DNA of 64,000 nucleotides, taken from Candidatus Oxydemutator sp. GTDB lineage: Bacteria > Pseudomonadota > Gammaproteobacteria > Poriferisulfidales > Oxydemutatoraceae. Under the pieces are notes generated by a model. The model was given only the letters and a program-made list of their open reading frames with translations. It did no database searches and had not been told where the DNA came from. Position 1 is the first letter of the stretch, and the number at the start of each line of letters is the position of its first letter. The DNA lies in assembly GCA_965203445.1 (NCBI GenBank), contig OZ241883.1, forward strand, positions 2,272,001 to 2,336,000, read 5' to 3'. A program made the translations under genes and the position numbers. Below are positions 1 to 64,000 of this stretch, in pieces.

Positions 1-2
1 GG

Positions 3-347
3 CGCGTTACTTCGATGCTCGAAGCCGAGGGCCTCGACTACGCCATCGAGTGGCGGCTCTCGGGGCAACCGTTCCTGACGCCGGCGGCGCCCGGGCCGGA
101 CGGCGCGACGAGCCTGCTTGCGGCGGCGCGCGCCGCGGTGCGCGAGGTGGCCGGACGCGAACCGCGCCTGTCCACCGGCGGCGGCACGTCGGACGCGCGC
201 TTCATCGCGCCGCACGGTATCCAGACGATAGAGCTCGGCGTCGTCAACGCGAGTATCCACCAGACCGACGAGCACGTGCGCGTCGGCGATCTCGAACTGC
301 TGACGGAAATCTACCTGCGCCTGACCGCCAAGCTACTGCTTCATTGA
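3..347 (+). CDS. dapE: Succinyl-diaminopimelate desuccinylase, C-terminal part (5' truncated by window)
   Basis: Motifs SGQPFLT, STGGGTSDARFIA, ELGVVNASIHQTDE of the DapE C-terminus. Confidence 0.92.
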   Translation, partial: RVTSMLEAEGLDYAIEWRLSGQPFLTPAAPGPDGATSLLAAARAAVREVAGREPRLSTGGGTSDARFIAPHGIQTIELGVVNASIHQTDEHVRVGDLELLTEIYLRLTAKLLLH

Positions 348-1100
348 GGCGGCGAACTCGCACAGATGCTCCTTGCCCGAGGCCTCGAGCACGGCGCGCA
401 AGCCGGCGACGTGCCGCGCGCAGGCGTCGGCGGAAAGGTGCCCGCGCATCCGCTGGAAGCGCAGATAAACCAGATAGGTGTTGAGCACGTCGGTCTCGCA
501 GTAGTCGCGTATGCGCTGGAGTTCGCCGGCGCGGAACAAGTCCGCCACCTGAGCGCCGTCGACCCCCTGCTTGCCGGGTGCGCCGATCAATCTGGCGACG
601 CCGTCGAGCGGCGCCACCGCGTGGAAGTCGTACAACGACAGCACGTCCATCAGATCGAGGTGGCGCGCGTGATAGCGATTCAGATAGTTGTTGTAGCGAA
701 ACTCGCGGTCGTCCTCGCCGGTATCCCAATAGCGCGGCGCGGCGACGCCGTGCAGCAGCGAACGGTAGTGTATGACCGGCATGTCGAAATGCGCGCCGTT
801 CCAACTGACCAACTGCGGCGTGTATTTCTCGATGCCGTGAAAGAAACGTTCGAGCATCTCGGCCTCGCCGCCGTCGAGCGACCACAGTTGCGGCTCGTCG
901 CCGGACGACGACAGCAGCAGCGAGACCGCGACCACGCGGTGCAGATAATGCGGCAGAAAGGTTCTGCCGTTTTTTTGGAACTGGATCTGCTCGAGCGCGC
1001 GCACCACGTCCTCGTCGGGCAGGTCGTCGCCCAGATCGAACATGCGCCGCCCGGCGTCGGCGTCGGGCACCGTCTCGATGTCGAACACCAGCACTCTCAC
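333..1100 (-). CDS. 3'-5' exonuclease (PolB exonuclease-like family)
   Basis: VLVFDIETVPD, LVSWNGAHFDMPV, YCETDVLNTY DEDDy motifs; GTG start overlaps the cysM stop (GTGA). Confidence 0.85.
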   Translation of the reverse strand: MRVLVFDIETVPDADAGRRMFDLGDDLPDEDVVRALEQIQFQKNGRTFLPHYLHRVVAVSLLLSSSGDEPQLWSLDGGEAEMLERFFHGIEKYTPQLVSWNGAHFDMPVIHYRSLLHGVAAPRYWDTGEDDREFRYNNYLNRYHARHLDLMDVLSLYDFHAVAPLDGVARLIGAPGKQGVDGAQVADLFRAGELQRIRDYCETDVLNTYLVYLRFQRMRGHLSADACARHVAGLRAVLEASGKEHLCEFAASMKQ

Positions 1101-1993
1101 GACGGAAACACCCCGGTCGAGATATAGCGGTCGCCGCGATCGCAGACGATCGCGACGACGGTGCGCGCGGGCGCCTCGCGCGCGACGCGCAGCGCCGCGT
1201 GCACGCAACCGCCCGACGAGACGCCGCAGAATATGCCTTCCTCGCGCGCCATGCGGCGCATCGTCCGCTCGGCGTCCTCGCGCGAGACTTCCAAAGTGCG
1301 GTGGACGCACGAGGCGTCGTATATCTTCGGCAGATACGCGGGCGGCCACGCGCGGATGCCGGGGATCTTCGAGCCTTCCGCCGGCTGCACGCCGACGATC
1401 TCCACCTCGGAATTCTTCTCCTTCAGAAAACGCGATACGCCGACGACGGTGCCGGTGGTGCCCATCGAACTGACGAAGTGCGTCAACTCGCCGTCGGTGG
1501 CGCGCCAGATCTCGGGCCCGGTGCCGTGATAGTGCGCGGCCGGGTTGTCGGGGTTTGCGAACTGGTCGAGCACGCGCCCCTTGCCGGCGGCGGCCATCTC
1601 GGCCGCCAGGTCGCGCGCGCCTTCCATGCCGGCCTGCTCCGACACCAGGACGATCTCGGCGCCGTAGGCCTTCATGCAGGCGCGCCGCTCCTCGCTCATG
1701 TTCTCCGGCATGATCAGAATCATACGATATCCCTTGATCGCGGCGGCCATCGCCAGCGCGATGCCGGTGTTGCCGCTGGTGGCCTCGATCAGTACGTCGC
1801 CGGGAGCGACGTCGCCTCTGCCCTCGGCGGCCGCGATCATCTGCAAGGCCGGGCGATCCTTGACCGAACCGGCCGGGTTGTCGCCTTCGAGCTTGACCAG
1901 CACCTCGCCGTCGGCGTCGGCGGCGATGCGCTGCAAGCGCACCAGCGGCGTATTGCCGACGCAGTCGGCTATGGTCGGGTAATCACGCATCAC
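1097..1993 (-). CDS. cysM: Cysteine synthase B
   Basis: GNTPLVRL, KLEGDNPAGSVKDR, EATSGNTG, CDRGDRY. Confidence 0.95.
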   Translation of the reverse strand: MMRDYPTIADCVGNTPLVRLQRIAADADGEVLVKLEGDNPAGSVKDRPALQMIAAAEGRGDVAPGDVLIEATSGNTGIALAMAAAIKGYRMILIMPENMSEERRACMKAYGAEIVLVSEQAGMEGARDLAAEMAAAGKGRVLDQFANPDNPAAHYHGTGPEIWRATDGELTHFVSSMGTTGTVVGVSRFLKEKNSEVEIVGVQPAEGSKIPGIRAWPPAYLPKIYDASCVHRTLEVSREDAERTMRRMAREEGIFCGVSSGGCVHAALRVAREAPARTVVAIVCDRGDRYISTGVFPS

Positions 1994-2045
1994 GAAGAAT
2001 TATATAGGAGAGTCGGCGGGCGCTTCAGGGCCGCCACCGAGACTC

Positions 2046-2408
2046 TCAGTCGTCGCGCAGCGCGGTGGCCTGGGCCACCGCGTAGCGCTTCTCGGCGGAG
2101 ACGCTGACGAGCACGCGGCGGCGTTCAAAACCGCAGGGCAACACCGCGTACGGACAACCGGCGCCGTCGCGTCCGACGAAGATGTTCGCCGGGTACAGGC
2201 CACGCGCAAAACCGCGGCCGAGGGCCTTGGCAACGGCCTCCTTCAAGGCCCACTGCCGCGCGAGAAAGGCGCCCGGGTCGCGCTGTCCGGCATAGAGCAC
2301 GCGCTCGCGCCGGTGCAGGACTCTTGCGGGAAAGCGCGACGGGTGCCGCCGCAGCGCGCGTCGCACCCGCTCGATGTCGACGACGTCTATGCCGACGCCG
2401 CAGATCAC
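2046..2408 (-). CDS. acpS: Holo-ACP synthase
   Basis: GVGIDVVDIER, WALKEAVAKALG; downstream of pdxJ. Confidence 0.9.
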   Translation of the reverse strand: MICGVGIDVVDIERVRRALRRHPSRFPARVLHRRERVLYAGQRDPGAFLARQWALKEAVAKALGRGFARGLYPANIFVGRDGAGCPYAVLPCGFERRRVLVSVSAEKRYAVAQATALRDD

Positions 2409-3133
2409 GGCGCCGCCATGGCCGCGCGCATACGGCGCACCGCTCCCGCCAATCCATGGAAGACCGCGTCGGCAATAATCGAGTGGCCGACGTTGAGTTC
2501 GGCGATCACCGGCACCGCGGCGACCGCGGCCACGTTGCCCAGGTGCAGGCCGTGCCCGGCGTTGACCTGCAGGCCGACGTGCGCGGCGCGCGCCGCGGCG
2601 TCCTCGATACGGCGCAACTGGCGCCGTCGCTCGGCGCCGTCGGCCAGCGCGTATTCGCCGGTATGCAGCTCGACTATCGCCGCACCCAACTTGGCGCAGC
2701 GTTCGACGACCGCGACCTCCGGCTCGACGAACAACGACACACGGATGCCGGCCTCACCCAGCGCCGCGCAGGCCTCGCCGACGCGCGCCGCGTGGGCGGC
2801 GACGTCGAGTCCGCCCTCGGTCGTCAGTTCCTCGCGCTTCTCCGGCACCAGGCAGCAGTAATCGGGCTGCACGTCGAGCGCGATCGCTATCATCTCCGCG
2901 GTCGCCGCCATCTCCAGATTCAGATGGGTCGTGATCTTCTCGCGCGCCGCGTGGACGTCGGCGTCCTGCACGTGGCGACGGTCCTCGCGCAGGTGCATCG
3001 TGATGCCGTCGGCGCCGGCCGCCTCGACGATCTCGATGGCGCGCGCAAAATCGGGGTACGGCGTGCGCCGCACCTGGCGCAGCGTCGCGACGTGATCCAC
3101 GTTGACGCCGAGGCGGGTGTCGTTCGCGCTCAC
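2405..3133 (-). CDS. pdxJ: Pyridoxine 5'-phosphate synthase
   Basis: LGVNVDHVATLRQ, HLREDRRH, VPEKREELTTEGGLD; GTG start overlapping the recO stop. Confidence 0.95.
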   Translation of the reverse strand: MSANDTRLGVNVDHVATLRQVRRTPYPDFARAIEIVEAAGADGITMHLREDRRHVQDADVHAAREKITTHLNLEMAATAEMIAIALDVQPDYCCLVPEKREELTTEGGLDVAAHAARVGEACAALGEAGIRVSLFVEPEVAVVERCAKLGAAIVELHTGEYALADGAERRRQLRRIEDAAARAAHVGLQVNAGHGLHLGNVAAVAAVPVIAELNVGHSIIADAVFHGLAGAVRRMRAAMAAP

Positions 3134-3864
3134 GTCAGCCGCTGCAAATAATCGAAAATCTGCCGCGCCCGCAACACGCGCCCGCGCAGGTGGTAGTCTA
3201 TGACCGCGCGCAGCAGACGTTTGCTCTCCGGCAGGACCGCGGGCGCCCAGGTGCGTGGTTCGTCGCGCAACGCCAGCAGCGTCGCGCCTCGGCACACCGG
3301 CAAGGCGCGCGCCGCGTCGTCGTCGGCGCCCGTGGCCAGCGCCGGCCCGCGCCCCGGATAGTAACGGTAGTCGGCGTCGGCCGCGACCGGGCGCATGTCG
3401 CAATCGTGCTCCAGTTGCAGGCCGTTGCCGACCAAGTCGAGCAGGCGCAGCTCGAAATGGCGCAGCACGCGCTCGACACCGGCGCCCGCGCGGTTCGCCG
3501 GCGCCGCCAGCAAGTACAGGCATTGTCGGTACAACTCGAACAACCGGCGCGACGGACTCGCCGGCGGCGTCAACCTTACGACCAGCTCGTTGACGTACAT
3601 GCCGACCATGCGCCGGCGGGTATCGCCGAGCAGACCGACGCCGCGCGGCTCGAAGTGGCGCAGGTTGAGCAGGCTGCCGCGCCCGCTGCACGCGAGGCGC
3701 GCCGGGATGAATGGTTGCAGCGTCTTGCCGAGCAGCTTCGACGACTGGCGCGCGACGACCGTGATGCGTCCGTGGCCGGGCGTCAGAAACTGCACCAGAC
3801 TGGCGTCGTCGCGGTACGGGCGTTTGTGGATGACGAACGCCGGTTCGCCCTCGAACACGAGCAT
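3130..3864 (-). CDS. recO: DNA repair protein RecO
   Basis: AFVIHKRPYRDDAS, LQPF, YVNEL, LRHFELRLL; between era and pdxJ. Confidence 0.9.
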   Translation of the reverse strand: MLVFEGEPAFVIHKRPYRDDASLVQFLTPGHGRITVVARQSSKLLGKTLQPFIPARLACSGRGSLLNLRHFEPRGVGLLGDTRRRMVGMYVNELVVRLTPPASPSRRLFELYRQCLYLLAAPANRAGAGVERVLRHFELRLLDLVGNGLQLEHDCDMRPVAADADYRYYPGRGPALATGADDDAARALPVCRGATLLALRDEPRTWAPAVLPESKRLLRAVIDYHLRGRVLRARQIFDYLQRLT

Positions 3865-3868
3865 CGCC

Positions 3869-4765
3869 CTACTCCAGGTAGCCGCGCGCCACGGCCGGGT
3901 CGTCGCGCCAGCGCGGCTTGACGCGCACCGACAATTTCAGGAACACGCGCCTGCCGAAGGCGCGCTCGAGCGCCTTGCGCGCGGCCGTGCCGATCAACCC
4001 CAGACGCGCGCCGCCGGCGCCGACGACGATACCGCGCCGCCCCGGTTTGTCCACGTAAAGCACGGCCGCTATGCGCAGCAGCGACGCGCGCTCGTCGAAC
4101 GACTCGATCTCGACGTGGACGCTGTACGGAATCTCCTGGTGCAGCATCTGCATGACCTTCTCGCGGATCAATTCGGCGGCGACGAAGCACGGCGCGCGAT
4201 CGCTGGTCTGCTCCGGCGGAAACAGGAAGTCCGCCTCGGGCAGGGACTGGGCGATCTCGTTCTGCAAACGGCGAACACCCGCGCCGGTGCGCGCCGACAC
4301 CGGAACGACGCGCCTAAGGCCGTAGTCGGCGGAAAGCTTCTCGATGGCCGGCAGCAGCCGCTGCTTGTCCCTCAGAAGGTCCACCTTGTTGAACGCCAAC
4401 AGGCAGTCTTTGCCGGCTTTCCTGGCCAGCGCGAATACCGCCTCGTCGGCGGCGCCCCATTGCGGCGCGGGCGTCACCAGCACCACTAGATCCACCGCGG
4501 CGACCGCGTTCGCCGCGTTCTTGTTGAGCACGCGCGACAGGAAACCGCGGCGCCCGCGGCACAGTCCCGGCGTATCCACGAAAATGGTCTGGCTGGCGCG
4601 ATCCGTGACGATGCCGCGCACGTTGTAGCGCGTCGTCTGTGGCTTGTGCGTGACCGACGACAGGCGGCGCCCGACCAGGCGGTTGAACAGCGTGGATTTG
4701 CCGGCGTTCGGCCTGCCGGCGAGCGCCACCGTGCCACAGCGCGTCGGCGTGCGCGCCTCAGACAT
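3869..4765 (-). CDS. era: GTPase Era
   Basis: GRPNAGKSTL, KPQTTR, DTPG, NKVD, KH domain. Confidence 0.95.
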   Translation of the reverse strand: MSEARTPTRCGTVALAGRPNAGKSTLFNRLVGRRLSSVTHKPQTTRYNVRGIVTDRASQTIFVDTPGLCRGRRGFLSRVLNKNAANAVAAVDLVVLVTPAPQWGAADEAVFALARKAGKDCLLAFNKVDLLRDKQRLLPAIEKLSADYGLRRVVPVSARTGAGVRRLQNEIAQSLPEADFLFPPEQTSDRAPCFVAAELIREKVMQMLHQEIPYSVHVEIESFDERASLLRIAAVLYVDKPGRRGIVVGAGGARLGLIGTAARKALERAFGRRVFLKLSVRVKPRWRDDPAVARGYLE

Positions 4766-5429
4766 TGGCCACGGCCTCGGTGATGCTTTGCAGCGCGGAT
4801 TCGGCGGCGCGTTGCTCGGCCTTGCGCTTCGACGCGCCGCTGCCGCAAGCCTCGAGGCGCAGATCGGAAACCCTGCACGCGACCTCGAAAAACTTCTGGC
4901 CGTCGCGTCTGTGCTCGCACAGCACCTCGTAGATCGGCAATCCGGCGCCGCGCGCCTGCGTGTATTCTTGCAACCTGCTCTTGGCGTCCTTCAGATCATC
5001 ACCGGAAAGCGACGCCAGCGGGCCGGCGAAAAGCGCGCCGACAAAGTCGCGCGCCGCCGCCAAACCGCGTTCCAGATAGAGCGCGCCGATGACGGCTTCG
5101 AGGGCGTCGGCGAGTATCGAGTCGCGCACGCCGTCGCCTTTGTCCTCGCCAGGCCCCAGCACCAGGAACTCGCCCAAGGCGACCGCACGCGCCAATTCGG
5201 ACAAGGTCTCGCCGCGCACCAGGCGCGCACGCAACTTGCTCAAGACGCCCTCATCGGCGTCGGCGAAGCGCGCGTAAAGCAGCTCGGTTACGACCAACTG
5301 CAACACCGCGTCGCCCAGAAACTCGAGACGCTCGTTGTGCGCCGCGCCGGCGCTTCTGTGGGTGACGGCCGCGCGGGACAGCGGCCGTTTCAGAAAATCC
5401 GGATCGAGCAGGTCTGATAGTTTCGGCAT
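4758..5429 (-). CDS. rnc: Ribonuclease III
   Basis: HNERLEFLGDAVL signature, dsRBD DAKSRLQE. Confidence 0.97.
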   Translation of the reverse strand: MPKLSDLLDPDFLKRPLSRAAVTHRSAGAAHNERLEFLGDAVLQLVVTELLYARFADADEGVLSKLRARLVRGETLSELARAVALGEFLVLGPGEDKGDGVRDSILADALEAVIGALYLERGLAAARDFVGALFAGPLASLSGDDLKDAKSRLQEYTQARGAGLPIYEVLCEHRRDGQKFFEVACRVSDLRLEACGSGASKRKAEQRAAESALQSITEAVANV

Positions 5430-5438
5430 ATCGGCGCG

Positions 5439-6203
5439 TTAGCGAACGACTTCGCCGATCCTCGAGAAATCAAAGTGTCCGGCCGCGTAGTCCCAGTGCA
5501 TCCAGACAAAAAAAGCCTTGCCGACGAGGTTGGCTTCGGGCACGAATCCCCAGGCGCGGCTGTCGTTGCTGTTGTCGCGGTTGTCGCCCATGACGAAGTA
5601 GTGGCCGGGTGGCACGCGCCACTGGCGCGGCGGCTGAGTCACCGCCGGCGCCAGCAGCACGTCGTGCTCGGCGCCGGGCAGCGCCTCGGTTTTGCGCCGC
5701 AATTCGATCAGGTGCGACGACGGCGCCGCGGGCGCGACGCTCTCGTGCTGTGCAATCTCGCGGCCGTTGATATAGAGCCGCTTGTCGCGGTACACGAGGT
5801 GATCGCCGGGGGTGCCGATGACGCGCTTGATGTAGTCCTGCGATGCATCGTGCGGATAACGGAAAACGACGACGTCGCCGGTGCGCGGCGCGCCTGCCGG
5901 GATCAATTCGTCGTGCAGGACCGGCAGTCTCAGACCGTAGGTGTACTTGTTGACCAGGATGAAGTCGCCGATTTGCAGCGTCGGCAGCATCGAACCGGAC
6001 GGGATGCGGAAAGGTTCGACGACGAAGCTGCGCAACAGCAGGACGATCAGCAGCACCGGGAAAAACGAGCGTGCCCCGTCCACGATCCAGGCGCCGCGCG
6101 AGGCGCCACGCGCGCGCGCCGGAAACGGCAGGCGCGCGGCCAGCACGACAAGCCCGGTGAGCAGCGTCGCCAACGTCAGGAAAAATTCAAGGTCGAAATG
6201 CAT
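5439..6203 (-). CDS. lepB: Signal peptidase I
   Basis: EPFRIPSGSMLPTL, DYIKRVIG, GDNRDNSNDSR; ATG at 6203 chosen. Confidence 0.95.
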   Translation of the reverse strand: MHFDLEFFLTLATLLTGLVVLAARLPFPARARGASRGAWIVDGARSFFPVLLIVLLLRSFVVEPFRIPSGSMLPTLQIGDFILVNKYTYGLRLPVLHDELIPAGAPRTGDVVVFRYPHDASQDYIKRVIGTPGDHLVYRDKRLYINGREIAQHESVAPAAPSSHLIELRRKTEALPGAEHDVLLAPAVTQPPRQWRVPPGHYFVMGDNRDNSNDSRAWGFVPEANLVGKAFFVWMHWDYAAGHFDFSRIGEVVR

Positions 6204-6225
6204 GTGAAACCAGGAACGACGGGGG

Positions 6226-6260
6226 ATAAAACGCGCCCGCAAAAGAAACGCCGCGGGCGT
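6226..6260 (-). terminator. Putative intrinsic terminator after 5S rRNA
   Basis: CGCCCGC...GCGGGCG stem followed by TTTT on the minus strand. Confidence 0.45.
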
Positions 6261-6280
6261 CAAACACGCGCGCATAAAAC

Positions 6281-6398
6281 GCCTGGCGGTGTCCTACTCT
6301 CACACGGGGAGGCCCCGCACTACCATCGGCGATGTGCCGTTTCACTTCCGAGTTCGGAATGGGATCGGGTGGTACCAGCACTCTATGGCCGCCAGGCA
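6281..6398 (-). rRNA. rrf: 5S ribosomal RNA (stand-alone)
   Basis: Minus strand TGCCTGGCGGCCATAG...CCCGATCCCATTCCGAACTCGGAAGTGAAAC...GATGGTAGTG...GAGAGTAGGACACCGCCAGGC. Confidence 0.97.
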
Positions 6399-6544
6399 AA
6401 CCGGTTGTCGCGCGCTTCAATGCGTGGTGGCAATCAGATAATCCAGAAAACCCAGTATCGAGAAAAAGATGAGCGGCGAGATCATGTTCTCCGGAGGCGC
6501 TTTCGTCATCGCAATTCTCGTTTCTGGTTGATCGGTAACCGCCG

Positions 6545-6572
6545 ATTATAGCGCATCAAAAAAACATCGCAA
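6545..6572 (-). promoter_or_regulatory. Sigma70 promoter for the 5S rRNA
   Basis: TTGCGA-N16-TATAAT followed by a GC-rich discriminator (CGGCGG). Confidence 0.65.
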
Positions 6573-6589
6573 AACGGGATGTATGGGCT

Positions 6590-6811
6590 TGTCAAACCGA
6601 AGCACAAATGTCCTATTGTTTCCAAAGCGCAGATGTCCTGTTGTTGGCAGGGCTTAGCGCTTTCATGGTCTCCCCGCCAGCGTCTCCACGGGTGATCCGG
6701 CGCCGGTCTGTGGCCTGAACCGCAGCGCCGCCTGGTTGTCGCCTTATCCACTACAGATGGCAATTGTTTTGCGTCCACTGGCGCCGCCGGTGCCTCGCCC
6801 AGGCGATGCAC
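6590..6811 (-). mobile_element. ISNCY/IS1202-like transposon right-end remnant
   Basis: Residual ORF with a GHRPAPDHPWRR C-terminal motif; end ...TTTGACA preceded by two copies of AGGACATyTGyGCTT. Confidence 0.6.
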
Positions 6812-7172
6812 CTAGTAGGCAGTTCGCGCGTGTTTCAGTTGTTGAGGGATTGGCTATACTGGTGATGCTACGGGAAAGCGATCGCCCTTCGATCCGAGGA
6901 GAAGTTTCAGTTGTTGAGGGACTGGCTATACTGGTGATGCTGCTATCTGCGGGCGCGCGGGCACGGGCAGATCGGGTTTCAGTTGTTGAGGGATTGGCTA
7001 TACTGGTGATGCGCCGCCGCGCGCGAGACCGACGCCGAGGATACCGCATGTTTCAGTTGTTGAGGGATTGGCTATACTGGTGATGCCGAGGGGTACGCGG
7101 GGTAGGCGCTTGCGGACGGGCAGGGTTGTGATACACTTCGCCCGTCACTCTTTGGGATTGGTTATACTGGTT

Positions 7173-7274
7173 TGAGGGCGGTGACGCCATCTTCTGCGGG
7201 TGGCGGAACCGATGGCAGAAGATGTGCAAGCGTCAGGAGACCGTCCTCCTCCTGCAATTTAGTAGCCGCCCTCA
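7173..7274. ncRNA. Putative multibranch structured RNA inside the array insert
   Basis: Stems TGAGGGCGG/CCGCCCTCA, CATCTTCTGC/GCAGAAGATG, CAGGAG/CTCCTG; TATACT box at 7163-7168 just upstream on +. Confidence 0.45.
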
Positions 7275-7604
7275 TTCCTTTTGTTTCGCCCTTTTTCTTT
7301 GGTACAGCAGAATCCCGACGCGGCGCCTGTCAATGTATTCCCACTTCGCGCGCAGCACGGTCACAAACACCGAGCCGTCCTCGTGCTCCTGCGCGACCCC
7401 GAGAATGGGACGCGCCTTGTCCTCGCCTCGGAACACCTTGATATAGTGCCTGCGGTATTCGCCTGGCCACGAATACCAGGCCAGCCACTCCTCGTCGGCA
7501 TCCTTCAGCGTCGGTAAATAGAAGTTTGCGTATCGCTCGCGCCAAGTGCGCCTCCCCTTTTTGCCGACGACGACGTGGGTTGCGCCCCCCCAGCCGAATC
7601 TCAC
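7272..7604 (-). CDS. PBECR2-like nuclease domain (MuF C-terminal toxin-like), probably an N-truncated fragment inside the array
   Basis: RERY..YLPTLKDADEEW...YRRHYIKVF...YIDRRRVGILLYQR pattern; the frame stays open up to the repeat at 7636. Confidence 0.6.
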   Translation of the reverse strand: MRFGWGGATHVVVGKKGRRTWRERYANFYLPTLKDADEEWLAWYSWPGEYRRHYIKVFRGEDKARPILGVAQEHEDGSVFVTVLRAKWEYIDRRRVGILLYQRKRAKQKE

Positions 7605-10600
7605 GCCCCCGGCGGGCTCTCCCCGCGTTTTGATGGTTTCAGTTGTTGAGGGATTGGCTATACTGGTGATGCGGTCGGCGCCGGTGGCGAACCACCAGAA
7701 CTTGCGGTTTCAGTTGTTGAGGGATTGGCTATACTGGTGATGCCGAAATCCAGGGGCGCGTGCTCGCGCCCGACGACGGGTTTCAGTTGTTGAGGGATTG
7801 GCTATACTGGTGATGCAGAGGTTTCCTTTGCCGAGTTGGACAAGCGTTGGGGTTTCAGTTGTTGAGGGATTGGCTATACTGGTGATGCGCTTGTGCCAAC
7901 GCCTGCGCACGCGGCGCATTGATGTTTCAGTTGTTGAGGGATTGGCTATACTGGTGATGCCTTTTGCTCGACGCCCTGCAACATTTCCACGTTCGTTTCA
8001 GTTGTTGAGGGATTGGCTATACTGGTGATGCCGCAGCGCGCCGAAGTTCCGCAGCACCCACTCCACGTTTCAGTTGTTGAGGGATTGGCTATACTGGTGA
8101 TGCCCGGCGCCGGCAGCGCGAGCGGCGGCAGGTCAATCGTTTCAGTTGTTGAGGGATTGGCTATACTGGTGATGCCGACGACGCGCTCTACGACGCGGAG
8201 CTTCATGAGTTTCAGTTGTTGAGGGATTGGCTATACTGGTGATGCGATCGCGCAGATGCCGAAGGCCGACATCTATGGCGTTTCAGTTGTTGAGGGATTG
8301 GCTATACTGGTGATGCCGCAAGGTCAAGACTTCCGCGGCGCATAGCCGACGCCAGGCGCATAGCCGACACGGCTATACTGGTGATGCCGCAAGGTCAAGA
8401 CTTCCGCCCCAGGTTTGTGGATGTTTCAGTTGTTGAGGGATTGGCTATACTGGTGATGCTGTTTGGTGTTGTCGAGCGCGGTGGCAGAACTGGTGTTTCA
8501 GTTGTTGAGGGATTGGCTATACTGGTGATGCATACCCGCCCGGCCAATACCACTATATCCCCGGGTAGTTTCAGTTGTTGAGGGATTGGCTATACTGGTG
8601 ATGCGTCAAGTATGGGCGTTCGACGGCCTCCAGCCTATGTTTCAGTTGTTGAGGGATTGGCTATACTGGTGATGCACGGCGCAGGGGAAAACGCGCCTGA
8701 GGTTATGCCGTGTTTCAGTTGTTGAGGGATTGGCTATACTGGTGATGCGGCGCGCTGACTTTGTTCTTGGTCACCTTCGCGGTTTCAGTTGTTGAGGGAT
8801 TGGCTATACTGGTGATGCTCTCACAAACAGTCTGGCCGCGTTTCACATCCCAGTTTCAGTTGTTGAGGGATTGGCTATACTGGTGATGCCGCGTTGGCCG
8901 ACACCGCCGCGCGTGTGCTCGGCAGTTTCAGTTGTTGAGGGATTGGCTATACTGGTGATGCTGATGAAGGCGATTGTGGACATGAGGCCGGCGCCGTTTC
9001 AGTTGTTGAGGGATTGGCTATACTGGTGATGGCCGCGACTGGCGATCAATGCGTGGCGGGGAAGCCGCGTTTCAGTTGTTGAGGGATTGGCTATACTGGT
9101 GATGCTGGGTGTTCGCCAAATCGAAATACGCGGTCAACGCAGTTTCAGTTGTTGAGGGATTGGCTATACTGGTGATGCGAAGTGATCCGCAAGTTCCCCG
9201 CGCACATGACAAGTTTCAGTTGTTGAGGGATTGGCTATACTGGTGATGCCTCCAGCATGGCTTTCTGTTTCGAGTCCAGCCCGCGTTTCAGTTGTTGAGG
9301 GATTGGCTATACTGGTGATGCAGCTCTACACCTCCGTCGTGGCAAATAATGTCCGGAGTTTCAGTTGTTGAGGGATTGGCTATACTGGTGATGCTCCCGT
9401 GCGCGTTCCGCTGGTCGAAAAGAGGCGGCGTTTCAGTTGTTGAGGGATTGGCTATACTGGTGATGCTGTCGTACACGAGCGACGACGGCGACAAGTTTTA
9501 TCGTTTCAGTTGTTGAGGGATTGGCTATACTGGTGATGCATCCCGACTCGTCCGGCAGTCTTTGGGCTCAGGGGTTTCAGTTGTTGAGGGATTGGCTATA
9601 CTGGTGATGCTGCGCTCGGATGGCTGGCGGCGTCGAAGGTCTTGACGTTTCAGTTGTTGAGGGATTGGCTATACTGGTGATGCGCGGGAGGTGATGACGG
9701 CCCTTTCCGAAAACGTGTAGTTTCAGTTGTTGAGGGATTGGCTATACTGGTGATGCATAAAGCAAGGTGTTGATGAGACTATTAGTTTCGGGTTTCAGTT
9801 GTTGAGGGATTGGCTATACTGGTGATGCAATCTCGAAGTGGACATCGCCGACCTGCTGAACGAGCAGTTTCAGTTGTTGAGGGATTGGCTATACTGGTGA
9901 TGCCGTAGCCGCACAAAGATTAAACAGAAAATGGATGTTTCAGTTGTTGAGGGATTGGCTATACTGGTGATGCCGGCGCCGACCCCGCCCCCGGATCCCG
10001 TCCGCGACCGTTTCAGTTGTTGAGGGATTGGCTATACTGGTGATGCGCTGGACCTTCTGCACGAGGCGGCGGTCGGCGCAGGTTTCAGTTGTTGAGGGAT
10101 TGGCTATACTGGTGATGCGTGATGCGCGCTCTTGACCTCTTCTGCGGCGTCGGGTTTCAGTTGTTGAGGGATTGGCTATACTGGTGATGCTTAGAAGTGA
10201 AACAATTATGGTTCGAGGACGCCAGTTTCAGTTGTTGAGGGATTGGCTATACTGGTGATGCGGACGGCACGGCAATCAGAATAAAAGACGTACCGAGTTT
10301 CAGTTGTTGAGGGATTGGCTATACTGGTGATGCCGGTGATAGAGAGAATCAAGAGGGAGGAAAAGTGAGTTTCAGTTGTTGAGGGATTGGCTATACTGGT
10401 GATGCGGCACGTTTGCAGGCACGACCTTGTCGGCGGCACGTTTCAGTTGTTGAGGGATTGGCTATACTGGTGATGCGCGGCTACGCCGTTCGGCCAGGGC
10501 ACCAGGGTCTGTTTCAGTTGTTGAGGGATTGGCTATACTGGTGATGCCGGGGCCGCCGCCGACGTTCCCTTTGTCTCAACAAGTTTCAGTTGTTGAGGGA

Positions 10601-10691
10601 TTGGCTATACTGGTGATGCAGAAAGGCACGCAGAGTTCAGAGATGCTTATCGCAGTTTCAGTTGTTGAGGGATTGGCTATACTGGTGATGC

Positions 10692-10784
10692 CCCATCCCA
10701 AGCCCTTGTTTTACAAGGGCTTGGGATATTTCACAGGGGGCAGAATTTTCGCAAGTAGAGCTATTGCACCAAAGCACGGCGAAT
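10692..10784. promoter_or_regulatory. CRISPR leader with a long palindrome
   Basis: Lower GC; ATCCCAAGCCCTTGT-TTT-ACAAGGGCTTGGGAT next to the last repeat. Confidence 0.65.
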
Positions 10785-10812
10785 TTGCGAAAAGTAACGA
10801 TTGTGCTACGAT
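10785..10812 (+). promoter_or_regulatory. Promoter of tracrRNA-1
   Basis: TTGCGA-N16-TACGAT with an extended -10 TG. Confidence 0.65.
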
Positions 10813-10819
10813 CATGACT

Positions 10820-10946
10820 CCAGTATAGCCAATTCTTGATACTCTGTAATCATAAAAAAGTATCTTGAACGGACCTCTGCATTTTTGCACGTCTGCCTTC
10901 ACTCGATGAAGGATTAAGAAACCGCCTCCGGGCGGTTTCTTTTTTT
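10820..10946 (+). ncRNA. tracrRNA-1, type II-B (Francisella-like)
   Basis: Anti-repeat CCAGTATAGCCAAT, then CTCTGTAATCAT-AAAAGTAT-TTGAACGGACCTCTG-CACGTCTG resembling the FnCas9 tracrRNA as recalled; ends in a terminator. Confidence 0.85.
10916..10946 (+). terminator. Intrinsic terminator (possibly bidirectional, also serving cas4)
   Basis: AAGAAACCGCC-TCCG-GGCGGTTTCTT plus T-run. Confidence 0.85.
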
Positions 10947-10953
10947 CCGACTC

Positions 10954-11547
10954 TCACAATCGGTCATTACAAAAATTCACGTATTCGCAGGTGCAGCACT
11001 GGGCGACCGTCGCACTCGATTCCGGCTTCAGTCCACGCCGCAGCATCCGCCTGATTTTATCCGCCACCTCTGCAACCAGCCGACGCTTGTCCGCGTCAAT
11101 GTCAATCGTATGCAGAACCTTCCCTTTCCCGACCAAGAATCCGGCCGTGCTCGGCTTGGAAAAATGCTCCTCTAACAGCAAGGCATAAGCCGCCAGTTGC
11201 AGTTGGTCGCCGCGCTTCCCGCGGTTTGCGGAAAGCTTGAACTCGACGGCGTACACCGCCTCGTCGGTTTCCACCGCCATGTCCGCGATGCCATGCAGTC
11301 CCAACGCATCGCTGCGCACCGCCAGATTGTGATGGGTTTTCCCGCTCCGCAAATTGAATCTGGAGAGATTGCGACGCTGCCATAATTTTTCCTCTGCCCG
11401 GTGGAAGTGCTCTCCCTGCCCGACCCAGACGGGGCGATGAAAAGCAACATCGGTCAACTCCATGTAATACACGACCCGCGGGCAGTAGCACCACTGCCGG
11501 ATTAAATTTACCGGAATGCTATATGGCAAGGGTTTCCTCCCAATCAT
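10954..11547 (-). CDS. cas4: CRISPR-associated exonuclease Cas4
   Basis: QWCYCPR, GIAD, VEFK, QLAAYA, CCTCEYVNFC Fe-S cysteines; start may be as far up as 11574. Confidence 0.93.
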   Translation of the reverse strand: MIGRKPLPYSIPVNLIRQWCYCPRVVYYMELTDVAFHRPVWVGQGEHFHRAEEKLWQRRNLSRFNLRSGKTHHNLAVRSDALGLHGIADMAVETDEAVYAVEFKLSANRGKRGDQLQLAAYALLLEEHFSKPSTAGFLVGKGKVLHTIDIDADKRRLVAEVADKIRRMLRRGLKPESSATVAQCCTCEYVNFCNDRL

Positions 11548-11821
11548 GGAAATCGCTCTTTTCGTGGCCGACAAAATAACTCCGCCCCCGCCCGTTGAAG
11601 TTGGTATGCGTAATAAATGCCTTGTCCGCCTGCCCCAGGCTATCGTGCAGGTAGCGTTTAATCGCCTCCAGCTCCGCCAGCGTCAGATACCCCCAAAACA
11701 CCGACTTCTGCACGGCTCTGAGCCCGTGCTTCCCCAACTCCATAAAAACGCGGGCGCGCGTTTTATTGTCTTCCACGTCGTAGCTGACCAGATACTCCTG
11801 CCGCAATGGATAATTCTTCAT
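11519..11821 (-). CDS. cas2: CRISPR-associated Cas2
   Basis: YLVSYDVEDNKTR, VQKSVFWG. Confidence 0.95.
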   Translation of the reverse strand: MKNYPLRQEYLVSYDVEDNKTRARVFMELGKHGLRAVQKSVFWGYLTLAELEAIKRYLHDSLGQADKAFITHTNFNGRGRSYFVGHEKSDFHDWEETLAI

Positions 11822-11830
11822 GCCGCCAAA

Positions 11831-12787
11831 TCACCACTTGAACAAATAAGGCCGATAGTTTTGCTCGCCGTAGAAATGACCGCACAAACGATAAACTTGG
11901 CGCTGGATAATATGTTCCAATTTGTGCTTCTTTCTGCGATACGTGTATTTCTTGGCGCACGTTTTCTGTATTTCCCCTATCAACGCCTTCTTCAGGGCGA
12001 CATCCAGAACCGTTCGCCCCTCGCTGCGGGAGCGCAACTTGACTACGGCGCGATCAACCACCCACGCGCGGTATTCTTCCATGACGTCGAGCACCAGCGC
12101 CATTTTCCCCGGCCGCCGGACGTGCATGACGCCGAGATAAGGCTCCAGCCCGGCGTTGATAATCGCGCTCAGGATATAACTGCTCAACACCGCGTAACCG
12201 AGATTGAGCATGGCGTTGTTGATTTCCCCGCTTCCCCGCCCCTCGCGCCTCGTGAACGAAGCCGAAAACAGCCGCGCTTGCCGCAAACCCTGAAAATAGG
12301 CATTGGCGCCGGCACCCTCGAAACCGAGCAAGGTCTCGAGGTCTCTCGCGTGTGGCGCCTTGTCCGCGTGTGCCCGCAATTCATCGGCGGCGGAGCGCAG
12401 AAACGGATGCCTGTGATATTTGTCGAGATGGTTCAGCACGGCGCGCTGATTTTTCAGTTTTGCGACGACGATCCTCCGCGCCAGCGGCATCGTGTCGCGC
12501 TGGCAAAAAGCCATCTGCGCCTGGCGCACCGCCACCACACCGTGTTGCGACTGTCCCAAAATCGCCGAGTGTGCGACACCGCGAAAATCCAAAAAAAATA
12601 ACTTGATGCCGCGGCTGCTGAAAGCCTCGATCAGATCGCTCGATATGCTGACGCCGCGTTTGGCGATGGAGACGGTGCACAGGCGATTGAGCGGATAGTG
12701 CCTGCTTTCTCCATCCTGCCTGACCACCAAGCGATGGCTGTTCAGCCCCAAAAAAGCCCCATAGTCGCCGATGACAAGGTGTTTCAT
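11831..12787 (-). CDS. cas1: CRISPR-associated endonuclease Cas1
   Basis: LLGFEGAGANAYF, NAMLNLGY, GLEPYLGVMH, LDVMEEYR; 318 aa. Confidence 0.96.
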   Translation of the reverse strand: MKHLVIGDYGAFLGLNSHRLVVRQDGESRHYPLNRLCTVSIAKRGVSISSDLIEAFSSRGIKLFFLDFRGVAHSAILGQSQHGVVAVRQAQMAFCQRDTMPLARRIVVAKLKNQRAVLNHLDKYHRHPFLRSAADELRAHADKAPHARDLETLLGFEGAGANAYFQGLRQARLFSASFTRREGRGSGEINNAMLNLGYAVLSSYILSAIINAGLEPYLGVMHVRRPGKMALVLDVMEEYRAWVVDRAVVKLRSRSEGRTVLDVALKKALIGEIQKTCAKKYTYRRKKHKLEHIIQRQVYRLCGHFYGEQNYRPYLFKW

Positions 12788-12880
12788 GGTGTGATCGTGC
12801 CGGCCAGCCGCGGGCTTGGCCGCGTACTTGACCTGGTCTATAGACCGGTATTATAGTCTATATAACACAGGGAGCAGGCC

Positions 12881-13123
12881 ATGACCAAAGAAAACATCGG
12901 ATCTTACGAGGCGAAAACGAAGCTGCCCGAACTGTTGAGGCGGGTGCAGGCGGGCGAGGCCTTTACGATAACCAGACGTGGCAAGCCCATAGCGGACCTG
13001 CTGCCCAGCCAGGCCGGGGCGCGACAAAAGACGGCGGCCGCCATTGACAACATCGCTGCCATGGGCAAACGGACGGTCTCCGAGCGTCGCCTGAAAGAAT
13101 ATAGAGACAAAGGCCGCGAGTGA
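12881..13123 (+). CDS. Phd/YefM family antitoxin
   Basis: IGSYEAKTKLPELLRRVQAGE.FTITRRGKPIADL. Confidence 0.9.
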   Translation: MTKENIGSYEAKTKLPELLRRVQAGEAFTITRRGKPIADLLPSQAGARQKTAAAIDNIAAMGKRTVSERRLKEYRDKGRE

Positions 13124-13545
13124 CGACCTTCGTGCTGGATAATTCAGTGGCAATGCGTTGGCTGCTCGCAACTCCCAGCCCTTCGGGGCAGAAGTATGCC
13201 GGGAAGGTCCTGCAAAGCATGAAAGACGCGGACGCGCTCGTGCCCGCGCTCTGGCACCTCGAAGCGGCCAATGTCCTGCTCCACGCCGAAAGAGACGGCC
13301 AGATAACGACCGGCCAGGCACAAGCGTTTGTCTCACAACTGAAAAATCTGCCCATTACGATTGATTCACCGACCCAGACAAATTCGGTCGACCGAATTAT
13401 GGCGCTGGCTCGGTCATACAACCTCAGCAGTTACGACGCCGCCTATCTGGAGATTGCCACCCGCAATTCGGTACGGCTCGCCACCCTGGACAGATCGCTG
13501 GCAAAAGCAGCGAGGAAAGCGGGAGTAGGTATCTATCTGAAATAA
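13120..13545 (+). CDS. vapC: VapC/PIN-domain toxin
   Basis: FVLDNSVAMRW, WHLEAANVL, SSYDAAYLE, LATLD; coupled to the antitoxin. Confidence 0.9.
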   Translation: MTTFVLDNSVAMRWLLATPSPSGQKYAGKVLQSMKDADALVPALWHLEAANVLLHAERDGQITTGQAQAFVSQLKNLPITIDSPTQTNSVDRIMALARSYNLSSYDAAYLEIATRNSVRLATLDRSLAKAARKAGVGIYLK

Positions 13546-13561
13546 GAAAGCACCAGTGTGC

Positions 13562-13828
13562 TCAAGTAGTCTTCGCCTTCAGCGGGAACCGCGCAGGATT
13601 TCGGATGATTTCTCTGCTCAGATCAACGTCTATCATCGGCCAGTAATAATGATCCGCAGATAATTGCTCCACTTTAAGGATCGCCTCAACGGGCTGCCCC
13701 TTGAACCAGGGAAAATCCTCGTAGGACAGAAATAACTCCTCATCATGTGCAAGCAGCCATATACCGTGGGTAGATATATGGGTAACTTCAACTTCTGAAG
13801 TAGTCTTTCCAGGCATTGATGAGTTCAT
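13562..13828 (-). CDS. DUF2442 domain protein
   Basis: EVTHISTHGIWL, FLSYEDFPWF, YYWPMIDVDLS, PARFPL. Confidence 0.8.
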   Translation of the reverse strand: MNSSMPGKTTSEVEVTHISTHGIWLLAHDEELFLSYEDFPWFKGQPVEAILKVEQLSADHYYWPMIDVDLSREIIRNPARFPLKAKTT

Positions 13829-16800
13829 TGTGATGGTTCTCTATAGATTTCCAATTCCTTATAACCTATCTCAGTTTCTTCCATCGTTTCATCATCCCTA
13901 AGTGTTGCTCGGGGACCCAGTTTGGTGATAGCCCACGGCCCACTTTTCCCATCAATACGAACCCTATCACCCCGTTTGAATATTTTGAGTATTTTATAAT
14001 TCACTGGAAGTTCTTTATCTATTTCATTTCTTTCATAAACTGGCTGAGACTTATCCTTCCAATAAAACTTATTCGTAATACGAACAGCATCTATTTTATC
14101 TTTTCCATCTTTATTATATTGAATAACCATAACTTTATCCCAAGAAACCGTCCGTCTAAAGTGATGCATGCCTTTTGTATTTTTATCTTTTCTTCGCCAC
14201 ATCTGTTGAACTCCCATGCCCCCTCGGACACCAGGACCCACCCTTACGCAACGAACTGACCGTGTATTCTTGGGGTGTAAAATATGCTCCTGGGGCAGCC
14301 TCAGAAAATAAGAATGCGTAATTGTTCTCTTATCACCGCTTCCATTTGTCATTTCTTTTTTTCTGTCATCCGGCATATCATCGATTTTTTCCCATGCTTT
14401 TTCCATTGCCATCCTGATAGGCTCGGACTGTATATTCCCGATATTCTTTTTTTGAATCTTCTCCAACGGTTTTCTTTGTGTAATCATGCCGTCCAAACAA
14501 CGCAAAGGTTCAGTATCCGTTTTGCTGCATTCGATCTTTCCTTCATTTCTCTTGTCTTCAACATACCAACCCGAAGATTTATCGGGAGCCAACAAATTCC
14601 CTCTGCCGTCTTCTCTTAGATTGATAAAAGCAGGGGCATTTTCCTTCCTTGCCTGCTTACGAACATCACTATTCAAGCGTTTGATCGCTTCCCAATCTAC
14701 ATTTGCTGCCAAGACCACAGCATCAAGGGCATGGTGGAACTCTCTGATGGGATCATCTTTCGCTGGCTCAACAATCACCTTAAACCTTTTCACGGCAATT
14801 TTGGTCTTTATCATAACTTTGATATTCGAGATCTCCCCCGTACTTTTGTCTACAACTTCCACATCGCACCATGGTACATATTTACCATTACCTCTTTTCC
14901 TGTAACACTTCTTCAGTGTCCCAACCAATTTATTACCCTTGACAGATAGCCAATCATTACCTGCTTCCTCATCATTCTTACGATATTTAAGCTTTACAGA
15001 AGCATTAGCACCTTCCAACAATTTACTTAGTTTTTTATCCTTTGAGAAAACATCTTCCAATAACAACTCTAATTCTTGATCAAGCTGTCCTTTTGTCTCA
15101 TAGAGAGTTTCATCTTTCTTTTTTCCACTCGTTTTGCCTTCCTTTACTACTTCAAGGACGAAGTTTTTATTGTTACAGTTCTCTAACCAAAACTGGTTTG
15201 TCCCTACTGCATTATCATCCGGAGTCCCGACAAGCATCACTTTCCCATTATTTTTGTCCGTTCGAATTTCCAGCCAGTCAGTTACCCCTTCATCATAGTC
15301 TTTACAGATAGAAACCTCCCCATCAAATAAATACTCATCCAACTTCAGCTTTGAAAGTTCATATTTGAATTCTTCACCTGCCTTTGTTTTGTATGGATTC
15401 CTAAATCGTATAGCCCGCTTCTGCCGATCCATAAACGGAAACCAGAACCGACGAAGATAAATTGAATCACCTGAACGTATTTTGTGAATCACCTCTGATG
15501 GCAAGTTAAATTCATCCATAAAAGCCTGTTTCAAGAGTTTCGCCCCGAACATGGTGTGCTGTGGGGCAGCAAGCATATCCTCAGGCAGTCTCCTGTCTGC
15601 CTCCAAACGGGATTGAATGAATTTGTGCTTCTCAGGATTATTATTCTCAATCAAAGAAAGGACATTCTTATCCAGAGGCTCCCTCCGGTTGTGCTTATCA
15701 ATATTGCAAATTGAATGACCGATTACTTTATTCCGGGCAATATTTCCCCCACCTTTTGATTTAGGGAACAGATGATCAATATGAGCGTCACTATGCAAAA
15801 ACTCACCACAAAATATGCAACGGCCACCTTGATCCGCCCTAAGCGTGGCCATATCCCCACCCGCCGACTGTTGATACTGTTTCGGCTTGAGCTTCTTCTT
15901 CAGCTTCTTACCTTCACTCTGAGCCAGAGCACTGATATCAAAACGCGCTGTCTCTATACCTACATGTTCAATAGGTATCGGCGAATTTCTGAGGTCTCGT
16001 ACCTCCTGCTCCTTCAACATCTTGCGCACAACAACAGTGATTTTTTCAACTTTCTGCCGTATTGAGGGTGGCGCGTCATCTTTCAATGTTAAAACACGCT
16101 CTTCATGAAGCCTCGCCCATGAATTGCCCTTGGTTTCATCGCGCTCCAAAAGGTTCAGTTTTTGTTCCAGGTGCTTAATACAAAAACCTGCTCTGCCGGG
16201 CTGTTCCCCACAAATAATATCCCTGAGAATATCTTTCTTGCCTCTCGCCTCGTTCTCTGCGGGGAGAACATAGCGATTTCCCCTACTGTTAGTAAAAAAT
16301 TGATTAATAGTTTCCTGATTTTTATTTTTGATAACTCCGTCTAGTTCTTTCACAAACTCCAAACTATTCATCAACTTCTGTATTTCACTCTCATCCAACT
16401 TGTCTTTATTCCCATTGGCACGCCTCACATTCATTTGACGCAACTCAATTTCAAACTGAAGTCTGCGAACGTCTTTCCTGCGCTTTTTAGGGAGATTAAG
16501 TCCGCAACGTGTTCCATCATCGTCAGTAGCTGCCGGGCATTTGCCCATGCTATTGCGGTTGTTGAATCTTTTCTTGCGATATTCACGATTGACTACCTTT
16601 GTTGCTGCCTTAATCCATCGCTTTTTTATTTCTGTAGGGGTAGTACCTGCTCTATGAGCGATTTCACTGGCCTTATTATGAACATCCGCCATTGATTGTT
16701 GCCAATCCTGTTTTATTTTGGCCATAGACAAGATCTGTCTGTTCTGATTGACTTTGCTTTTCTTCAAACCCTGGAAGGTTTCATCCAGGCAAATTTGAAA

Positions 16801-17790
16801 GCGATCCTGCTCCAAGCCACAGGCGACTTTCATCAGGTTTTCCAACCCGCTTAGCATTTCCTCACGATGGCGATTACGATGTGGACGATAAACTTTGCCT
16901 TCCTCAAAAAGCTTCTCACCTGTTTGTAGGCCAAGCATAGTCATAATGCGAGTAACAATTTCTTCTTCCTGAGGTATGGTACTTCCAGCCCCATAGACCA
17001 AACCAAGGCGTTCTTTGATCCAGCTCTTTATATCCTCTGGCACAGCATCTTGAAGTTTTATTTCCAGTGCCTCATAAACCACTTCCTGCCTGGCAAGCTC
17101 CTCCATGACTGAAGAATCTTTTTCGGCTTTTTTTCTGAGATCGTGAATCTCTTTAGCTTTCTCATAAAGCTCACCCAGGCAGCTCCGTTCCTCTTTTATT
17201 TTTATAAAGGAAACAGTTTTGTCAGAAAATTTTTGAGACTCACTATGCCTTGAACGCCTGTTGAATTCTTGTCTTGCGTTGTCTTGGGCTTGTTTGTATT
17301 CCTCGTCTGATTCATTCTTGTATTTCCTACGCCCTTTCTCGTTAAATTCCGCGGGCGCATTAAATTCCTGAAGAAGAATCCTGTCAACTTCTTTAACTAT
17401 TAGAGGGCATTTAGGAGATTTACCATCATCAGTTTTGACAACGAGCAATTCAAGCAAGCTCGCATAGTCCCATCCACGATAATGGGCTAGCGCATAAAGG
17501 CGGTTTCCAAGAGAAGCCTTATCTCTCTCAGTCTGTTTCTCCCCCGGTTTCGCATTTCTTGGCTCCAACCCCATGCCTTTAAGAAGCGCATAGAAGTCGC
17601 GTAGCCGCCTCGCCTTGGAAAGTTTCCGCCTGCGTTGTCCCCTGTTGACGCGACGTTTTTGGAGAGTATCCGATAGCGTAGTGCGATGTTTGAGAACTTT
17701 ATAATCCAGGACTTCATTACTTGAACTCAACAAGCCAACGCCTGTATATGCGTAACCGAAGTCAATCCCTAATCTGAAGGACTTATTCAT
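13825..17790 (-). CDS. cas9: Type II CRISPR effector Cas9 (Cas9d/II-D-like core with large insertions), ~1321 aa
   Basis: RuvC-I LGIDFG..YTG, Arg-rich bridge helix, RuvC-II GIETARFD, HNH GRCIFCG..HIDHLFP..CN..K, RuvC-III HHALDA; ATG 17790 with AGGTGG RBS. Confidence 0.9.
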   Translation of the reverse strand: MNKSFRLGIDFGYAYTGVGLLSSSNEVLDYKVLKHRTTLSDTLQKRRVNRGQRRRKLSKARRLRDFYALLKGMGLEPRNAKPGEKQTERDKASLGNRLYALAHYRGWDYASLLELLVVKTDDGKSPKCPLIVKEVDRILLQEFNAPAEFNEKGRRKYKNESDEEYKQAQDNARQEFNRRSRHSESQKFSDKTVSFIKIKEERSCLGELYEKAKEIHDLRKKAEKDSSVMEELARQEVVYEALEIKLQDAVPEDIKSWIKERLGLVYGAGSTIPQEEEIVTRIMTMLGLQTGEKLFEEGKVYRPHRNRHREEMLSGLENLMKVACGLEQDRFQICLDETFQGLKKSKVNQNRQILSMAKIKQDWQQSMADVHNKASEIAHRAGTTPTEIKKRWIKAATKVVNREYRKKRFNNRNSMGKCPAATDDDGTRCGLNLPKKRRKDVRRLQFEIELRQMNVRRANGNKDKLDESEIQKLMNSLEFVKELDGVIKNKNQETINQFFTNSRGNRYVLPAENEARGKKDILRDIICGEQPGRAGFCIKHLEQKLNLLERDETKGNSWARLHEERVLTLKDDAPPSIRQKVEKITVVVRKMLKEQEVRDLRNSPIPIEHVGIETARFDISALAQSEGKKLKKKLKPKQYQQSAGGDMATLRADQGGRCIFCGEFLHSDAHIDHLFPKSKGGGNIARNKVIGHSICNIDKHNRREPLDKNVLSLIENNNPEKHKFIQSRLEADRRLPEDMLAAPQHTMFGAKLLKQAFMDEFNLPSEVIHKIRSGDSIYLRRFWFPFMDRQKRAIRFRNPYKTKAGEEFKYELSKLKLDEYLFDGEVSICKDYDEGVTDWLEIRTDKNNGKVMLVGTPDDNAVGTNQFWLENCNNKNFVLEVVKEGKTSGKKKDETLYETKGQLDQELELLLEDVFSKDKKLSKLLEGANASVKLKYRKNDEEAGNDWLSVKGNKLVGTLKKCYRKRGNGKYVPWCDVEVVDKSTGEISNIKVMIKTKIAVKRFKVIVEPAKDDPIREFHHALDAVVLAANVDWEAIKRLNSDVRKQARKENAPAFINLREDGRGNLLAPDKSSGWYVEDKRNEGKIECSKTDTEPLRCLDGMITQRKPLEKIQKKNIGNIQSEPIRMAMEKAWEKIDDMPDDRKKEMTNGSGDKRTITHSYFLRLPQEHILHPKNTRSVRCVRVGPGVRGGMGVQQMWRRKDKNTKGMHHFRRTVSWDKVMVIQYNKDGKDKIDAVRITNKFYWKDKSQPVYERNEIDKELPVNYKILKIFKRGDRVRIDGKSGPWAITKLGPRATLRDDETMEETEIGYKELEIYREPSQ

Positions 17791-17804
17791 AACCCACCTG
17801 AATG

Positions 17805-17939
17805 TAAAACAATACCCTGCATAAAGCAGGGTATTGTAGATTTTGCTCGCCCTCAAGCGGTGACTTACTGAAAACAGAGCATCGCCTGCAAAAAACGATG
17901 GTGCCAGCAAGCACCTCGGACTTTTTTCAGTTGTTGAGG
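17805..17939 (-). ncRNA. tracrRNA-2 candidate upstream of cas9
   Basis: 15-nt perfect anti-repeat CCTCAACAACTGAAA (17925-17939), several hairpins, terminator ACAATACCCTGC/GCAGGGTATTGT followed by TTT. Confidence 0.75.
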
Positions 17940-17943
17940 CCTG

Positions 17944-17971
17944 ATTGTAACGACGAAGAAAAAACTGTCAA
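17944..17971 (-). promoter_or_regulatory. Promoter of tracrRNA-2/cas9
   Basis: TTGACA-N16-TACAAT directly upstream of the anti-repeat. Confidence 0.8.
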
Positions 17972-17987
17972 GCCCTGATGTGTTGTT

Positions 17988-18638
17988 CTACATTGGCGTC
18001 GCAGGGGTTGCGAAGTCGTCGTCGTAGAAATAGTGTCCCTTCAGCCGTTTGACGTTGAAAATGAGTATTTCGCTATGGAACAGTATGCCGTCGAACACGT
18101 TCTTCGGGAGGCTGATTATCGAGCATATCTCGGGATAAGTGCCGTCTACAAACTTGATCCAGCGCCTCGATTGTTGCGTCTGGTTCAGGCGCAATCCGTA
18201 AGGGGTGAACAGCACAATCGGGATGCTTTTGCCGAACAGTTCTATCGCTTTTTGCAGCCACACTTCCGGCAGCAATGGCCTGCCACCATAATTTTCTACC
18301 AGATGCGCTTTCGTCTTCGGGTCAATGTTGAACGGGGGGTTCATTATCACGAGGCCAGGCTCCTTCAGCTCTCCCTTCTTTACCTTCAGATAATTCCTGA
18401 CCCGCGTCCTCGGAAAACCCTGCTTTTCTATATCAATGCCGACAACGTCAAACCCGTTCTCCTCGAAAGGCCGCAGCAACGAACCCTCGCCCACGCACGG
18501 GTCGAGCACCGGCTTCGACTTGTCAATGCGCTTGCCGACCAGTTCATACAGGAACCGGCTGACACCTTCCGGCGTCTGTATCGTGGATTTCTTTTGTCGG
18601 TTGTAAAAATTATTGCGATCAACTCTGTACATCGTCAT
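17988..18638 (-). CDS. Solitary N6-adenine DNA methyltransferase
   Basis: VLDPCVGEG (motif I) and MNPPF (motif IV); GGAGGAG RBS. Confidence 0.8.
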   Translation of the reverse strand: MTMYRVDRNNFYNRQKKSTIQTPEGVSRFLYELVGKRIDKSKPVLDPCVGEGSLLRPFEENGFDVVGIDIEKQGFPRTRVRNYLKVKKGELKEPGLVIMNPPFNIDPKTKAHLVENYGGRPLLPEVWLQKAIELFGKSIPIVLFTPYGLRLNQTQQSRRWIKFVDGTYPEICSIISLPKNVFDGILFHSEILIFNVKRLKGHYFYDDDFATPATPM

Positions 18639-19632
18639 CAACTCCTCCGATTGTATTCCTTCGCCCGCTCCCCCACAAACTCCGAATCGCCGCGATTCCG
18701 TGGCCGCCGTGATGTCGGCATTGTGCCAAATCTTCCGGGCCAAGGCCGCCCAATCCGTACACCGGCATCGGCGCGTCTTGCACCAGCGTCGCAAAAGCAT
18801 CCCATCCCAATCCGCGCGCGCCGGGGTGTCCCGGCGTCTCCCGCACCGGTCCCAGCACCGCGAAGTCGGCGTCGAGCGAGGCCGCCGTTTTCAGTTCGTC
18901 CGCGTTGTGGCACGAGGCGCCAAACCAACGGCCCGCGGCCACCGGGCGACGGCGGCAGCGTCGCAATGCGGCGGCGCTCAGGTGCACGCCGGCGGCACCG
19001 GCGCCCGGGTGCGCAAGCAATGCGGGGTCGCGGTCGTGCAGCAGGACGCGCGCATGAAAAGCAGCGGCATCAGTCGCCATGCGACGAGCCAGTTCCTCGT
19101 AATCGTCGTCGTCCAGGCGATTGTCCCTGAACACGGCGAGGCGCACGCCGCGTTCCAGCGCGCGGCGGAAGCATTGCAGAAAGCGCGCGGGGTGTTCGAC
19201 GTTCGGGGTGATCAGGTAGCGGTCGGGAAGCCTCAGCGCGTTGATCATGGCGCGGCTTGCGGGCGGAAAGTCCGGCGCGCGCAGGGCCTCGATTTTCGTC
19301 CAGCGCAAGTCGTTGTCGCCGGCCAGGCGCGGGGCGCCGTCGAAGTCGCGCACCGTGAACACGTGAAAACGCAGGCGGCGCTCCCGGTAGCGCCACGGAA
19401 ATTGAATCAGGGGTTCGGAATTGCGCGCGACGACGCCGGTTTCTTCCTTCAGTTCGCGGGCAAGCGCCCGCTCGGGGGATTCGCCCGGCTCGATCTTGCC
19501 GCCGGGAAACTCGCGCAGGCCGCCCTGATGAACTTCGGGACGGCGCACAGAGGTCAGAACGGAGTCGGCGCGTCGCACCAGGCCGATTGCGATGGAGATC
19601 ACGGGGAATGGATCGGAGTCGGGCAAGAACAA
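18619..19632 (-). CDS. mutT: MutT Nudix hydrolase fused to a thiamine-phosphate-synthase-like domain
   Basis: EFPGGKIEPGE..ALARELKEETG; ASCHNADEL, PVYGLGG; start may be GTG 19602. Confidence 0.85.
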   Translation of the reverse strand: MFLPDSDPFPVISIAIGLVRRADSVLTSVRRPEVHQGGLREFPGGKIEPGESPERALARELKEETGVVARNSEPLIQFPWRYRERRLRFHVFTVRDFDGAPRLAGDNDLRWTKIEALRAPDFPPASRAMINALRLPDRYLITPNVEHPARFLQCFRRALERGVRLAVFRDNRLDDDDYEELARRMATDAAAFHARVLLHDRDPALLAHPGAGAAGVHLSAAALRRCRRRPVAAGRWFGASCHNADELKTAASLDADFAVLGPVRETPGHPGARGLGWDAFATLVQDAPMPVYGLGGLGPEDLAQCRHHGGHGIAAIRSLWGSGRRNTIGGVDDDVQS

Positions 19633-19733
19633 AAGCGTCGGAACGCGCTATATCGAAACGCACCCGGATCGAATCGGCGAGCCAGCGAAGCGGCCGCGTC
19701 GTCGCCGACGCTCGATACGCAATTCGGCGCTCC

Positions 19734-20951
19734 TCAACTACGGTAATCGGCGTTGATCCGTACGTAGTCCTCGGTCAGGTCGGACGTCCAGACGACGGCG
19801 GCCGCGTCGCCGCGCCCCAATTCGACGCGGATCGCAATCTCGGGCGCGGACATGATCTCTTTGGCGCGCGCCTCGTCGTAGTCGCGGGCCACGGCGCCGT
19901 CTCGGAAAATGCAGTGCTCCCCCAAAAAACAGCGCACGCGCGCCATGTCCAGCGCCGCGACCGGGCTGCGCCCGAGGGCCGCGACGATGCGGCCCCAGTT
20001 GGGGTCGCCGGCGTAGCACGCGGTCTTGACCAACGGCGAATGGGCGACGGTGCAGGCGACGGCGCGCGCCTCGTCGTCCGAGGCGGCGCCGCGCACCTCG
20101 ATCTCGATCAGGCGCGTCGCGCCCTCGCCGTCGCGCACAATCGCCTTCGCCAGATCCTGCATCACCGCGCTCAACGCGCCGGCGAAACGGCGGCGATCGT
20201 CGTCGCCGAGCGCCCCCCAGGCCACTCCGGCGCGCCCGCTCGCAAGCAACACGCAGGCGTCGTTGGTCGAGGTGTCGCCGTCCACCGTGATCGAGTTGAA
20301 CGAAACGGCGCACGCCTCGCGCAGCAGCGCGCGCGCGGCGTGCGCGTCCATCTGCATATCGGTGGCGACGAACCCCAGCATCGTCGCCATATCGGGGCGG
20401 ATCATGCCGGCGCCCTTGGCGATGCCGGTCAGCGTAACCGTACCCGCGCCACACGCGACGCGCCGGCTGCTCCATTTCTCGGCGTTGTCGGTCGTCATCA
20501 TCGCGCGCGCGGCGGTCAGCCACGCGTCGTCCGACAACGCCGCGAGCAAATCCGGCAGCCGCGACGTGATCTTCGCGCACGGCAGGCGCTCGCCGATGAC
20601 GCCGGTCGAGAACGGCAACACTTCCTGCGCGGCGACGCCCGCCAAGTCCGCCAGCGCCGCGCAGCAGGCGTCGGCGTCGGCGATGCCGGCGTCGCCCAGA
20701 CCGGCGTTGGCGTTGCCGGCGTTGATCAGCAAATAACGCGGCCGCGCGCGCGCCAGATTCCTCTTCGCAACGACGACCGGCGCCGCACAAAAACGGTTGC
20801 GCGTGAACACCGCGGCCGCAACGCTCCGCGGCGCGACTTCGATCAACGCCAAGTCGTCGCGGTCATGGCGTATGCCGGCGGCCGCCGCGGCCGTGCGCAC
20901 ACCCGCGACCGGCAGCGGCGCGCGCGTCTCGCGCGCGTCAGGTGGCGCCAT
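19734..20951 (-). CDS. argJ: Bifunctional ornithine acetyltransferase/N-acetylglutamate synthase
   Basis: [47 protein letters not shown]. Confidence 0.96.
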
Positions 20952-23712
20952 GACAGCGTTTGTATTTCTTTCCGGAACCGCAGAAGCACGGGTCGTTGCG
21001 ACCGATTTTCGGATGGTCGCGCCGCACCGTGCGCGGCTTGGCGACGGTGCGCGGTCTCGGCGGCATGAACTCGCCCGGCGCGTCGGCCACGGCCTCGGCG
21101 ACGGGCGCAGCGGCGGGCACGGCCTGCGGCAAGTCGCCGTTCCCCGCGCTCCCCGGGTGCAGCGCGTCCGACGCCGGCTGGTGCTGGAAGCTGAGCTGCC
21201 GTTCGCCGGCGGCGGCGCGTCTTTGCAGGTCCTGTTCCGGCGCCTCCAGCTCCAGTTTCATCAGGCGCGTGACAAACTCATAACGAATCACGTCGAACAT
21301 GCGCCCGAACATCTGAAAAGCCTCGCGCTTGTATTCCTGCTTCGGATTCTTCTGCGCGAAGCTGCGCAGGCCGATGCCCTGGCGCAGGTGCTCCATCCGC
21401 GCCAGATGCTCCTTCCAGTGGTGGTCTAGGATCTGCAGCATGCAAAAATCCTCCAGCCGTTGCGCGTGCTCGGCGCCGATCACTCCGGCCTTCTCGCGGT
21501 AGGCGGCCTCGACGCGCTCGCGCACGCGCTCGCCGATGGTCTCGCGCGTCAGCTCGGGATTCTCGGCAAGCCACTCCGAGACCGGGCACGGCGCGTTGAA
21601 ATCTCGCTCCAGTACCCGTTCCAGGTTGGCGGCGTCCCACTCCTCGTCCACCGCGTACGCCGGCACGTGCGTATCGAGCACGCTCTCAACTATCTCCGGC
21701 AGCATCGTCTCCATCGCGCTGCCGCCCTCCTTCGACTCCATCAGTTCGCGCCGCTGCTGGTAGATGATCTGGCGCTGCTCGTTGGCGACGTCGTCGTACT
21801 CGAGCAGGTGCTTGCGGATGTCGAAGTTGTGCGCCTCGACCTTCTTCTGCGCGTTCTCAATCGCGCGCGTAACCCACGGGTGCTCGATCACCTCGTCCTG
21901 CTCCATGCCCAGCTTCTGCATCATGGACTTGACCTTGCCGCTTGCGAAGATGCGCATCAGGTTGTCCTCGAGCGACAGGTAGAAACGGCTCGAACCGGGG
22001 TCGCCCTGGCGCCCCGAGCGCCCACGCAGCTGGTTGTCCACGCGCCGCGACTCGTGACGTTCGGTACCGACGATGCGCAGGCCGCCGGCCTCGACCACGC
22101 CGCGGTGGCGTTCCTCCCAGGCGGCGCGGATCTTGTCCGTATCGCGCTCTTCGCCCGCGCCCGCAAGCTCGGCGTCGAGCGAGCCGCCCAGCACGATGTC
22201 GGTGCCGCGCCCGGCCATGTTGGTCGCTATCGTAACCGTGCCCGGGCGCCCGGCCTGCGCGATGATCTGCGATTCGGCCTCGTGGTGCTTCGCGTTCAGC
22301 ACCTGGTGGCCTATCTTGCGCTTGTTCAGCAGGCCGGACAGGTATTCGGAGACCTCGATCGAGGCGGTGCCGACCAGCACCGGCTGGTGCTGCGCGACGC
22401 ACGACTCGATGTCCTCGACTATCGCGGCGAACTTTTCGTCGGCGGTCATATAGACCAGATCGGGCTGGTCGTCGCGCACCATCGGATGGTGGGTCGGGAT
22501 CACGACCACCTCCAGCCCGTAGATGTCCTGGAACTCGAACGCCTCGGTGTCGGCGGTTCCGGTCATGCCGGCGAGCTTGTCGTAGAGCCGGAAGTAATTC
22601 TGGAACGTGACCGACGCCAGCGTCTGGTTCTCCTGCTCGACGCGCACGCCCTCCTTGGCCTCGACCGCCTGGTGCAGGCCGTCGCCCCAGCGCCGCCCGG
22701 CCATCACCCGCCCGGTGAACTCGTCCACGATCAGCACGCGCCCGTCGCGCACGATGTAGTCCACGTTCTTCTTGAACAGCGCGTGCGCGCGCAGCGAGGT
22801 GTTGACGTGGTGCAACAGGCCGATGTTGGCGACGTCGTAGAGGCCGCCCTCGTGCAGCAGCCCTTCGCGCACCAGCATGTCCTCGATGCGCTGGTAGCCG
22901 CCCTCGCTCAGCATCGCTTGGCGCGCCTTTTCGTCCACCGTGAAGTCGCCGTCGTCGTCCTCGTCGGCGGCGGCGCGCAGGCTCCTTACCAGGCGGTCTA
23001 TGCGCAGATAGACGTCGGCGCCGCCCTCGGACGGCCCCGAGATGATCAGCGGTGTGCGCGCCTCGTCTATCAGGATCGAATCCACTTCGTCGACGATGCC
23101 GAAGTGCGCGCCGCGCTGCACCCGCTGCCCGGCCTCGAACACCATGTTGTCGCGCAGATAGTCGAAGCCGAACTCGTTGTTGGTACCGTAGGTGACGTCG
23201 GCCTGGTACGCGGCGCGGCGCTGCTCGCCGCCCTGTCCGGAGACGACGACGCCGGTCGTGAGGCCCAGGCGTTCGTACACCGCGCCCATCCATTCGGCGT
23301 CGCGGCGCGCCAGGTAGTCGTTGACGGTGACGACGTGCACGCCGTCGCCGCCGAGGGCGTTCAGATAGACCGGCAACGTCGCCACCAGGGTCTTGCCCTC
23401 GCCGGTGCGCATCTCGGCGATCCTGCCGTCGTGCAGCACCATGCCGCCGATCAGCTGCACGTCGAAATGGCGCATACCGAGCGCGCGCCCGGCGGCCTCG
23501 CGCACCACCGCGAATGCCTCGGGCAGCAGCGCGTCGAGACTTTCGCCGTGCCCCAGGCGCTCCTTGAACTCGCCCTTCTTCGCGCGCAGCGCGGCGTCGT
23601 CAAGCGCGCGGCAGGTTTCCTCCAGGCGGTTGACGTGCGCGACCCTGCGACGGTAACGGGCAAGCAGCCGCTGGTTGCGCGACGGGAGAATATTGTTCAG
23701 CGGGTTCCACAT
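20938..23712 (-). CDS. secA: Preprotein translocase SecA
   Basis: [46 protein letters not shown]. Confidence 0.98.
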
Positions 23713-23900
23713 CGGAAAACGTCGGTGATGGGCGCGATTATACCCGCAGCATCCAGCCCTTCGGGTGCGGCGTCGCCCACCCGTCGCCGCTTCGGCGTTA
23801 CCGCCCCCTCGCCCGATCCGGCGGTCGCTCCTTCCCGCAAAAGCAGGAAGAAGCGACCGCCGGAGACAACCTGATTACGAAAAGCGAACCACGGGCGGCG

Positions 23901-24830
23901 TCAACGACGCGGGCCGTGCAAATACGGCATGGGGTTCAGCCTGCGGCCGTTTTTCTGTATCTCGAAATGCAGGTGGGGGCCGGTGGAACGGCCGCTGTTG
24001 CCGAGCAGCGCGATGACCTGGCCTTTCTTTACGACGTCGCCCTCGCGCACGATGATCCTGTCGTTGTGCGCATACAGCGTGGTGTAGCCGTCGGCGTGGT
24101 CGACCTCGACCAGCTTGCCGTAGTGCGGCAGACGTTCGGTACGGCGCACGACGCCGCTTGCGACTACGCGCACCGGATCGCCGATGCGCCCGATGATGTC
24201 CACGCCGGCGTGAAATTCCCTGTTGCCGGTGAACGGGCTGCGGCGCGCACCGTAACCCGACGAGATCATAGCGCGCCTGACCGGCCAGCCGAACGGCCGC
24301 ATCTCGGCGGACAACTGGCGCGTGCCGACGACGTCCTCGAGCACCGAGAATTTTCTTTCGATTGCGTTCACGCTCCGCCGAAAACCGTCCACCGTCGCCG
24401 GCGTCCGCGAGAAACCGACGCCGCCGACGCCCGGCGCGTCCGGGAAATGGAACTCGGCGGGATCGAGACCGTAATCCTCGATCATGCGGTCGCCGACCGC
24501 CTCGACGCGCGCGAGCCGCGCCTCGAGGGCCGCGACTTTGCGAATCAACAGCGAGCTCTCGATTTCGCGCGAGCGCCCGGCGTCGTCCGCGACCGAAGCC
24601 TGGCCCGGGGCGCCGGCGACCGCGCCCGGGCGCCCGGGCGCGCCCTGCAGCTGCAACAGCGCGGCCACGTAGCCGAAACCGCCGGCCAGCACCAGCCACA
24701 CGCCGAACGCGAGCGCGCGCCTGGCGACGGCGGCTTCCCATCGGCGCGCGACACGGGCAGAATAGGCGCGACGCGGAAATCGCGCCAAACGCGCACCACG
24801 GGGGCGAAAACTTGAAGAAAATCGGTTCAT
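23901..24830 (-). CDS. M23 family metallopeptidase (start uncertain)
   Basis: HAGVD, YAHN, STGPHLHFE; usual position upstream of secA. Confidence 0.85.
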   Translation of the reverse strand: MNRFSSSFRPRGARLARFPRRAYSARVARRWEAAVARRALAFGVWLVLAGGFGYVAALLQLQGAPGRPGAVAGAPGQASVADDAGRSREIESSLLIRKVAALEARLARVEAVGDRMIEDYGLDPAEFHFPDAPGVGGVGFSRTPATVDGFRRSVNAIERKFSVLEDVVGTRQLSAEMRPFGWPVRRAMISSGYGARRSPFTGNREFHAGVDIIGRIGDPVRVVASGVVRRTERLPHYGKLVEVDHADGYTTLYAHNDRIIVREGDVVKKGQVIALLGNSGRSTGPHLHFEIQKNGRRLNPMPYLHGPRR

Positions 24831-25141
24831 TGATGCCGCGCATCCACCCCGGACTGGGCGAGCGCGCGCGCCTGCTGGCCGAGATGACCGCCAGCGCGCG
24901 CAGCCGCCTGTCGCCGCGCCTCGCGCACCATTGCTGGATCAGCGGCTTTGGCGAGCGCCGCGTGACGCTGGTAACCGACCAGCCCCATCTGGCGATGCAC
25001 CTGCGCCATCACCAACGCGAGATCATCAAGCAGCTCAACGAGGAATTCGGCCGCCGGTTGCACCAGAATTTCACCGCGATAAAAGTGAAGGTTGCCCGCG
25101 AACCGCTGGCGCCGTCTCAGCCCTCGGAAAGGGGCGTGTAA
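24812..25141 (+). CDS. DUF721/DciA family protein
   Basis: ~109-aa ORF on the opposite strand between the M23 gene and lpxC; [17 protein letters not shown]. Confidence 0.65.
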
Positions 25142-26028
25142 AAGATCGGGGTCGCATCGCTCTCGTCCTCGAACGAGACTTCCTCCCACGCCTTGCGCTC
25201 GGCCAGCAGTTTGTTGAGCAGCATGTTGTTCAACTCGTGGCCGGATTTGTAGCCCTCGAACGCGCCTATCAGGCCGCACCCAAGCAGGTAGAGGTCGCCG
25301 ATAACGTCGAGCACCTTGTGTTTGACGCACTCGTCCTCGACGCGCAGGCCCTCCTCGTTGATGACGCGGTGATCGTCTATCACGATCGCGTTCTCGAGGC
25401 TGCCACCGCCCGCCAGGTCCATGTCGCGCAGTTTCTCGTAGTCCTTCAAAAACCCGAAGGTGCGGGCGCGGCTGACGCTGGTGACAAACGAGGTGCTCGA
25501 GAAGTCCACCTCGACGCTTTGCGCCTTGTCGCGGAAGGCCGGGTGGTCGAAATCTATCGTGAAATGAACCTTGAAGCCTTCGTACGGCCTGAAACGCGCC
25601 CACTTGTCGTCTTTTTTCGCCTCGACCGTTCTGCGAATGCGGATGAACTTCTTCGGCGCGTTCTGTTCCTCTATCCCCGCCGACTGCAACAAGAACACGA
25701 ACGGCCCGGCGCTGCCGTCCATGATCGGCACCTCGGGCGCGTCGACGTCTACGTGCAGATTGTCTATGCCGAGGCCGGCCACCGCCGACAGCAGATGCTC
25801 GACCGTGGACACGCGCACGTCGCCGCGCCCGAGCGTCGTCGACATGCGCGTGTCCACGACGTAGCCGGTGGACGCCGGAATGTCGAACGGGTGGTCGAAG
25901 TCCACGCGGTGGAAAACGATGCCGGTGTTCGGAGCGGCCGGACGCAGGGTCAGATATATTCTCTTACCCGTGTGCAGACCGACTCCGACGGCCTGGATGG
26001 AGTTCTTGAGAGTTCGTTGTTTCAGCAC
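25117..26028 (-). CDS. lpxC: UDP-3-O-acyl-GlcNAc deacetylase
   Basis: [36 protein letters not shown]. Confidence 0.97.
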
Positions 26029-26155
26029 GACGACAAATAAGGAGATGCAACAACCGGTTGTGAAAAAGGCGGAACCACGCGCGAAGCACTGGTCGCCGCT
26101 GCCGGAGATTGGAAGCGCATTATAGCGGCAGGGCGCGGGACCGCAAGTACGGACC

Positions 26156-26300
26156 TTCGGGAACGCCCATGGGGGCGTTCCCTCACCCCTCGGGAACGCC
26201 CATGGGGGCGTTCCCTCACCCCTCGGGAACGCCCATGGGGGCGTTCCCTTGCCTCTCGGGGGCGCCCGTGGGGGCGTTCCCTTGCCTCTCGGGGGCGCCC
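26156..26300. repeat. Tandem palindromic 33-bp repeats (~4.4 copies)
   Basis: Unit CTCGGGAACGCCCATGGGGGCGTTCCCTCACCC with an internal inverted repeat. Confidence 0.9.
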
Positions 26301-26336
26301 GCCCTGGCGCGCGGACAGCGGCATATGCGCCGGCAT

Positions 26337-27500
26337 TTAATCCACCTGTTTCCTTAAAAACGCCGGTATTTCAAGGTATTCATCGTAATTTTCGTCCGAA
26401 CCTCGAGACTCCCGCCGGGGCAGGCGCGCCACCGCCGGACTGTCGAGGTCACCGTAGTCGTCGCCGTGCGACGCCGCCGACGGCTTCTGCACCGCCGCCT
26501 GCTCATGGCGCACAACCTCGGCGCGCGCGTCGGCGGCGCCGAGACCGGTGGCGACCAGCGTCACCCGCAGTTCGTCCTCCAGACCCTCGTCCACGACGGT
26601 GCCGACGACCACGTTGGCGTCCTCGGTCGTAAGCTCGGACAGGCACGCTCCGATCTCCTCGAACTCGCCGATAGAGACGTCGGCGCTGGTGATGTTGACC
26701 AGCAGGCCGCGCACGTTCGACAGATCCATGTCCTCCAGCAGCGGATTGTGGATCGCCGCCTGCGCCGCCTCGTAGGCGCGTCCTTCGCCGCGCGCCGAAC
26801 CGGAGCCAATCATCGCCATGCCCATTTCCGACATCACCGTGCGCACGTCGGCGAAATCGAGATTGACCATGCCGTCGCAGGTGATCAACTCGGCGATGCC
26901 TTGGACCGCGCCGTAGAGCACGTCGTTGGCCCTCTCGAACGCCTCCGTTATCGTCACGTCGGAACCGAACACCGCGCGCAGCTTGTCGTTCGGAATCGTG
27001 ATCAGCGAATCCACGTACTTCGACAGGTTGTCTATGCCCTGTTCGGCCACGGTCATGCGCTTGCGCCCCTCGAACGAGAACGGCCTGGTCACGACGGCGA
27101 CCGTCAGGACGCCGAGACTCTTTGATATTTCGGCGATGACCGGGGCCGCGCCGGTGCCGGTGCCGCCGCCGAGGCCGGCGGTGATGAACACCATGTCGGC
27201 GCCGTCGAGCACGTCGCGCAAACGCTCGCTGGCCTCGTTGGCGGCGTCGCGCCCGAGCTCCGGGTCGGCGCCGGCGCCGAGGCCGCCGGTGAGTTTCTCG
27301 CCCAGGCGCACGACGGTGCCGGCGCGGCTGTTGCCGAGCGCCTGCACGTCGGTATTGGCGACGACGAACTCGACGCCGTCTATATCCCTGGCGACCATGT
27401 GATTGAGCGCGTTGCCGCCGCCGCCGCCGATGCCGATGACCTTGATGACCGCGCCCTGCGGGCGCGTCTCTTCCTCTACCAGTTGAAACGGAAATGACAT
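26337..27500 (-). CDS. ftsZ: Cell division protein FtsZ
   Basis: [31 protein letters not shown]. Confidence 0.98.
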
Positions 27501-27531
27501 GATGACCTCCTTGCCTAAGCCGTCGTTGTGG

Positions 27532-28743
27532 TTAAAAATTATCCTTGAGCCAGGCTCTGGTCTTGCGCCAGGCTCCCTGTATGCGGCCTTCGGACGGCCG
27601 CTCCTCGACGTTGTCGAAACCGACTTCCGCGGCATAGCGCAGCAGCCCCAGCCCGGTCGCGTGCACCGGGTCGTTCGACAGCGACGGAAAACCCTCCACC
27701 GCCGCCGGCCGACCTATGCGTACCGGCATGTGCAGCACGCTCTCGGCCAGTTCGGCGGCGCCCTCGAGCTTGGCGCTGCCGCCGGTCAGGACGACGCCCG
27801 ACACGACCGCGTCCTCGAACCGGTGGCGCACCAGTTCGCGGCGCACCAGCGAGAACAGTTCCTCGTAGCGCGGCTCTATGATCTCGGCCAGCATCTGGCG
27901 GCGGATGCGCGAGCGCGGCCTCTCGCTCGACAGGCCGGCGACCTCTATCGTCTCGTCGTCGTCGGCGAGGCGCTTCAGCGCGAAGCCGTACTGCAATTTG
28001 ATCTCCTCGGCGCTGTTCGTCGGCGTGCGCAGCGTCACCGCGACGTCGGTGGTCACGTGGTCGCCGGCAATCGGAATGACCGCGGTGTGCACGACCGCGC
28101 CGCGCGTGAACACCGCGACGTCGGTGGTGCCGCCACCGACGTCCACCAGGCAGACGCCGAGTTCGCGCTCGTCGGGCGTCAGCACCGCGAGGCTAGAGGC
28201 GAGCGACTCGAGCACGAAGCTCTCGACCTCGAGACCGCAGCGGCGCACGCACTTGGCGATGTTCTGTATCGGGTGGGTGCCGCCGGTGATCAGGTGCACC
28301 GTGGCCTCGAGGCGGTAGCCGGACATGCCGACCGGTTCCTTGATGCCCTGCTCGCCGTCTATCGCGAAGTCGCGCGGCAGCACGTGCAGCACCTGCTGGT
28401 CGCCGGCGATCTGAATCGCCTGCGCGGTCTCGATCGCGTTGCGCACGTCGCTCGGGGTGACCTCGCCGTTGCGTATCGGCGCGGCGCCGTGGCAGTTGAG
28501 GCTCTGGATGTGCTTGCCGGCGACGCCGGCGTACACCGACGACACCTTGCACTCCGCCATCAGCTCGGCCTCCTCGACGGCGCGGCGGATCGAGTCCGCC
28601 ATCTCCTCGACGTTGACGACCACGCCCCTCTTCATGCCGCGCGACGGGCACGTGCCGACCGACAGCACCTTGACGTCGTCGCCCGCGGCCTCGCCGACGA
28701 TGACCGCGATCTTGCTGGTGCCGATGTCGAGCGCCGTCAGCAC
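27532..28743 (-). CDS. ftsA: Cell division protein FtsA
   Basis: ALDIGTSKI, VDVGGGTTD, VLTGG. Confidence 0.96.
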   Translation of the reverse strand: MLTALDIGTSKIAVIVGEAAGDDVKVLSVGTCPSRGMKRGVVVNVEEMADSIRRAVEEAELMAECKVSSVYAGVAGKHIQSLNCHGAAPIRNGEVTPSDVRNAIETAQAIQIAGDQQVLHVLPRDFAIDGEQGIKEPVGMSGYRLEATVHLITGGTHPIQNIAKCVRRCGLEVESFVLESLASSLAVLTPDERELGVCLVDVGGGTTDVAVFTRGAVVHTAVIPIAGDHVTTDVAVTLRTPTNSAEEIKLQYGFALKRLADDDETIEVAGLSSERPRSRIRRQMLAEIIEPRYEELFSLVRRELVRHRFEDAVVSGVVLTGGSAKLEGAAELAESVLHMPVRIGRPAAVEGFPSLSNDPVHATGLGLLRYAAEVGFDNVEERPSEGRIQGAWRKTRAWLKDNF

Positions 28744-29468
28744 GCCGTCTCCTCGCGCGCGCGCACCGCGAACCCGTCCGGGTAGCGCAAATCTATGCAG
28801 GCGGCGCGCCGCGGGCGCTCGAAACCGGCGCGCCGCGCGGCGACGAAGCGATGCACGCGCGCGCGCAGGCGGTCGCGCCCCAGCACCAGGCGCGTCCCGT
28901 CCGCCAGCCGCAGGCTCCACGAACCGCGCCGGTCCAGCCGCAGCGCCGCGACCTCGGCGCCGGCGTCGCCGAACGCCGGCGCCACCCAGCGGTAGAAGGC
29001 AAGCACCTCGCGCCGACGCCGCAACGGCGCCTCGAACAACGGCAGATCGTAGGGCTGGCTCAGCGGCGGCGCGAAGACCTCGCCGTCGCCGCTCAGCAGC
29101 GCGTCGCGGCCCCAGTAGGCGAGCGGCTCGTATTCGTGCAGCCTGATCCGTAGCGTCCCCGGCCACACGCGCCGCACGACGGCGCCGCGCACCCACGGGA
29201 TCTCGGCGAGTTCGCGCGCGACCTCGTGTACGTCCACCGACATCAGCCGCTGCTCGTAGAGGCTCTCGAAGATGCGCTCGACGCGAAAGCGGTCAATGTG
29301 GCGGTATTCCCCGGTAAGGTGCACGACCGCGACCTTGCCCGACACCAGAGCGCGCCAATCGGGCCGAAACGCCACCGCGGCCGCGATCACGGCGCCCGCG
29401 GCCGCGGCCAGAGTCAGCCACTCGAACCACGGCGCGGCGCGCGCCGGGCACGCCGCCGCCCTACCCAT
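28737..29468 (-). CDS. ftsQ: Cell division protein FtsQ
   Basis: PWVR..VRRVWP, IDLRYPDGFAV. Confidence 0.88.
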   Translation of the reverse strand: MGRAAACPARAAPWFEWLTLAAAAGAVIAAAVAFRPDWRALVSGKVAVVHLTGEYRHIDRFRVERIFESLYEQRLMSVDVHEVARELAEIPWVRGAVVRRVWPGTLRIRLHEYEPLAYWGRDALLSGDGEVFAPPLSQPYDLPLFEAPLRRRREVLAFYRWVAPAFGDAGAEVAALRLDRRGSWSLRLADGTRLVLGRDRLRARVHRFVAARRAGFERPRRAACIDLRYPDGFAVRAREETAC

Positions 29469-30390
29469 CGTCGCGCTCCTCCGATGTGCGCAAAATCTCG
29501 AGCGCCAACTCGTCGAAACCGATTCCCTCCGCGGCCGCCGCCATCGGCACCAGGCTGTGGCCGGTCATGCCGGGCACGGTGTTGACCTCGAGCAGGCGGA
29601 ACTCGCCGCTGGCGTCGCGCATCACGTCCACGCGCGCCCAGCCGCGCACGCCGAGTACGTCGCAGGCGCGCCGGCACAGGGCCTGCAATTTTTCGACGTC
29701 GCCGGCGGGCAGACCGCACGGGCAATGATAGCGAGTCGCGCGGTCCTCGTACTTGGCGACGTAGTCGTAGAATGGACGCGCCGGCTCCAGGAGAATCGGC
29801 GCGAGTATCCGTGTCCGCAACAGCGCGACCGCGTATTCGCGGCCCTCGATCCAGCTCTCGGCGATGACGTCGCCGAAACGCGCGGCCTCGCGCAACGCGG
29901 GCGCCCATTGCCCGAGGTCCTCGACCTTGCCGACGCCGATGCTCGAACCCTCGCGCCTCGGCTTCAACGCAAGTGGCAGACCGAGGGCCTCGGCGATGCG
30001 CGCCGGATCGCTGTCTTCGTCCACTTCGGCGTAGGCCGGCATCGGCAGCCCGAACGCGCCCCACAGGCGCTTGGCCGCAAGCTTGTCCATGCACGTGGCC
30101 GAGGCCAGCACGCCGCTGCCGGTATACGGAAGGCCGAGCGTCTCGAGCAGGCCCTGCACGGCGCCGTCCTCGCCCCCCCTGCCGTGCATTGCGACGAACG
30201 CGCGATCGAAAGCGTGCGCACCGAGACGCGCCGCCGACGCGCGCGTCACGTCGAAGGCGAAGGCGTCGACGCCGCGGCGGCCCAGCGCCTCGGTAACCGA
30301 GGCGCCGGTCTCGAGCGAGATCGCGCGTTCCGACGACCAGCCGCCCATCAACACGCCGACGCGCCCGAAATCGCGCGCTGCGCGCGTCAC
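29461..30390 (-). CDS. ddl: D-alanine--D-alanine ligase
   Basis: GGWSSERAIS, HGRGGEDG, EGSSIG, LEVNTVPGMT. Confidence 0.95.
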   Translation of the reverse strand: MTRAARDFGRVGVLMGGWSSERAISLETGASVTEALGRRGVDAFAFDVTRASAARLGAHAFDRAFVAMHGRGGEDGAVQGLLETLGLPYTGSGVLASATCMDKLAAKRLWGAFGLPMPAYAEVDEDSDPARIAEALGLPLALKPRREGSSIGVGKVEDLGQWAPALREAARFGDVIAESWIEGREYAVALLRTRILAPILLEPARPFYDYVAKYEDRATRYHCPCGLPAGDVEKLQALCRRACDVLGVRGWARVDVMRDASGEFRLLEVNTVPGMTGHSLVPMAAAAEGIGFDELALEILRTSEERDDG

Positions 30391-31288
30391 GCCCGTTCCC
30401 CGATGATGCACACTTCCGGGTGCAGGCGTACGCCGGTGCCGCGCTCGACCGCGTCGCGCACGCGCTCTATCAGCCGCTCGATGTCGGCGGCGGTCGCACG
30501 GCCGCGGTTGACGATGAAATTGGCGTGTTTTGCGGACACCTCGGCGTCCCCCACCGAGCACGACTTCAAGCCGCATTGCTCTATCAGGCGCGCGGCGTGG
30601 TCGTTCTCCGGATTCCTGAACACCGAACCGCAGCTGTACTCCCCCAACGGCTGCGCGCGCGCGCGCGTGCGCAGCAGCCTCTTCAGGCGCGCGCGCAGCG
30701 CGACGGCGTCGGCGCCGCGGCGCAGTGCGAACTCGGCGGACAGAAACCATTCCTCGTCCGGCATGTCGACGCGCCGGTAGGCGACGACGAAATCGCGCGC
30801 TTCGCGCCGCCGTCGCCGTCCGTCGCGCGCCATCGTCTCGACCGACGACACCCGCCGCCAGGTCTCGTCGCCGAAGGCACCGGCGTTCATGCGCAGCGCG
30901 CCGCCGACCGTGCCCGGGATACCGGCCATGAACTCCAGCCCCTCGAGACCCGCGCCCACGCAACGGCGCGCGAGCCGCGTGCACGCGGTGCCGGCGGCGG
31001 CGCGCACACGGTCGCCGTCCAGCATCTCGATACGATCGAAACCCTTGCGCAACGAGATAACGACGCCGCGCACGCCGCCGTCCCTGATCAGCACGTTGCT
31101 GCCCAGCCCCAGATACGTGACCGGATGGCCGGCGGCGCAGTCCGACAGAAAATACGCCAGGTCGTCGGCGTCGCGCGGCTCGAACAGGCAGTCGCCGGTG
31201 CCGCCGACGCGCCAGGAATTGAGGCGCGCCAGCCGGCAGTCGAAGTGCAAGCCGCCGCGCAGCGCGGCCGTGTCGCAGGCCAGACGGA

Positions 31289-31292
<4 letters not shown>
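30387..31292 (-). CDS. murB: UDP-N-acetylmuramate dehydrogenase
   Basis: GLGSNVL, GIPGTVGG..MNAGA, GSVFRNP, KHANFIVN. Confidence 0.95.
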
Positions 31293-32727
<1,435 letters not shown>

Positions 32728-32731
<4 letters not shown>

Positions 32732-33816
32732 CGCCCGATCTCCTCGAGACAGACACCGGCCACGCGCGCGGCGGCGTCGGGCACCGCCAAGCGCCGCGCG
32801 GCGCGCGCCATGTCGCCCAGCAGTCGCGGGTTCGCGCACAGGCGTTCGAGTTCCCGCGCCAGCGTCCGGGGCGAGAACTCGGACTGCGGCATCAGCACCG
32901 CGGCGCCGCGTTCGGACAGGAAGCGCGCGTTGTGCGTCTGGTGGTCGTCCGCCGCATGCGGGTACGGCACCAAAATCGCGGCGGCCGCGAACGCCGCGAG
33001 TTCGGCCACCGTGATCGCGCCGGCGCGGCACAGCACCAGATCGCTCCACGCGTACAAGGAACCGACGTCCTCGTCGAACTCGAAGAACTCGACGTCGGCG
33101 CCGCAGGCGGCGGCGCTCTCGAGCGCCTCCTGCAGGCGCCCGCGCCCGGTCTGCTGGCGCACCCGGGGGCGCAACGCCGGGTTCATCAGCGCAATCGCCC
33201 GCGGCACGACCCGGTTCAAGACCGCCGCTCCGAGACTGCCGCCGAGCACGAACAGGCGCAGGACGCCCGCGCGCGCGCGCGGCGCGGCGCGCCCGATCAA
33301 CGCGCGGCGCAACGGGTTGCCGACGTGCGTGCCGCCGTGCTTTTCCAGCACCCGGGGAAAGCCGGTCAGCACGCGCTTGCTGAGCGGAGCGAGCCAGCGG
33401 TTGACCAACCCGGGCGCGGCGTTCTGTTCGTGGATCACGAGCGGCACGCCGAGCACGAAAGCGGCGACGCCGCCCGGCGCGGCGGCAAACCCGCCCATGC
33501 CGAGCACCAGCGCCGGGCGGCGGCGGACGAACACCGCCAACATCCGCCAAAACGCGAGACTCAAGGTCCACGGCGCCAGGAGCTTGCGCACCGGCCCGGT
33601 GCCGCGCAGCCCGCCGACGCGCACCGTCTCGAACGCGAAGCCCGCGCCCGGCGCGACCTCGCTTTCCAACCCGGCCGCGGTGCCGAACCACGACACTTCC
33701 GCGCCGGCCGCGCGCAGCCGCTCGGCGACCGCGAGCCCCGGGAACACGTGGCCGCCGGTGCCGCCCGCCAGCAGCACGACGAGCGGCCGCGCGCGGCCGC
33801 GAACGTCAGCGTCCAC
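32728..33816 (-). CDS. murG: Glycosyltransferase MurG
   Basis: GGTGGHVFPG, HEQN, GGSLGA, HQTHNA. Confidence 0.95.
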
Positions 33817-34990
33817 GGCGCCCCCCGGCGACGCGCGCGCGCGGCGACGGCGTGCGACACTGCGCCTCGTAATGCACGCGCATCAGCAGGCCGACGCACA
33901 GCAGCGAGGCGACCAGGCTGCTGCCGCCCGCGCTGATGAACGGCAGGGTAATGCCCTTGGTCGGCAGCATGCCCATCGCCACCGCCATGTTGGTGAACGC
34001 CTGCAAGCCGAACCAGATTCCGGCGCCGTGGCAGAAGTACGCGCACGCGACCAGATTTTCGCGCCGCGCGCGCGCGGCGATCGCAAAGCAACGCCACACC
34101 AGCAGCCAGAACACCGCGACGACGGCGCACACGGCGATGAAACCCAGCTCCTCGGCGACGACCGAGAAAATAAAATCGGTGTGCGCCTCCGGCAGATAAA
34201 ACAATTTCTGCACGCCGTTGCCGAGGCCGACGCCGCCGAAGCCGCCGCTGCCGAACGCGATCAGCGACTGCGTAAGCTGATAGCCGCCGGCGAACGGATC
34301 CTGCCACGGGTCGAAGAATGAGACGACGCGCCGCCAGCGGTACGGCGACGACACCATGAACAGCACCGCGAGCGCCGCGAACACCGCCGCGAAGGAGAAA
34401 AAATAGCGCAGCCTGACGCCCGCGATCCACAGCAGCGCAAGGGCCACGGCGCTGATCAGCGCGGCGCCGCCGTAGTCCGGCTGCAACAACAGCAGCGCGG
34501 CGATGGCCGCGACTATCAGCAGCGGCCTGACGAAGGCGGACATCGTCTCGCGCACGTCGTCGCCGCGTCTTGCGACGTAGCCGGCGAGATAGATCAGCAG
34601 CGCCAATTTGGCGAACTCGGACGGCTGAAACGCGAAGCCGGCGAGACTGATCCAGCGGCGGCTGCCGTTGACCTCCCTGCCGACGAGCAGCACCGCGATC
34701 AGCAGCAGCAGCGACACGGCGACGAGCCAGCCGCCGCCGCGAAACACCGTTTGCGGCGCGATGAAATAGACGACAACCGCGGCGCACGCGCCGAGCAGCG
34801 CGTAGGCGATCTGGCGCTCCACGTAATGCAGCGGGTCGTGCGCGTTGCGCGCGGCGATCTCGAGCGACGCCGACGCCACCATGACCAGGCCAAACGACAG
34901 CAGCGCGACCACGCACAACAGCGCCCGGGCGTCCACCCACGCGGCCGACCCAGTGCGCGCACCCGGCATCCAGCCGACGAAACCGGTCAC
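33806..34990 (-). CDS. ftsW: Peptidoglycan polymerase FtsW
   Basis: NGSRRWI, QPSEFAK, LPEAHTDF, LPFISAGG. Confidence 0.95.
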   Translation of the reverse strand: MTGFVGWMPGARTGSAAWVDARALLCVVALLSFGLVMVASASLEIAARNAHDPLHYVERQIAYALLGACAAVVVYFIAPQTVFRGGGWLVAVSLLLLIAVLLVGREVNGSRRWISLAGFAFQPSEFAKLALLIYLAGYVARRGDDVRETMSAFVRPLLIVAAIAALLLLQPDYGGAALISAVALALLWIAGVRLRYFFSFAAVFAALAVLFMVSSPYRWRRVVSFFDPWQDPFAGGYQLTQSLIAFGSGGFGGVGLGNGVQKLFYLPEAHTDFIFSVVAEELGFIAVCAVVAVFWLLVWRCFAIAARARRENLVACAYFCHGAGIWFGLQAFTNMAVAMGMLPTKGITLPFISAGGSSLVASLLCVGLLMRVHYEAQCRTPSPRARVAGGRRGR

Positions 34991-36345
34991 CGGCGCAACT
35001 CCCGAAACGCCGAGGCGAAGGCGTCGCCGCGCTCGCGGTAATCGCGGTACATGTCGAGACTCGCGCACGCCGGCGACAACAGCACGCGGTCGCCGGGCAG
35101 CGCGGCGCGGCGCGCGGCGCGCGCCGCGCCGCGCATGTCCGCGACCTCGACGACCGGCACGCGCGCGCCGACGGCGCGCGCGATCCCGCCGGCGTCGCGC
35201 CCGAACAACACCACCGCGCGGGCGCGTTCGGCCGCGGCCTCGCCGAGCGCGTCGAAACGGGCGCCCTTGCCGTCGCCGCCGCAGATCAGCACCGCCTTGC
35301 CCGGCGCGGCGCGCAACGCGCTGACCGCGGCGGCGACGTTGGTCGCCTTGGAGTCGTTGATCCACTCGACGCCGTCGAGGCTGCCGAGAGACTGCATCCG
35401 ATGCGCCAATCCGCGAAAGGCGCGCGCTTCGGCGACCATGGCCGCGCGCGGCACGCGCAGCGCGCATCCCAGCGCAAAGGCCGCCTGCACGTTGAGCAGC
35501 CCGGCGTCGCCCGCAAGCGCTACCTCGTCGCAGGCGAGCCACGCTTGCGCGCCGCGCGCGATACAGCGGCGCGCGCCGTCGGTGACGATCCCGAAGTGGC
35601 CGGCGTCGCCGCGCCCGAGGCCGAAGGAGACGACGTCGGCGACGCGCGCGGCGACCGCGAACGCCTCCTCGCGGTTGACGACGACGGTGCCGCTGTTGCG
35701 ATGTACGCCGAGCTTGGCTTGCAGATATTCGTCGCGCGTGGCATAGCGGTCGAGATGGTCGTCGCTGACGTTGAGCACCACCGACGCCGCCGGGCGCAGC
35801 GAGCGCGTCGTCTCCAGCTGGAAACTCGACAACTCGAGGATATAGACGTCGGCGGCGACGCGCCGCTCGAGCAGGTCGAGCGCCGGCGTGCCGAGATTGC
35901 CGCCGGCGGCGACGCGCAGGCCGGCGGCCGCGGCCATCGCCTCGAGCAGGCGGGTGACGGTGCTCTTGCCGTTGGAGCCGGTGATGGCCGCGACCGGACG
36001 CCGTGCCACGCAGCGCGCGAACAACTCGACGTCGCCCATGATCGGTATACCCCGGGCCGCGGCGCGGCGCAGCGCCGGCGTGTTCAACGGCACGCCCGGG
36101 CTTACGACGATGTCGTCGGCCTCGAAGAAACGCGCCTCGTCGAAGGCGCCGAAATACACCTCGGCGTCCGGGTCGAGCCGCCGCAAGCCGGCGTACGCCG
36201 GCGGCGACCGGCACTCGTCGGCGACCGCGAACGCGATGCCGCGCCGGTGCAGGAAGCGCGCCACCGACAGCCCGGTCGCGCCCAGGCCGACTATCAGCGC
36301 CTTGTGTCCGGGCGGAAGTGGGGTGGCGGCGGGCATCGGCGTCAC
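34987..36345 (-). CDS. murD: UDP-MurNAc-Ala--D-Glu ligase
   Basis: [30 protein letters not shown]. Confidence 0.95.
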
Positions 36346-37421
36346 CTGATCTTGAGGGTCGCCAGACCGACCAGCACCAGCAACAGGCTGATGATCCAGA
36401 AACGCACGATGACGCGCGGTTCGGGCCAGCCGCGCAACTCGAAATGGTGGTGCAGCGGCGCCATCCGGAAGACGCGCCGCCCGGTGGACTTGAACGACGC
36501 CACCTGCAACATGACCGACAAGGTCTCGACCACGAACACCCCGCCCATGATCACCAGCACCAGTTCCTGGCGCACCAGCACCGCGACCACGCCGAGCGCG
36601 GCGCCGAGCGCGAGCGAGCCGACGTCGCCCATGAATACCTGCGCCGGGTACGTGTTGAACCACAGAAAACCGAGCGCGGCGCCGGCCAGCGCGCCGCAGA
36701 AAATCACCAGTTCGCTCGCCGACGGCAGGTGCGGAATCGCAAGGTAATGCGAGAAGTTCGCGTGGCCGCTGGCGTAGGCGAAGATGCTCAACGCGACCGC
36801 TATCAACGCCACCGGCAGCACCACCAGGCCGTCGAGGCCGTCGGTCAGATTGACGGCGTTGCTGGCGCCGACCATGGTCAGGTAGGCGAGCACGATGAAC
36901 CACGGCCCCAGGTCCACCATCACGTCCTTGACGAACGGCACTATCAGCTGGAGTTCGTTCGGATATTCGGCGCCGTCGAACAGCAGCACCGCGACCAGCA
37001 GGCCGGCCACCGACTGCCAGAAGAACTTGACGTGCATCGCAAGGCCGCGTCCGTCACGCCGCAGTTTCAGATAATCGTCGGCGCCGCCGACGGCCGCGAA
37101 CAGGAGCGTTGCAAGCAGCGCGGTCGCAACGTAGCGGTTCGAGACGTCGGCCCACAGCAGCGTCGTCAACACTATCGTCACTATCATCAACACGCCGCCC
37201 ATGGTCGGCGTGCCGTGCTTCGGATAATGCGACTTCGGGCCGTCGTCGCGCACGTTCTGGCCGACTTTCATGCGCGCCAGCGCGGCGATGATGCGCGGCC
37301 CCAGAACCAGGCTCAGCAACAGCGCGCTGATCGCCGCCATCACGCCGCGAAACGTGATGTACTGAAACAGATGAAAGCCGCTGTACGACGACGCCAGCCA
37401 TTCCGTGAGCCGCGTCAACAT
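36342..37421 (-). CDS. mraY: Phospho-MurNAc-pentapeptide transferase
   Basis: [34 protein letters not shown]. Confidence 0.97.
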
Positions 37422-38773
37422 TCGGCGTCCCTCGCGTCCGCGCCGCCGGGCGACAGCGCCGCCACCAGCCTTTCCATGCGCGCCGAACGGGAGCCCTTGA
37501 CCAGCAGGAACACGTCAGGCGCGGCCTGTCCGATGATCCTGCCGGCCAAAGACTTCAGGGAGGTAAACAGTTCGGCGCCCTCGCCGAAATGGGCGCCGGC
37601 CTCGGCCGCGCCCGCGCCCAACGCGAACAGCCGCTCTATGCCCGCGCTCTTCGCGCGCAGTCCGGCGGCGGCGTGCAGCGCGCGCGCGTCGGCGCCGAGT
37701 TCGGCCATGTCGCCCAGCGCGAGCCAGCGTCTGCCGGGACATTCCTTCAATACCTCGAGCGCGGCCTCGAGCGAGCCGGGGTTGGCGTTGTAACTGTCGT
37801 CTATCAGGTGCAGACCGCCCACGCCGCGGCGGTTCTGCAGGCGCCCGCGCACCGGGCGCACCGCCTCGAGACCGGCGATGATCGCGTCGGCGTCGGCGCC
37901 GGCGGCGTGCGCCGCGGCGCCCGCGGCGAGGGCGTTGCAGACGTTGTGGCGCCCGGGCAGGCGCAGGCGGCAGGATCGCACCGCGCCACCCAGGCTCAGT
38001 TCGACGGAATCCGCACCAGTCGCGGTCGCGCGGAAGTCGGCGTTCCCGGAAAAGCCGAAATCCAGGGTGCGCCGGGCGCCGAGCAGGCGGCGCCAGTAGT
38101 CATAGTAGGCGTCGTCGCGGTTGACGACGCCGGTCGCCGACGGTCGCAGCGACTCGAACATCTCGCCCTTGGCGCGCGCGACGCCGTCGAGATCGCGAAA
38201 GCCCTCGAGGTGCGCGCGCGCCGCGTTCAGCACGACGCCGACGTCGGGGCGCGCGAGCGCGCACAAACGCCGGATCTCGCCGGGATGGTTGGCGCCCATC
38301 TCGACGACCGCAAACCGGTGGCGCGGGCGCATCGCCAGCAAGGTCAGCGGCACGCCGACGTGGTTGTTCCGGTTGCCCTCGGAAGCGAGCACCGCGTGCG
38401 AGCGCGCCAGGATCGAGGCGATCATCTCCCTGGTCGTGGTCTTGCCGTTGCTGCCGGTCACTCCGATGACCAGCGCGCGCAGGCGCCCGCGCCAAGCCCC
38501 GGCGAAGCGCGCCAGCGCGCGCAGCGTGTCTTCGACGCGCACCTGCGGCAGCGGCACCGCGACCGCTCTCGACACCAGCGCCGCGCGCGCCCCGGCGGCC
38601 GCGGCGCGCGCGACGAAATCGTGCCCGTCGAAACGCTCGCCTCGGAGGGCGACGAACAACGCGCCGGGGGACAGCGCGCGGGTGTCGGTCGCGACGTGCT
38701 CGACCGGCACGTCGTCGCCCTCGAGCAGGCCGCCGGCCAGGGCCGCCACTTCCGACAGGGCGAGCCAGCTCAC
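37415..38773 (-). CDS. murF: MurF ligase
   Basis: [35 protein letters not shown]. Confidence 0.95.
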
Positions 38774-40248
38774 GGATGCCCTCCGGCGCCGGCCAGCGCG
38801 CGCCGTATCACGTCGGCGTCGTCGAAAGGCAGCGCCGCGCCCGCCACTATCTGGCGGGTCTCGTGCCCCTTGCCCGCGACCAACACCACGTCGCCGGCGG
38901 CGCAGACCGCGATCGCGCGCGCGATCGCGCGCGCGCGATCGCGGATGATCTCGACGTGGGCGCGGTCGCCGATACCGGACAGCACGTCGGCGACGATTGC
39001 GTCCGGATCCTCGGCGCGCGGATTGTCGTCGGTGACGACCGCGTGGTCGCACAGGCGCGCCGCGGTCTCCCCCATGCGCGGGCGCTTGTCGGCGTCGCGC
39101 TCGCCGCCGCAGCCGAACACGCACGCGACGCGGCGCGCGGCCAGTTCGCGGCAGCAGGCGAGCGCCCCGGCCAGGGCCTCGGGCGTATGCGCGTAGTCCA
39201 GGACGACGAGCGGCTTGTCGCCGCCGCCGAAGCGCTGCATGCGCCCGCGCACCGGGCGCACGCGCGACAGCAGGGACGCGGCTTCGGGCGCGGCGACGCC
39301 GACCGCGGTGAGCGCGGCCAACGCCGCCAGCAGATTGGCGACGTTGAATCTTCCGAGCAGCGGCGCGCTTATCGAGAGCACCTCGCCGTGCGCGCGCGCG
39401 GTGATCTCGAGGCCGACGGCGGAGGCCTCGGCGCGCTCGACGCGGACGTCGGCCGCGGCCGCGGTCGAGTAGGTGACGACGCGCGTGCCCGGCGCGCAGG
39501 CGGCGATGAACGACGCGGCGTAGTGGTCGTCGGCGTTGAGCACCGCGCAAGCGAGGCCACGCGTCTGGAACAGGCGTCTTTTGGCCGCCACGTAGTTCTC
39601 GCGCGTGCCGTGGTAATCGTGGTGATCCGATCCCACGTTGGTGAGCACCGCGACCTCGATCGCAAGCCCGTTCAACCTTCCCTGGACGATGCCGTGCGAC
39701 GACGCCTCGAGCACGACGTGGCCGACGCCGTCGTCGCGCAGGCGGCGCAGTTCGCGGTTCAGCGCGAGCGCGTCGGGCGTCGTGTTGGCGGCGGGCGCCA
39801 AGGCGCCGAACTCGCCGCCGCCGAGCGTGCCGAACAAGCCGCAACGGCGTCCCGACAGCGACAGCGCCTCGGCCACGAAGTGGCTGACCGAGGTCTTGCC
39901 GTCGGTGCCGGTTACCGCGACCACCGACATCTCGCGCGACGGATGCGCGAAGAAGCGCGCGGCGATGACGCCGGCCTTGGCGCGCAGCCCCTCGACGCGC
40001 ACCATCGGCACGTCGTCCGTGGCGGCCGCGTGCGCGCCCTCCCAGGCGACCGCGTGCGCGCCGCGCTCGATGACCTCGGGCAGAAAGTCGAGGCCGTGCG
40101 CGCGCGCGCCCTGCAGCGCGAGGTAGAGGTCGCCGCGGCGCACCCGGCGGCTGTAATTCGCAACGCCGGTCACCGACACGCGCGGCGCGCGGCGCGGCGC
40201 GGCGAGGCCGTCTAGCAGCAGCGGCAACGGCATGCCGGCGGCCATCAC
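38770..40248 (-). CDS. murE: MurE ligase
   Basis: TGTDGKTS, DYAHTP, DNPR, AGKGHE. Confidence 0.95.
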   Translation of the reverse strand: MMAAGMPLPLLLDGLAAPRRAPRVSVTGVANYSRRVRRGDLYLALQGARAHGLDFLPEVIERGAHAVAWEGAHAAATDDVPMVRVEGLRAKAGVIAARFFAHPSREMSVVAVTGTDGKTSVSHFVAEALSLSGRRCGLFGTLGGGEFGALAPAANTTPDALALNRELRRLRDDGVGHVVLEASSHGIVQGRLNGLAIEVAVLTNVGSDHHDYHGTRENYVAAKRRLFQTRGLACAVLNADDHYAASFIAACAPGTRVVTYSTAAAADVRVERAEASAVGLEITARAHGEVLSISAPLLGRFNVANLLAALAALTAVGVAAPEAASLLSRVRPVRGRMQRFGGGDKPLVVLDYAHTPEALAGALACCRELAARRVACVFGCGGERDADKRPRMGETAARLCDHAVVTDDNPRAEDPDAIVADVLSGIGDRAHVEIIRDRARAIARAIAVCAAGDVVLVAGKGHETRQIVAGAALPFDDADVIRRALAGAGGHP

Positions 40249-41975
40249 ATCGGCGCCCCGGCCACGGCGGCGCCCGGCGCGTCGTCGGAGCGCTCGTCGT
40301 CGGCGACGTTCATCAGCCGCAGCGACTCGAACATCACGCGCGAAAACACCGGGGCCGCGACCTGGCCGCCGAAATAACCGCCGCGCGACGGCGCGTCAAT
40401 CAGCACGACGGCGACCAGGCGCGGTGCGCGCGCCGGCGCGAAGCCGGCAAACAACGAGAAGTATTCATTGTCCCGGCCGAGGTCGGCGGCGCTCTTGCGC
40501 GTCGTGCCGGTCTTGCCGGCGGTCGTGAAACCGCGCACCTTTGCGAGACGCCCGGTGCCCTCGTCGCTGACGACGCGCCGCAGCATCGCGCGCACCACGC
40601 GCGCGGTGCGCGGTTTGAACACCTGGCGCTGGTCCAGGTACGGGTTGTCCTTCAGGAAGCTCAGCGTCGGCTGCCAGCCGTCGTTGGCGAACGCGGTGTA
40701 CATGTGCGCAAGTTGCAGAGGCGACACCGACACGCCGTATCCGTACGACACGACGACGTGGTCGGTCTCATGCCATTCGTCGTAATAGCGCAACTTGCCG
40801 CCGGCCTCGCCGGGGAAACCGGTGCCCGGAAGGTGTCCGAAACCGAGCCTGTCGAGCATACCCCACAGCTTGTTCTCCGGTATCAGCCCGACCGCCTTGC
40901 TGACGCCGACGTTGCTCGACTTGACGAGTATGCCGCCCAGGTCGAGACGCCCGTAGTCGCGGACGTCCTTGATCGTCTTGTCGCGCGAAATCTTGTAATA
41001 GCCGGGGGAGGTCTCTATCGTCGTCTCCGGCTCGGCGTAGCCGCCGTCCAACAACGCCGCGATGATGAACGGCTTGATCGCCGAACCCGGCTCGAACACG
41101 TCTATGAAGGCGCGGTGGCGGCGCTCGCCGGGAGGATAGGCGCGGCGCTCGTTCGGGTTGAAGGACGGGTGGTTGACCGAAGCCAGTATCTCGCCGCTGC
41201 GCGCGTCGAGCACCACGACCGAACCGGCCGCGGCGGCGTGTTTTTCTATCGCCTCCTTCAGCGCGCGGTACGCGTGGTACTGGATGCGCTGGTCAAAGCT
41301 CAGTTCGAGGTCGCGTCCGTAGCGCGGCGCCTTGATCAATCCCAGATCGCGCACGCTGCGCGCGCGGCGGTCGCGCAGCACGCGCTTGGCGCCGGGCCTG
41401 GCGTGCAGGATCTCGTCGTACGCCTTCTCGATGCCCTCGATGCCGACGCCGTCGACGTCGGTAACGCCGACGACGTGGGCCGATACCTCGCCGGCCGGGT
41501 AATAACGGCGGTACTCGCGTTTCAGATGCACCCCGCCGAGACGCAGACGCCGCAGGCGCCCGGCCACGTCCGGGGTCACGTGGCGCTTGACGTAGAGAAA
41601 ACGCCGCCCGGAGGCGCCCGCAAGGCGCTCGCGCAAGCGGCGGTGCGGAATCGAGAGCACCTCGGCCACCGCGCGCGCGTCGCCCGCGTCGAAGCGCGCC
41701 GGATCTATCCACGCGGCGTGCACCGGCGTGCTGACCGCAAGCTGGGCGCCGTTGCGGTCGAGGATGCGGCCGCGACGCGCCGGAATCTCGACGATCCGCA
41801 GCTGGCGCTGGTCGGCCTCGTTTTGCAGCCTGTCCTGCTGGTAATGCTGCAAGTGCAGCGCGCGCGCGACGAGCGCCGCCATCGCGGCCGACAACAGCAA
41901 CAGCACCACCGCGCCGCGCCAGCGGCCGCCGCGCGTGCGCGCGCGGCGGCGCGAGTGATCGGGCGCGCGCCTCAC
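40245..41975 (-). CDS. ftsI: Penicillin-binding protein 3
   Basis: RGRILDRNG, EPGSAIKP, SSN, GKTGT. Confidence 0.93.
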   Translation of the reverse strand: MRRAPDHSRRRARTRGGRWRGAVVLLLLSAAMAALVARALHLQHYQQDRLQNEADQRQLRIVEIPARRGRILDRNGAQLAVSTPVHAAWIDPARFDAGDARAVAEVLSIPHRRLRERLAGASGRRFLYVKRHVTPDVAGRLRRLRLGGVHLKREYRRYYPAGEVSAHVVGVTDVDGVGIEGIEKAYDEILHARPGAKRVLRDRRARSVRDLGLIKAPRYGRDLELSFDQRIQYHAYRALKEAIEKHAAAAGSVVVLDARSGEILASVNHPSFNPNERRAYPPGERRHRAFIDVFEPGSAIKPFIIAALLDGGYAEPETTIETSPGYYKISRDKTIKDVRDYGRLDLGGILVKSSNVGVSKAVGLIPENKLWGMLDRLGFGHLPGTGFPGEAGGKLRYYDEWHETDHVVVSYGYGVSVSPLQLAHMYTAFANDGWQPTLSFLKDNPYLDQRQVFKPRTARVVRAMLRRVVSDEGTGRLAKVRGFTTAGKTGTTRKSAADLGRDNEYFSLFAGFAPARAPRLVAVVLIDAPSRGGYFGGQVAAPVFSRVMFESLRLMNVADDERSDDAPGAAVAGAPM

Positions 41976-42244
41976 GGCACGACCACCGTTATCACCTCGC
42001 GCGGATACTCCATGCCGAGTTTCTCGCGCGCGCGCATCTCGACGTGGCCATAGGTTTGAAACGTGCCGCGCTCGAGTTGCAGGCGCTCCCATTCGACGCG
42101 CAATTCGTCGCGCTCGTACTGCAGGCGCTGCGACTCGATGAACTCGGCGCGCCCGTGGTGGCGCACGATGACGACGGCCAGCGCCGACAGCAGCGTCGCC
42201 GCCGCCAGCACGTGCGCGACGACGGCGTCGCGGCGCAAGATCAC
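41972..42244 (-). CDS. ftsL: Cell division protein FtsL
   Basis: TM helix plus EWERLQLE, AREKLGM; position in the dcw cluster. Confidence 0.85.
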   Translation of the reverse strand: MILRRDAVVAHVLAAATLLSALAVVIVRHHGRAEFIESQRLQYERDELRVEWERLQLERGTFQTYGHVEMRAREKLGMEYPREVITVVVP

Positions 42245-43176
42245 GCCAGCCTCCGCGCGAGCCTGAGGCGCGCGCTGCGCGCGCGCGGATTGGCGGCGAC
42301 TTCCGCGTCGCCGGGAACCACCGGCCTGCCGATGCCGTGCAACGTTACCGCGCCGGCGTCGTCGGCCACGGGCATGCCGCGCGGCGCGCGCCGCGGTTCG
42401 GATTGGGAACGAATGAAGCGTTTGACGATGCGGTCCTCTAGCGAATGGAAGGTGATCACGGCCAGGCGCCCGCCGCCGCGCAGCAGGCGCGGCACCGCGG
42501 CCAGCGCGGCTGAGAGTTCCTCCAGTTCGCGGTTGACGAACAGGCGAACGGCGAGAAAGGAGCGCGTCGCCGGATGTTTCCCCCTGCGCCGCCCCGACGC
42601 CCCCTCGACCAGCGCCGCCAGTTCGCCGGTGGTGCGCAATGGGCGGCGCCCGACGATGGCGGCGGCGATGCGCCCGGCGTTGCGCTCCTCGCCGTAGTCC
42701 CTGAGCACGCGCGCGATCTCGGTCTCGGCGGCGGCGTTGAGCCATTGCGCCGCGGTCGCGCCTCGGCGCCGGTCCATGCGCATGTCGAGCGGGCCGTCGC
42801 GCAAGAAACTGAAGCCGCGTTCGGGCGCCTCGAGTTGCGCCGACGACACGCCGAGATCGAAGAACACGCCGGCGACCGTGCCGGCCAGTTCGTCGTCGGC
42901 GAGCGTTTGCAACGCGGCGAACGAATCGTGGCGGATCGAGAAACGGGCGTCGGTGCCGAAAGTCGCGCGCGCGTGGCGGCATGCCTCGGCGTCCTTGTCG
43001 AAGGCGATGACGCGCCCGGCGGCGCCGAGACGTCGCAGCAGCGCCGCGCTGTGGCCGCCGCGTCCGTAGGTCGCATCCACGTAGCAGCCGCGCGCGTCCA
43101 CGTTCAGCCCCTCGAGCAACTCCGCCACCAGCACCGGCCGATGGCGATCCCTGAGGTCGTCGCGGTCGTCGCGCAC
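42241..43176 (-). CDS. rsmH: 16S rRNA m4C1402 methyltransferase
   Basis: HRPVL, DATYGRGGHS, DGPLDMRM, FHSLEDR, NPRARSA. Confidence 0.96.
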   Translation of the reverse strand: MRDDRDDLRDRHRPVLVAELLEGLNVDARGCYVDATYGRGGHSAALLRRLGAAGRVIAFDKDAEACRHARATFGTDARFSIRHDSFAALQTLADDELAGTVAGVFFDLGVSSAQLEAPERGFSFLRDGPLDMRMDRRRGATAAQWLNAAAETEIARVLRDYGEERNAGRIAAAIVGRRPLRTTGELAALVEGASGRRRGKHPATRSFLAVRLFVNRELEELSAALAAVPRLLRGGGRLAVITFHSLEDRIVKRFIRSQSEPRRAPRGMPVADDAGAVTLHGIGRPVVPGDAEVAANPRARSARLRLARRLA

Positions 43177-43185
43177 CGGCGGCTC

Positions 43186-43653
43186 CTACAGGCGCACGTT
43201 TTCCAACGCTTCATCAAGGTGCCCGTCGTCGCCGGCCTCGTTCATGCGCAGTTCGCGTTGATGCGCCCATTGCCGCTGATCCCACAGCTCGAAGTATTCG
43301 CCCTGGCCCAACAACAGCGCGTGCTTGCCTAGGCGCGCAAACTCGCGCAACGGAGAAGACAGCAGTATGCGCCCCTGCCCGTCGAGTTCGCACTCGGTCG
43401 CGTGCCCGAGCATCAGGCGCTGGATGAAGCGAGCGCCCTGGTTCAGCGACGGCAACTGGAGAACCTGCGCCTCGACCTCATCCCATCGCCCGCGCGGATA
43501 GATCAACAGGCAGCCGTCGCGGTCGGCGGTCACCATCAGGCACCCGCCACAGGACTCCGCCAGAGACTGGCGATAGCGAGACGGGATACCCAGCCGCCCT
43601 TTGGTGTCGACGGTGACCTGGCTGACCCCCCTGAAAAACAAACCGTTCTGCAT
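43186..43653 (-). CDS. mraZ: Transcriptional regulator MraZ
   Basis: FRG..VDTKGRL, DGQGRIL, FELWD. Confidence 0.95.
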   Translation of the reverse strand: MQNGLFFRGVSQVTVDTKGRLGIPSRYRQSLAESCGGCLMVTADRDGCLLIYPRGRWDEVEAQVLQLPSLNQGARFIQRLMLGHATECELDGQGRILLSSPLREFARLGKHALLLGQGEYFELWDQRQWAHQRELRMNEAGDDGHLDEALENVRL

Positions 43654-43654
43654 T

Positions 43655-43706
43655 CCCTACTCCACTGGAACACCACAATACTACATTAAAAACCATAAAT
43701 CACCAC
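43655..43706 (-). promoter_or_regulatory. Putative MraZ-binding direct repeats
   Basis: GTGG/GTAG-type units at roughly 10-nt spacing upstream of mraZ. Confidence 0.5.
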
Positions 43707-43800
43707 CTTTTTTCAAGAATACCGGCCCCCTCCCCCGGAGCAGGGCCGGCAAAAGCCAAAGAAATATATGAATAACAGCAGTTTAGATAAGTCGACGCAG

Positions 43801-45234
43801 CTACCCGGTCGCGGGCTGGCCCCCTTGTGCCTGCACGTTGCGTTCCGTGCCGTACCATTGGAGTTTGTCGTGTAGTCGGACGACTTCGCCTACGATCAGC
43901 AGCGTCGGGGCGGCTATTTGCCGGGTTTTTGTCAGCGCGGGCAGGGTGGACAAGTCGCCTAACAGCACGCGCTGGTCGGGTAGCGTGCCGCGCGTGACCA
44001 ATGCGGCCGGGGTGCGCGGCGGCAGGCCGTGGCCCATCAGGCGCGCGCAAATCCCCTCCAGGCCCACGAAGCCCATGTAAAACACCAACGTCTGCGACGG
44101 ACGCGCGAGCATTTCCCAGTCGAGGCCGGCGTCGCGGTCCTTGCGGTGGCCGGTGGCGAAGATACAGGCGTGGGCGTAGTCGCGGTGCGTCAGCGGAATG
44201 CCCGCGTACGCGGCGCAGCCGAGCGCCGCGGTGATGCCGGGCACCACCTGGAACGGGATGCCGCGCTCCATCAGCGTCTCGATCTCCTCGCCGCCGCGCC
44301 CGAACACGAACGGATCGCCGCCCTTCAGGCGCAGCACCTTTTTGCCCCGCGACGCGAAGCGCACGAGCAGTTCGTTGATCCGCTCCTGCGGCATCGTGTG
44401 GCGCGCGCGCTCCTTGCCGGCGTAGATTTTCTCGACGTCGTCGCGCAGCAGTCTCAGGATCGAGTCCGAGACCAGACGGTCGTAGAGCACGACGTCGGCC
44501 CGTTGCATCAGGCGCAACGCCTTGACCGTCAGCAGATCGGGATCGCCGGGGCCGGAACCGACCAGGTAGATCTCGCCGACGGGCGCGGTGTCGCCGGCGC
44601 ACAACAGCGTCTCGAGCTCGGCCTCGGCCTGGTCGTAGCGACCGGCGAAAATCTGATCGGCGACGCGCCCGCGCAGCACCTTGTCCCAGAAACGGCGGCG
44701 CTCGCGCGGCGCGGCGAAGCGTTGTTTGACGCGCGGGCGGTAACGCGCCGCGAGTTCGGCGAGACGCCCGTAGGCCGACGGTATGCAGCCGGACAGGTAC
44801 GCCTTCAGCAGCCGCGCGAGCAGCGGCGACACGCCCTCGGTCGAGATCGCGACGCGAATCGGCGCGCGGTTGATCAGCGACGGGAAAATGACGTCGCCCA
44901 AACGCGGTTCGTCGGCGACGTTGATCGGCACGCCGGCGGCGCGACACGCCTCGGCTATACGACGGTTGACGCCGGCGTCGTCGGTGGCGGCGACGACCAG
45001 CGCGCGGCCCTCGAGGTCGGCGCGCACGAACCGGCGGCGCTCCACTCGGCACGCCGCGCGCGACGCCGCGGTCTCGACGGCCTCGCGCATGGGGCGCGAA
45101 ATCGAGGGGGCTACGACGGTCACGCGCATGCCGCCCTCGAGCAGGCGGCGCGCCTTGCGCGCGGCGACCTCGCCGGCGCCGACGACCAGCGCGGGACGCC
45201 CTTTCATCTTCAGGAAGAACGGCAGGTAGTCCAC
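43801..45234 (-). CDS. cysG: Siroheme synthase
   Basis: MDYLP.F, VGAGEVA.RK, VGSGPGDPDLLT, LKGGDPFVFGRGGEE. Confidence 0.95.
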   Translation of the reverse strand: MDYLPFFLKMKGRPALVVGAGEVAARKARRLLEGGMRVTVVAPSISRPMREAVETAASRAACRVERRRFVRADLEGRALVVAATDDAGVNRRIAEACRAAGVPINVADEPRLGDVIFPSLINRAPIRVAISTEGVSPLLARLLKAYLSGCIPSAYGRLAELAARYRPRVKQRFAAPRERRRFWDKVLRGRVADQIFAGRYDQAEAELETLLCAGDTAPVGEIYLVGSGPGDPDLLTVKALRLMQRADVVLYDRLVSDSILRLLRDDVEKIYAGKERARHTMPQERINELLVRFASRGKKVLRLKGGDPFVFGRGGEEIETLMERGIPFQVVPGITAALGCAAYAGIPLTHRDYAHACIFATGHRKDRDAGLDWEMLARPSQTLVFYMGFVGLEGICARLMGHGLPPRTPAALVTRGTLPDQRVLLGDLSTLPALTKTRQIAAPTLLIVGEVVRLHDKLQWYGTERNVQAQGGQPATG

Positions 45235-45256
45235 GGCGGCGGCGCCACGACGCGCG

Positions 45257-45730
45257 TCACAAAAGGCGCGCGAGCACGACCGCGTCCTCGCGCCCGTGGC
45301 TGGACGGGTAATAGTTCCTGCGCCGGCCTATGCGACGGAAGCCTTCGGACAAGTACAGCTGCATCGCCGGCGGGTTGCTGACGCTGACTTCGAGGATCGC
45401 GCGCACGACGCCGCGCGAGACGGCGATGCCCAACATCCGCCGCAGCAGGTCGCGGCCGTGGCCGAGGCGCTGGAAACGCGGGTCTATGCACAGATTCAAC
45501 AGGTGACATTCGCCGGCACCGACGTCCATCAGGGCGTAACCGATGATCCCGCGGCGGCGCCCGAGCACGCGGCACTCGCAACCGGCGCCGATGCAGTCGA
45601 CAAACACGCCGTGCCCCCACGGCTTCTCGTAGGCGCGCCGTTCGATCGCCTGCACCGCGTCGAGATCGCACGCACGCATCAATCGCAGCGGCGGCGCGGC
45701 GCGCGCCGCGTCTTTCGGCGACGCGCTCAC
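45257..45730 (-). CDS. rimI: Ribosomal protein S18 alanine N-acetyltransferase
   Basis: HLLNL, LEV..SN, GRRRNYY, REDA. Confidence 0.88.
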   Translation of the reverse strand: MSASPKDAARAAPPLRLMRACDLDAVQAIERRAYEKPWGHGVFVDCIGAGCECRVLGRRRGIIGYALMDVGAGECHLLNLCIDPRFQRLGHGRDLLRRMLGIAVSRGVVRAILEVSVSNPPAMQLYLSEGFRRIGRRRNYYPSSHGREDAVVLARLL

Positions 45731-46521
45731 GGCAACTCCCTGCCGACCGTGCGGCACGCCAGTTGCAGGTCGTCCCACGCGGCGCGCTTTTGTTGCGGCG
45801 CACGCAGCAAGTAGGCGGGATGGTAGGTCACGACCACCGGTATCTCGGCGCCGGGCAGCGTATAGACGCGCCCGCGCATCCGGCCCACCGGCGTCTGCTC
45901 GCCCAACACCGCCGTGGCCGCGACGCCGCCGAGCAACAGAATGAGCCGCGGCCGGATCAGCTCGATCTGGCGTTGCAGGTAACCGCTGCAATGCACGACT
46001 TCCTCGGGCCTCGGGTTGCGGTTGTCGGGCGGACGGCACTTGATCACGTTGGCGATATAAACGTCGGCGCGCGCGAAGCCGATGGCCTGCAACATGCGGT
46101 CGAGCAGCTTGCCGGCGCGCCCGACGAAAGGCTCGCCGCGCTTGTCCTCCTCGAAACCGGGCGCCTCGCCGATCAGCATCCACTCGGCGGCGCGCGCACC
46201 GACGCCGAACACGGTCTGCGTGCGCGTCTCGCACAGGGCGCAACGGCGACAGGCGCGAACTTCCGCTTCGAGCGATTGCCAGGGGCCGTCGCCGGGCGCG
46301 CCCGCGGCGGCGGGTGCCGCCACCGGTGGCGGCGTCGTTTGCGCGCCGACCGCGGGCGCGGCCGCGGGTGGCACCGCGCCGGAAGCGGGGAACTCGTCGG
46401 GGTGCTCACCGGGAGACTCTCCGGGAGAGTCGCCCACGCGCGGCCGCCGGCGCCCGCGACGCGCGTACACCTGCACGCCGATGCGTTCCAGGTACGCAAG
46501 TTTTCGCCGGCGCGCGTCCAA
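45727..46521 (-). CDS. Uracil-DNA glycosylase family 4
   Basis: [38 protein letters not shown]. Confidence 0.9.
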
Positions 46522-46526
46522 ACCCG

Positions 46527-48077
<1,551 letters not shown>

Positions 48078-48150
48078 CGGTTTCTCCGTCTAAGGGATTC
48101 GGTAATGACGTTTTGCGCGTACCACGCCCGCCGGCGACGATAGAATGCCG

Positions 48151-48243
48151 CTAACGCGGCAGTCGCAGTCTGAGGAGAAAGGAACGGGTGACCGCGGCGC
48201 GCGAGGAGGCGCCGAAGACGGAAGTTATGGGCCGGTGGCTCAT
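48151..48243 (-). promoter_or_regulatory. Putative leuA leader peptide (30 aa)
   Basis: MSHRPITSVFGASSRAAVTRSFLLRLRLPR; promoter TTGCAA-N18-TATAAT at 48251-48280. Confidence 0.6.
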
Positions 48244-48363
48244 GGACGGGATTATAGGGCGGCACGGGGAGAAATTGCAAGCCGTTGTATAAGGATTCCA
48301 TTCGCGTCGGCAGCCACGGCGACGCTTTATTTTCTTTCAGCTAATGTGATGCCCGCGAAAACT

Positions 48364-51300
48364 TCATCGTCCACTTGACCGGCAAATCATCCCACGAGTG
48401 AGACCGGATGGACGCCTTAATTGCGTCAACACACGATCGAAATCAGATGAGACTAGCAATTCGTCAAGGCTGACGTTCGCGCTTGGCATATAAAACTCCG
48501 TGCCCCTAAATCTGAGAATCCTGAACGAAGCCGGATTATTTGTGGCCTGAAGCCCCAAACTGATAGCACGCCTAAGAGCCTCGTCTGCGAATTCAGCATC
48601 CGCCGATACTATCGTGCCGTCAGCATTCACGTCGCCGGTTATCATGAACAAACGGTCATTGTTACGGAACATCGGGCAGCTCCCATTATACAAATCCGCA
48701 GAGGCTCCCACCTCTCGGTAGTCTACGCAATAGTTCGCACCTGAATCACCGCAATCCGTGGACAATGGCCGCGCCGACAATATCGGCAGGTGGTTGCGAT
48801 GCTGCAACAGCAGATACACGTCCTTGTTCGGCTCTATCTCGGCGTCAAAGCGCACCCCTTGCCGAGCCAACACATCCGTCGTCGTCGTCGCATTCTCGTT
48901 CACGCCTGCTATGCTGCCGTCGGACAAAAGCAAGCCCGCCTTCACCCCGCCCGCGGGCACGCTGTCCGGATCCGCGGCGCTCGGCGCGGAACCCGTGTCC
49001 ACCACCCGCAACTCCAACAACATCCAGTCCACCACATTCGACGGCATGCCGTTGGCGTTGGCGGCGCCCTCTATACGCGGCACCGTCGTCGTCGCCGCGT
49101 GGTTCCAGGGCCTCACGTTATACGGTTGTACACGTGGCAGCGCTCGATTCAAAAACGTGCCCATGTCGCCAGTCGCGACACGATACGCTCCCTCCAGATA
49201 CACGCCCGCGGCCACCACCAGACCTCGCTCGCTGCGGATGCGGGCTTCGGCGGACGACGTTGTTCCTATTTCCGCGGGATGATCGCTGCCGCAGTTCGGG
49301 CAGTTCGTCAGGCGCAAACGAAATCGCTCGTTGCTTTCCTTCGCTACCTCGTCGGCCACAACCGACACACCCACTTCCGCGCTACCGTCCGTGCGCAACG
49401 TTATGCTCCCGGTGACCGGCAGCGCATTCAAACTCACATAGTTGGTGCCGTTGCGGTCTATCACGGTGGCTTGCCCCAGATCTCCGGCCGTCAGATCTTC
49501 GGACACGGCCGCAAGCTCATACTCCACCGTAACGGCCCGATCAGCGCCGCTGCTCAACGACACCGTGAACGTTGCGGTAGTCCCTTCCGCCACCACCGCA
49601 GGCGCCACCGCCACCGTCACCTGCTCCAGTTCGTTGGCCGCTATCGTCGTCCGCGCAACGGTGCCCGGCACCTCCAGCGTCACGTCGTCAGGCGCCCCGG
49701 TAAGCCGCGCGTTGCTCATGGTCACCTCGAAGGCCTCGTCCAGCTCGGCGACACCGTCAACGGCCACCGTCAGGGAAAACGACGCGCTGCTCCCACCCGG
49801 TGCGATAACCACGCTGCCTCTGCTGGTGCCGCCAAAATCGGCGACGCCAATTCCAGTGCCGCCCACCGACCAATCCCAACTCGCACCAATGCCCGCGGGC
49901 AAGACCCCCGGCAGACGCACCACGTAGGTCGCCGCCTCGCCTTCCGACACCGTCTTGCTGCCGCCAAGCGTCGGCGTCAGCACCACCGCGGGCTGCGCCT
50001 GCTGTTGCGACGTGCGACGCGCCTGCCTGGTATCGGTAGAACCACCAAACACCAGCACCGGGTAATCAAACACACTACCAAAATCCCACGGAGCGTCGTC
50101 GTTGTAGTCGCCGTCGCCCCCCTGATCCACGTCGTTCACGTTCAACCTGTCCCAGCCCTCGTAGATGGTGCCCGCCGCCATCGTCGGGACGCGCAACTGA
50201 GCGGAAGTCCTGGGCGCGTTGTCCATAGTTGGCTTATTGCTGCCGCAACACGCGGATTGGCCGCTGCGCCCTTCGTCAAAATAGCTTGTCTGTATCGTAC
50301 CGGCATTATAGTCCCCCACCAGACCACCGGACGGAAACCCTTGCAGGCCGTGCTGCCTGCCCAGCCTCGAGACCGCGTAGCTGGCACTGACTATGCCGCC
50401 ATTCGCAACGCCGCCTATCAAACCCCCCACGCTTTCCCCCGGCGGCCACTGATGCACCCGCACGTCCGCATAACTGGCAATCACGACACCCCCGTCCAAT
50501 CTGCCTACCAGACCGCCCAAGGCCCAACCACCGCGCACTTGCCTGCTGTCGCCCACCACGTAACACGCCGCCACCTTGCCCGCGTTGTATCCCACCAACG
50601 CGCCCGCCCCTACGCTGCTGCCGGCCATGTCCATATGCACGTTGTTCAAGCCCACGTTGCGGATCCTGCCTGTGACGCCCACGGCACCAAAAAAGCCCAC
50701 GTTATCGAACCGGTCGGCCGCATTGTTTGCGCTGCGGATCGTTATATTGCTGATGACGTGGCCGTTGCCTTCAAAAACGGCCTGGTAACGTCTGTTCGAG
50801 GGAGGAGTACCCCAAGGAGCCTGTGTAAGCCCCCCGCCTATCGGCTTCCAGTTCGGTATGCCGGACAGATCCAGGTCGGCCGATAACTCGTAGCCGGTGC
50901 ACGTGCTGGGACAGGTGCGCCTCTCGTCGAAAAAGGGAAACGCCGCCAAGTATGCATCCCTGTCGCTGACGCCGGCCAGCCCGACACCGTCCAGGTCGTA
51001 GCGTATCGCCTCCAACTGGGTCGTCGTCCTCACGTCTATCAGATTATCGTCGTCGGTGTCGTAGTCTATGCCGTCGCTGAACCCGATGGTGGTGGTTACC
51101 GCGGAATCCGCGACACCCAATACTATCCGCACTCCCGCATCCGCGACACCGCCCGCGCTCACCGAGAACCGCTCCGCGTACTCCGCGTCCCGGTCATCGA
51201 AAACATATACCGAAAACGTTGTCTTGCTGCTGCCCGCCGAGATAGTCGCGGTGCCGGTGGGGAAACCAGCGAGCCGCATTCCGGCGTCGTCGGCAAAATC

Positions 51301-52527
51301 CCCGGCCTCGGCACCGTCCTCCCCCACTGCGCCGACGCTCCAACGCACCGTCGCCGCGTAAGGCAGCGCGAAAGGCACGCGCACCGTGTACTCCACGGCC
51401 CCGTTCTCGGCCACCGTCGCGGCGCCCGTCAGCGTGACCGGCAGCGTTATCTGCGGCTGCAACAAAAACTGCCTGGCCACGTTGGCGCCGCCACCACGCA
51501 ACACCGGGTAGTCGAGAAACGTGCCGAATCTCCACGGGTCGTCGGCGGCGCCGTCTCCATCCACGTCCACGTTCCAGGCGGCGTAGATGCCGGTGTAGGT
51601 CGTCGGCATTTGCAGGACGGCGGTGTCGGTGCCGCTGCCGCCGCCGGCACCGAAGGTGAGGAAGTTATTGACGCTGACAGTCAGCCCGCTGACCTGACTG
51701 TCCCAATAACTGTCGGTCACCGTGTTTGCGCTACCCGTTCCCGCCAAGCCGCCCGCGAGTCCCGACACTCTGCGGCTTCTCGAGTAGCTCGCCCGTATCG
51801 TCGCGCCCACGGGGTTGCCGATCAGACCGCCTGAGTACGTGCCGCCATCTACGTCGCAGTCGGCGTAGCTCGCTACTGCCAGGCCGACGCTGCCGCCTGC
51901 CAAACAGCCCGCATAAATGGAACCTGTGACCTTGCCCGTTACGAAACTGCCCGCCAAGGTGGCCGAGTTATAGCCCAATATGCCACCCGTCCATGAGCCC
52001 CCGGTTACATCCGCGTTGACCAGACCAATCCCTTCTACCCTCACGCTGGCGGCATTATTGGAGAATTGCATATTGGCGAACAAGCCCACCTGTTGCACCT
52101 GGGGACGGTTGATGTACAGGTTTTCGAGGAAATAGCCGTTGCCGCGAAAAACGGCGTTGTAGCGCGCGCCGATAGGTTCCCAGCCCAGCCCGTTATTCCA
52201 ATAGAGGTCGTCGGTGCGGGTGCTGGCGCTGCCGGTGTTGAAATCCAGGTCGTTCAACAACTCGTAGCCGTTGCAGGAAGCCGCGGTGCACGTCGTCGCA
52301 AAGGCCGCGGCGTAGTTCGCAGCGTTGCCCTGGGAATCCGCGACGCCGTCGCCGTTCAAATCCCAGCGTATGGCGTTCATCTGTTGCAGCGTGGTTACGT
52401 CAATCAGACTGGAGTCGTTCTGCGTCTGCGCCGCGAGCGGTTGTGACATAAGCGCCAGCAGCAACGCGACAAAGAGCGACGTCCAGGCAAGCGATTCTGA
52501 ACGCGCGAAGCACCGGTGCACGCCCAA
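48364..52527 (-). CDS. Large secreted protein, paralog 1 (GLUG-like beta-helix regions, Calx-beta-like domains, C-terminal dockerin-like domain)
   Basis: Signal-peptide-like N-terminus, IRWDLNGDG/CxGYEL motifs, GGLVG repeats, VAEG.TATFTV, GDVNADGTI. Confidence 0.8.
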   Translation of the reverse strand: MGVHRCFARSESLAWTSLFVALLLALMSQPLAAQTQNDSSLIDVTTLQQMNAIRWDLNGDGVADSQGNAANYAAAFATTCTAASCNGYELLNDLDFNTGSASTRTDDLYWNNGLGWEPIGARYNAVFRGNGYFLENLYINRPQVQQVGLFANMQFSNNAASVRVEGIGLVNADVTGGSWTGGILGYNSATLAGSFVTGKVTGSIYAGCLAGGSVGLAVASYADCDVDGGTYSGGLIGNPVGATIRASYSRSRRVSGLAGGLAGTGSANTVTDSYWDSQVSGLTVSVNNFLTFGAGGGSGTDTAVLQMPTTYTGIYAAWNVDVDGDGAADDPWRFGTFLDYPVLRGGGANVARQFLLQPQITLPVTLTGAATVAENGAVEYTVRVPFALPYAATVRWSVGAVGEDGAEAGDFADDAGMRLAGFPTGTATISAGSSKTTFSVYVFDDRDAEYAERFSVSAGGVADAGVRIVLGVADSAVTTTIGFSDGIDYDTDDDNLIDVRTTTQLEAIRYDLDGVGLAGVSDRDAYLAAFPFFDERRTCPSTCTGYELSADLDLSGIPNWKPIGGGLTQAPWGTPPSNRRYQAVFEGNGHVISNITIRSANNAADRFDNVGFFGAVGVTGRIRNVGLNNVHMDMAGSSVGAGALVGYNAGKVAACYVVGDSRQVRGGWALGGLVGRLDGGVVIASYADVRVHQWPPGESVGGLIGGVANGGIVSASYAVSRLGRQHGLQGFPSGGLVGDYNAGTIQTSYFDEGRSGQSACCGSNKPTMDNAPRTSAQLRVPTMAAGTIYEGWDRLNVNDVDQGGDGDYNDDAPWDFGSVFDYPVLVFGGSTDTRQARRTSQQQAQPAVVLTPTLGGSKTVSEGEAATYVVRLPGVLPAGIGASWDWSVGGTGIGVADFGGTSRGSVVIAPGGSSASFSLTVAVDGVAELDEAFEVTMSNARLTGAPDDVTLEVPGTVARTTIAANELEQVTVAVAPAVVAEGTTATFTVSLSSGADRAVTVEYELAAVSEDLTAGDLGQATVIDRNGTNYVSLNALPVTGSITLRTDGSAEVGVSVVADEVAKESNERFRLRLTNCPNCGSDHPAEIGTTSSAEARIRSERGLVVAAGVYLEGAYRVATGDMGTFLNRALPRVQPYNVRPWNHAATTTVPRIEGAANANGMPSNVVDWMLLELRVVDTGSAPSAADPDSVPAGGVKAGLLLSDGSIAGVNENATTTTDVLARQGVRFDAEIEPNKDVYLLLQHRNHLPILSARPLSTDCGDSGANYCVDYREVGASADLYNGSCPMFRNNDRLFMITGDVNADGTIVSADAEFADEALRRAISLGLQATNNPASFRILRFRGTEFYMPSANVSLDELLVSSDFDRVLTQLRRPSGLTRGMICRSSGR

Positions 52528-52553
52528 ACCCAGACTTCGTTTGTAACGGGATT

Positions 52554-52566
52554 GGGGGGGGGGGGG
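52554..52566. repeat. Poly-G (13) tract
   Basis: Homopolymer just upstream of the paralog 1 start. Confidence 0.9.
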
Positions 52567-52709
52567 TAGTCATTGGTTCAGCGAAGGGTGTAAGCGAACA
52601 AGCATTTTGTCATTTTGGGACAGGTTTTTGTCATCGCTATTTAACAATAATCCGAAAAAACGAAGTTCGCGCCGGCTGCTGCGGGCGCTGGCAGAAGCCT
52701 GCAAGAACT

Positions 52710-55700
52710 TCATTGCCCACTTGACCGGCAAATCATCCCACGAGTGAGACCGGATGGACGCCTTAATTGCGTCAACACACGATCGAAATCAGATGAGACT
52801 AGCAACTCGTCAAGACTGACGTTCGCGCTTGGCATATAAAAAGCCGTTCCCCTAAATGTGAGAATCCTGAACGAATCCGGATTATTTGTGGCCTGAAGAC
52901 TCAAACTGATAGCACGCCTAAGAGCCTCGTCTGCGAATTCAGCATCCGCCGATACTATCGTGCCGTCAGCATTCACGTCGCCGGTTATCATGAACAAACG
53001 GTCATTGTTACGGAACATCGGGCAGCTCCTATTATACAAATCCGCAGAGGCTCCCACCTCTCGGTAGTCTATGCAATAGTCCGCGCCCAAATCGCCGCAT
53101 TCCGCGGACAGCGGACGCGCCGACAATATCGGCAGGTGGTTGCGGTGCTGCAACAGCAGATACACGTCCTTGTCCGAACCTATCTCGACGGCAAAACGCA
53201 CCCCTTGCCGAGCCAGCACCGCCGACGTCGTCGTCGCGTCCTCGACCACGCCCGCTATGCTGCCGTCCGACAAAAGCAAGCCCGCCTTCACCCCGCCCGC
53301 GGGCACGCTGTCCGGATCCGCGGCGCTCGGCGCGGAACCCGTGTCCACCACCCGCAACTCCAACAACATCCAGTCCACCACATTCGACGGCATGCCGTTG
53401 GCGTTGGCGGCGCCCTCTATACGCGGCACCGTCGTCGTCGCCGCGTGGTTCCAGGGCCTCACGTTATACGGTTGTACACGTGGCAGCGCTCGATTCAAAA
53501 ACGTGCCCATGTCGCCAGTCGCGACACTATACGCCCCCTCCAGATACACGCCCGCGGCCACCACCAAGCCTCGCTCGCTGCGGATGCGGGCTTCGGCGGA
53601 CGACGGCTCTCCTATTTCCGCGAGATGCACGCTGCCGCAGTTCGGGCAGTTCGTCAGGCGCAAACGAAATCGCTCGCTGCTTTCCTTCTCTACCTCGTCG
53701 TCCACAACCGACACACCCACTCTCGCGGTACCGCCCCTGTCCAACGTTATGCTCCCGGTGACTGGCAGCGCATCCACACTCACATAGATGGTGCCGCTGC
53801 GATCTATCACGGTGGCTTGCCCCAGATCTCCGGCCGTCAGATCTTCGGACACGGCCGCAAGCTCATACTCCACCGTAACGGCCCGATCAGCGCCGCTGCT
53901 CAACGACACCGTGAACGTTGCGGTAGTCCCTTCCGCCACCACCGCAGGCGCCACCGCCACCGTCACCTGCTCCAGTTCGTTGGCCGCTATCGTCGTCCGC
54001 GCAACGGTGCCCGGCACCTCCAGCGTCACGTCGTCGGGCGCCCCGATAAGCCGTGCGTTGCTCATGGTCACCTCGAAGACCTCGCCCAGCTCGGCGACAC
54101 CGTCAACGGCCGCCGTCAGGGAAAACGACTCGCTGCTCCTACCCGGCGCGATGACCACGCTGCCCCTGCTGGTGTCGGCAAAATCGGCGGCGCCGATTTC
54201 AGTGCCGCCCACCGACCAATCCCAACTCGCACTCATGCCCGCCGGCAAGACCCCTGGCAAACGCACCACGTAGGTCGCAGCCTCGCCTTCCGATACCGTC
54301 TCGCTGCCGCCCAGCGTCGGCGTCAGCACCACCGCGGGCTGCGCCTCCTGTTGCGATGCGCGCCGCGCCGCCCGACTGCCGGCGTCGCCGCCGAACACCA
54401 GCACCGGGTAATGAAGAAAATTGCCAAAATCCCACGGCGCGTCGTCGTTCAACGTCAAAACGCCCATCACCGTGCTCGACGTATCGTCCACGTTCAGCCG
54501 ATCCCAACCGGCGTAGATGCCTTCCGCCGCGGTCGGGGAGCGCAACTCGGCGGAGCTCCGAGGCGCCGTGTCCGTCACAGGCGCACCCTCGCCGCAGCAG
54601 GACGACTCCCCGCTGCGCTCGCTATCAAAGTAGCTTGACTGGAGCTCCACACCTCGACCATCCCTCCACCCCATCAGACCGCCTCTTTGATTCCCCCCGC
54701 CGGTCGGCTTCCCTATCGTATAGCTGGCTCTCACTATGGCTTCGCCCGCGGCGAAGCCTGCCAGACCGCCCACTCTTTGACCATCGCCGTGCACCGCCAC
54801 GTCGCTATAACTCGCAACCACAATTCCCCTCTCCACGGCGCCCACCAAACCGCCTACCACCGAGGAACCGCTCACCGCCCCGCTCACCACGTAACTCGCC
54901 GCTATCTTGCCGTAGTTGAACCCCGCCAACGCCGCCACCGCCGAGCTTTCAGGTGCATTTATGCTCACGTTCTCCATGCCTACGGAACGGATTCTGCCGG
55001 CTACGCCCAAGGCGCCGAACAAGCCCACGAAATCATAGCGACTACTGCCCGCTGTTCGTTGTATTCTCATATTCCTGATGACGTGGCCGTGACCTTCGAA
55101 TACGGCGTTGTAGCGGAGGGATTCTGGCACAATTCCGACGATCTCAGTACCCGTCCAGCCGCCGCCTATCGGCGTCCAGCCCGGGCCCGGGGCCGGTTCC
55201 ACACTGGACAAGTCCAGATCGTTCGACAATTCGTAGCCAGTGCACGCGCCGGAGCAGGTGCGCCTCTCGTCGAAAAAGGGAAACGCCGCCAGATAAGCGG
55301 CCCTGTTCGCACTGCTCACGCCCGCTATCCCGGCACCGCCCAGGTCATAGCGGATCGCCGCCAACTGCGACGTCGTCGCCACCTCTATCAGGGTGTCGCC
55401 GTCGGTGTCGTAGTTTTCCCCCTCGCTGACGCGCAAGAACGGATACTCGGAAGACGTGCCGAAGCGCCACGGATCATCGGCGTTGCCGTCGCCGCTAACG
55501 TCCACGTTCCAGGCGGCGTAGATGCCGCTGTAGGTCGTCGGCGTCTGCAACGACGCGGTGTCGGTGCCGACGCCGAGCGCGCTTGCGCTCTGGCCGCTTG
55601 CGAGCGTGTCCCAATAACTGGCGGTGACCGTAGTTAATTCATCCGTTCGTCGCCCGACCAGGCCGCCGACGTTGCTCGCCCCGGTGACCCCGCCCGCGGC

Positions 55701-56480
55701 GTAACTGGCGGTCAGTTCCCTGGACGCGCCGCCGCCGGAATGCCCCGCCAGACCGCCTACGTTGTTCGTGCCGCTGACCGCCACCGACGCATACACCGCG
55801 ATTGCATCATGGTTGAGGAGTCCGACCAGACCGCCCACGTCCTCTGCGCCCGTAACCAAACCGCCCGCCGCGTAGATCGTCGCAACCACCGTGTTGGTGC
55901 TGACCCAACCCGTCAGCGCACCGACCCGGTTGCGACCGGTAACGTCCACGTCGAGCAAACCAAGATTCTGGATCCTGTTTAGTCGGGTGCCAACAGACCC
56001 TCGGGATATGCGCCCAAACAGGCCGACGTAATCCGAGGACGGACGGTTGATGTAGAGGCCCGTGATAACGTGGCCGCGACCGTCAAAATCGGCGTCGTAG
56101 CCAGTGTTCTCACCGCCTATCGGCTGCCAGCCTGCGCCGGCGTTCCAGTAGAGGTCGTCGCTGCGGGTGCCGAAGCTGCCGGTGTTGAAATCCAGGTTGT
56201 TCAGCAACTCATAGCCGTTGCAGGAAGCCGCGGTGCACGTCGTCGCAAAGGCCGCGGCGTAGTTCGCGGCGTTGTCCTGGGAATCCGCGACGCCGTCGCC
56301 GTTCAAATCCCAGCGTATGGCGTTCATCTGTTGCAGCGTGGTTACGTCAATCAGCCGGGGGGCGTTCTGCGTCTGCGCCGCGAGCGGTTGCGAGGTCAGC
56401 ACCAGCAGCGACGCGACCAGGAGTAGTCCAGACACCAGCAATCCTGAACACGCGCAACGCCGACGCATGTTCAAACCCAT
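52710..56480 (-). CDS. Large secreted protein, paralog 2
   Basis: Same motifs; C-terminus near-identical to paralog 1. Confidence 0.8.
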   Translation of the reverse strand: MGLNMRRRCACSGLLVSGLLLVASLLVLTSQPLAAQTQNAPRLIDVTTLQQMNAIRWDLNGDGVADSQDNAANYAAAFATTCTAASCNGYELLNNLDFNTGSFGTRSDDLYWNAGAGWQPIGGENTGYDADFDGRGHVITGLYINRPSSDYVGLFGRISRGSVGTRLNRIQNLGLLDVDVTGRNRVGALTGWVSTNTVVATIYAAGGLVTGAEDVGGLVGLLNHDAIAVYASVAVSGTNNVGGLAGHSGGGASRELTASYAAGGVTGASNVGGLVGRRTDELTTVTASYWDTLASGQSASALGVGTDTASLQTPTTYSGIYAAWNVDVSGDGNADDPWRFGTSSEYPFLRVSEGENYDTDGDTLIEVATTSQLAAIRYDLGGAGIAGVSSANRAAYLAAFPFFDERRTCSGACTGYELSNDLDLSSVEPAPGPGWTPIGGGWTGTEIVGIVPESLRYNAVFEGHGHVIRNMRIQRTAGSSRYDFVGLFGALGVAGRIRSVGMENVSINAPESSAVAALAGFNYGKIAASYVVSGAVSGSSVVGGLVGAVERGIVVASYSDVAVHGDGQRVGGLAGFAAGEAIVRASYTIGKPTGGGNQRGGLMGWRDGRGVELQSSYFDSERSGESSCCGEGAPVTDTAPRSSAELRSPTAAEGIYAGWDRLNVDDTSSTVMGVLTLNDDAPWDFGNFLHYPVLVFGGDAGSRAARRASQQEAQPAVVLTPTLGGSETVSEGEAATYVVRLPGVLPAGMSASWDWSVGGTEIGAADFADTSRGSVVIAPGRSSESFSLTAAVDGVAELGEVFEVTMSNARLIGAPDDVTLEVPGTVARTTIAANELEQVTVAVAPAVVAEGTTATFTVSLSSGADRAVTVEYELAAVSEDLTAGDLGQATVIDRSGTIYVSVDALPVTGSITLDRGGTARVGVSVVDDEVEKESSERFRLRLTNCPNCGSVHLAEIGEPSSAEARIRSERGLVVAAGVYLEGAYSVATGDMGTFLNRALPRVQPYNVRPWNHAATTTVPRIEGAANANGMPSNVVDWMLLELRVVDTGSAPSAADPDSVPAGGVKAGLLLSDGSIAGVVEDATTTSAVLARQGVRFAVEIGSDKDVYLLLQHRNHLPILSARPLSAECGDLGADYCIDYREVGASADLYNRSCPMFRNNDRLFMITGDVNADGTIVSADAEFADEALRRAISLSLQATNNPDSFRILTFRGTAFYMPSANVSLDELLVSSDFDRVLTQLRRPSGLTRGMICRSSGQ

Positions 56481-56498
56481 ACTTCGTTTGTACAGAAA

Positions 56499-56517
56499 GG
56501 GGGGGGGGGGGGGGGGG
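56499..56517. repeat. Poly-G (19) tract
   Basis: Homopolymer at the equivalent position upstream of paralog 2. Confidence 0.9.
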
Positions 56518-56660
56518 TAGTCATTGGTTCAGCGAAGGGTGTAAGCAGAGAAGCATTTTGTCATTCTGGGGCAGGTTTTTGTCATCGCTATTTAATAATA
56601 ATCCGAAAAAACGAAGTTCGCGCCGGCTGCTGCGGGCGCTGGCGGAAGCCTGCAAGAACT

Positions 56661-59600
56661 TCACTGCTCACTTGACCGGCAAATCCTCCCACGAGTGAGA
56701 CTGCCGGATGGACGCCTTAATTGCCTCACCACACGCTCGAAATCAGATGAGACTAGAAATTCGTCAAGACTGACGTTCGCGCTTGGCATATAAAACTCCG
56801 TGCCCCTAAATCTGAGAATCCTGAACGAAGCCGGATTATTTGTGGCCTGAAGTTGCAAAACGGCAGCAAGCCTAAGAGCCTCGTTTGCGAAATCAGCATC
56901 CGCCGATACTATCGTGCCATCAGCATTCACGTCGCCGGTTATCATGAACAAACGGTCATTGTTACGGAACATCGGGCAGCTCCCATTATACAAATCCGTA
57001 GAGGCTCCCACCTCTCGGTAGTCTATGCAATAGTTCGCACTTGAATCACCGCAATCCGTGGACAATGGCCGCGCCGACAATATCGGCAGGTGGTTGCGAT
57101 GCTGCAACAGCAGATACACGTCCTTGTTCGGCTCTATCTCGGCGTCAAAGCGCACCCCTTGCCGAGCCAACACATCCGTCGTCGTCGTCGCATTCTCGTT
57201 CACGCCTACTATGCTGCCGTCGGACAGAATCAAGCCTGCCTTTACGCCGCCTACGGGCACGCTGTCCGGATCCGCAGCACTCGGCGCGGAACCCGTGTTC
57301 ACTACCCGCAACTCCAACAACATCCAGTCCACCACATTCGACGGCATGCCGTTTGCGTTGGCAACACCCTCTATACGAGGCACCGTCGTCGTCGCCGCGT
57401 GGTTCCAGGGCCTCACGCTATACGGTTGTACACGTGGCAGCGCTCGATTCAAAAAAGTGCCCATGTCGCCATCCGCGACACGATACGCCCCCTCCAAATA
57501 CACGCCCGCGGCCACCACGAAACCTCTCTCGCTGCGGATGCGGGCTTCGGCGGACTTCGGCTCTCCTATTTCCGCCAGATGCTCGCTGCCGCAGTTCGGG
57601 CAGTTCGTCAAAGTCAAACGAAATCGCTCGCTACTTTCCTTCTCTACCTCGTCGGCCACAACGGACACACCCACTTCCGCAGTACCGTCCTCGCGCAACG
57701 TTATGCTCCCGGTGATCGGCAGCGCATTCACGCTCACGTAGTTGGTGCCGCCGCGATCTATCACGGTAACTTGCGACAGATCTCCGGACGTCAGGCCTTC
57801 GGACGCGGTCGTAAGCTCATATTCCACCGTAACGTCCCAACCAGCGCCGCCGCTCAACGTCACCGTGAACGTCGCGGTAGTCCCTTCCGCCACCACCACA
57901 GGCGCCACCGCCACCGTCACCTGATCAAATTCGTTGGCCGCTATCGTCGTCCGCGCAACGGTGCTCGGCGCGTCCAGCGTCACGTCGTCGGGCGCCCCGG
58001 TAAGCCGCGCGTTGCTCATGGTCACCTCGAAGGCCTCGTCCAGCTCGGCGACACCGTCAACGGCCGCCGTCAGGAAAAACGACGCGCTGCTCCCACCCGG
58101 TGCGATAACCACGCTGCCTCTGCTGGTGCCGGCAAAATCGGCGGCGCCGATTTCAGTGCCGCCCACCGACCAATCCCAACTCGCACCGACCCCCGCCGGC
58201 AAGACCCCCGGCAGACGCACCACGTAGCTCGCCGCCTCGCCTTCCGACACCGTCTCGCTGCCGCCCAGCGTCGGCGTCAGCACCACCGCGGGCTGCGCCT
58301 GCTGTTGCGACGTGCGCTGTGCCGCCCGACTGTCGGCGTCGTCGCCGAACACCAGCACCGGGTATTGATAAAAAGTACCAAAATCCCACGGCGCGTCGTC
58401 GTTCAAGTCGCCGTCGTCCTCCTGATCCACGCCGTCCACGTTCAACTTGTCCCAACCCTCGTAGATGGTGCCCGCCGTGGTCGGAGCGCGCAACTGGTTC
58501 GACGTCTTCGGGCTGTTGTCCGGACTCGGCACATTCGCTCCTCCGCAGCAACCACTCTGGCCGCTGCGCTCGTTATCAAAATAGCTTGCCTGGATGTCGG
58601 TGGCAACGGCACCGCTTGTATCACGCCGTCCTAACAAGCCGCCCCTTACAGTATCTCCCATATGGGATCCGCCTTTCACCACCCCGATAGAATAACTGGC
58701 GCTCACCACCGAACCCACACCAGCCTCCCCGATCAGGCCGCCCGACGTGTGAAACCTCGAATCCACTTCCACATTGGCATAACTTGCTATCACCTTGCCA
58801 AAATTAGACCCCGCCAAACCACCCGCTCCCCAAGCACCATACACTCTCCCACCTATCACGTAGCAGGCCGCCACTTTGCCGTCGTTACGCCCCACCAGCG
58901 CACCCGTATGAACACTATGTTGCCCTATATTCAGATTCACGTCCCTCAAGCCCACGTTGCGGATGACACCGTCGCCGTCCAAGACGCGGAACAAGCCCGC
59001 AAAGTGCCATACATTATTCGGGGAGAGCAGTTCCATATTGCTGATAACGTGGCCGTTGCCCTCAAACACCGCTTTGTAACGGTGCTCCTTGGACAGCCCG
59101 CTGCCACTGACAAAGGACGTGCCCACCCCGCCCCCTATCGGTACCCAGTCCGTCCCCGCCAAGTCTATATCGTTCGACAGCTCGTAGCCGGTGCACGTGC
59201 TGGGACAGGTGCGCCTCTCGTCGAAAAAGGGAAACGCCGCCAGGTATGCATCCCTGTTCGCATCGCTGACACTCGCCAACCCGGCACCGCCCAGGTCGTG
59301 GCGTATCGCCGACAACTGTGTCGTCGTCGTAACGTCTATCAAACCGTCGTTGTCGCGGTCGTGGTCCATCCCGTCGCTGAGCCCGATGATGGTTGCCGCG
59401 GAACTCGCGGCAACCGCATCGCCGCTTACGCCGACAGAGAATTGCTCGGCGTACTCCGGGGCCTGATCGTCGAAAACATATACCGAAAACGTCGTCCCGG
59501 TGGTGCCCGCCCGGATGATCACCGTGCCGCTCGGAAAACGGGCAAGCTGCATTCCGACGTCATCGGCAAAATCCGCGGCCACGACGCCGTCGGTCCCCGT

Positions 59601-61055
59601 AGCCGTGCCAACCTGCCAACGCACCACCACGTCTATCGGCGCAGCCATGGACAAACTCACGGTGTACGTCGCCACACCTCCCTCCAAAACGCGCTCGCTT
59701 CCCGTTATCGTCAGCGGTAGCACGAAATCGGCGATACGAAAGTCGCGCGCGACGCCGTACGTGGCGCCGAGTGCGCCGCCGCCAGCGGGCGCCGACAAAG
59801 CGACGGCGAAGCGCTCGACGGACTCCTTCCTGTAATCAACGACGACGGCGAACTCGCAGCTTGCCGTCGTTTGGGCCGTGAAGACCGCGGTGGCGGTGGC
59901 TGCAAGGAAATCATTCCCGTCGGCGGAAGCACCCGAACCGGCGCCGGGAATTATCGTGCACAGCACGTCGTCGGTGACGGAAGCGTCGCTTTGCACGACG
60001 ACCGTCAACGTGGCGCCTTCTACAACTTCGGCGGCGGGCGCGGGGCCGGCTATCGCGTATTGCGGACCGTCGTTGGCAAGGATGGTGAAAGTGGCGGAAA
60101 CGTCCCTGAGATCGAAACCAAACGCGGCCGGCACCGCTCCAAAATTAAAAAGCCAATTACTGAGGCGCAAGGTGACGCTCTCCTCCCCTTCCACCGTCGA
60201 ATCGTCCGCAACCGTTACAATATGATTCGCTCGGAGAATGATTTTCTCGGCAAGTACATCATTCACTATTATTTGAAAAAAGGTCAGGCCACTAGATGGC
60301 GTACTCTGCAAGTCAAGCGCGTTGAAGGCGTCGCCGGACCATGCCCCATCGTATAGGTAACTCCCCGCATACTGGCTCTCCAACGGATGAATGACCCGGG
60401 CAAAGAAGGCCACCGTATCCCCCTCGCGCACCTGCAAACCGGGCCTCGCGGGATCCCGATCGAGGAAATTGCGACTGATGTAGCCGCTGGTCGAACCTCG
60501 GAAATACCGGGGCAGGTCCTCCGCCGGCCGGGTCTGGGACAGGGGCGCGGCCACGGCCTCGCCGTTGCGGACGACAATCGGGCGCCCGCCCGTGGTCGCA
60601 ATGGCGGCAATAAACGACAGCGCCGGCACGACGACGAAACTACTACTGGACTGTATGCCGACCATAACGCTGTCCGCGCCGCTCACGCGCCGGTATCCGT
60701 GCGCTTCCATGACGTTCCCGGTCGGGGTGTACGCAAGGAGAGGAAACGGGAATCTTTCCGACGGTTCCGCTACGCTATCATGGGTGACGGCTTGAAACCG
60801 CGCTTGAGTTCTGACGGCTATCGAGTTGTGGGAACCTCTGACAATTACTTTTTCAAGAGGGCATGCTTGAAAACCGTCGCCGGCACCGCTTCGACACGCC
60901 TCGTTTTCATTGGTATTCATCTGAATTCTTGAAACAGGTGGACTGATGAAATGGGTTTCAGGGGTTCCCTTGTCGTTATTTTCATCATAGTCAATCGAGT
61001 TTTGGGCCGCGGCGTCGGCGCCGAAAGCCATCAACAACAGGCACACAATTCTCAT
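56661..61055 (-). CDS. Large secreted protein, paralog 3 (contains an in-frame MITE)
   Basis: Same Calx-beta/GLUG-like/dockerin-like modules with a distinct N-terminus. Confidence 0.78.
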   Translation of the reverse strand: MRIVCLLLMAFGADAAAQNSIDYDENNDKGTPETHFISPPVSRIQMNTNENEACRSGAGDGFQACPLEKVIVRGSHNSIAVRTQARFQAVTHDSVAEPSERFPFPLLAYTPTGNVMEAHGYRRVSGADSVMVGIQSSSSFVVVPALSFIAAIATTGGRPIVVRNGEAVAAPLSQTRPAEDLPRYFRGSTSGYISRNFLDRDPARPGLQVREGDTVAFFARVIHPLESQYAGSYLYDGAWSGDAFNALDLQSTPSSGLTFFQIIVNDVLAEKIILRANHIVTVADDSTVEGEESVTLRLSNWLFNFGAVPAAFGFDLRDVSATFTILANDGPQYAIAGPAPAAEVVEGATLTVVVQSDASVTDDVLCTIIPGAGSGASADGNDFLAATATAVFTAQTTASCEFAVVVDYRKESVERFAVALSAPAGGGALGATYGVARDFRIADFVLPLTITGSERVLEGGVATYTVSLSMAAPIDVVVRWQVGTATGTDGVVAADFADDVGMQLARFPSGTVIIRAGTTGTTFSVYVFDDQAPEYAEQFSVGVSGDAVAASSAATIIGLSDGMDHDRDNDGLIDVTTTTQLSAIRHDLGGAGLASVSDANRDAYLAAFPFFDERRTCPSTCTGYELSNDIDLAGTDWVPIGGGVGTSFVSGSGLSKEHRYKAVFEGNGHVISNMELLSPNNVWHFAGLFRVLDGDGVIRNVGLRDVNLNIGQHSVHTGALVGRNDGKVAACYVIGGRVYGAWGAGGLAGSNFGKVIASYANVEVDSRFHTSGGLIGEAGVGSVVSASYSIGVVKGGSHMGDTVRGGLLGRRDTSGAVATDIQASYFDNERSGQSGCCGGANVPSPDNSPKTSNQLRAPTTAGTIYEGWDKLNVDGVDQEDDGDLNDDAPWDFGTFYQYPVLVFGDDADSRAAQRTSQQQAQPAVVLTPTLGGSETVSEGEAASYVVRLPGVLPAGVGASWDWSVGGTEIGAADFAGTSRGSVVIAPGGSSASFFLTAAVDGVAELDEAFEVTMSNARLTGAPDDVTLDAPSTVARTTIAANEFDQVTVAVAPVVVAEGTTATFTVTLSGGAGWDVTVEYELTTASEGLTSGDLSQVTVIDRGGTNYVSVNALPITGSITLREDGTAEVGVSVVADEVEKESSERFRLTLTNCPNCGSEHLAEIGEPKSAEARIRSERGFVVAAGVYLEGAYRVADGDMGTFLNRALPRVQPYSVRPWNHAATTTVPRIEGVANANGMPSNVVDWMLLELRVVNTGSAPSAADPDSVPVGGVKAGLILSDGSIVGVNENATTTTDVLARQGVRFDAEIEPNKDVYLLLQHRNHLPILSARPLSTDCGDSSANYCIDYREVGASTDLYNGSCPMFRNNDRLFMITGDVNADGTIVSADADFANEALRLAAVLQLQATNNPASFRILRFRGTEFYMPSANVSLDEFLVSSDFERVVRQLRRPSGSLTRGRICRSSEQ
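60830..60969. mobile_element. 140-bp MITE with a TTGT target duplication
   Basis: TIRs GGGAACCTCTGA / TCAGGGGTTCCC; TTGT at 60826-60829 and 60970-60973. Confidence 0.8.
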
Positions 61056-61097
61056 TAGTCCGCGCTCAATAGGAGGGAGAACAATTAGGGGATTATA

Positions 61098-61540
61098 TGA
61101 ACCTATCTCAAAATTGCCTAATCAATATCATCATGGCGGCCAGCTGCACAAAACCAAAAAAGTTATGCGCGTAATACTCCCACCGTGTTAACACTCGTCG
61201 TTGCCATTGTAGCCATGCAAAAGTTCTCTCCACTATCCAGCGTCTTTCACAGCGGCGCAGCCTGCGACCATCCTGTGTCTTGCGTTTCTAACGGCGGTGC
61301 ACTGTTTTGTAATTCGGCTAACATTGCGGCAGCATCTTCCATTGCGCACCCGTGTTGAGGATCCACAGGACGCCTTCGAGAACCTTTCTTGTCGGCACCG
61401 GCTTGCGACCGGCCCGACCCGGCGGGATGTTTTCTTCTGGGAAGTGCTTGCGTATGCGTTCCCATTGCTCGTCGCTCAATCGTACCATGCAATGGATCAT
61501 ACACGATAATCAGCAGATATTCGATTTTGAGATAGGTTCA
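61098..61540 (-). mobile_element. Internally deleted IS5-family element (transposase pseudogene)
   Basis: Perfect 17-bp TIR TGAACCTATCTCAAAAT; N-terminal LSDEQWERI..VLWILNTGAQW joined to C-terminal RWIVERTFAWL with in-frame stops. Confidence 0.88.
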
Positions 61541-61610
61541 GGTTTCATTTGCGTTGGCAGTTACGGCGACGCTTTATTTTCTTTCAGGTGATGCGATGCC
61601 CGCAGAAACT

Positions 61611-64000
61611 TCAGCGTCCGCTTGACCGGCAAATCCTCCCACGAGTGAGACTGCCGGATGGACGCCTTAATTGCCTCACCACACGCTCGAAATCAGATGA
61701 GACTAGAAATTCGTCAAGACTGACGTTCGCGCTTGGCATATAAAACTCCGTGCCCCTAAATCTGAGAATCCTGAACGAAGCCGGATTATTTGTGGCCTGA
61801 AGTTGCAAAACGGCAGCAAGCCTAAGAGCCTCGTTTGCGAAATCAGCATCCGCCGATACTATCGTGCCATCAGCATTCACGTCGCCGGTTATCATGAACA
61901 AACGGTCATTGTTACGGAACATCGGGCAGCTCCCATTATACAAATCCGTAGAGGCTCCCACCTCTCGGTAGTCTATGCAATAGTTCGCACTTGAATCACC
62001 GCAATCCGTGGACAATGGCCGCGCCGACAATATCGGCAGGTGGTTGCGATGCTGCAACAGCAGATACACGTCCTTGTTCGGCTCTATCTCGGCGTCAAAG
62101 CGCACCCCTTGCCGAGCCAACACATCCGTCGTCGTCGTCGCATTCTCGTTCACGCCTACTATGCTGCCGTCGGACAGAATCAAGCCTGCCTTTACGCCGC
62201 CTACGGGCACGCTGTCCGGATCCGCAGCACTCGGCGCGAAACCCGTGTTCACTACCCGCAACTCCAACAACATCCAGTCCACCACATTCGACGGCATGCC
62301 GTTTGCGTTGGCAACACCCTCTATACGAGGCACCGTCGTCGTCGCCGCGTGGTTCCAGGGCCTCACGCTATACGGTTGTACACGTGGCAGCGCTCGATTC
62401 AAAAAAGTGCCCATGTCGCCATCCGCGACACGATACGCCCCCTCCAAATACACGCCCGCGGCCACTACCAGACCTCGCTCGCTGCGGATGCCGACTTCGG
62501 CGAACTTCGGCTCTCCTATTTCCGCGGGGTGATCGCTGCCGCAGTTCGGGCAGTTCGTCAGGCGTAAACGAAAGCGTTCGCTATTTTCCTTCTCTACCTC
62601 GTCGGCCACAACCGACACCTGCACTCTCGCGGTGCCGTCCTCGCCCAACGTTATGCTCCCGGTGACCGGCAGCGCATTCACACTCACACCGGCGCTGCCG
62701 CCGCGATCTATCTCGAGAACTCCCCCCAGATCTGCGGACGTCAGACCTTCGGACGCGGTCGTAAGCTCATATTCCACCGTAACGGCCCAATTTGCGCCGC
62801 CGCTCAACGACACCGTGAAGGTCGCGGTCGCCCCTTCCGCCACCACCGCCGGCGCCGCCGCCACCGTCACCTGATCAAATTCGTTGGCCGCTATCGTCGT
62901 CATCGCCTCCAACGCCTCGGTGCTCAAACGAAGAGTACCCGCCGCGCCGGAAAGCATCGCGTTAGTCAGCTCCACCGAGAACGTCTCGGCCAATTCCGCT
63001 CCATCGTCGTCTTTTATTGCCACCTGGAACGACTGGGAAGAATTGCCCGCCGTGATGCTGACGTTGCCGTTGTTCGCTCCGTCAATGTCATCAAGCTCCG
63101 AAGTTCCTCCGCTTGTGTCCACGTTCCAATTCCAACTCGCAGTCACGCCCGACGGAAGGGCACCCGGCAGACTAACCGTGTACCTCGCTCTCGCGCCCTC
63201 CGAGACCATCGCGGAACCGGCGAACGCAGCCTTGACCGCGGGTTGCGATTCTCGTTGCGCCCTGATTTCGGTAGTGTTGCCAGACGGGAAAAAATCACTG
63301 ACGCCCTTCAACACCGGATAATCAAATGCCGTTCCAAAATCCCACGGGTTGTCGTCGTTCAAGGTCTCTATGCCCATGACCGTGCCCGTCGTATCGTCCA
63401 CGTTCAACTTATCCCAACCGGCGTAGATGCCGTCCGCCATCGTCGGGATATGCAAGTCGTAGGAAGTCTTGGGCGAATTGTCCGGCGACGGCGCGGTCGT
63501 GCCGCCGCAGCATGACGACTCCTCGCTGCGCTCCAGGTCAAAGTAGCTTGACTGAATCTCCATGGATGTACGATACCCTATCAAACCGCCTCTATGTGGC
63601 CCCCCGCCGGTCGGTTTCCCTATCGTGTAGCTGGCGCTCACTACGGAATTGCCCGTGTCGCTGCCTATCAAACCGCCCGCTCTTTCCCCCGCGCCGTGCA
63701 CCCTCACGTTGCTATAACCGGCGATCACAATTCCCCCGTTCATCTCGCCCACCAGACCGCCTACCGCCCAGGAACCGCTCACCGACCCGCCCGCCACGTA
63801 ACTCGCCGCTATCTTGCCGAAGTTATATCCCACCAGCGCCCCCACCCCCACGCTGTCGGGCGCACTCACGTTCACGTTCTTCATGCCTACCGAACGGATT
63901 ACGCCGTCGGCGCCCAAGATACCGAACAAGCCCACGTAATCAGAACGAGCACCGCTGCGCGTCAGATTCATATTCCTGATGACGTGGCCGTGACCTTCGA
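61611..64000 (-). CDS. Large secreted protein, paralog 4 (5' truncated by window)
   Basis: Same modules; 3' ~840 bp almost identical to paralog 3. Confidence 0.8.
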   Translation of the reverse strand, partial: EGHGHVIRNMNLTRSGARSDYVGLFGILGADGVIRSVGMKNVNVSAPDSVGVGALVGYNFGKIAASYVAGGSVSGSWAVGGLVGEMNGGIVIAGYSNVRVHGAGERAGGLIGSDTGNSVVSASYTIGKPTGGGPHRGGLIGYRTSMEIQSSYFDLERSEESSCCGGTTAPSPDNSPKTSYDLHIPTMADGIYAGWDKLNVDDTTGTVMGIETLNDDNPWDFGTAFDYPVLKGVSDFFPSGNTTEIRAQRESQPAVKAAFAGSAMVSEGARARYTVSLPGALPSGVTASWNWNVDTSGGTSELDDIDGANNGNVSITAGNSSQSFQVAIKDDDGAELAETFSVELTNAMLSGAAGTLRLSTEALEAMTTIAANEFDQVTVAAAPAVVAEGATATFTVSLSGGANWAVTVEYELTTASEGLTSADLGGVLEIDRGGSAGVSVNALPVTGSITLGEDGTARVQVSVVADEVEKENSERFRLRLTNCPNCGSDHPAEIGEPKFAEVGIRSERGLVVAAGVYLEGAYRVADGDMGTFLNRALPRVQPYSVRPWNHAATTTVPRIEGVANANGMPSNVVDWMLLELRVVNTGFAPSAADPDSVPVGGVKAGLILSDGSIVGVNENATTTTDVLARQGVRFDAEIEPNKDVYLLLQHRNHLPILSARPLSTDCGDSSANYCIDYREVGASTDLYNGSCPMFRNNDRLFMITGDVNADGTIVSADADFANEALRLAAVLQLQATNNPASFRILRFRGTEFYMPSANVSLDEFLVSSDFERVVRQLRRPSGSLTRGRICRSSGR

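Follow-up and report, generated by a model that had tools for sequence, protein, structure and literature searches.

An anti-repeat matched to the local CRISPR repeat at the predicted start of a Cas9d-like nuclease transcript in a gammaproteobacterium

We analysed a window of 64,000 nt (the whole stretch of contig OZ241883.1 considered here) from the genome of the gammaproteobacterium Candidatus Oxydemutator sp. The window holds a CRISPR-Cas island with a G+C content of 42–59%, compared with 68% for the genome, whose features are collected in Table 1. The plus strand carries 46 copies of a 37-nt repeat in two blocks, and the spacers of the two arrays are 33–38 nt long, with 62% GC. The gap of ~550 nt that splits the array (7087-7635) contains half of a degenerate repeat, and a minus-strand ORF inside it (7272-7604) encodes a PBECR2 nuclease-like domain. 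Near its 3' end, at nt 24-29, the repeat reads TATACT, which resembles a -10 box; the repeat of the related locus described below has the 3' end TGCTACACT, likewise -10-like. Neisseria repeats, each of which starts a crRNA, carry a similar -10-like box. A scan of positions 9700-10830 called no promoters inside the window repeats.

Table 1. Positions of the features of the CRISPR-Cas island in the window; the last row refers to the related locus and its own coordinates.
Feature	Position	Strand	Description
5S rRNA gene	6281-6396	-	just before the array
CRISPR array 1	6832-7086	+	4 repeats of 37 nt
Degenerate repeat half	7154-7171		matches repeat nt 15-32
CRISPR array 2	7636-10691	+	42 repeats
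Array-side tracrRNA (tracrRNA-1)	10820-10945	+	just 3' of the last repeat; 11-bp terminator
cas4	10954-11574	-	adaptation gene
cas2	11519-11821	-	adaptation gene
cas1	11831-12787	-	adaptation gene
Phd/YefM antitoxin gene	12881-13123	+
PIN-domain toxin gene	13120-13545	+
DUF2442 gene	13562-13828	-	88 aa; 4-nt overlap with the cas9 stop codon
cas9	13825-17790	-	1321 aa, Cas9d-like; ATG 17790-17788
12-bp hairpin, then TTT	17837-17809 (with T-run to 17805)	-	terminator-like end of the leader RNA
Hairpin 2 of the minimum-energy fold	17844-17881	-	contains GUUUUCAGU and UUGAGGG
CATCG/CGATG hairpin	17900-17880	-	from the hairpin scan
Hairpin 1, GGTGC/GCACC	17915-17900 (with T6: 17890-17915)	-	followed by ATCG and T6; from scan and fold
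A-run and TCCGAGG	17914-17924	-	sole stretch after the anti-repeat conserved with the related locus (AAAATCCCAGG)
Anti-repeat CCTCAACAACTGAAA	17925-17939	-	exact complement of CRISPR repeat nt 2-16
Predicted sigma-70-like promoter	17944-17971	-	TTGACA (17971-17966), 16 nt, TACAAT (17949-17944)
Related locus (L001), anti-repeat GGTAAGTGAAA	9856-9866	cas9 strand	upstream of cas9; complement of its own repeat nt 2-12, 11 nt

The nuclease was classified by its similarity to Cas9 proteins of solved structure. In a single-sequence search, the only solved relatives at E<=0.001 were six Cas9d (type II-D) chains, at E ~1e-21. A profile of the protein and its relatives (21 relatives) matched Cas9d chains at E 2e-48; its matches to further Cas9 chains and to IscB chains are confined to the HNH region, and at E<=1 they include no II-B Cas9. 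The NCBIfam Cas9d model gives 114 bits, under its cut-off of 375, and the IscB model 61 bits. By these matches the nuclease is Cas9d-like, as a first-pass annotation of the sequence had named it, and not II-B; it is a distant relative and, at 1321 aa, much larger than Cas9d proteins (~600–970 aa). No second cas9 was found among the six large ORFs scanned, of the 52 ORFs of at least 350 aa in the window.

The array is accompanied by a tracrRNA of a different kind. It matches the Rfam family FtrA, which we take to be the Francisella tracrRNA (the Rfam entry is named only 'Francisella sRNA A'). The array-side RNA matches this model (RF02747) over its full length at 41.4 bits (E 6.7e-5), short of the gathering score of 134, and shares identical runs of 12, 13 and 8 bases with the printed FtrA consensus. 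Its anti-repeat pairs with repeat nt 14-31, including 14 perfect pairs at nt 18-31, and pairs loosely with nt 1-13. A loose lower stem is likewise described for II-B tracrRNAs in the accessible part of PMC6546382, whereas the anti-repeat upstream of cas9 pairs perfectly. The locus also resembles II-B loci in layout: according to the accessible parts of PMC6199352 and PMC3737331, these have 37-nt repeats and a tracrRNA on the downstream side of the array, whose transcription in F. novicida runs opposite to that of the cas genes. All three hold in the window. The array-side tracrRNA and its terminator, both on the plus strand, identify this as the crRNA strand.

The cas9 gene has a G+C content of 42% (42–46% together with its leader), compared with 54–57% for cas1, cas2 and cas4. 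This difference fits a chimeric locus in which the nuclease joined a resident array: the locus may combine a II-B-type array and tracrRNA with a different effector, and the earlier proposal of an RNA adapted to a foreign repeat agrees with such an origin. The DUF2442 gene, with 47% GC, is low like cas9 and may be a co-transcribed accessory gene. Between these two genes and cas1, the Phd/YefM–PIN pair (58% GC) lies on the opposite strand and interrupts the cas operon. The cas1-cas2-cas4 module is listed as common to II-D loci in the accessible text of the 2025 classification (PMC12669027).

Upstream of cas9, a scan of positions 17500-18300 detected a single promoter-like site (0.6 expected from shuffles), which agrees with the sigma-70 consensus at 11 of 12 positions and had already been recognised in the first-pass annotation. 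It was said to lead straight into a 15-nt complement of the repeat. The complementarity is exact; four nucleotides (CAGG) separate it from the -10 hexamer. At the canonical distance, transcription would start within the first 1–4 nt of the anti-repeat, so that the RNA may carry 11–15 of its 15 nt; the transcript start is thus predicted at about the first bases of the element. The base that follows the anti-repeat on its 3' side, at 17924, is an A, opposite G1 of the repeat. The part of the repeat addressed by the leader (nt 2-16 in the window, nt 2-12 in the related locus) is the spacer-adjacent end, which is retained in the mature crRNA. A search for the anti-repeat 15-mer with at most one mismatch recovered 47 sites in the window, 46 of them in the arrays and one upstream of cas9, with 0.00 expected from 100 shuffles. 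At 15 nt it is the longest off-array match to the repeat in the window, compared with 14 nt for the array-side tracrRNA. Judged by these counts, the anti-repeat upstream of cas9 is not a product of chance. A 10-nt anti-repeat-like match at 13335-13344 was set aside: it lies within the PIN gene, and by our estimate about three such 10-mers are expected by chance.

The region between the anti-repeat and cas9 is rich in potential terminators. The scan recovered six terminator-like sites in the region, compared with 1.0 expected, and both short hairpins named in the first-pass annotation (GGTGC/GCACC and CATCG/CGATG) are present on the minus strand. Hairpin 1 can be extended through A6:U6 pairing and is terminator-like on both strands. 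The 12-bp stem that had been placed about 15 nt before the cas9 ATG exists and ends 18 nt 5' of it, and AGGTGGG (17799-17793) is found immediately 5' of the ATG. From the start of the anti-repeat to the end of the last T-run (17939-17805) the leader measures 135 nt, the length previously estimated. Leaving aside transcripts that read through from the upstream gene in the same orientation, no other promoter is predicted for cas9, and its expression would therefore need read-through of the leader hairpins, in line with the read-through that had been proposed.

The 135-nt leader folds with a predicted energy of -50.5 kcal/mol (z -4.84), equalled by none of 200 shuffles, and is predicted to leave its first 9 nt mostly unpaired (probability 0.72–1.0). 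Within hairpin 2, GUUUUCAGU and UUGAGGG resemble both ends of repeat nt 1-17, and an alternative pairing in cis with the anti-repeat is possible. The fold in which the anti-repeat is paired within the leader has -45.9 kcal/mol, 4.6 kcal/mol above the minimum; the repeat-like stretch in cis is not seen in the related locus. A search of Rfam matched no family to the leader: among both leaders the hits were at chance level only, the best being STAXI at 18.6 bits (gathering score 40.5), and FtrA gave no match to the window leader at E<=10.

A genome scan for related loci yielded 35 pattern matches, of which one was confirmed (L001); the leader comparison covers this locus alone, with the DNA around 33 other homologous proteins outside it. 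Searches with tblastn recovered no related loci in plasmids and, in phages, only four HNH-only matches covering 4% of the query. The related locus belongs to a gammaproteobacterial metagenome-assembled genome and encodes a Cas9 of 1095 aa that is 38% identical to the window protein. Its array is oriented opposite to cas9, and its repeat is a different 36-mer that has only the initial GTTTCA in common with the window repeat. The cas9 upstream region carries a perfect anti-repeat to the repeat of this locus, GGTAAGTGAAA, and no other off-array stretch of the 23 kb matches that repeat over as great a length (0.02 matches expected). The element agrees with that of the window in its strand, in its register starting from nt 2, in the A opposite G1 (position 9867), and in the A-run and TCCNAGG that follow. 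TGAAAAAA follows 41 nt after the start of TTGACA, compared with 42 nt in the window. Importantly, the two repeats differ at four positions within nt 2-12 (nt 7, 10, 11 and 12), and all four differences are compensated in the leaders, with a single related locus for comparison. These compensated differences argue for a selected pairing function and against a relic.

The best local alignment of the two upstream regions consists of the 3' part of the anti-repeat, the A-run and TCCNAGG, and is equalled by 12 of 1000 shuffles. Beyond TCCNAGG the likeness of the leaders is at chance level (equalled by 315 of 1000 shuffles). The claim that the leader is the cognate tracrRNA of this nuclease therefore divides: it pairs as Cas9d guides do and co-varies with the repeat in the related locus, but its scaffold resembles neither the other leader nor an Rfam family beyond chance. 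Conserved blocks in a global alignment of the leaders (GCTCT...AGGG and others) were dropped as not significant by local-alignment shuffles, and a consensus fold from the two sequences is uninformative. The leader of the related locus is not unusually structured (z +0.89, equalled by 163 of 200 shuffles). The scan called no terminator before its cas9 and no promoter there: TTGACA and TATAAT are perfect hexamers just 12 nt apart, with TTGACA-17-TACCGT as an alternative.

No FtrA-like RNA was found in the related locus at E<=10. The only other anti-repeat there lies directly against the last repeat; its pairing covers nt 13-28, a U-rich tail comes after it, and it may be just an array terminator. 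The window array-side tracrRNA shows no significant likeness to this array-abutting region (equalled by 753 of 1000 shuffles). With an FtrA-type tracrRNA in the window and none in the related locus, the leader anti-repeat would be the partner that stays with this Cas9 clade. The related locus has further features of its own. A Pfam scan of nine other ORFs detected no cas1, cas2 or cas4. A gene for a cyclic-nucleotide-binding protein (13936-14865) lies between the main array and a mini-array (14880-14981). In the mini-array a 30-nt spacer separates one intact repeat from a degenerate one; the degenerate repeat ends in GGGTAAGT and an A-run that resemble the element upstream of cas9. Upstream of the cas9 leader element, at a distance of 100 nt, is the cobalamin riboswitch (9542-9753, minus strand) of a divergent TonB-receptor gene.

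Cofolding with the repeat gave the 15 perfect pairs of the leader an energy of -24.2 kcal/mol, and the array-side tracrRNA a predicted duplex of -32.7 kcal/mol. We rejected duplex energy as a test of specificity, because non-cognate combinations of repeat and leader (-24.4 and -22.7 kcal/mol) score like the cognate ones (-24.2 and -21.5 kcal/mol).

The design of the element can be compared with that of type II-D guides. According to the accessible part of PMC12339737, in the NsCas9d guide a G:A mismatch precedes 17 Watson-Crick pairs and one G.U wobble pair, and 10 bp of this stem can be removed without loss of activity. The 14 MG34 and MG102 guides all start with GUU(U/A)CA, 13 of them with GUUUCA or GUUACA (PMC9755519, supplement file 3). 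Two of these, MG34-1 and MG102-2, when paired by hand, show an A opposite G1 and a near-perfect stem, after which come As and ~100 nt of scaffold with Us at its end (PMC9755519). Type II-D guides and the leader thus share a 5' anti-repeat, perfect pairing from nt 2, an A opposite G1 and As after it; the window is also alike in a repeat that starts GUUUCA, a predicted RNA somewhat longer than 100 nt and a T-run at its end. The stem differs in length, 17 bp in type II-D as against 15 bp in the window leader and 11 bp in that of the related locus. A comparison of the leader with the MG34 and MG102 scaffolds, in which ~100 nt include a central stem and a pseudoknot, was made by eye only and revealed nothing convincing beyond GAAAA.

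A second comparison is offered by IscB. The IscB guide RNA lies on the same strand as the nuclease ORF, and Rfam includes a model of the omega-RNA (HEARO). For CRISPR-associated IscB, a non-coding RNA encoded upstream of the ORF is described in the accessible text of PMC12660989. As with the omega-RNA, the guide-partner RNA of the leader would be encoded directly upstream of the nuclease ORF (PMC12660989); in contrast to it, the leader has no Rfam match at E<=10, and the guide is supplied by a separate array, encoded on the opposite strand. 'Second tracrRNAs' are named as a possibility in the accessible part of one preprint (10.1101/2020.09.02.279885). In the literature searched, a set that excluded bioRxiv and PDF supplements (II-D locus maps) and included sources accessible in part, we found no description of an anti-repeat at the cas9 transcript start together with an array-side tracrRNA.

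Taken together, the findings make it likely that the leader, on the cas9 strand, contains a functional RNA element which pairs with the repeat of the crRNA. As to its role, we tentatively favour, at somewhat less than even confidence, a tracrRNA encoded before cas9 in a II-D-like layout, with cas9 made by read-through. The promoter would fire near the first bases of the anti-repeat, so that the cas9 transcript would begin with it; where transcription ends at the leader hairpins, a small RNA of ~50 or 135 nt would be set free; and this RNA would form the guide-proximal stem with the crRNA and be loaded into the Cas9d-like protein. A fraction of transcripts reading through would provide the cas9 mRNA, and the ratio of guide-partner RNA to nuclease would be fixed by one promoter. 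We infer the transcription, termination, Cas9 binding and read-through coupling of the leader from the arrangement of its signals. The length of 135 nt, the unusually stable fold and the terminal terminator fit a tracrRNA. The same reading draws on the Cas9d guide design seen in both loci (an A opposite G1, then an A-run), on a nuclease that is Cas9d-like and not II-B, and on the precedent of an upstream non-coding RNA in IscB.

Several observations count against this interpretation. The scaffold is not significantly conserved, the leader of the related locus is not unusually structured and no Rfam family matches. The stems are shorter than those of solved Cas9d guides, and a T6 terminator occurs just ~45 nt into the leader RNA. 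Moreover, the window already contains a full array-side tracrRNA, with a Francisella-like scaffold and a predicted duplex stronger than that of the leader; the existence of this first tracrRNA agrees with the first-pass annotation, which had called the leader RNA the second.

The presence of that complete tracrRNA also speaks for a regulatory function of the leader, which we consider the main alternative, though rather unlikely. The 5' anti-repeat of the cas9 mRNA would pair with free crRNA or with the repeats of pre-crRNA, and the pairing would alter termination, stability or RNase III cleavage, so that the output of Cas9 tracks the supply of guides; Cas9 itself would use the array-side tracrRNA only. 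Such a crRNA-sensing leader accounts for the conserved core equally well as a tracrRNA does: conservation is limited to the 5'-terminal anti-repeat, the A-run and TCCNAGG, the first nucleotides of the transcript are predicted to be accessible, transcripts from the promoter reach cas9 only past three terminator-like hairpins, and a cis fold with the repeat-like stretch is available as an alternative. RNA-based feedback on cas9 is known in other forms, as far as the accessible parts of 10.64898/2026.06.01.729453 and PMC10120712 describe it. However, we could derive no switch logic from the folds: transcription passes the first terminator before it reaches the cis partner, and neither fold affects the last terminator. 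The related locus, moreover, lacks both the terminators and the cis repeat-like stretch, and its tracrRNA would then be only the anti-repeat abutting the last repeat. Pairing from nt 2 with an A opposite G1, as in Cas9d guides, would be left unexplained.

It is improbable, in our estimate, that both RNAs act together as a two-tracrRNA system in which the repeat is shared between two anti-repeat RNAs. In both loci the repeat is divided between the two elements, which overlap little or not at all: the leader covers nt 2-16 and the array-side RNA nt 14-31 in the window, and nt 2-12 and 13-28, respectively, in the related locus. With two tracrRNAs, the array-side RNA would serve in pre-crRNA processing or array termination and the leader RNA would provide the Cas9-bound stem, either as a division of labour or within a three-RNA guide complex.

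We regard it as very unlikely that the element is a leftover piece of repeat with no present function, such as an inverted copy of the junction between the array leader and the first repeat. A flank comparison hints at such a copy: the 29 nt beside the element (17895-17923) agree at 17 of 29 positions with the 29 nt that precede array 1 and its first repeat (6803-6831), the best among the 46 repeat flanks (the next has 11) and a level reached by 0.036% of random 29-mers of the window. A relic would not retain a perfect match to a repeat that has since changed, though, and the element of the related locus fits its own repeat in the same place; a comparison by eye found no flank likeness there.

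Least likely of all is autorepression, in which the repeat-like DNA at the cas9 start is a target, or a crRNA-like RNA of scaRNA or tracr-L type, made from either the plus strand or the leader, directs Cas9 to the cas9 promoter without DNA cleavage. In type II-A, Cas9-regulating scaRNAs within cas9 5' UTRs, with targets at the start site, are reported in the accessible part of 10.64898/2026.06.01.729453. As in those systems, a repeat-related element is here co-transcribed in a cas9 leader and feedback on cas9 is plausible; the leader repeat-like stretch (17844-17881) is also preceded by GGCGATGC, which resembles the repeat 3' end. The scaRNA and tracr-L elements nevertheless combine a crRNA-sense repeat with a short promoter-targeting guide, whereas the conserved element on the cas9 strand is antisense to the crRNA and cannot pair with a tracrRNA as a scaRNA does. 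The scan found no plus-strand promoter in 17500-18300, and a 12-nt candidate guide had 15 matches with at most two mismatches (10.4 expected), none near the promoter; the related locus gave the self match only, and no spacer matched the promoter region or its surroundings over more than 11 nt, the chance level. We rejected the scaRNA/tracr-L reading on the sense of the repeat and because no pair of guide and target was found.

IscB is the presumed ancestor of Cas9, and its guide RNA is encoded immediately upstream of its nuclease gene. How the IscB guide RNA was split into crRNA and tracrRNA is an evolutionary question that an anti-repeat in a cas9 leader touches directly. Here, a large Cas9d-like nuclease has an anti-repeat at its own predicted transcript start, and in a distant relative the element is re-matched to the local repeat. 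If the two-tracrRNA system were true, it would represent an extant stage between IscB, with its single upstream guide RNA, and the usual pair of crRNA and tracrRNA. If the leader RNA is the working partner of the nuclease, it would define the guide needed to use this uncharacterised Cas9 clade, and would reveal a simple coupling of guide-partner and nuclease output through terminator read-through. One locus thus poses two testable questions: which of the RNAs serves the nuclease, and how a newly arrived nuclease adapts to an array already in place.
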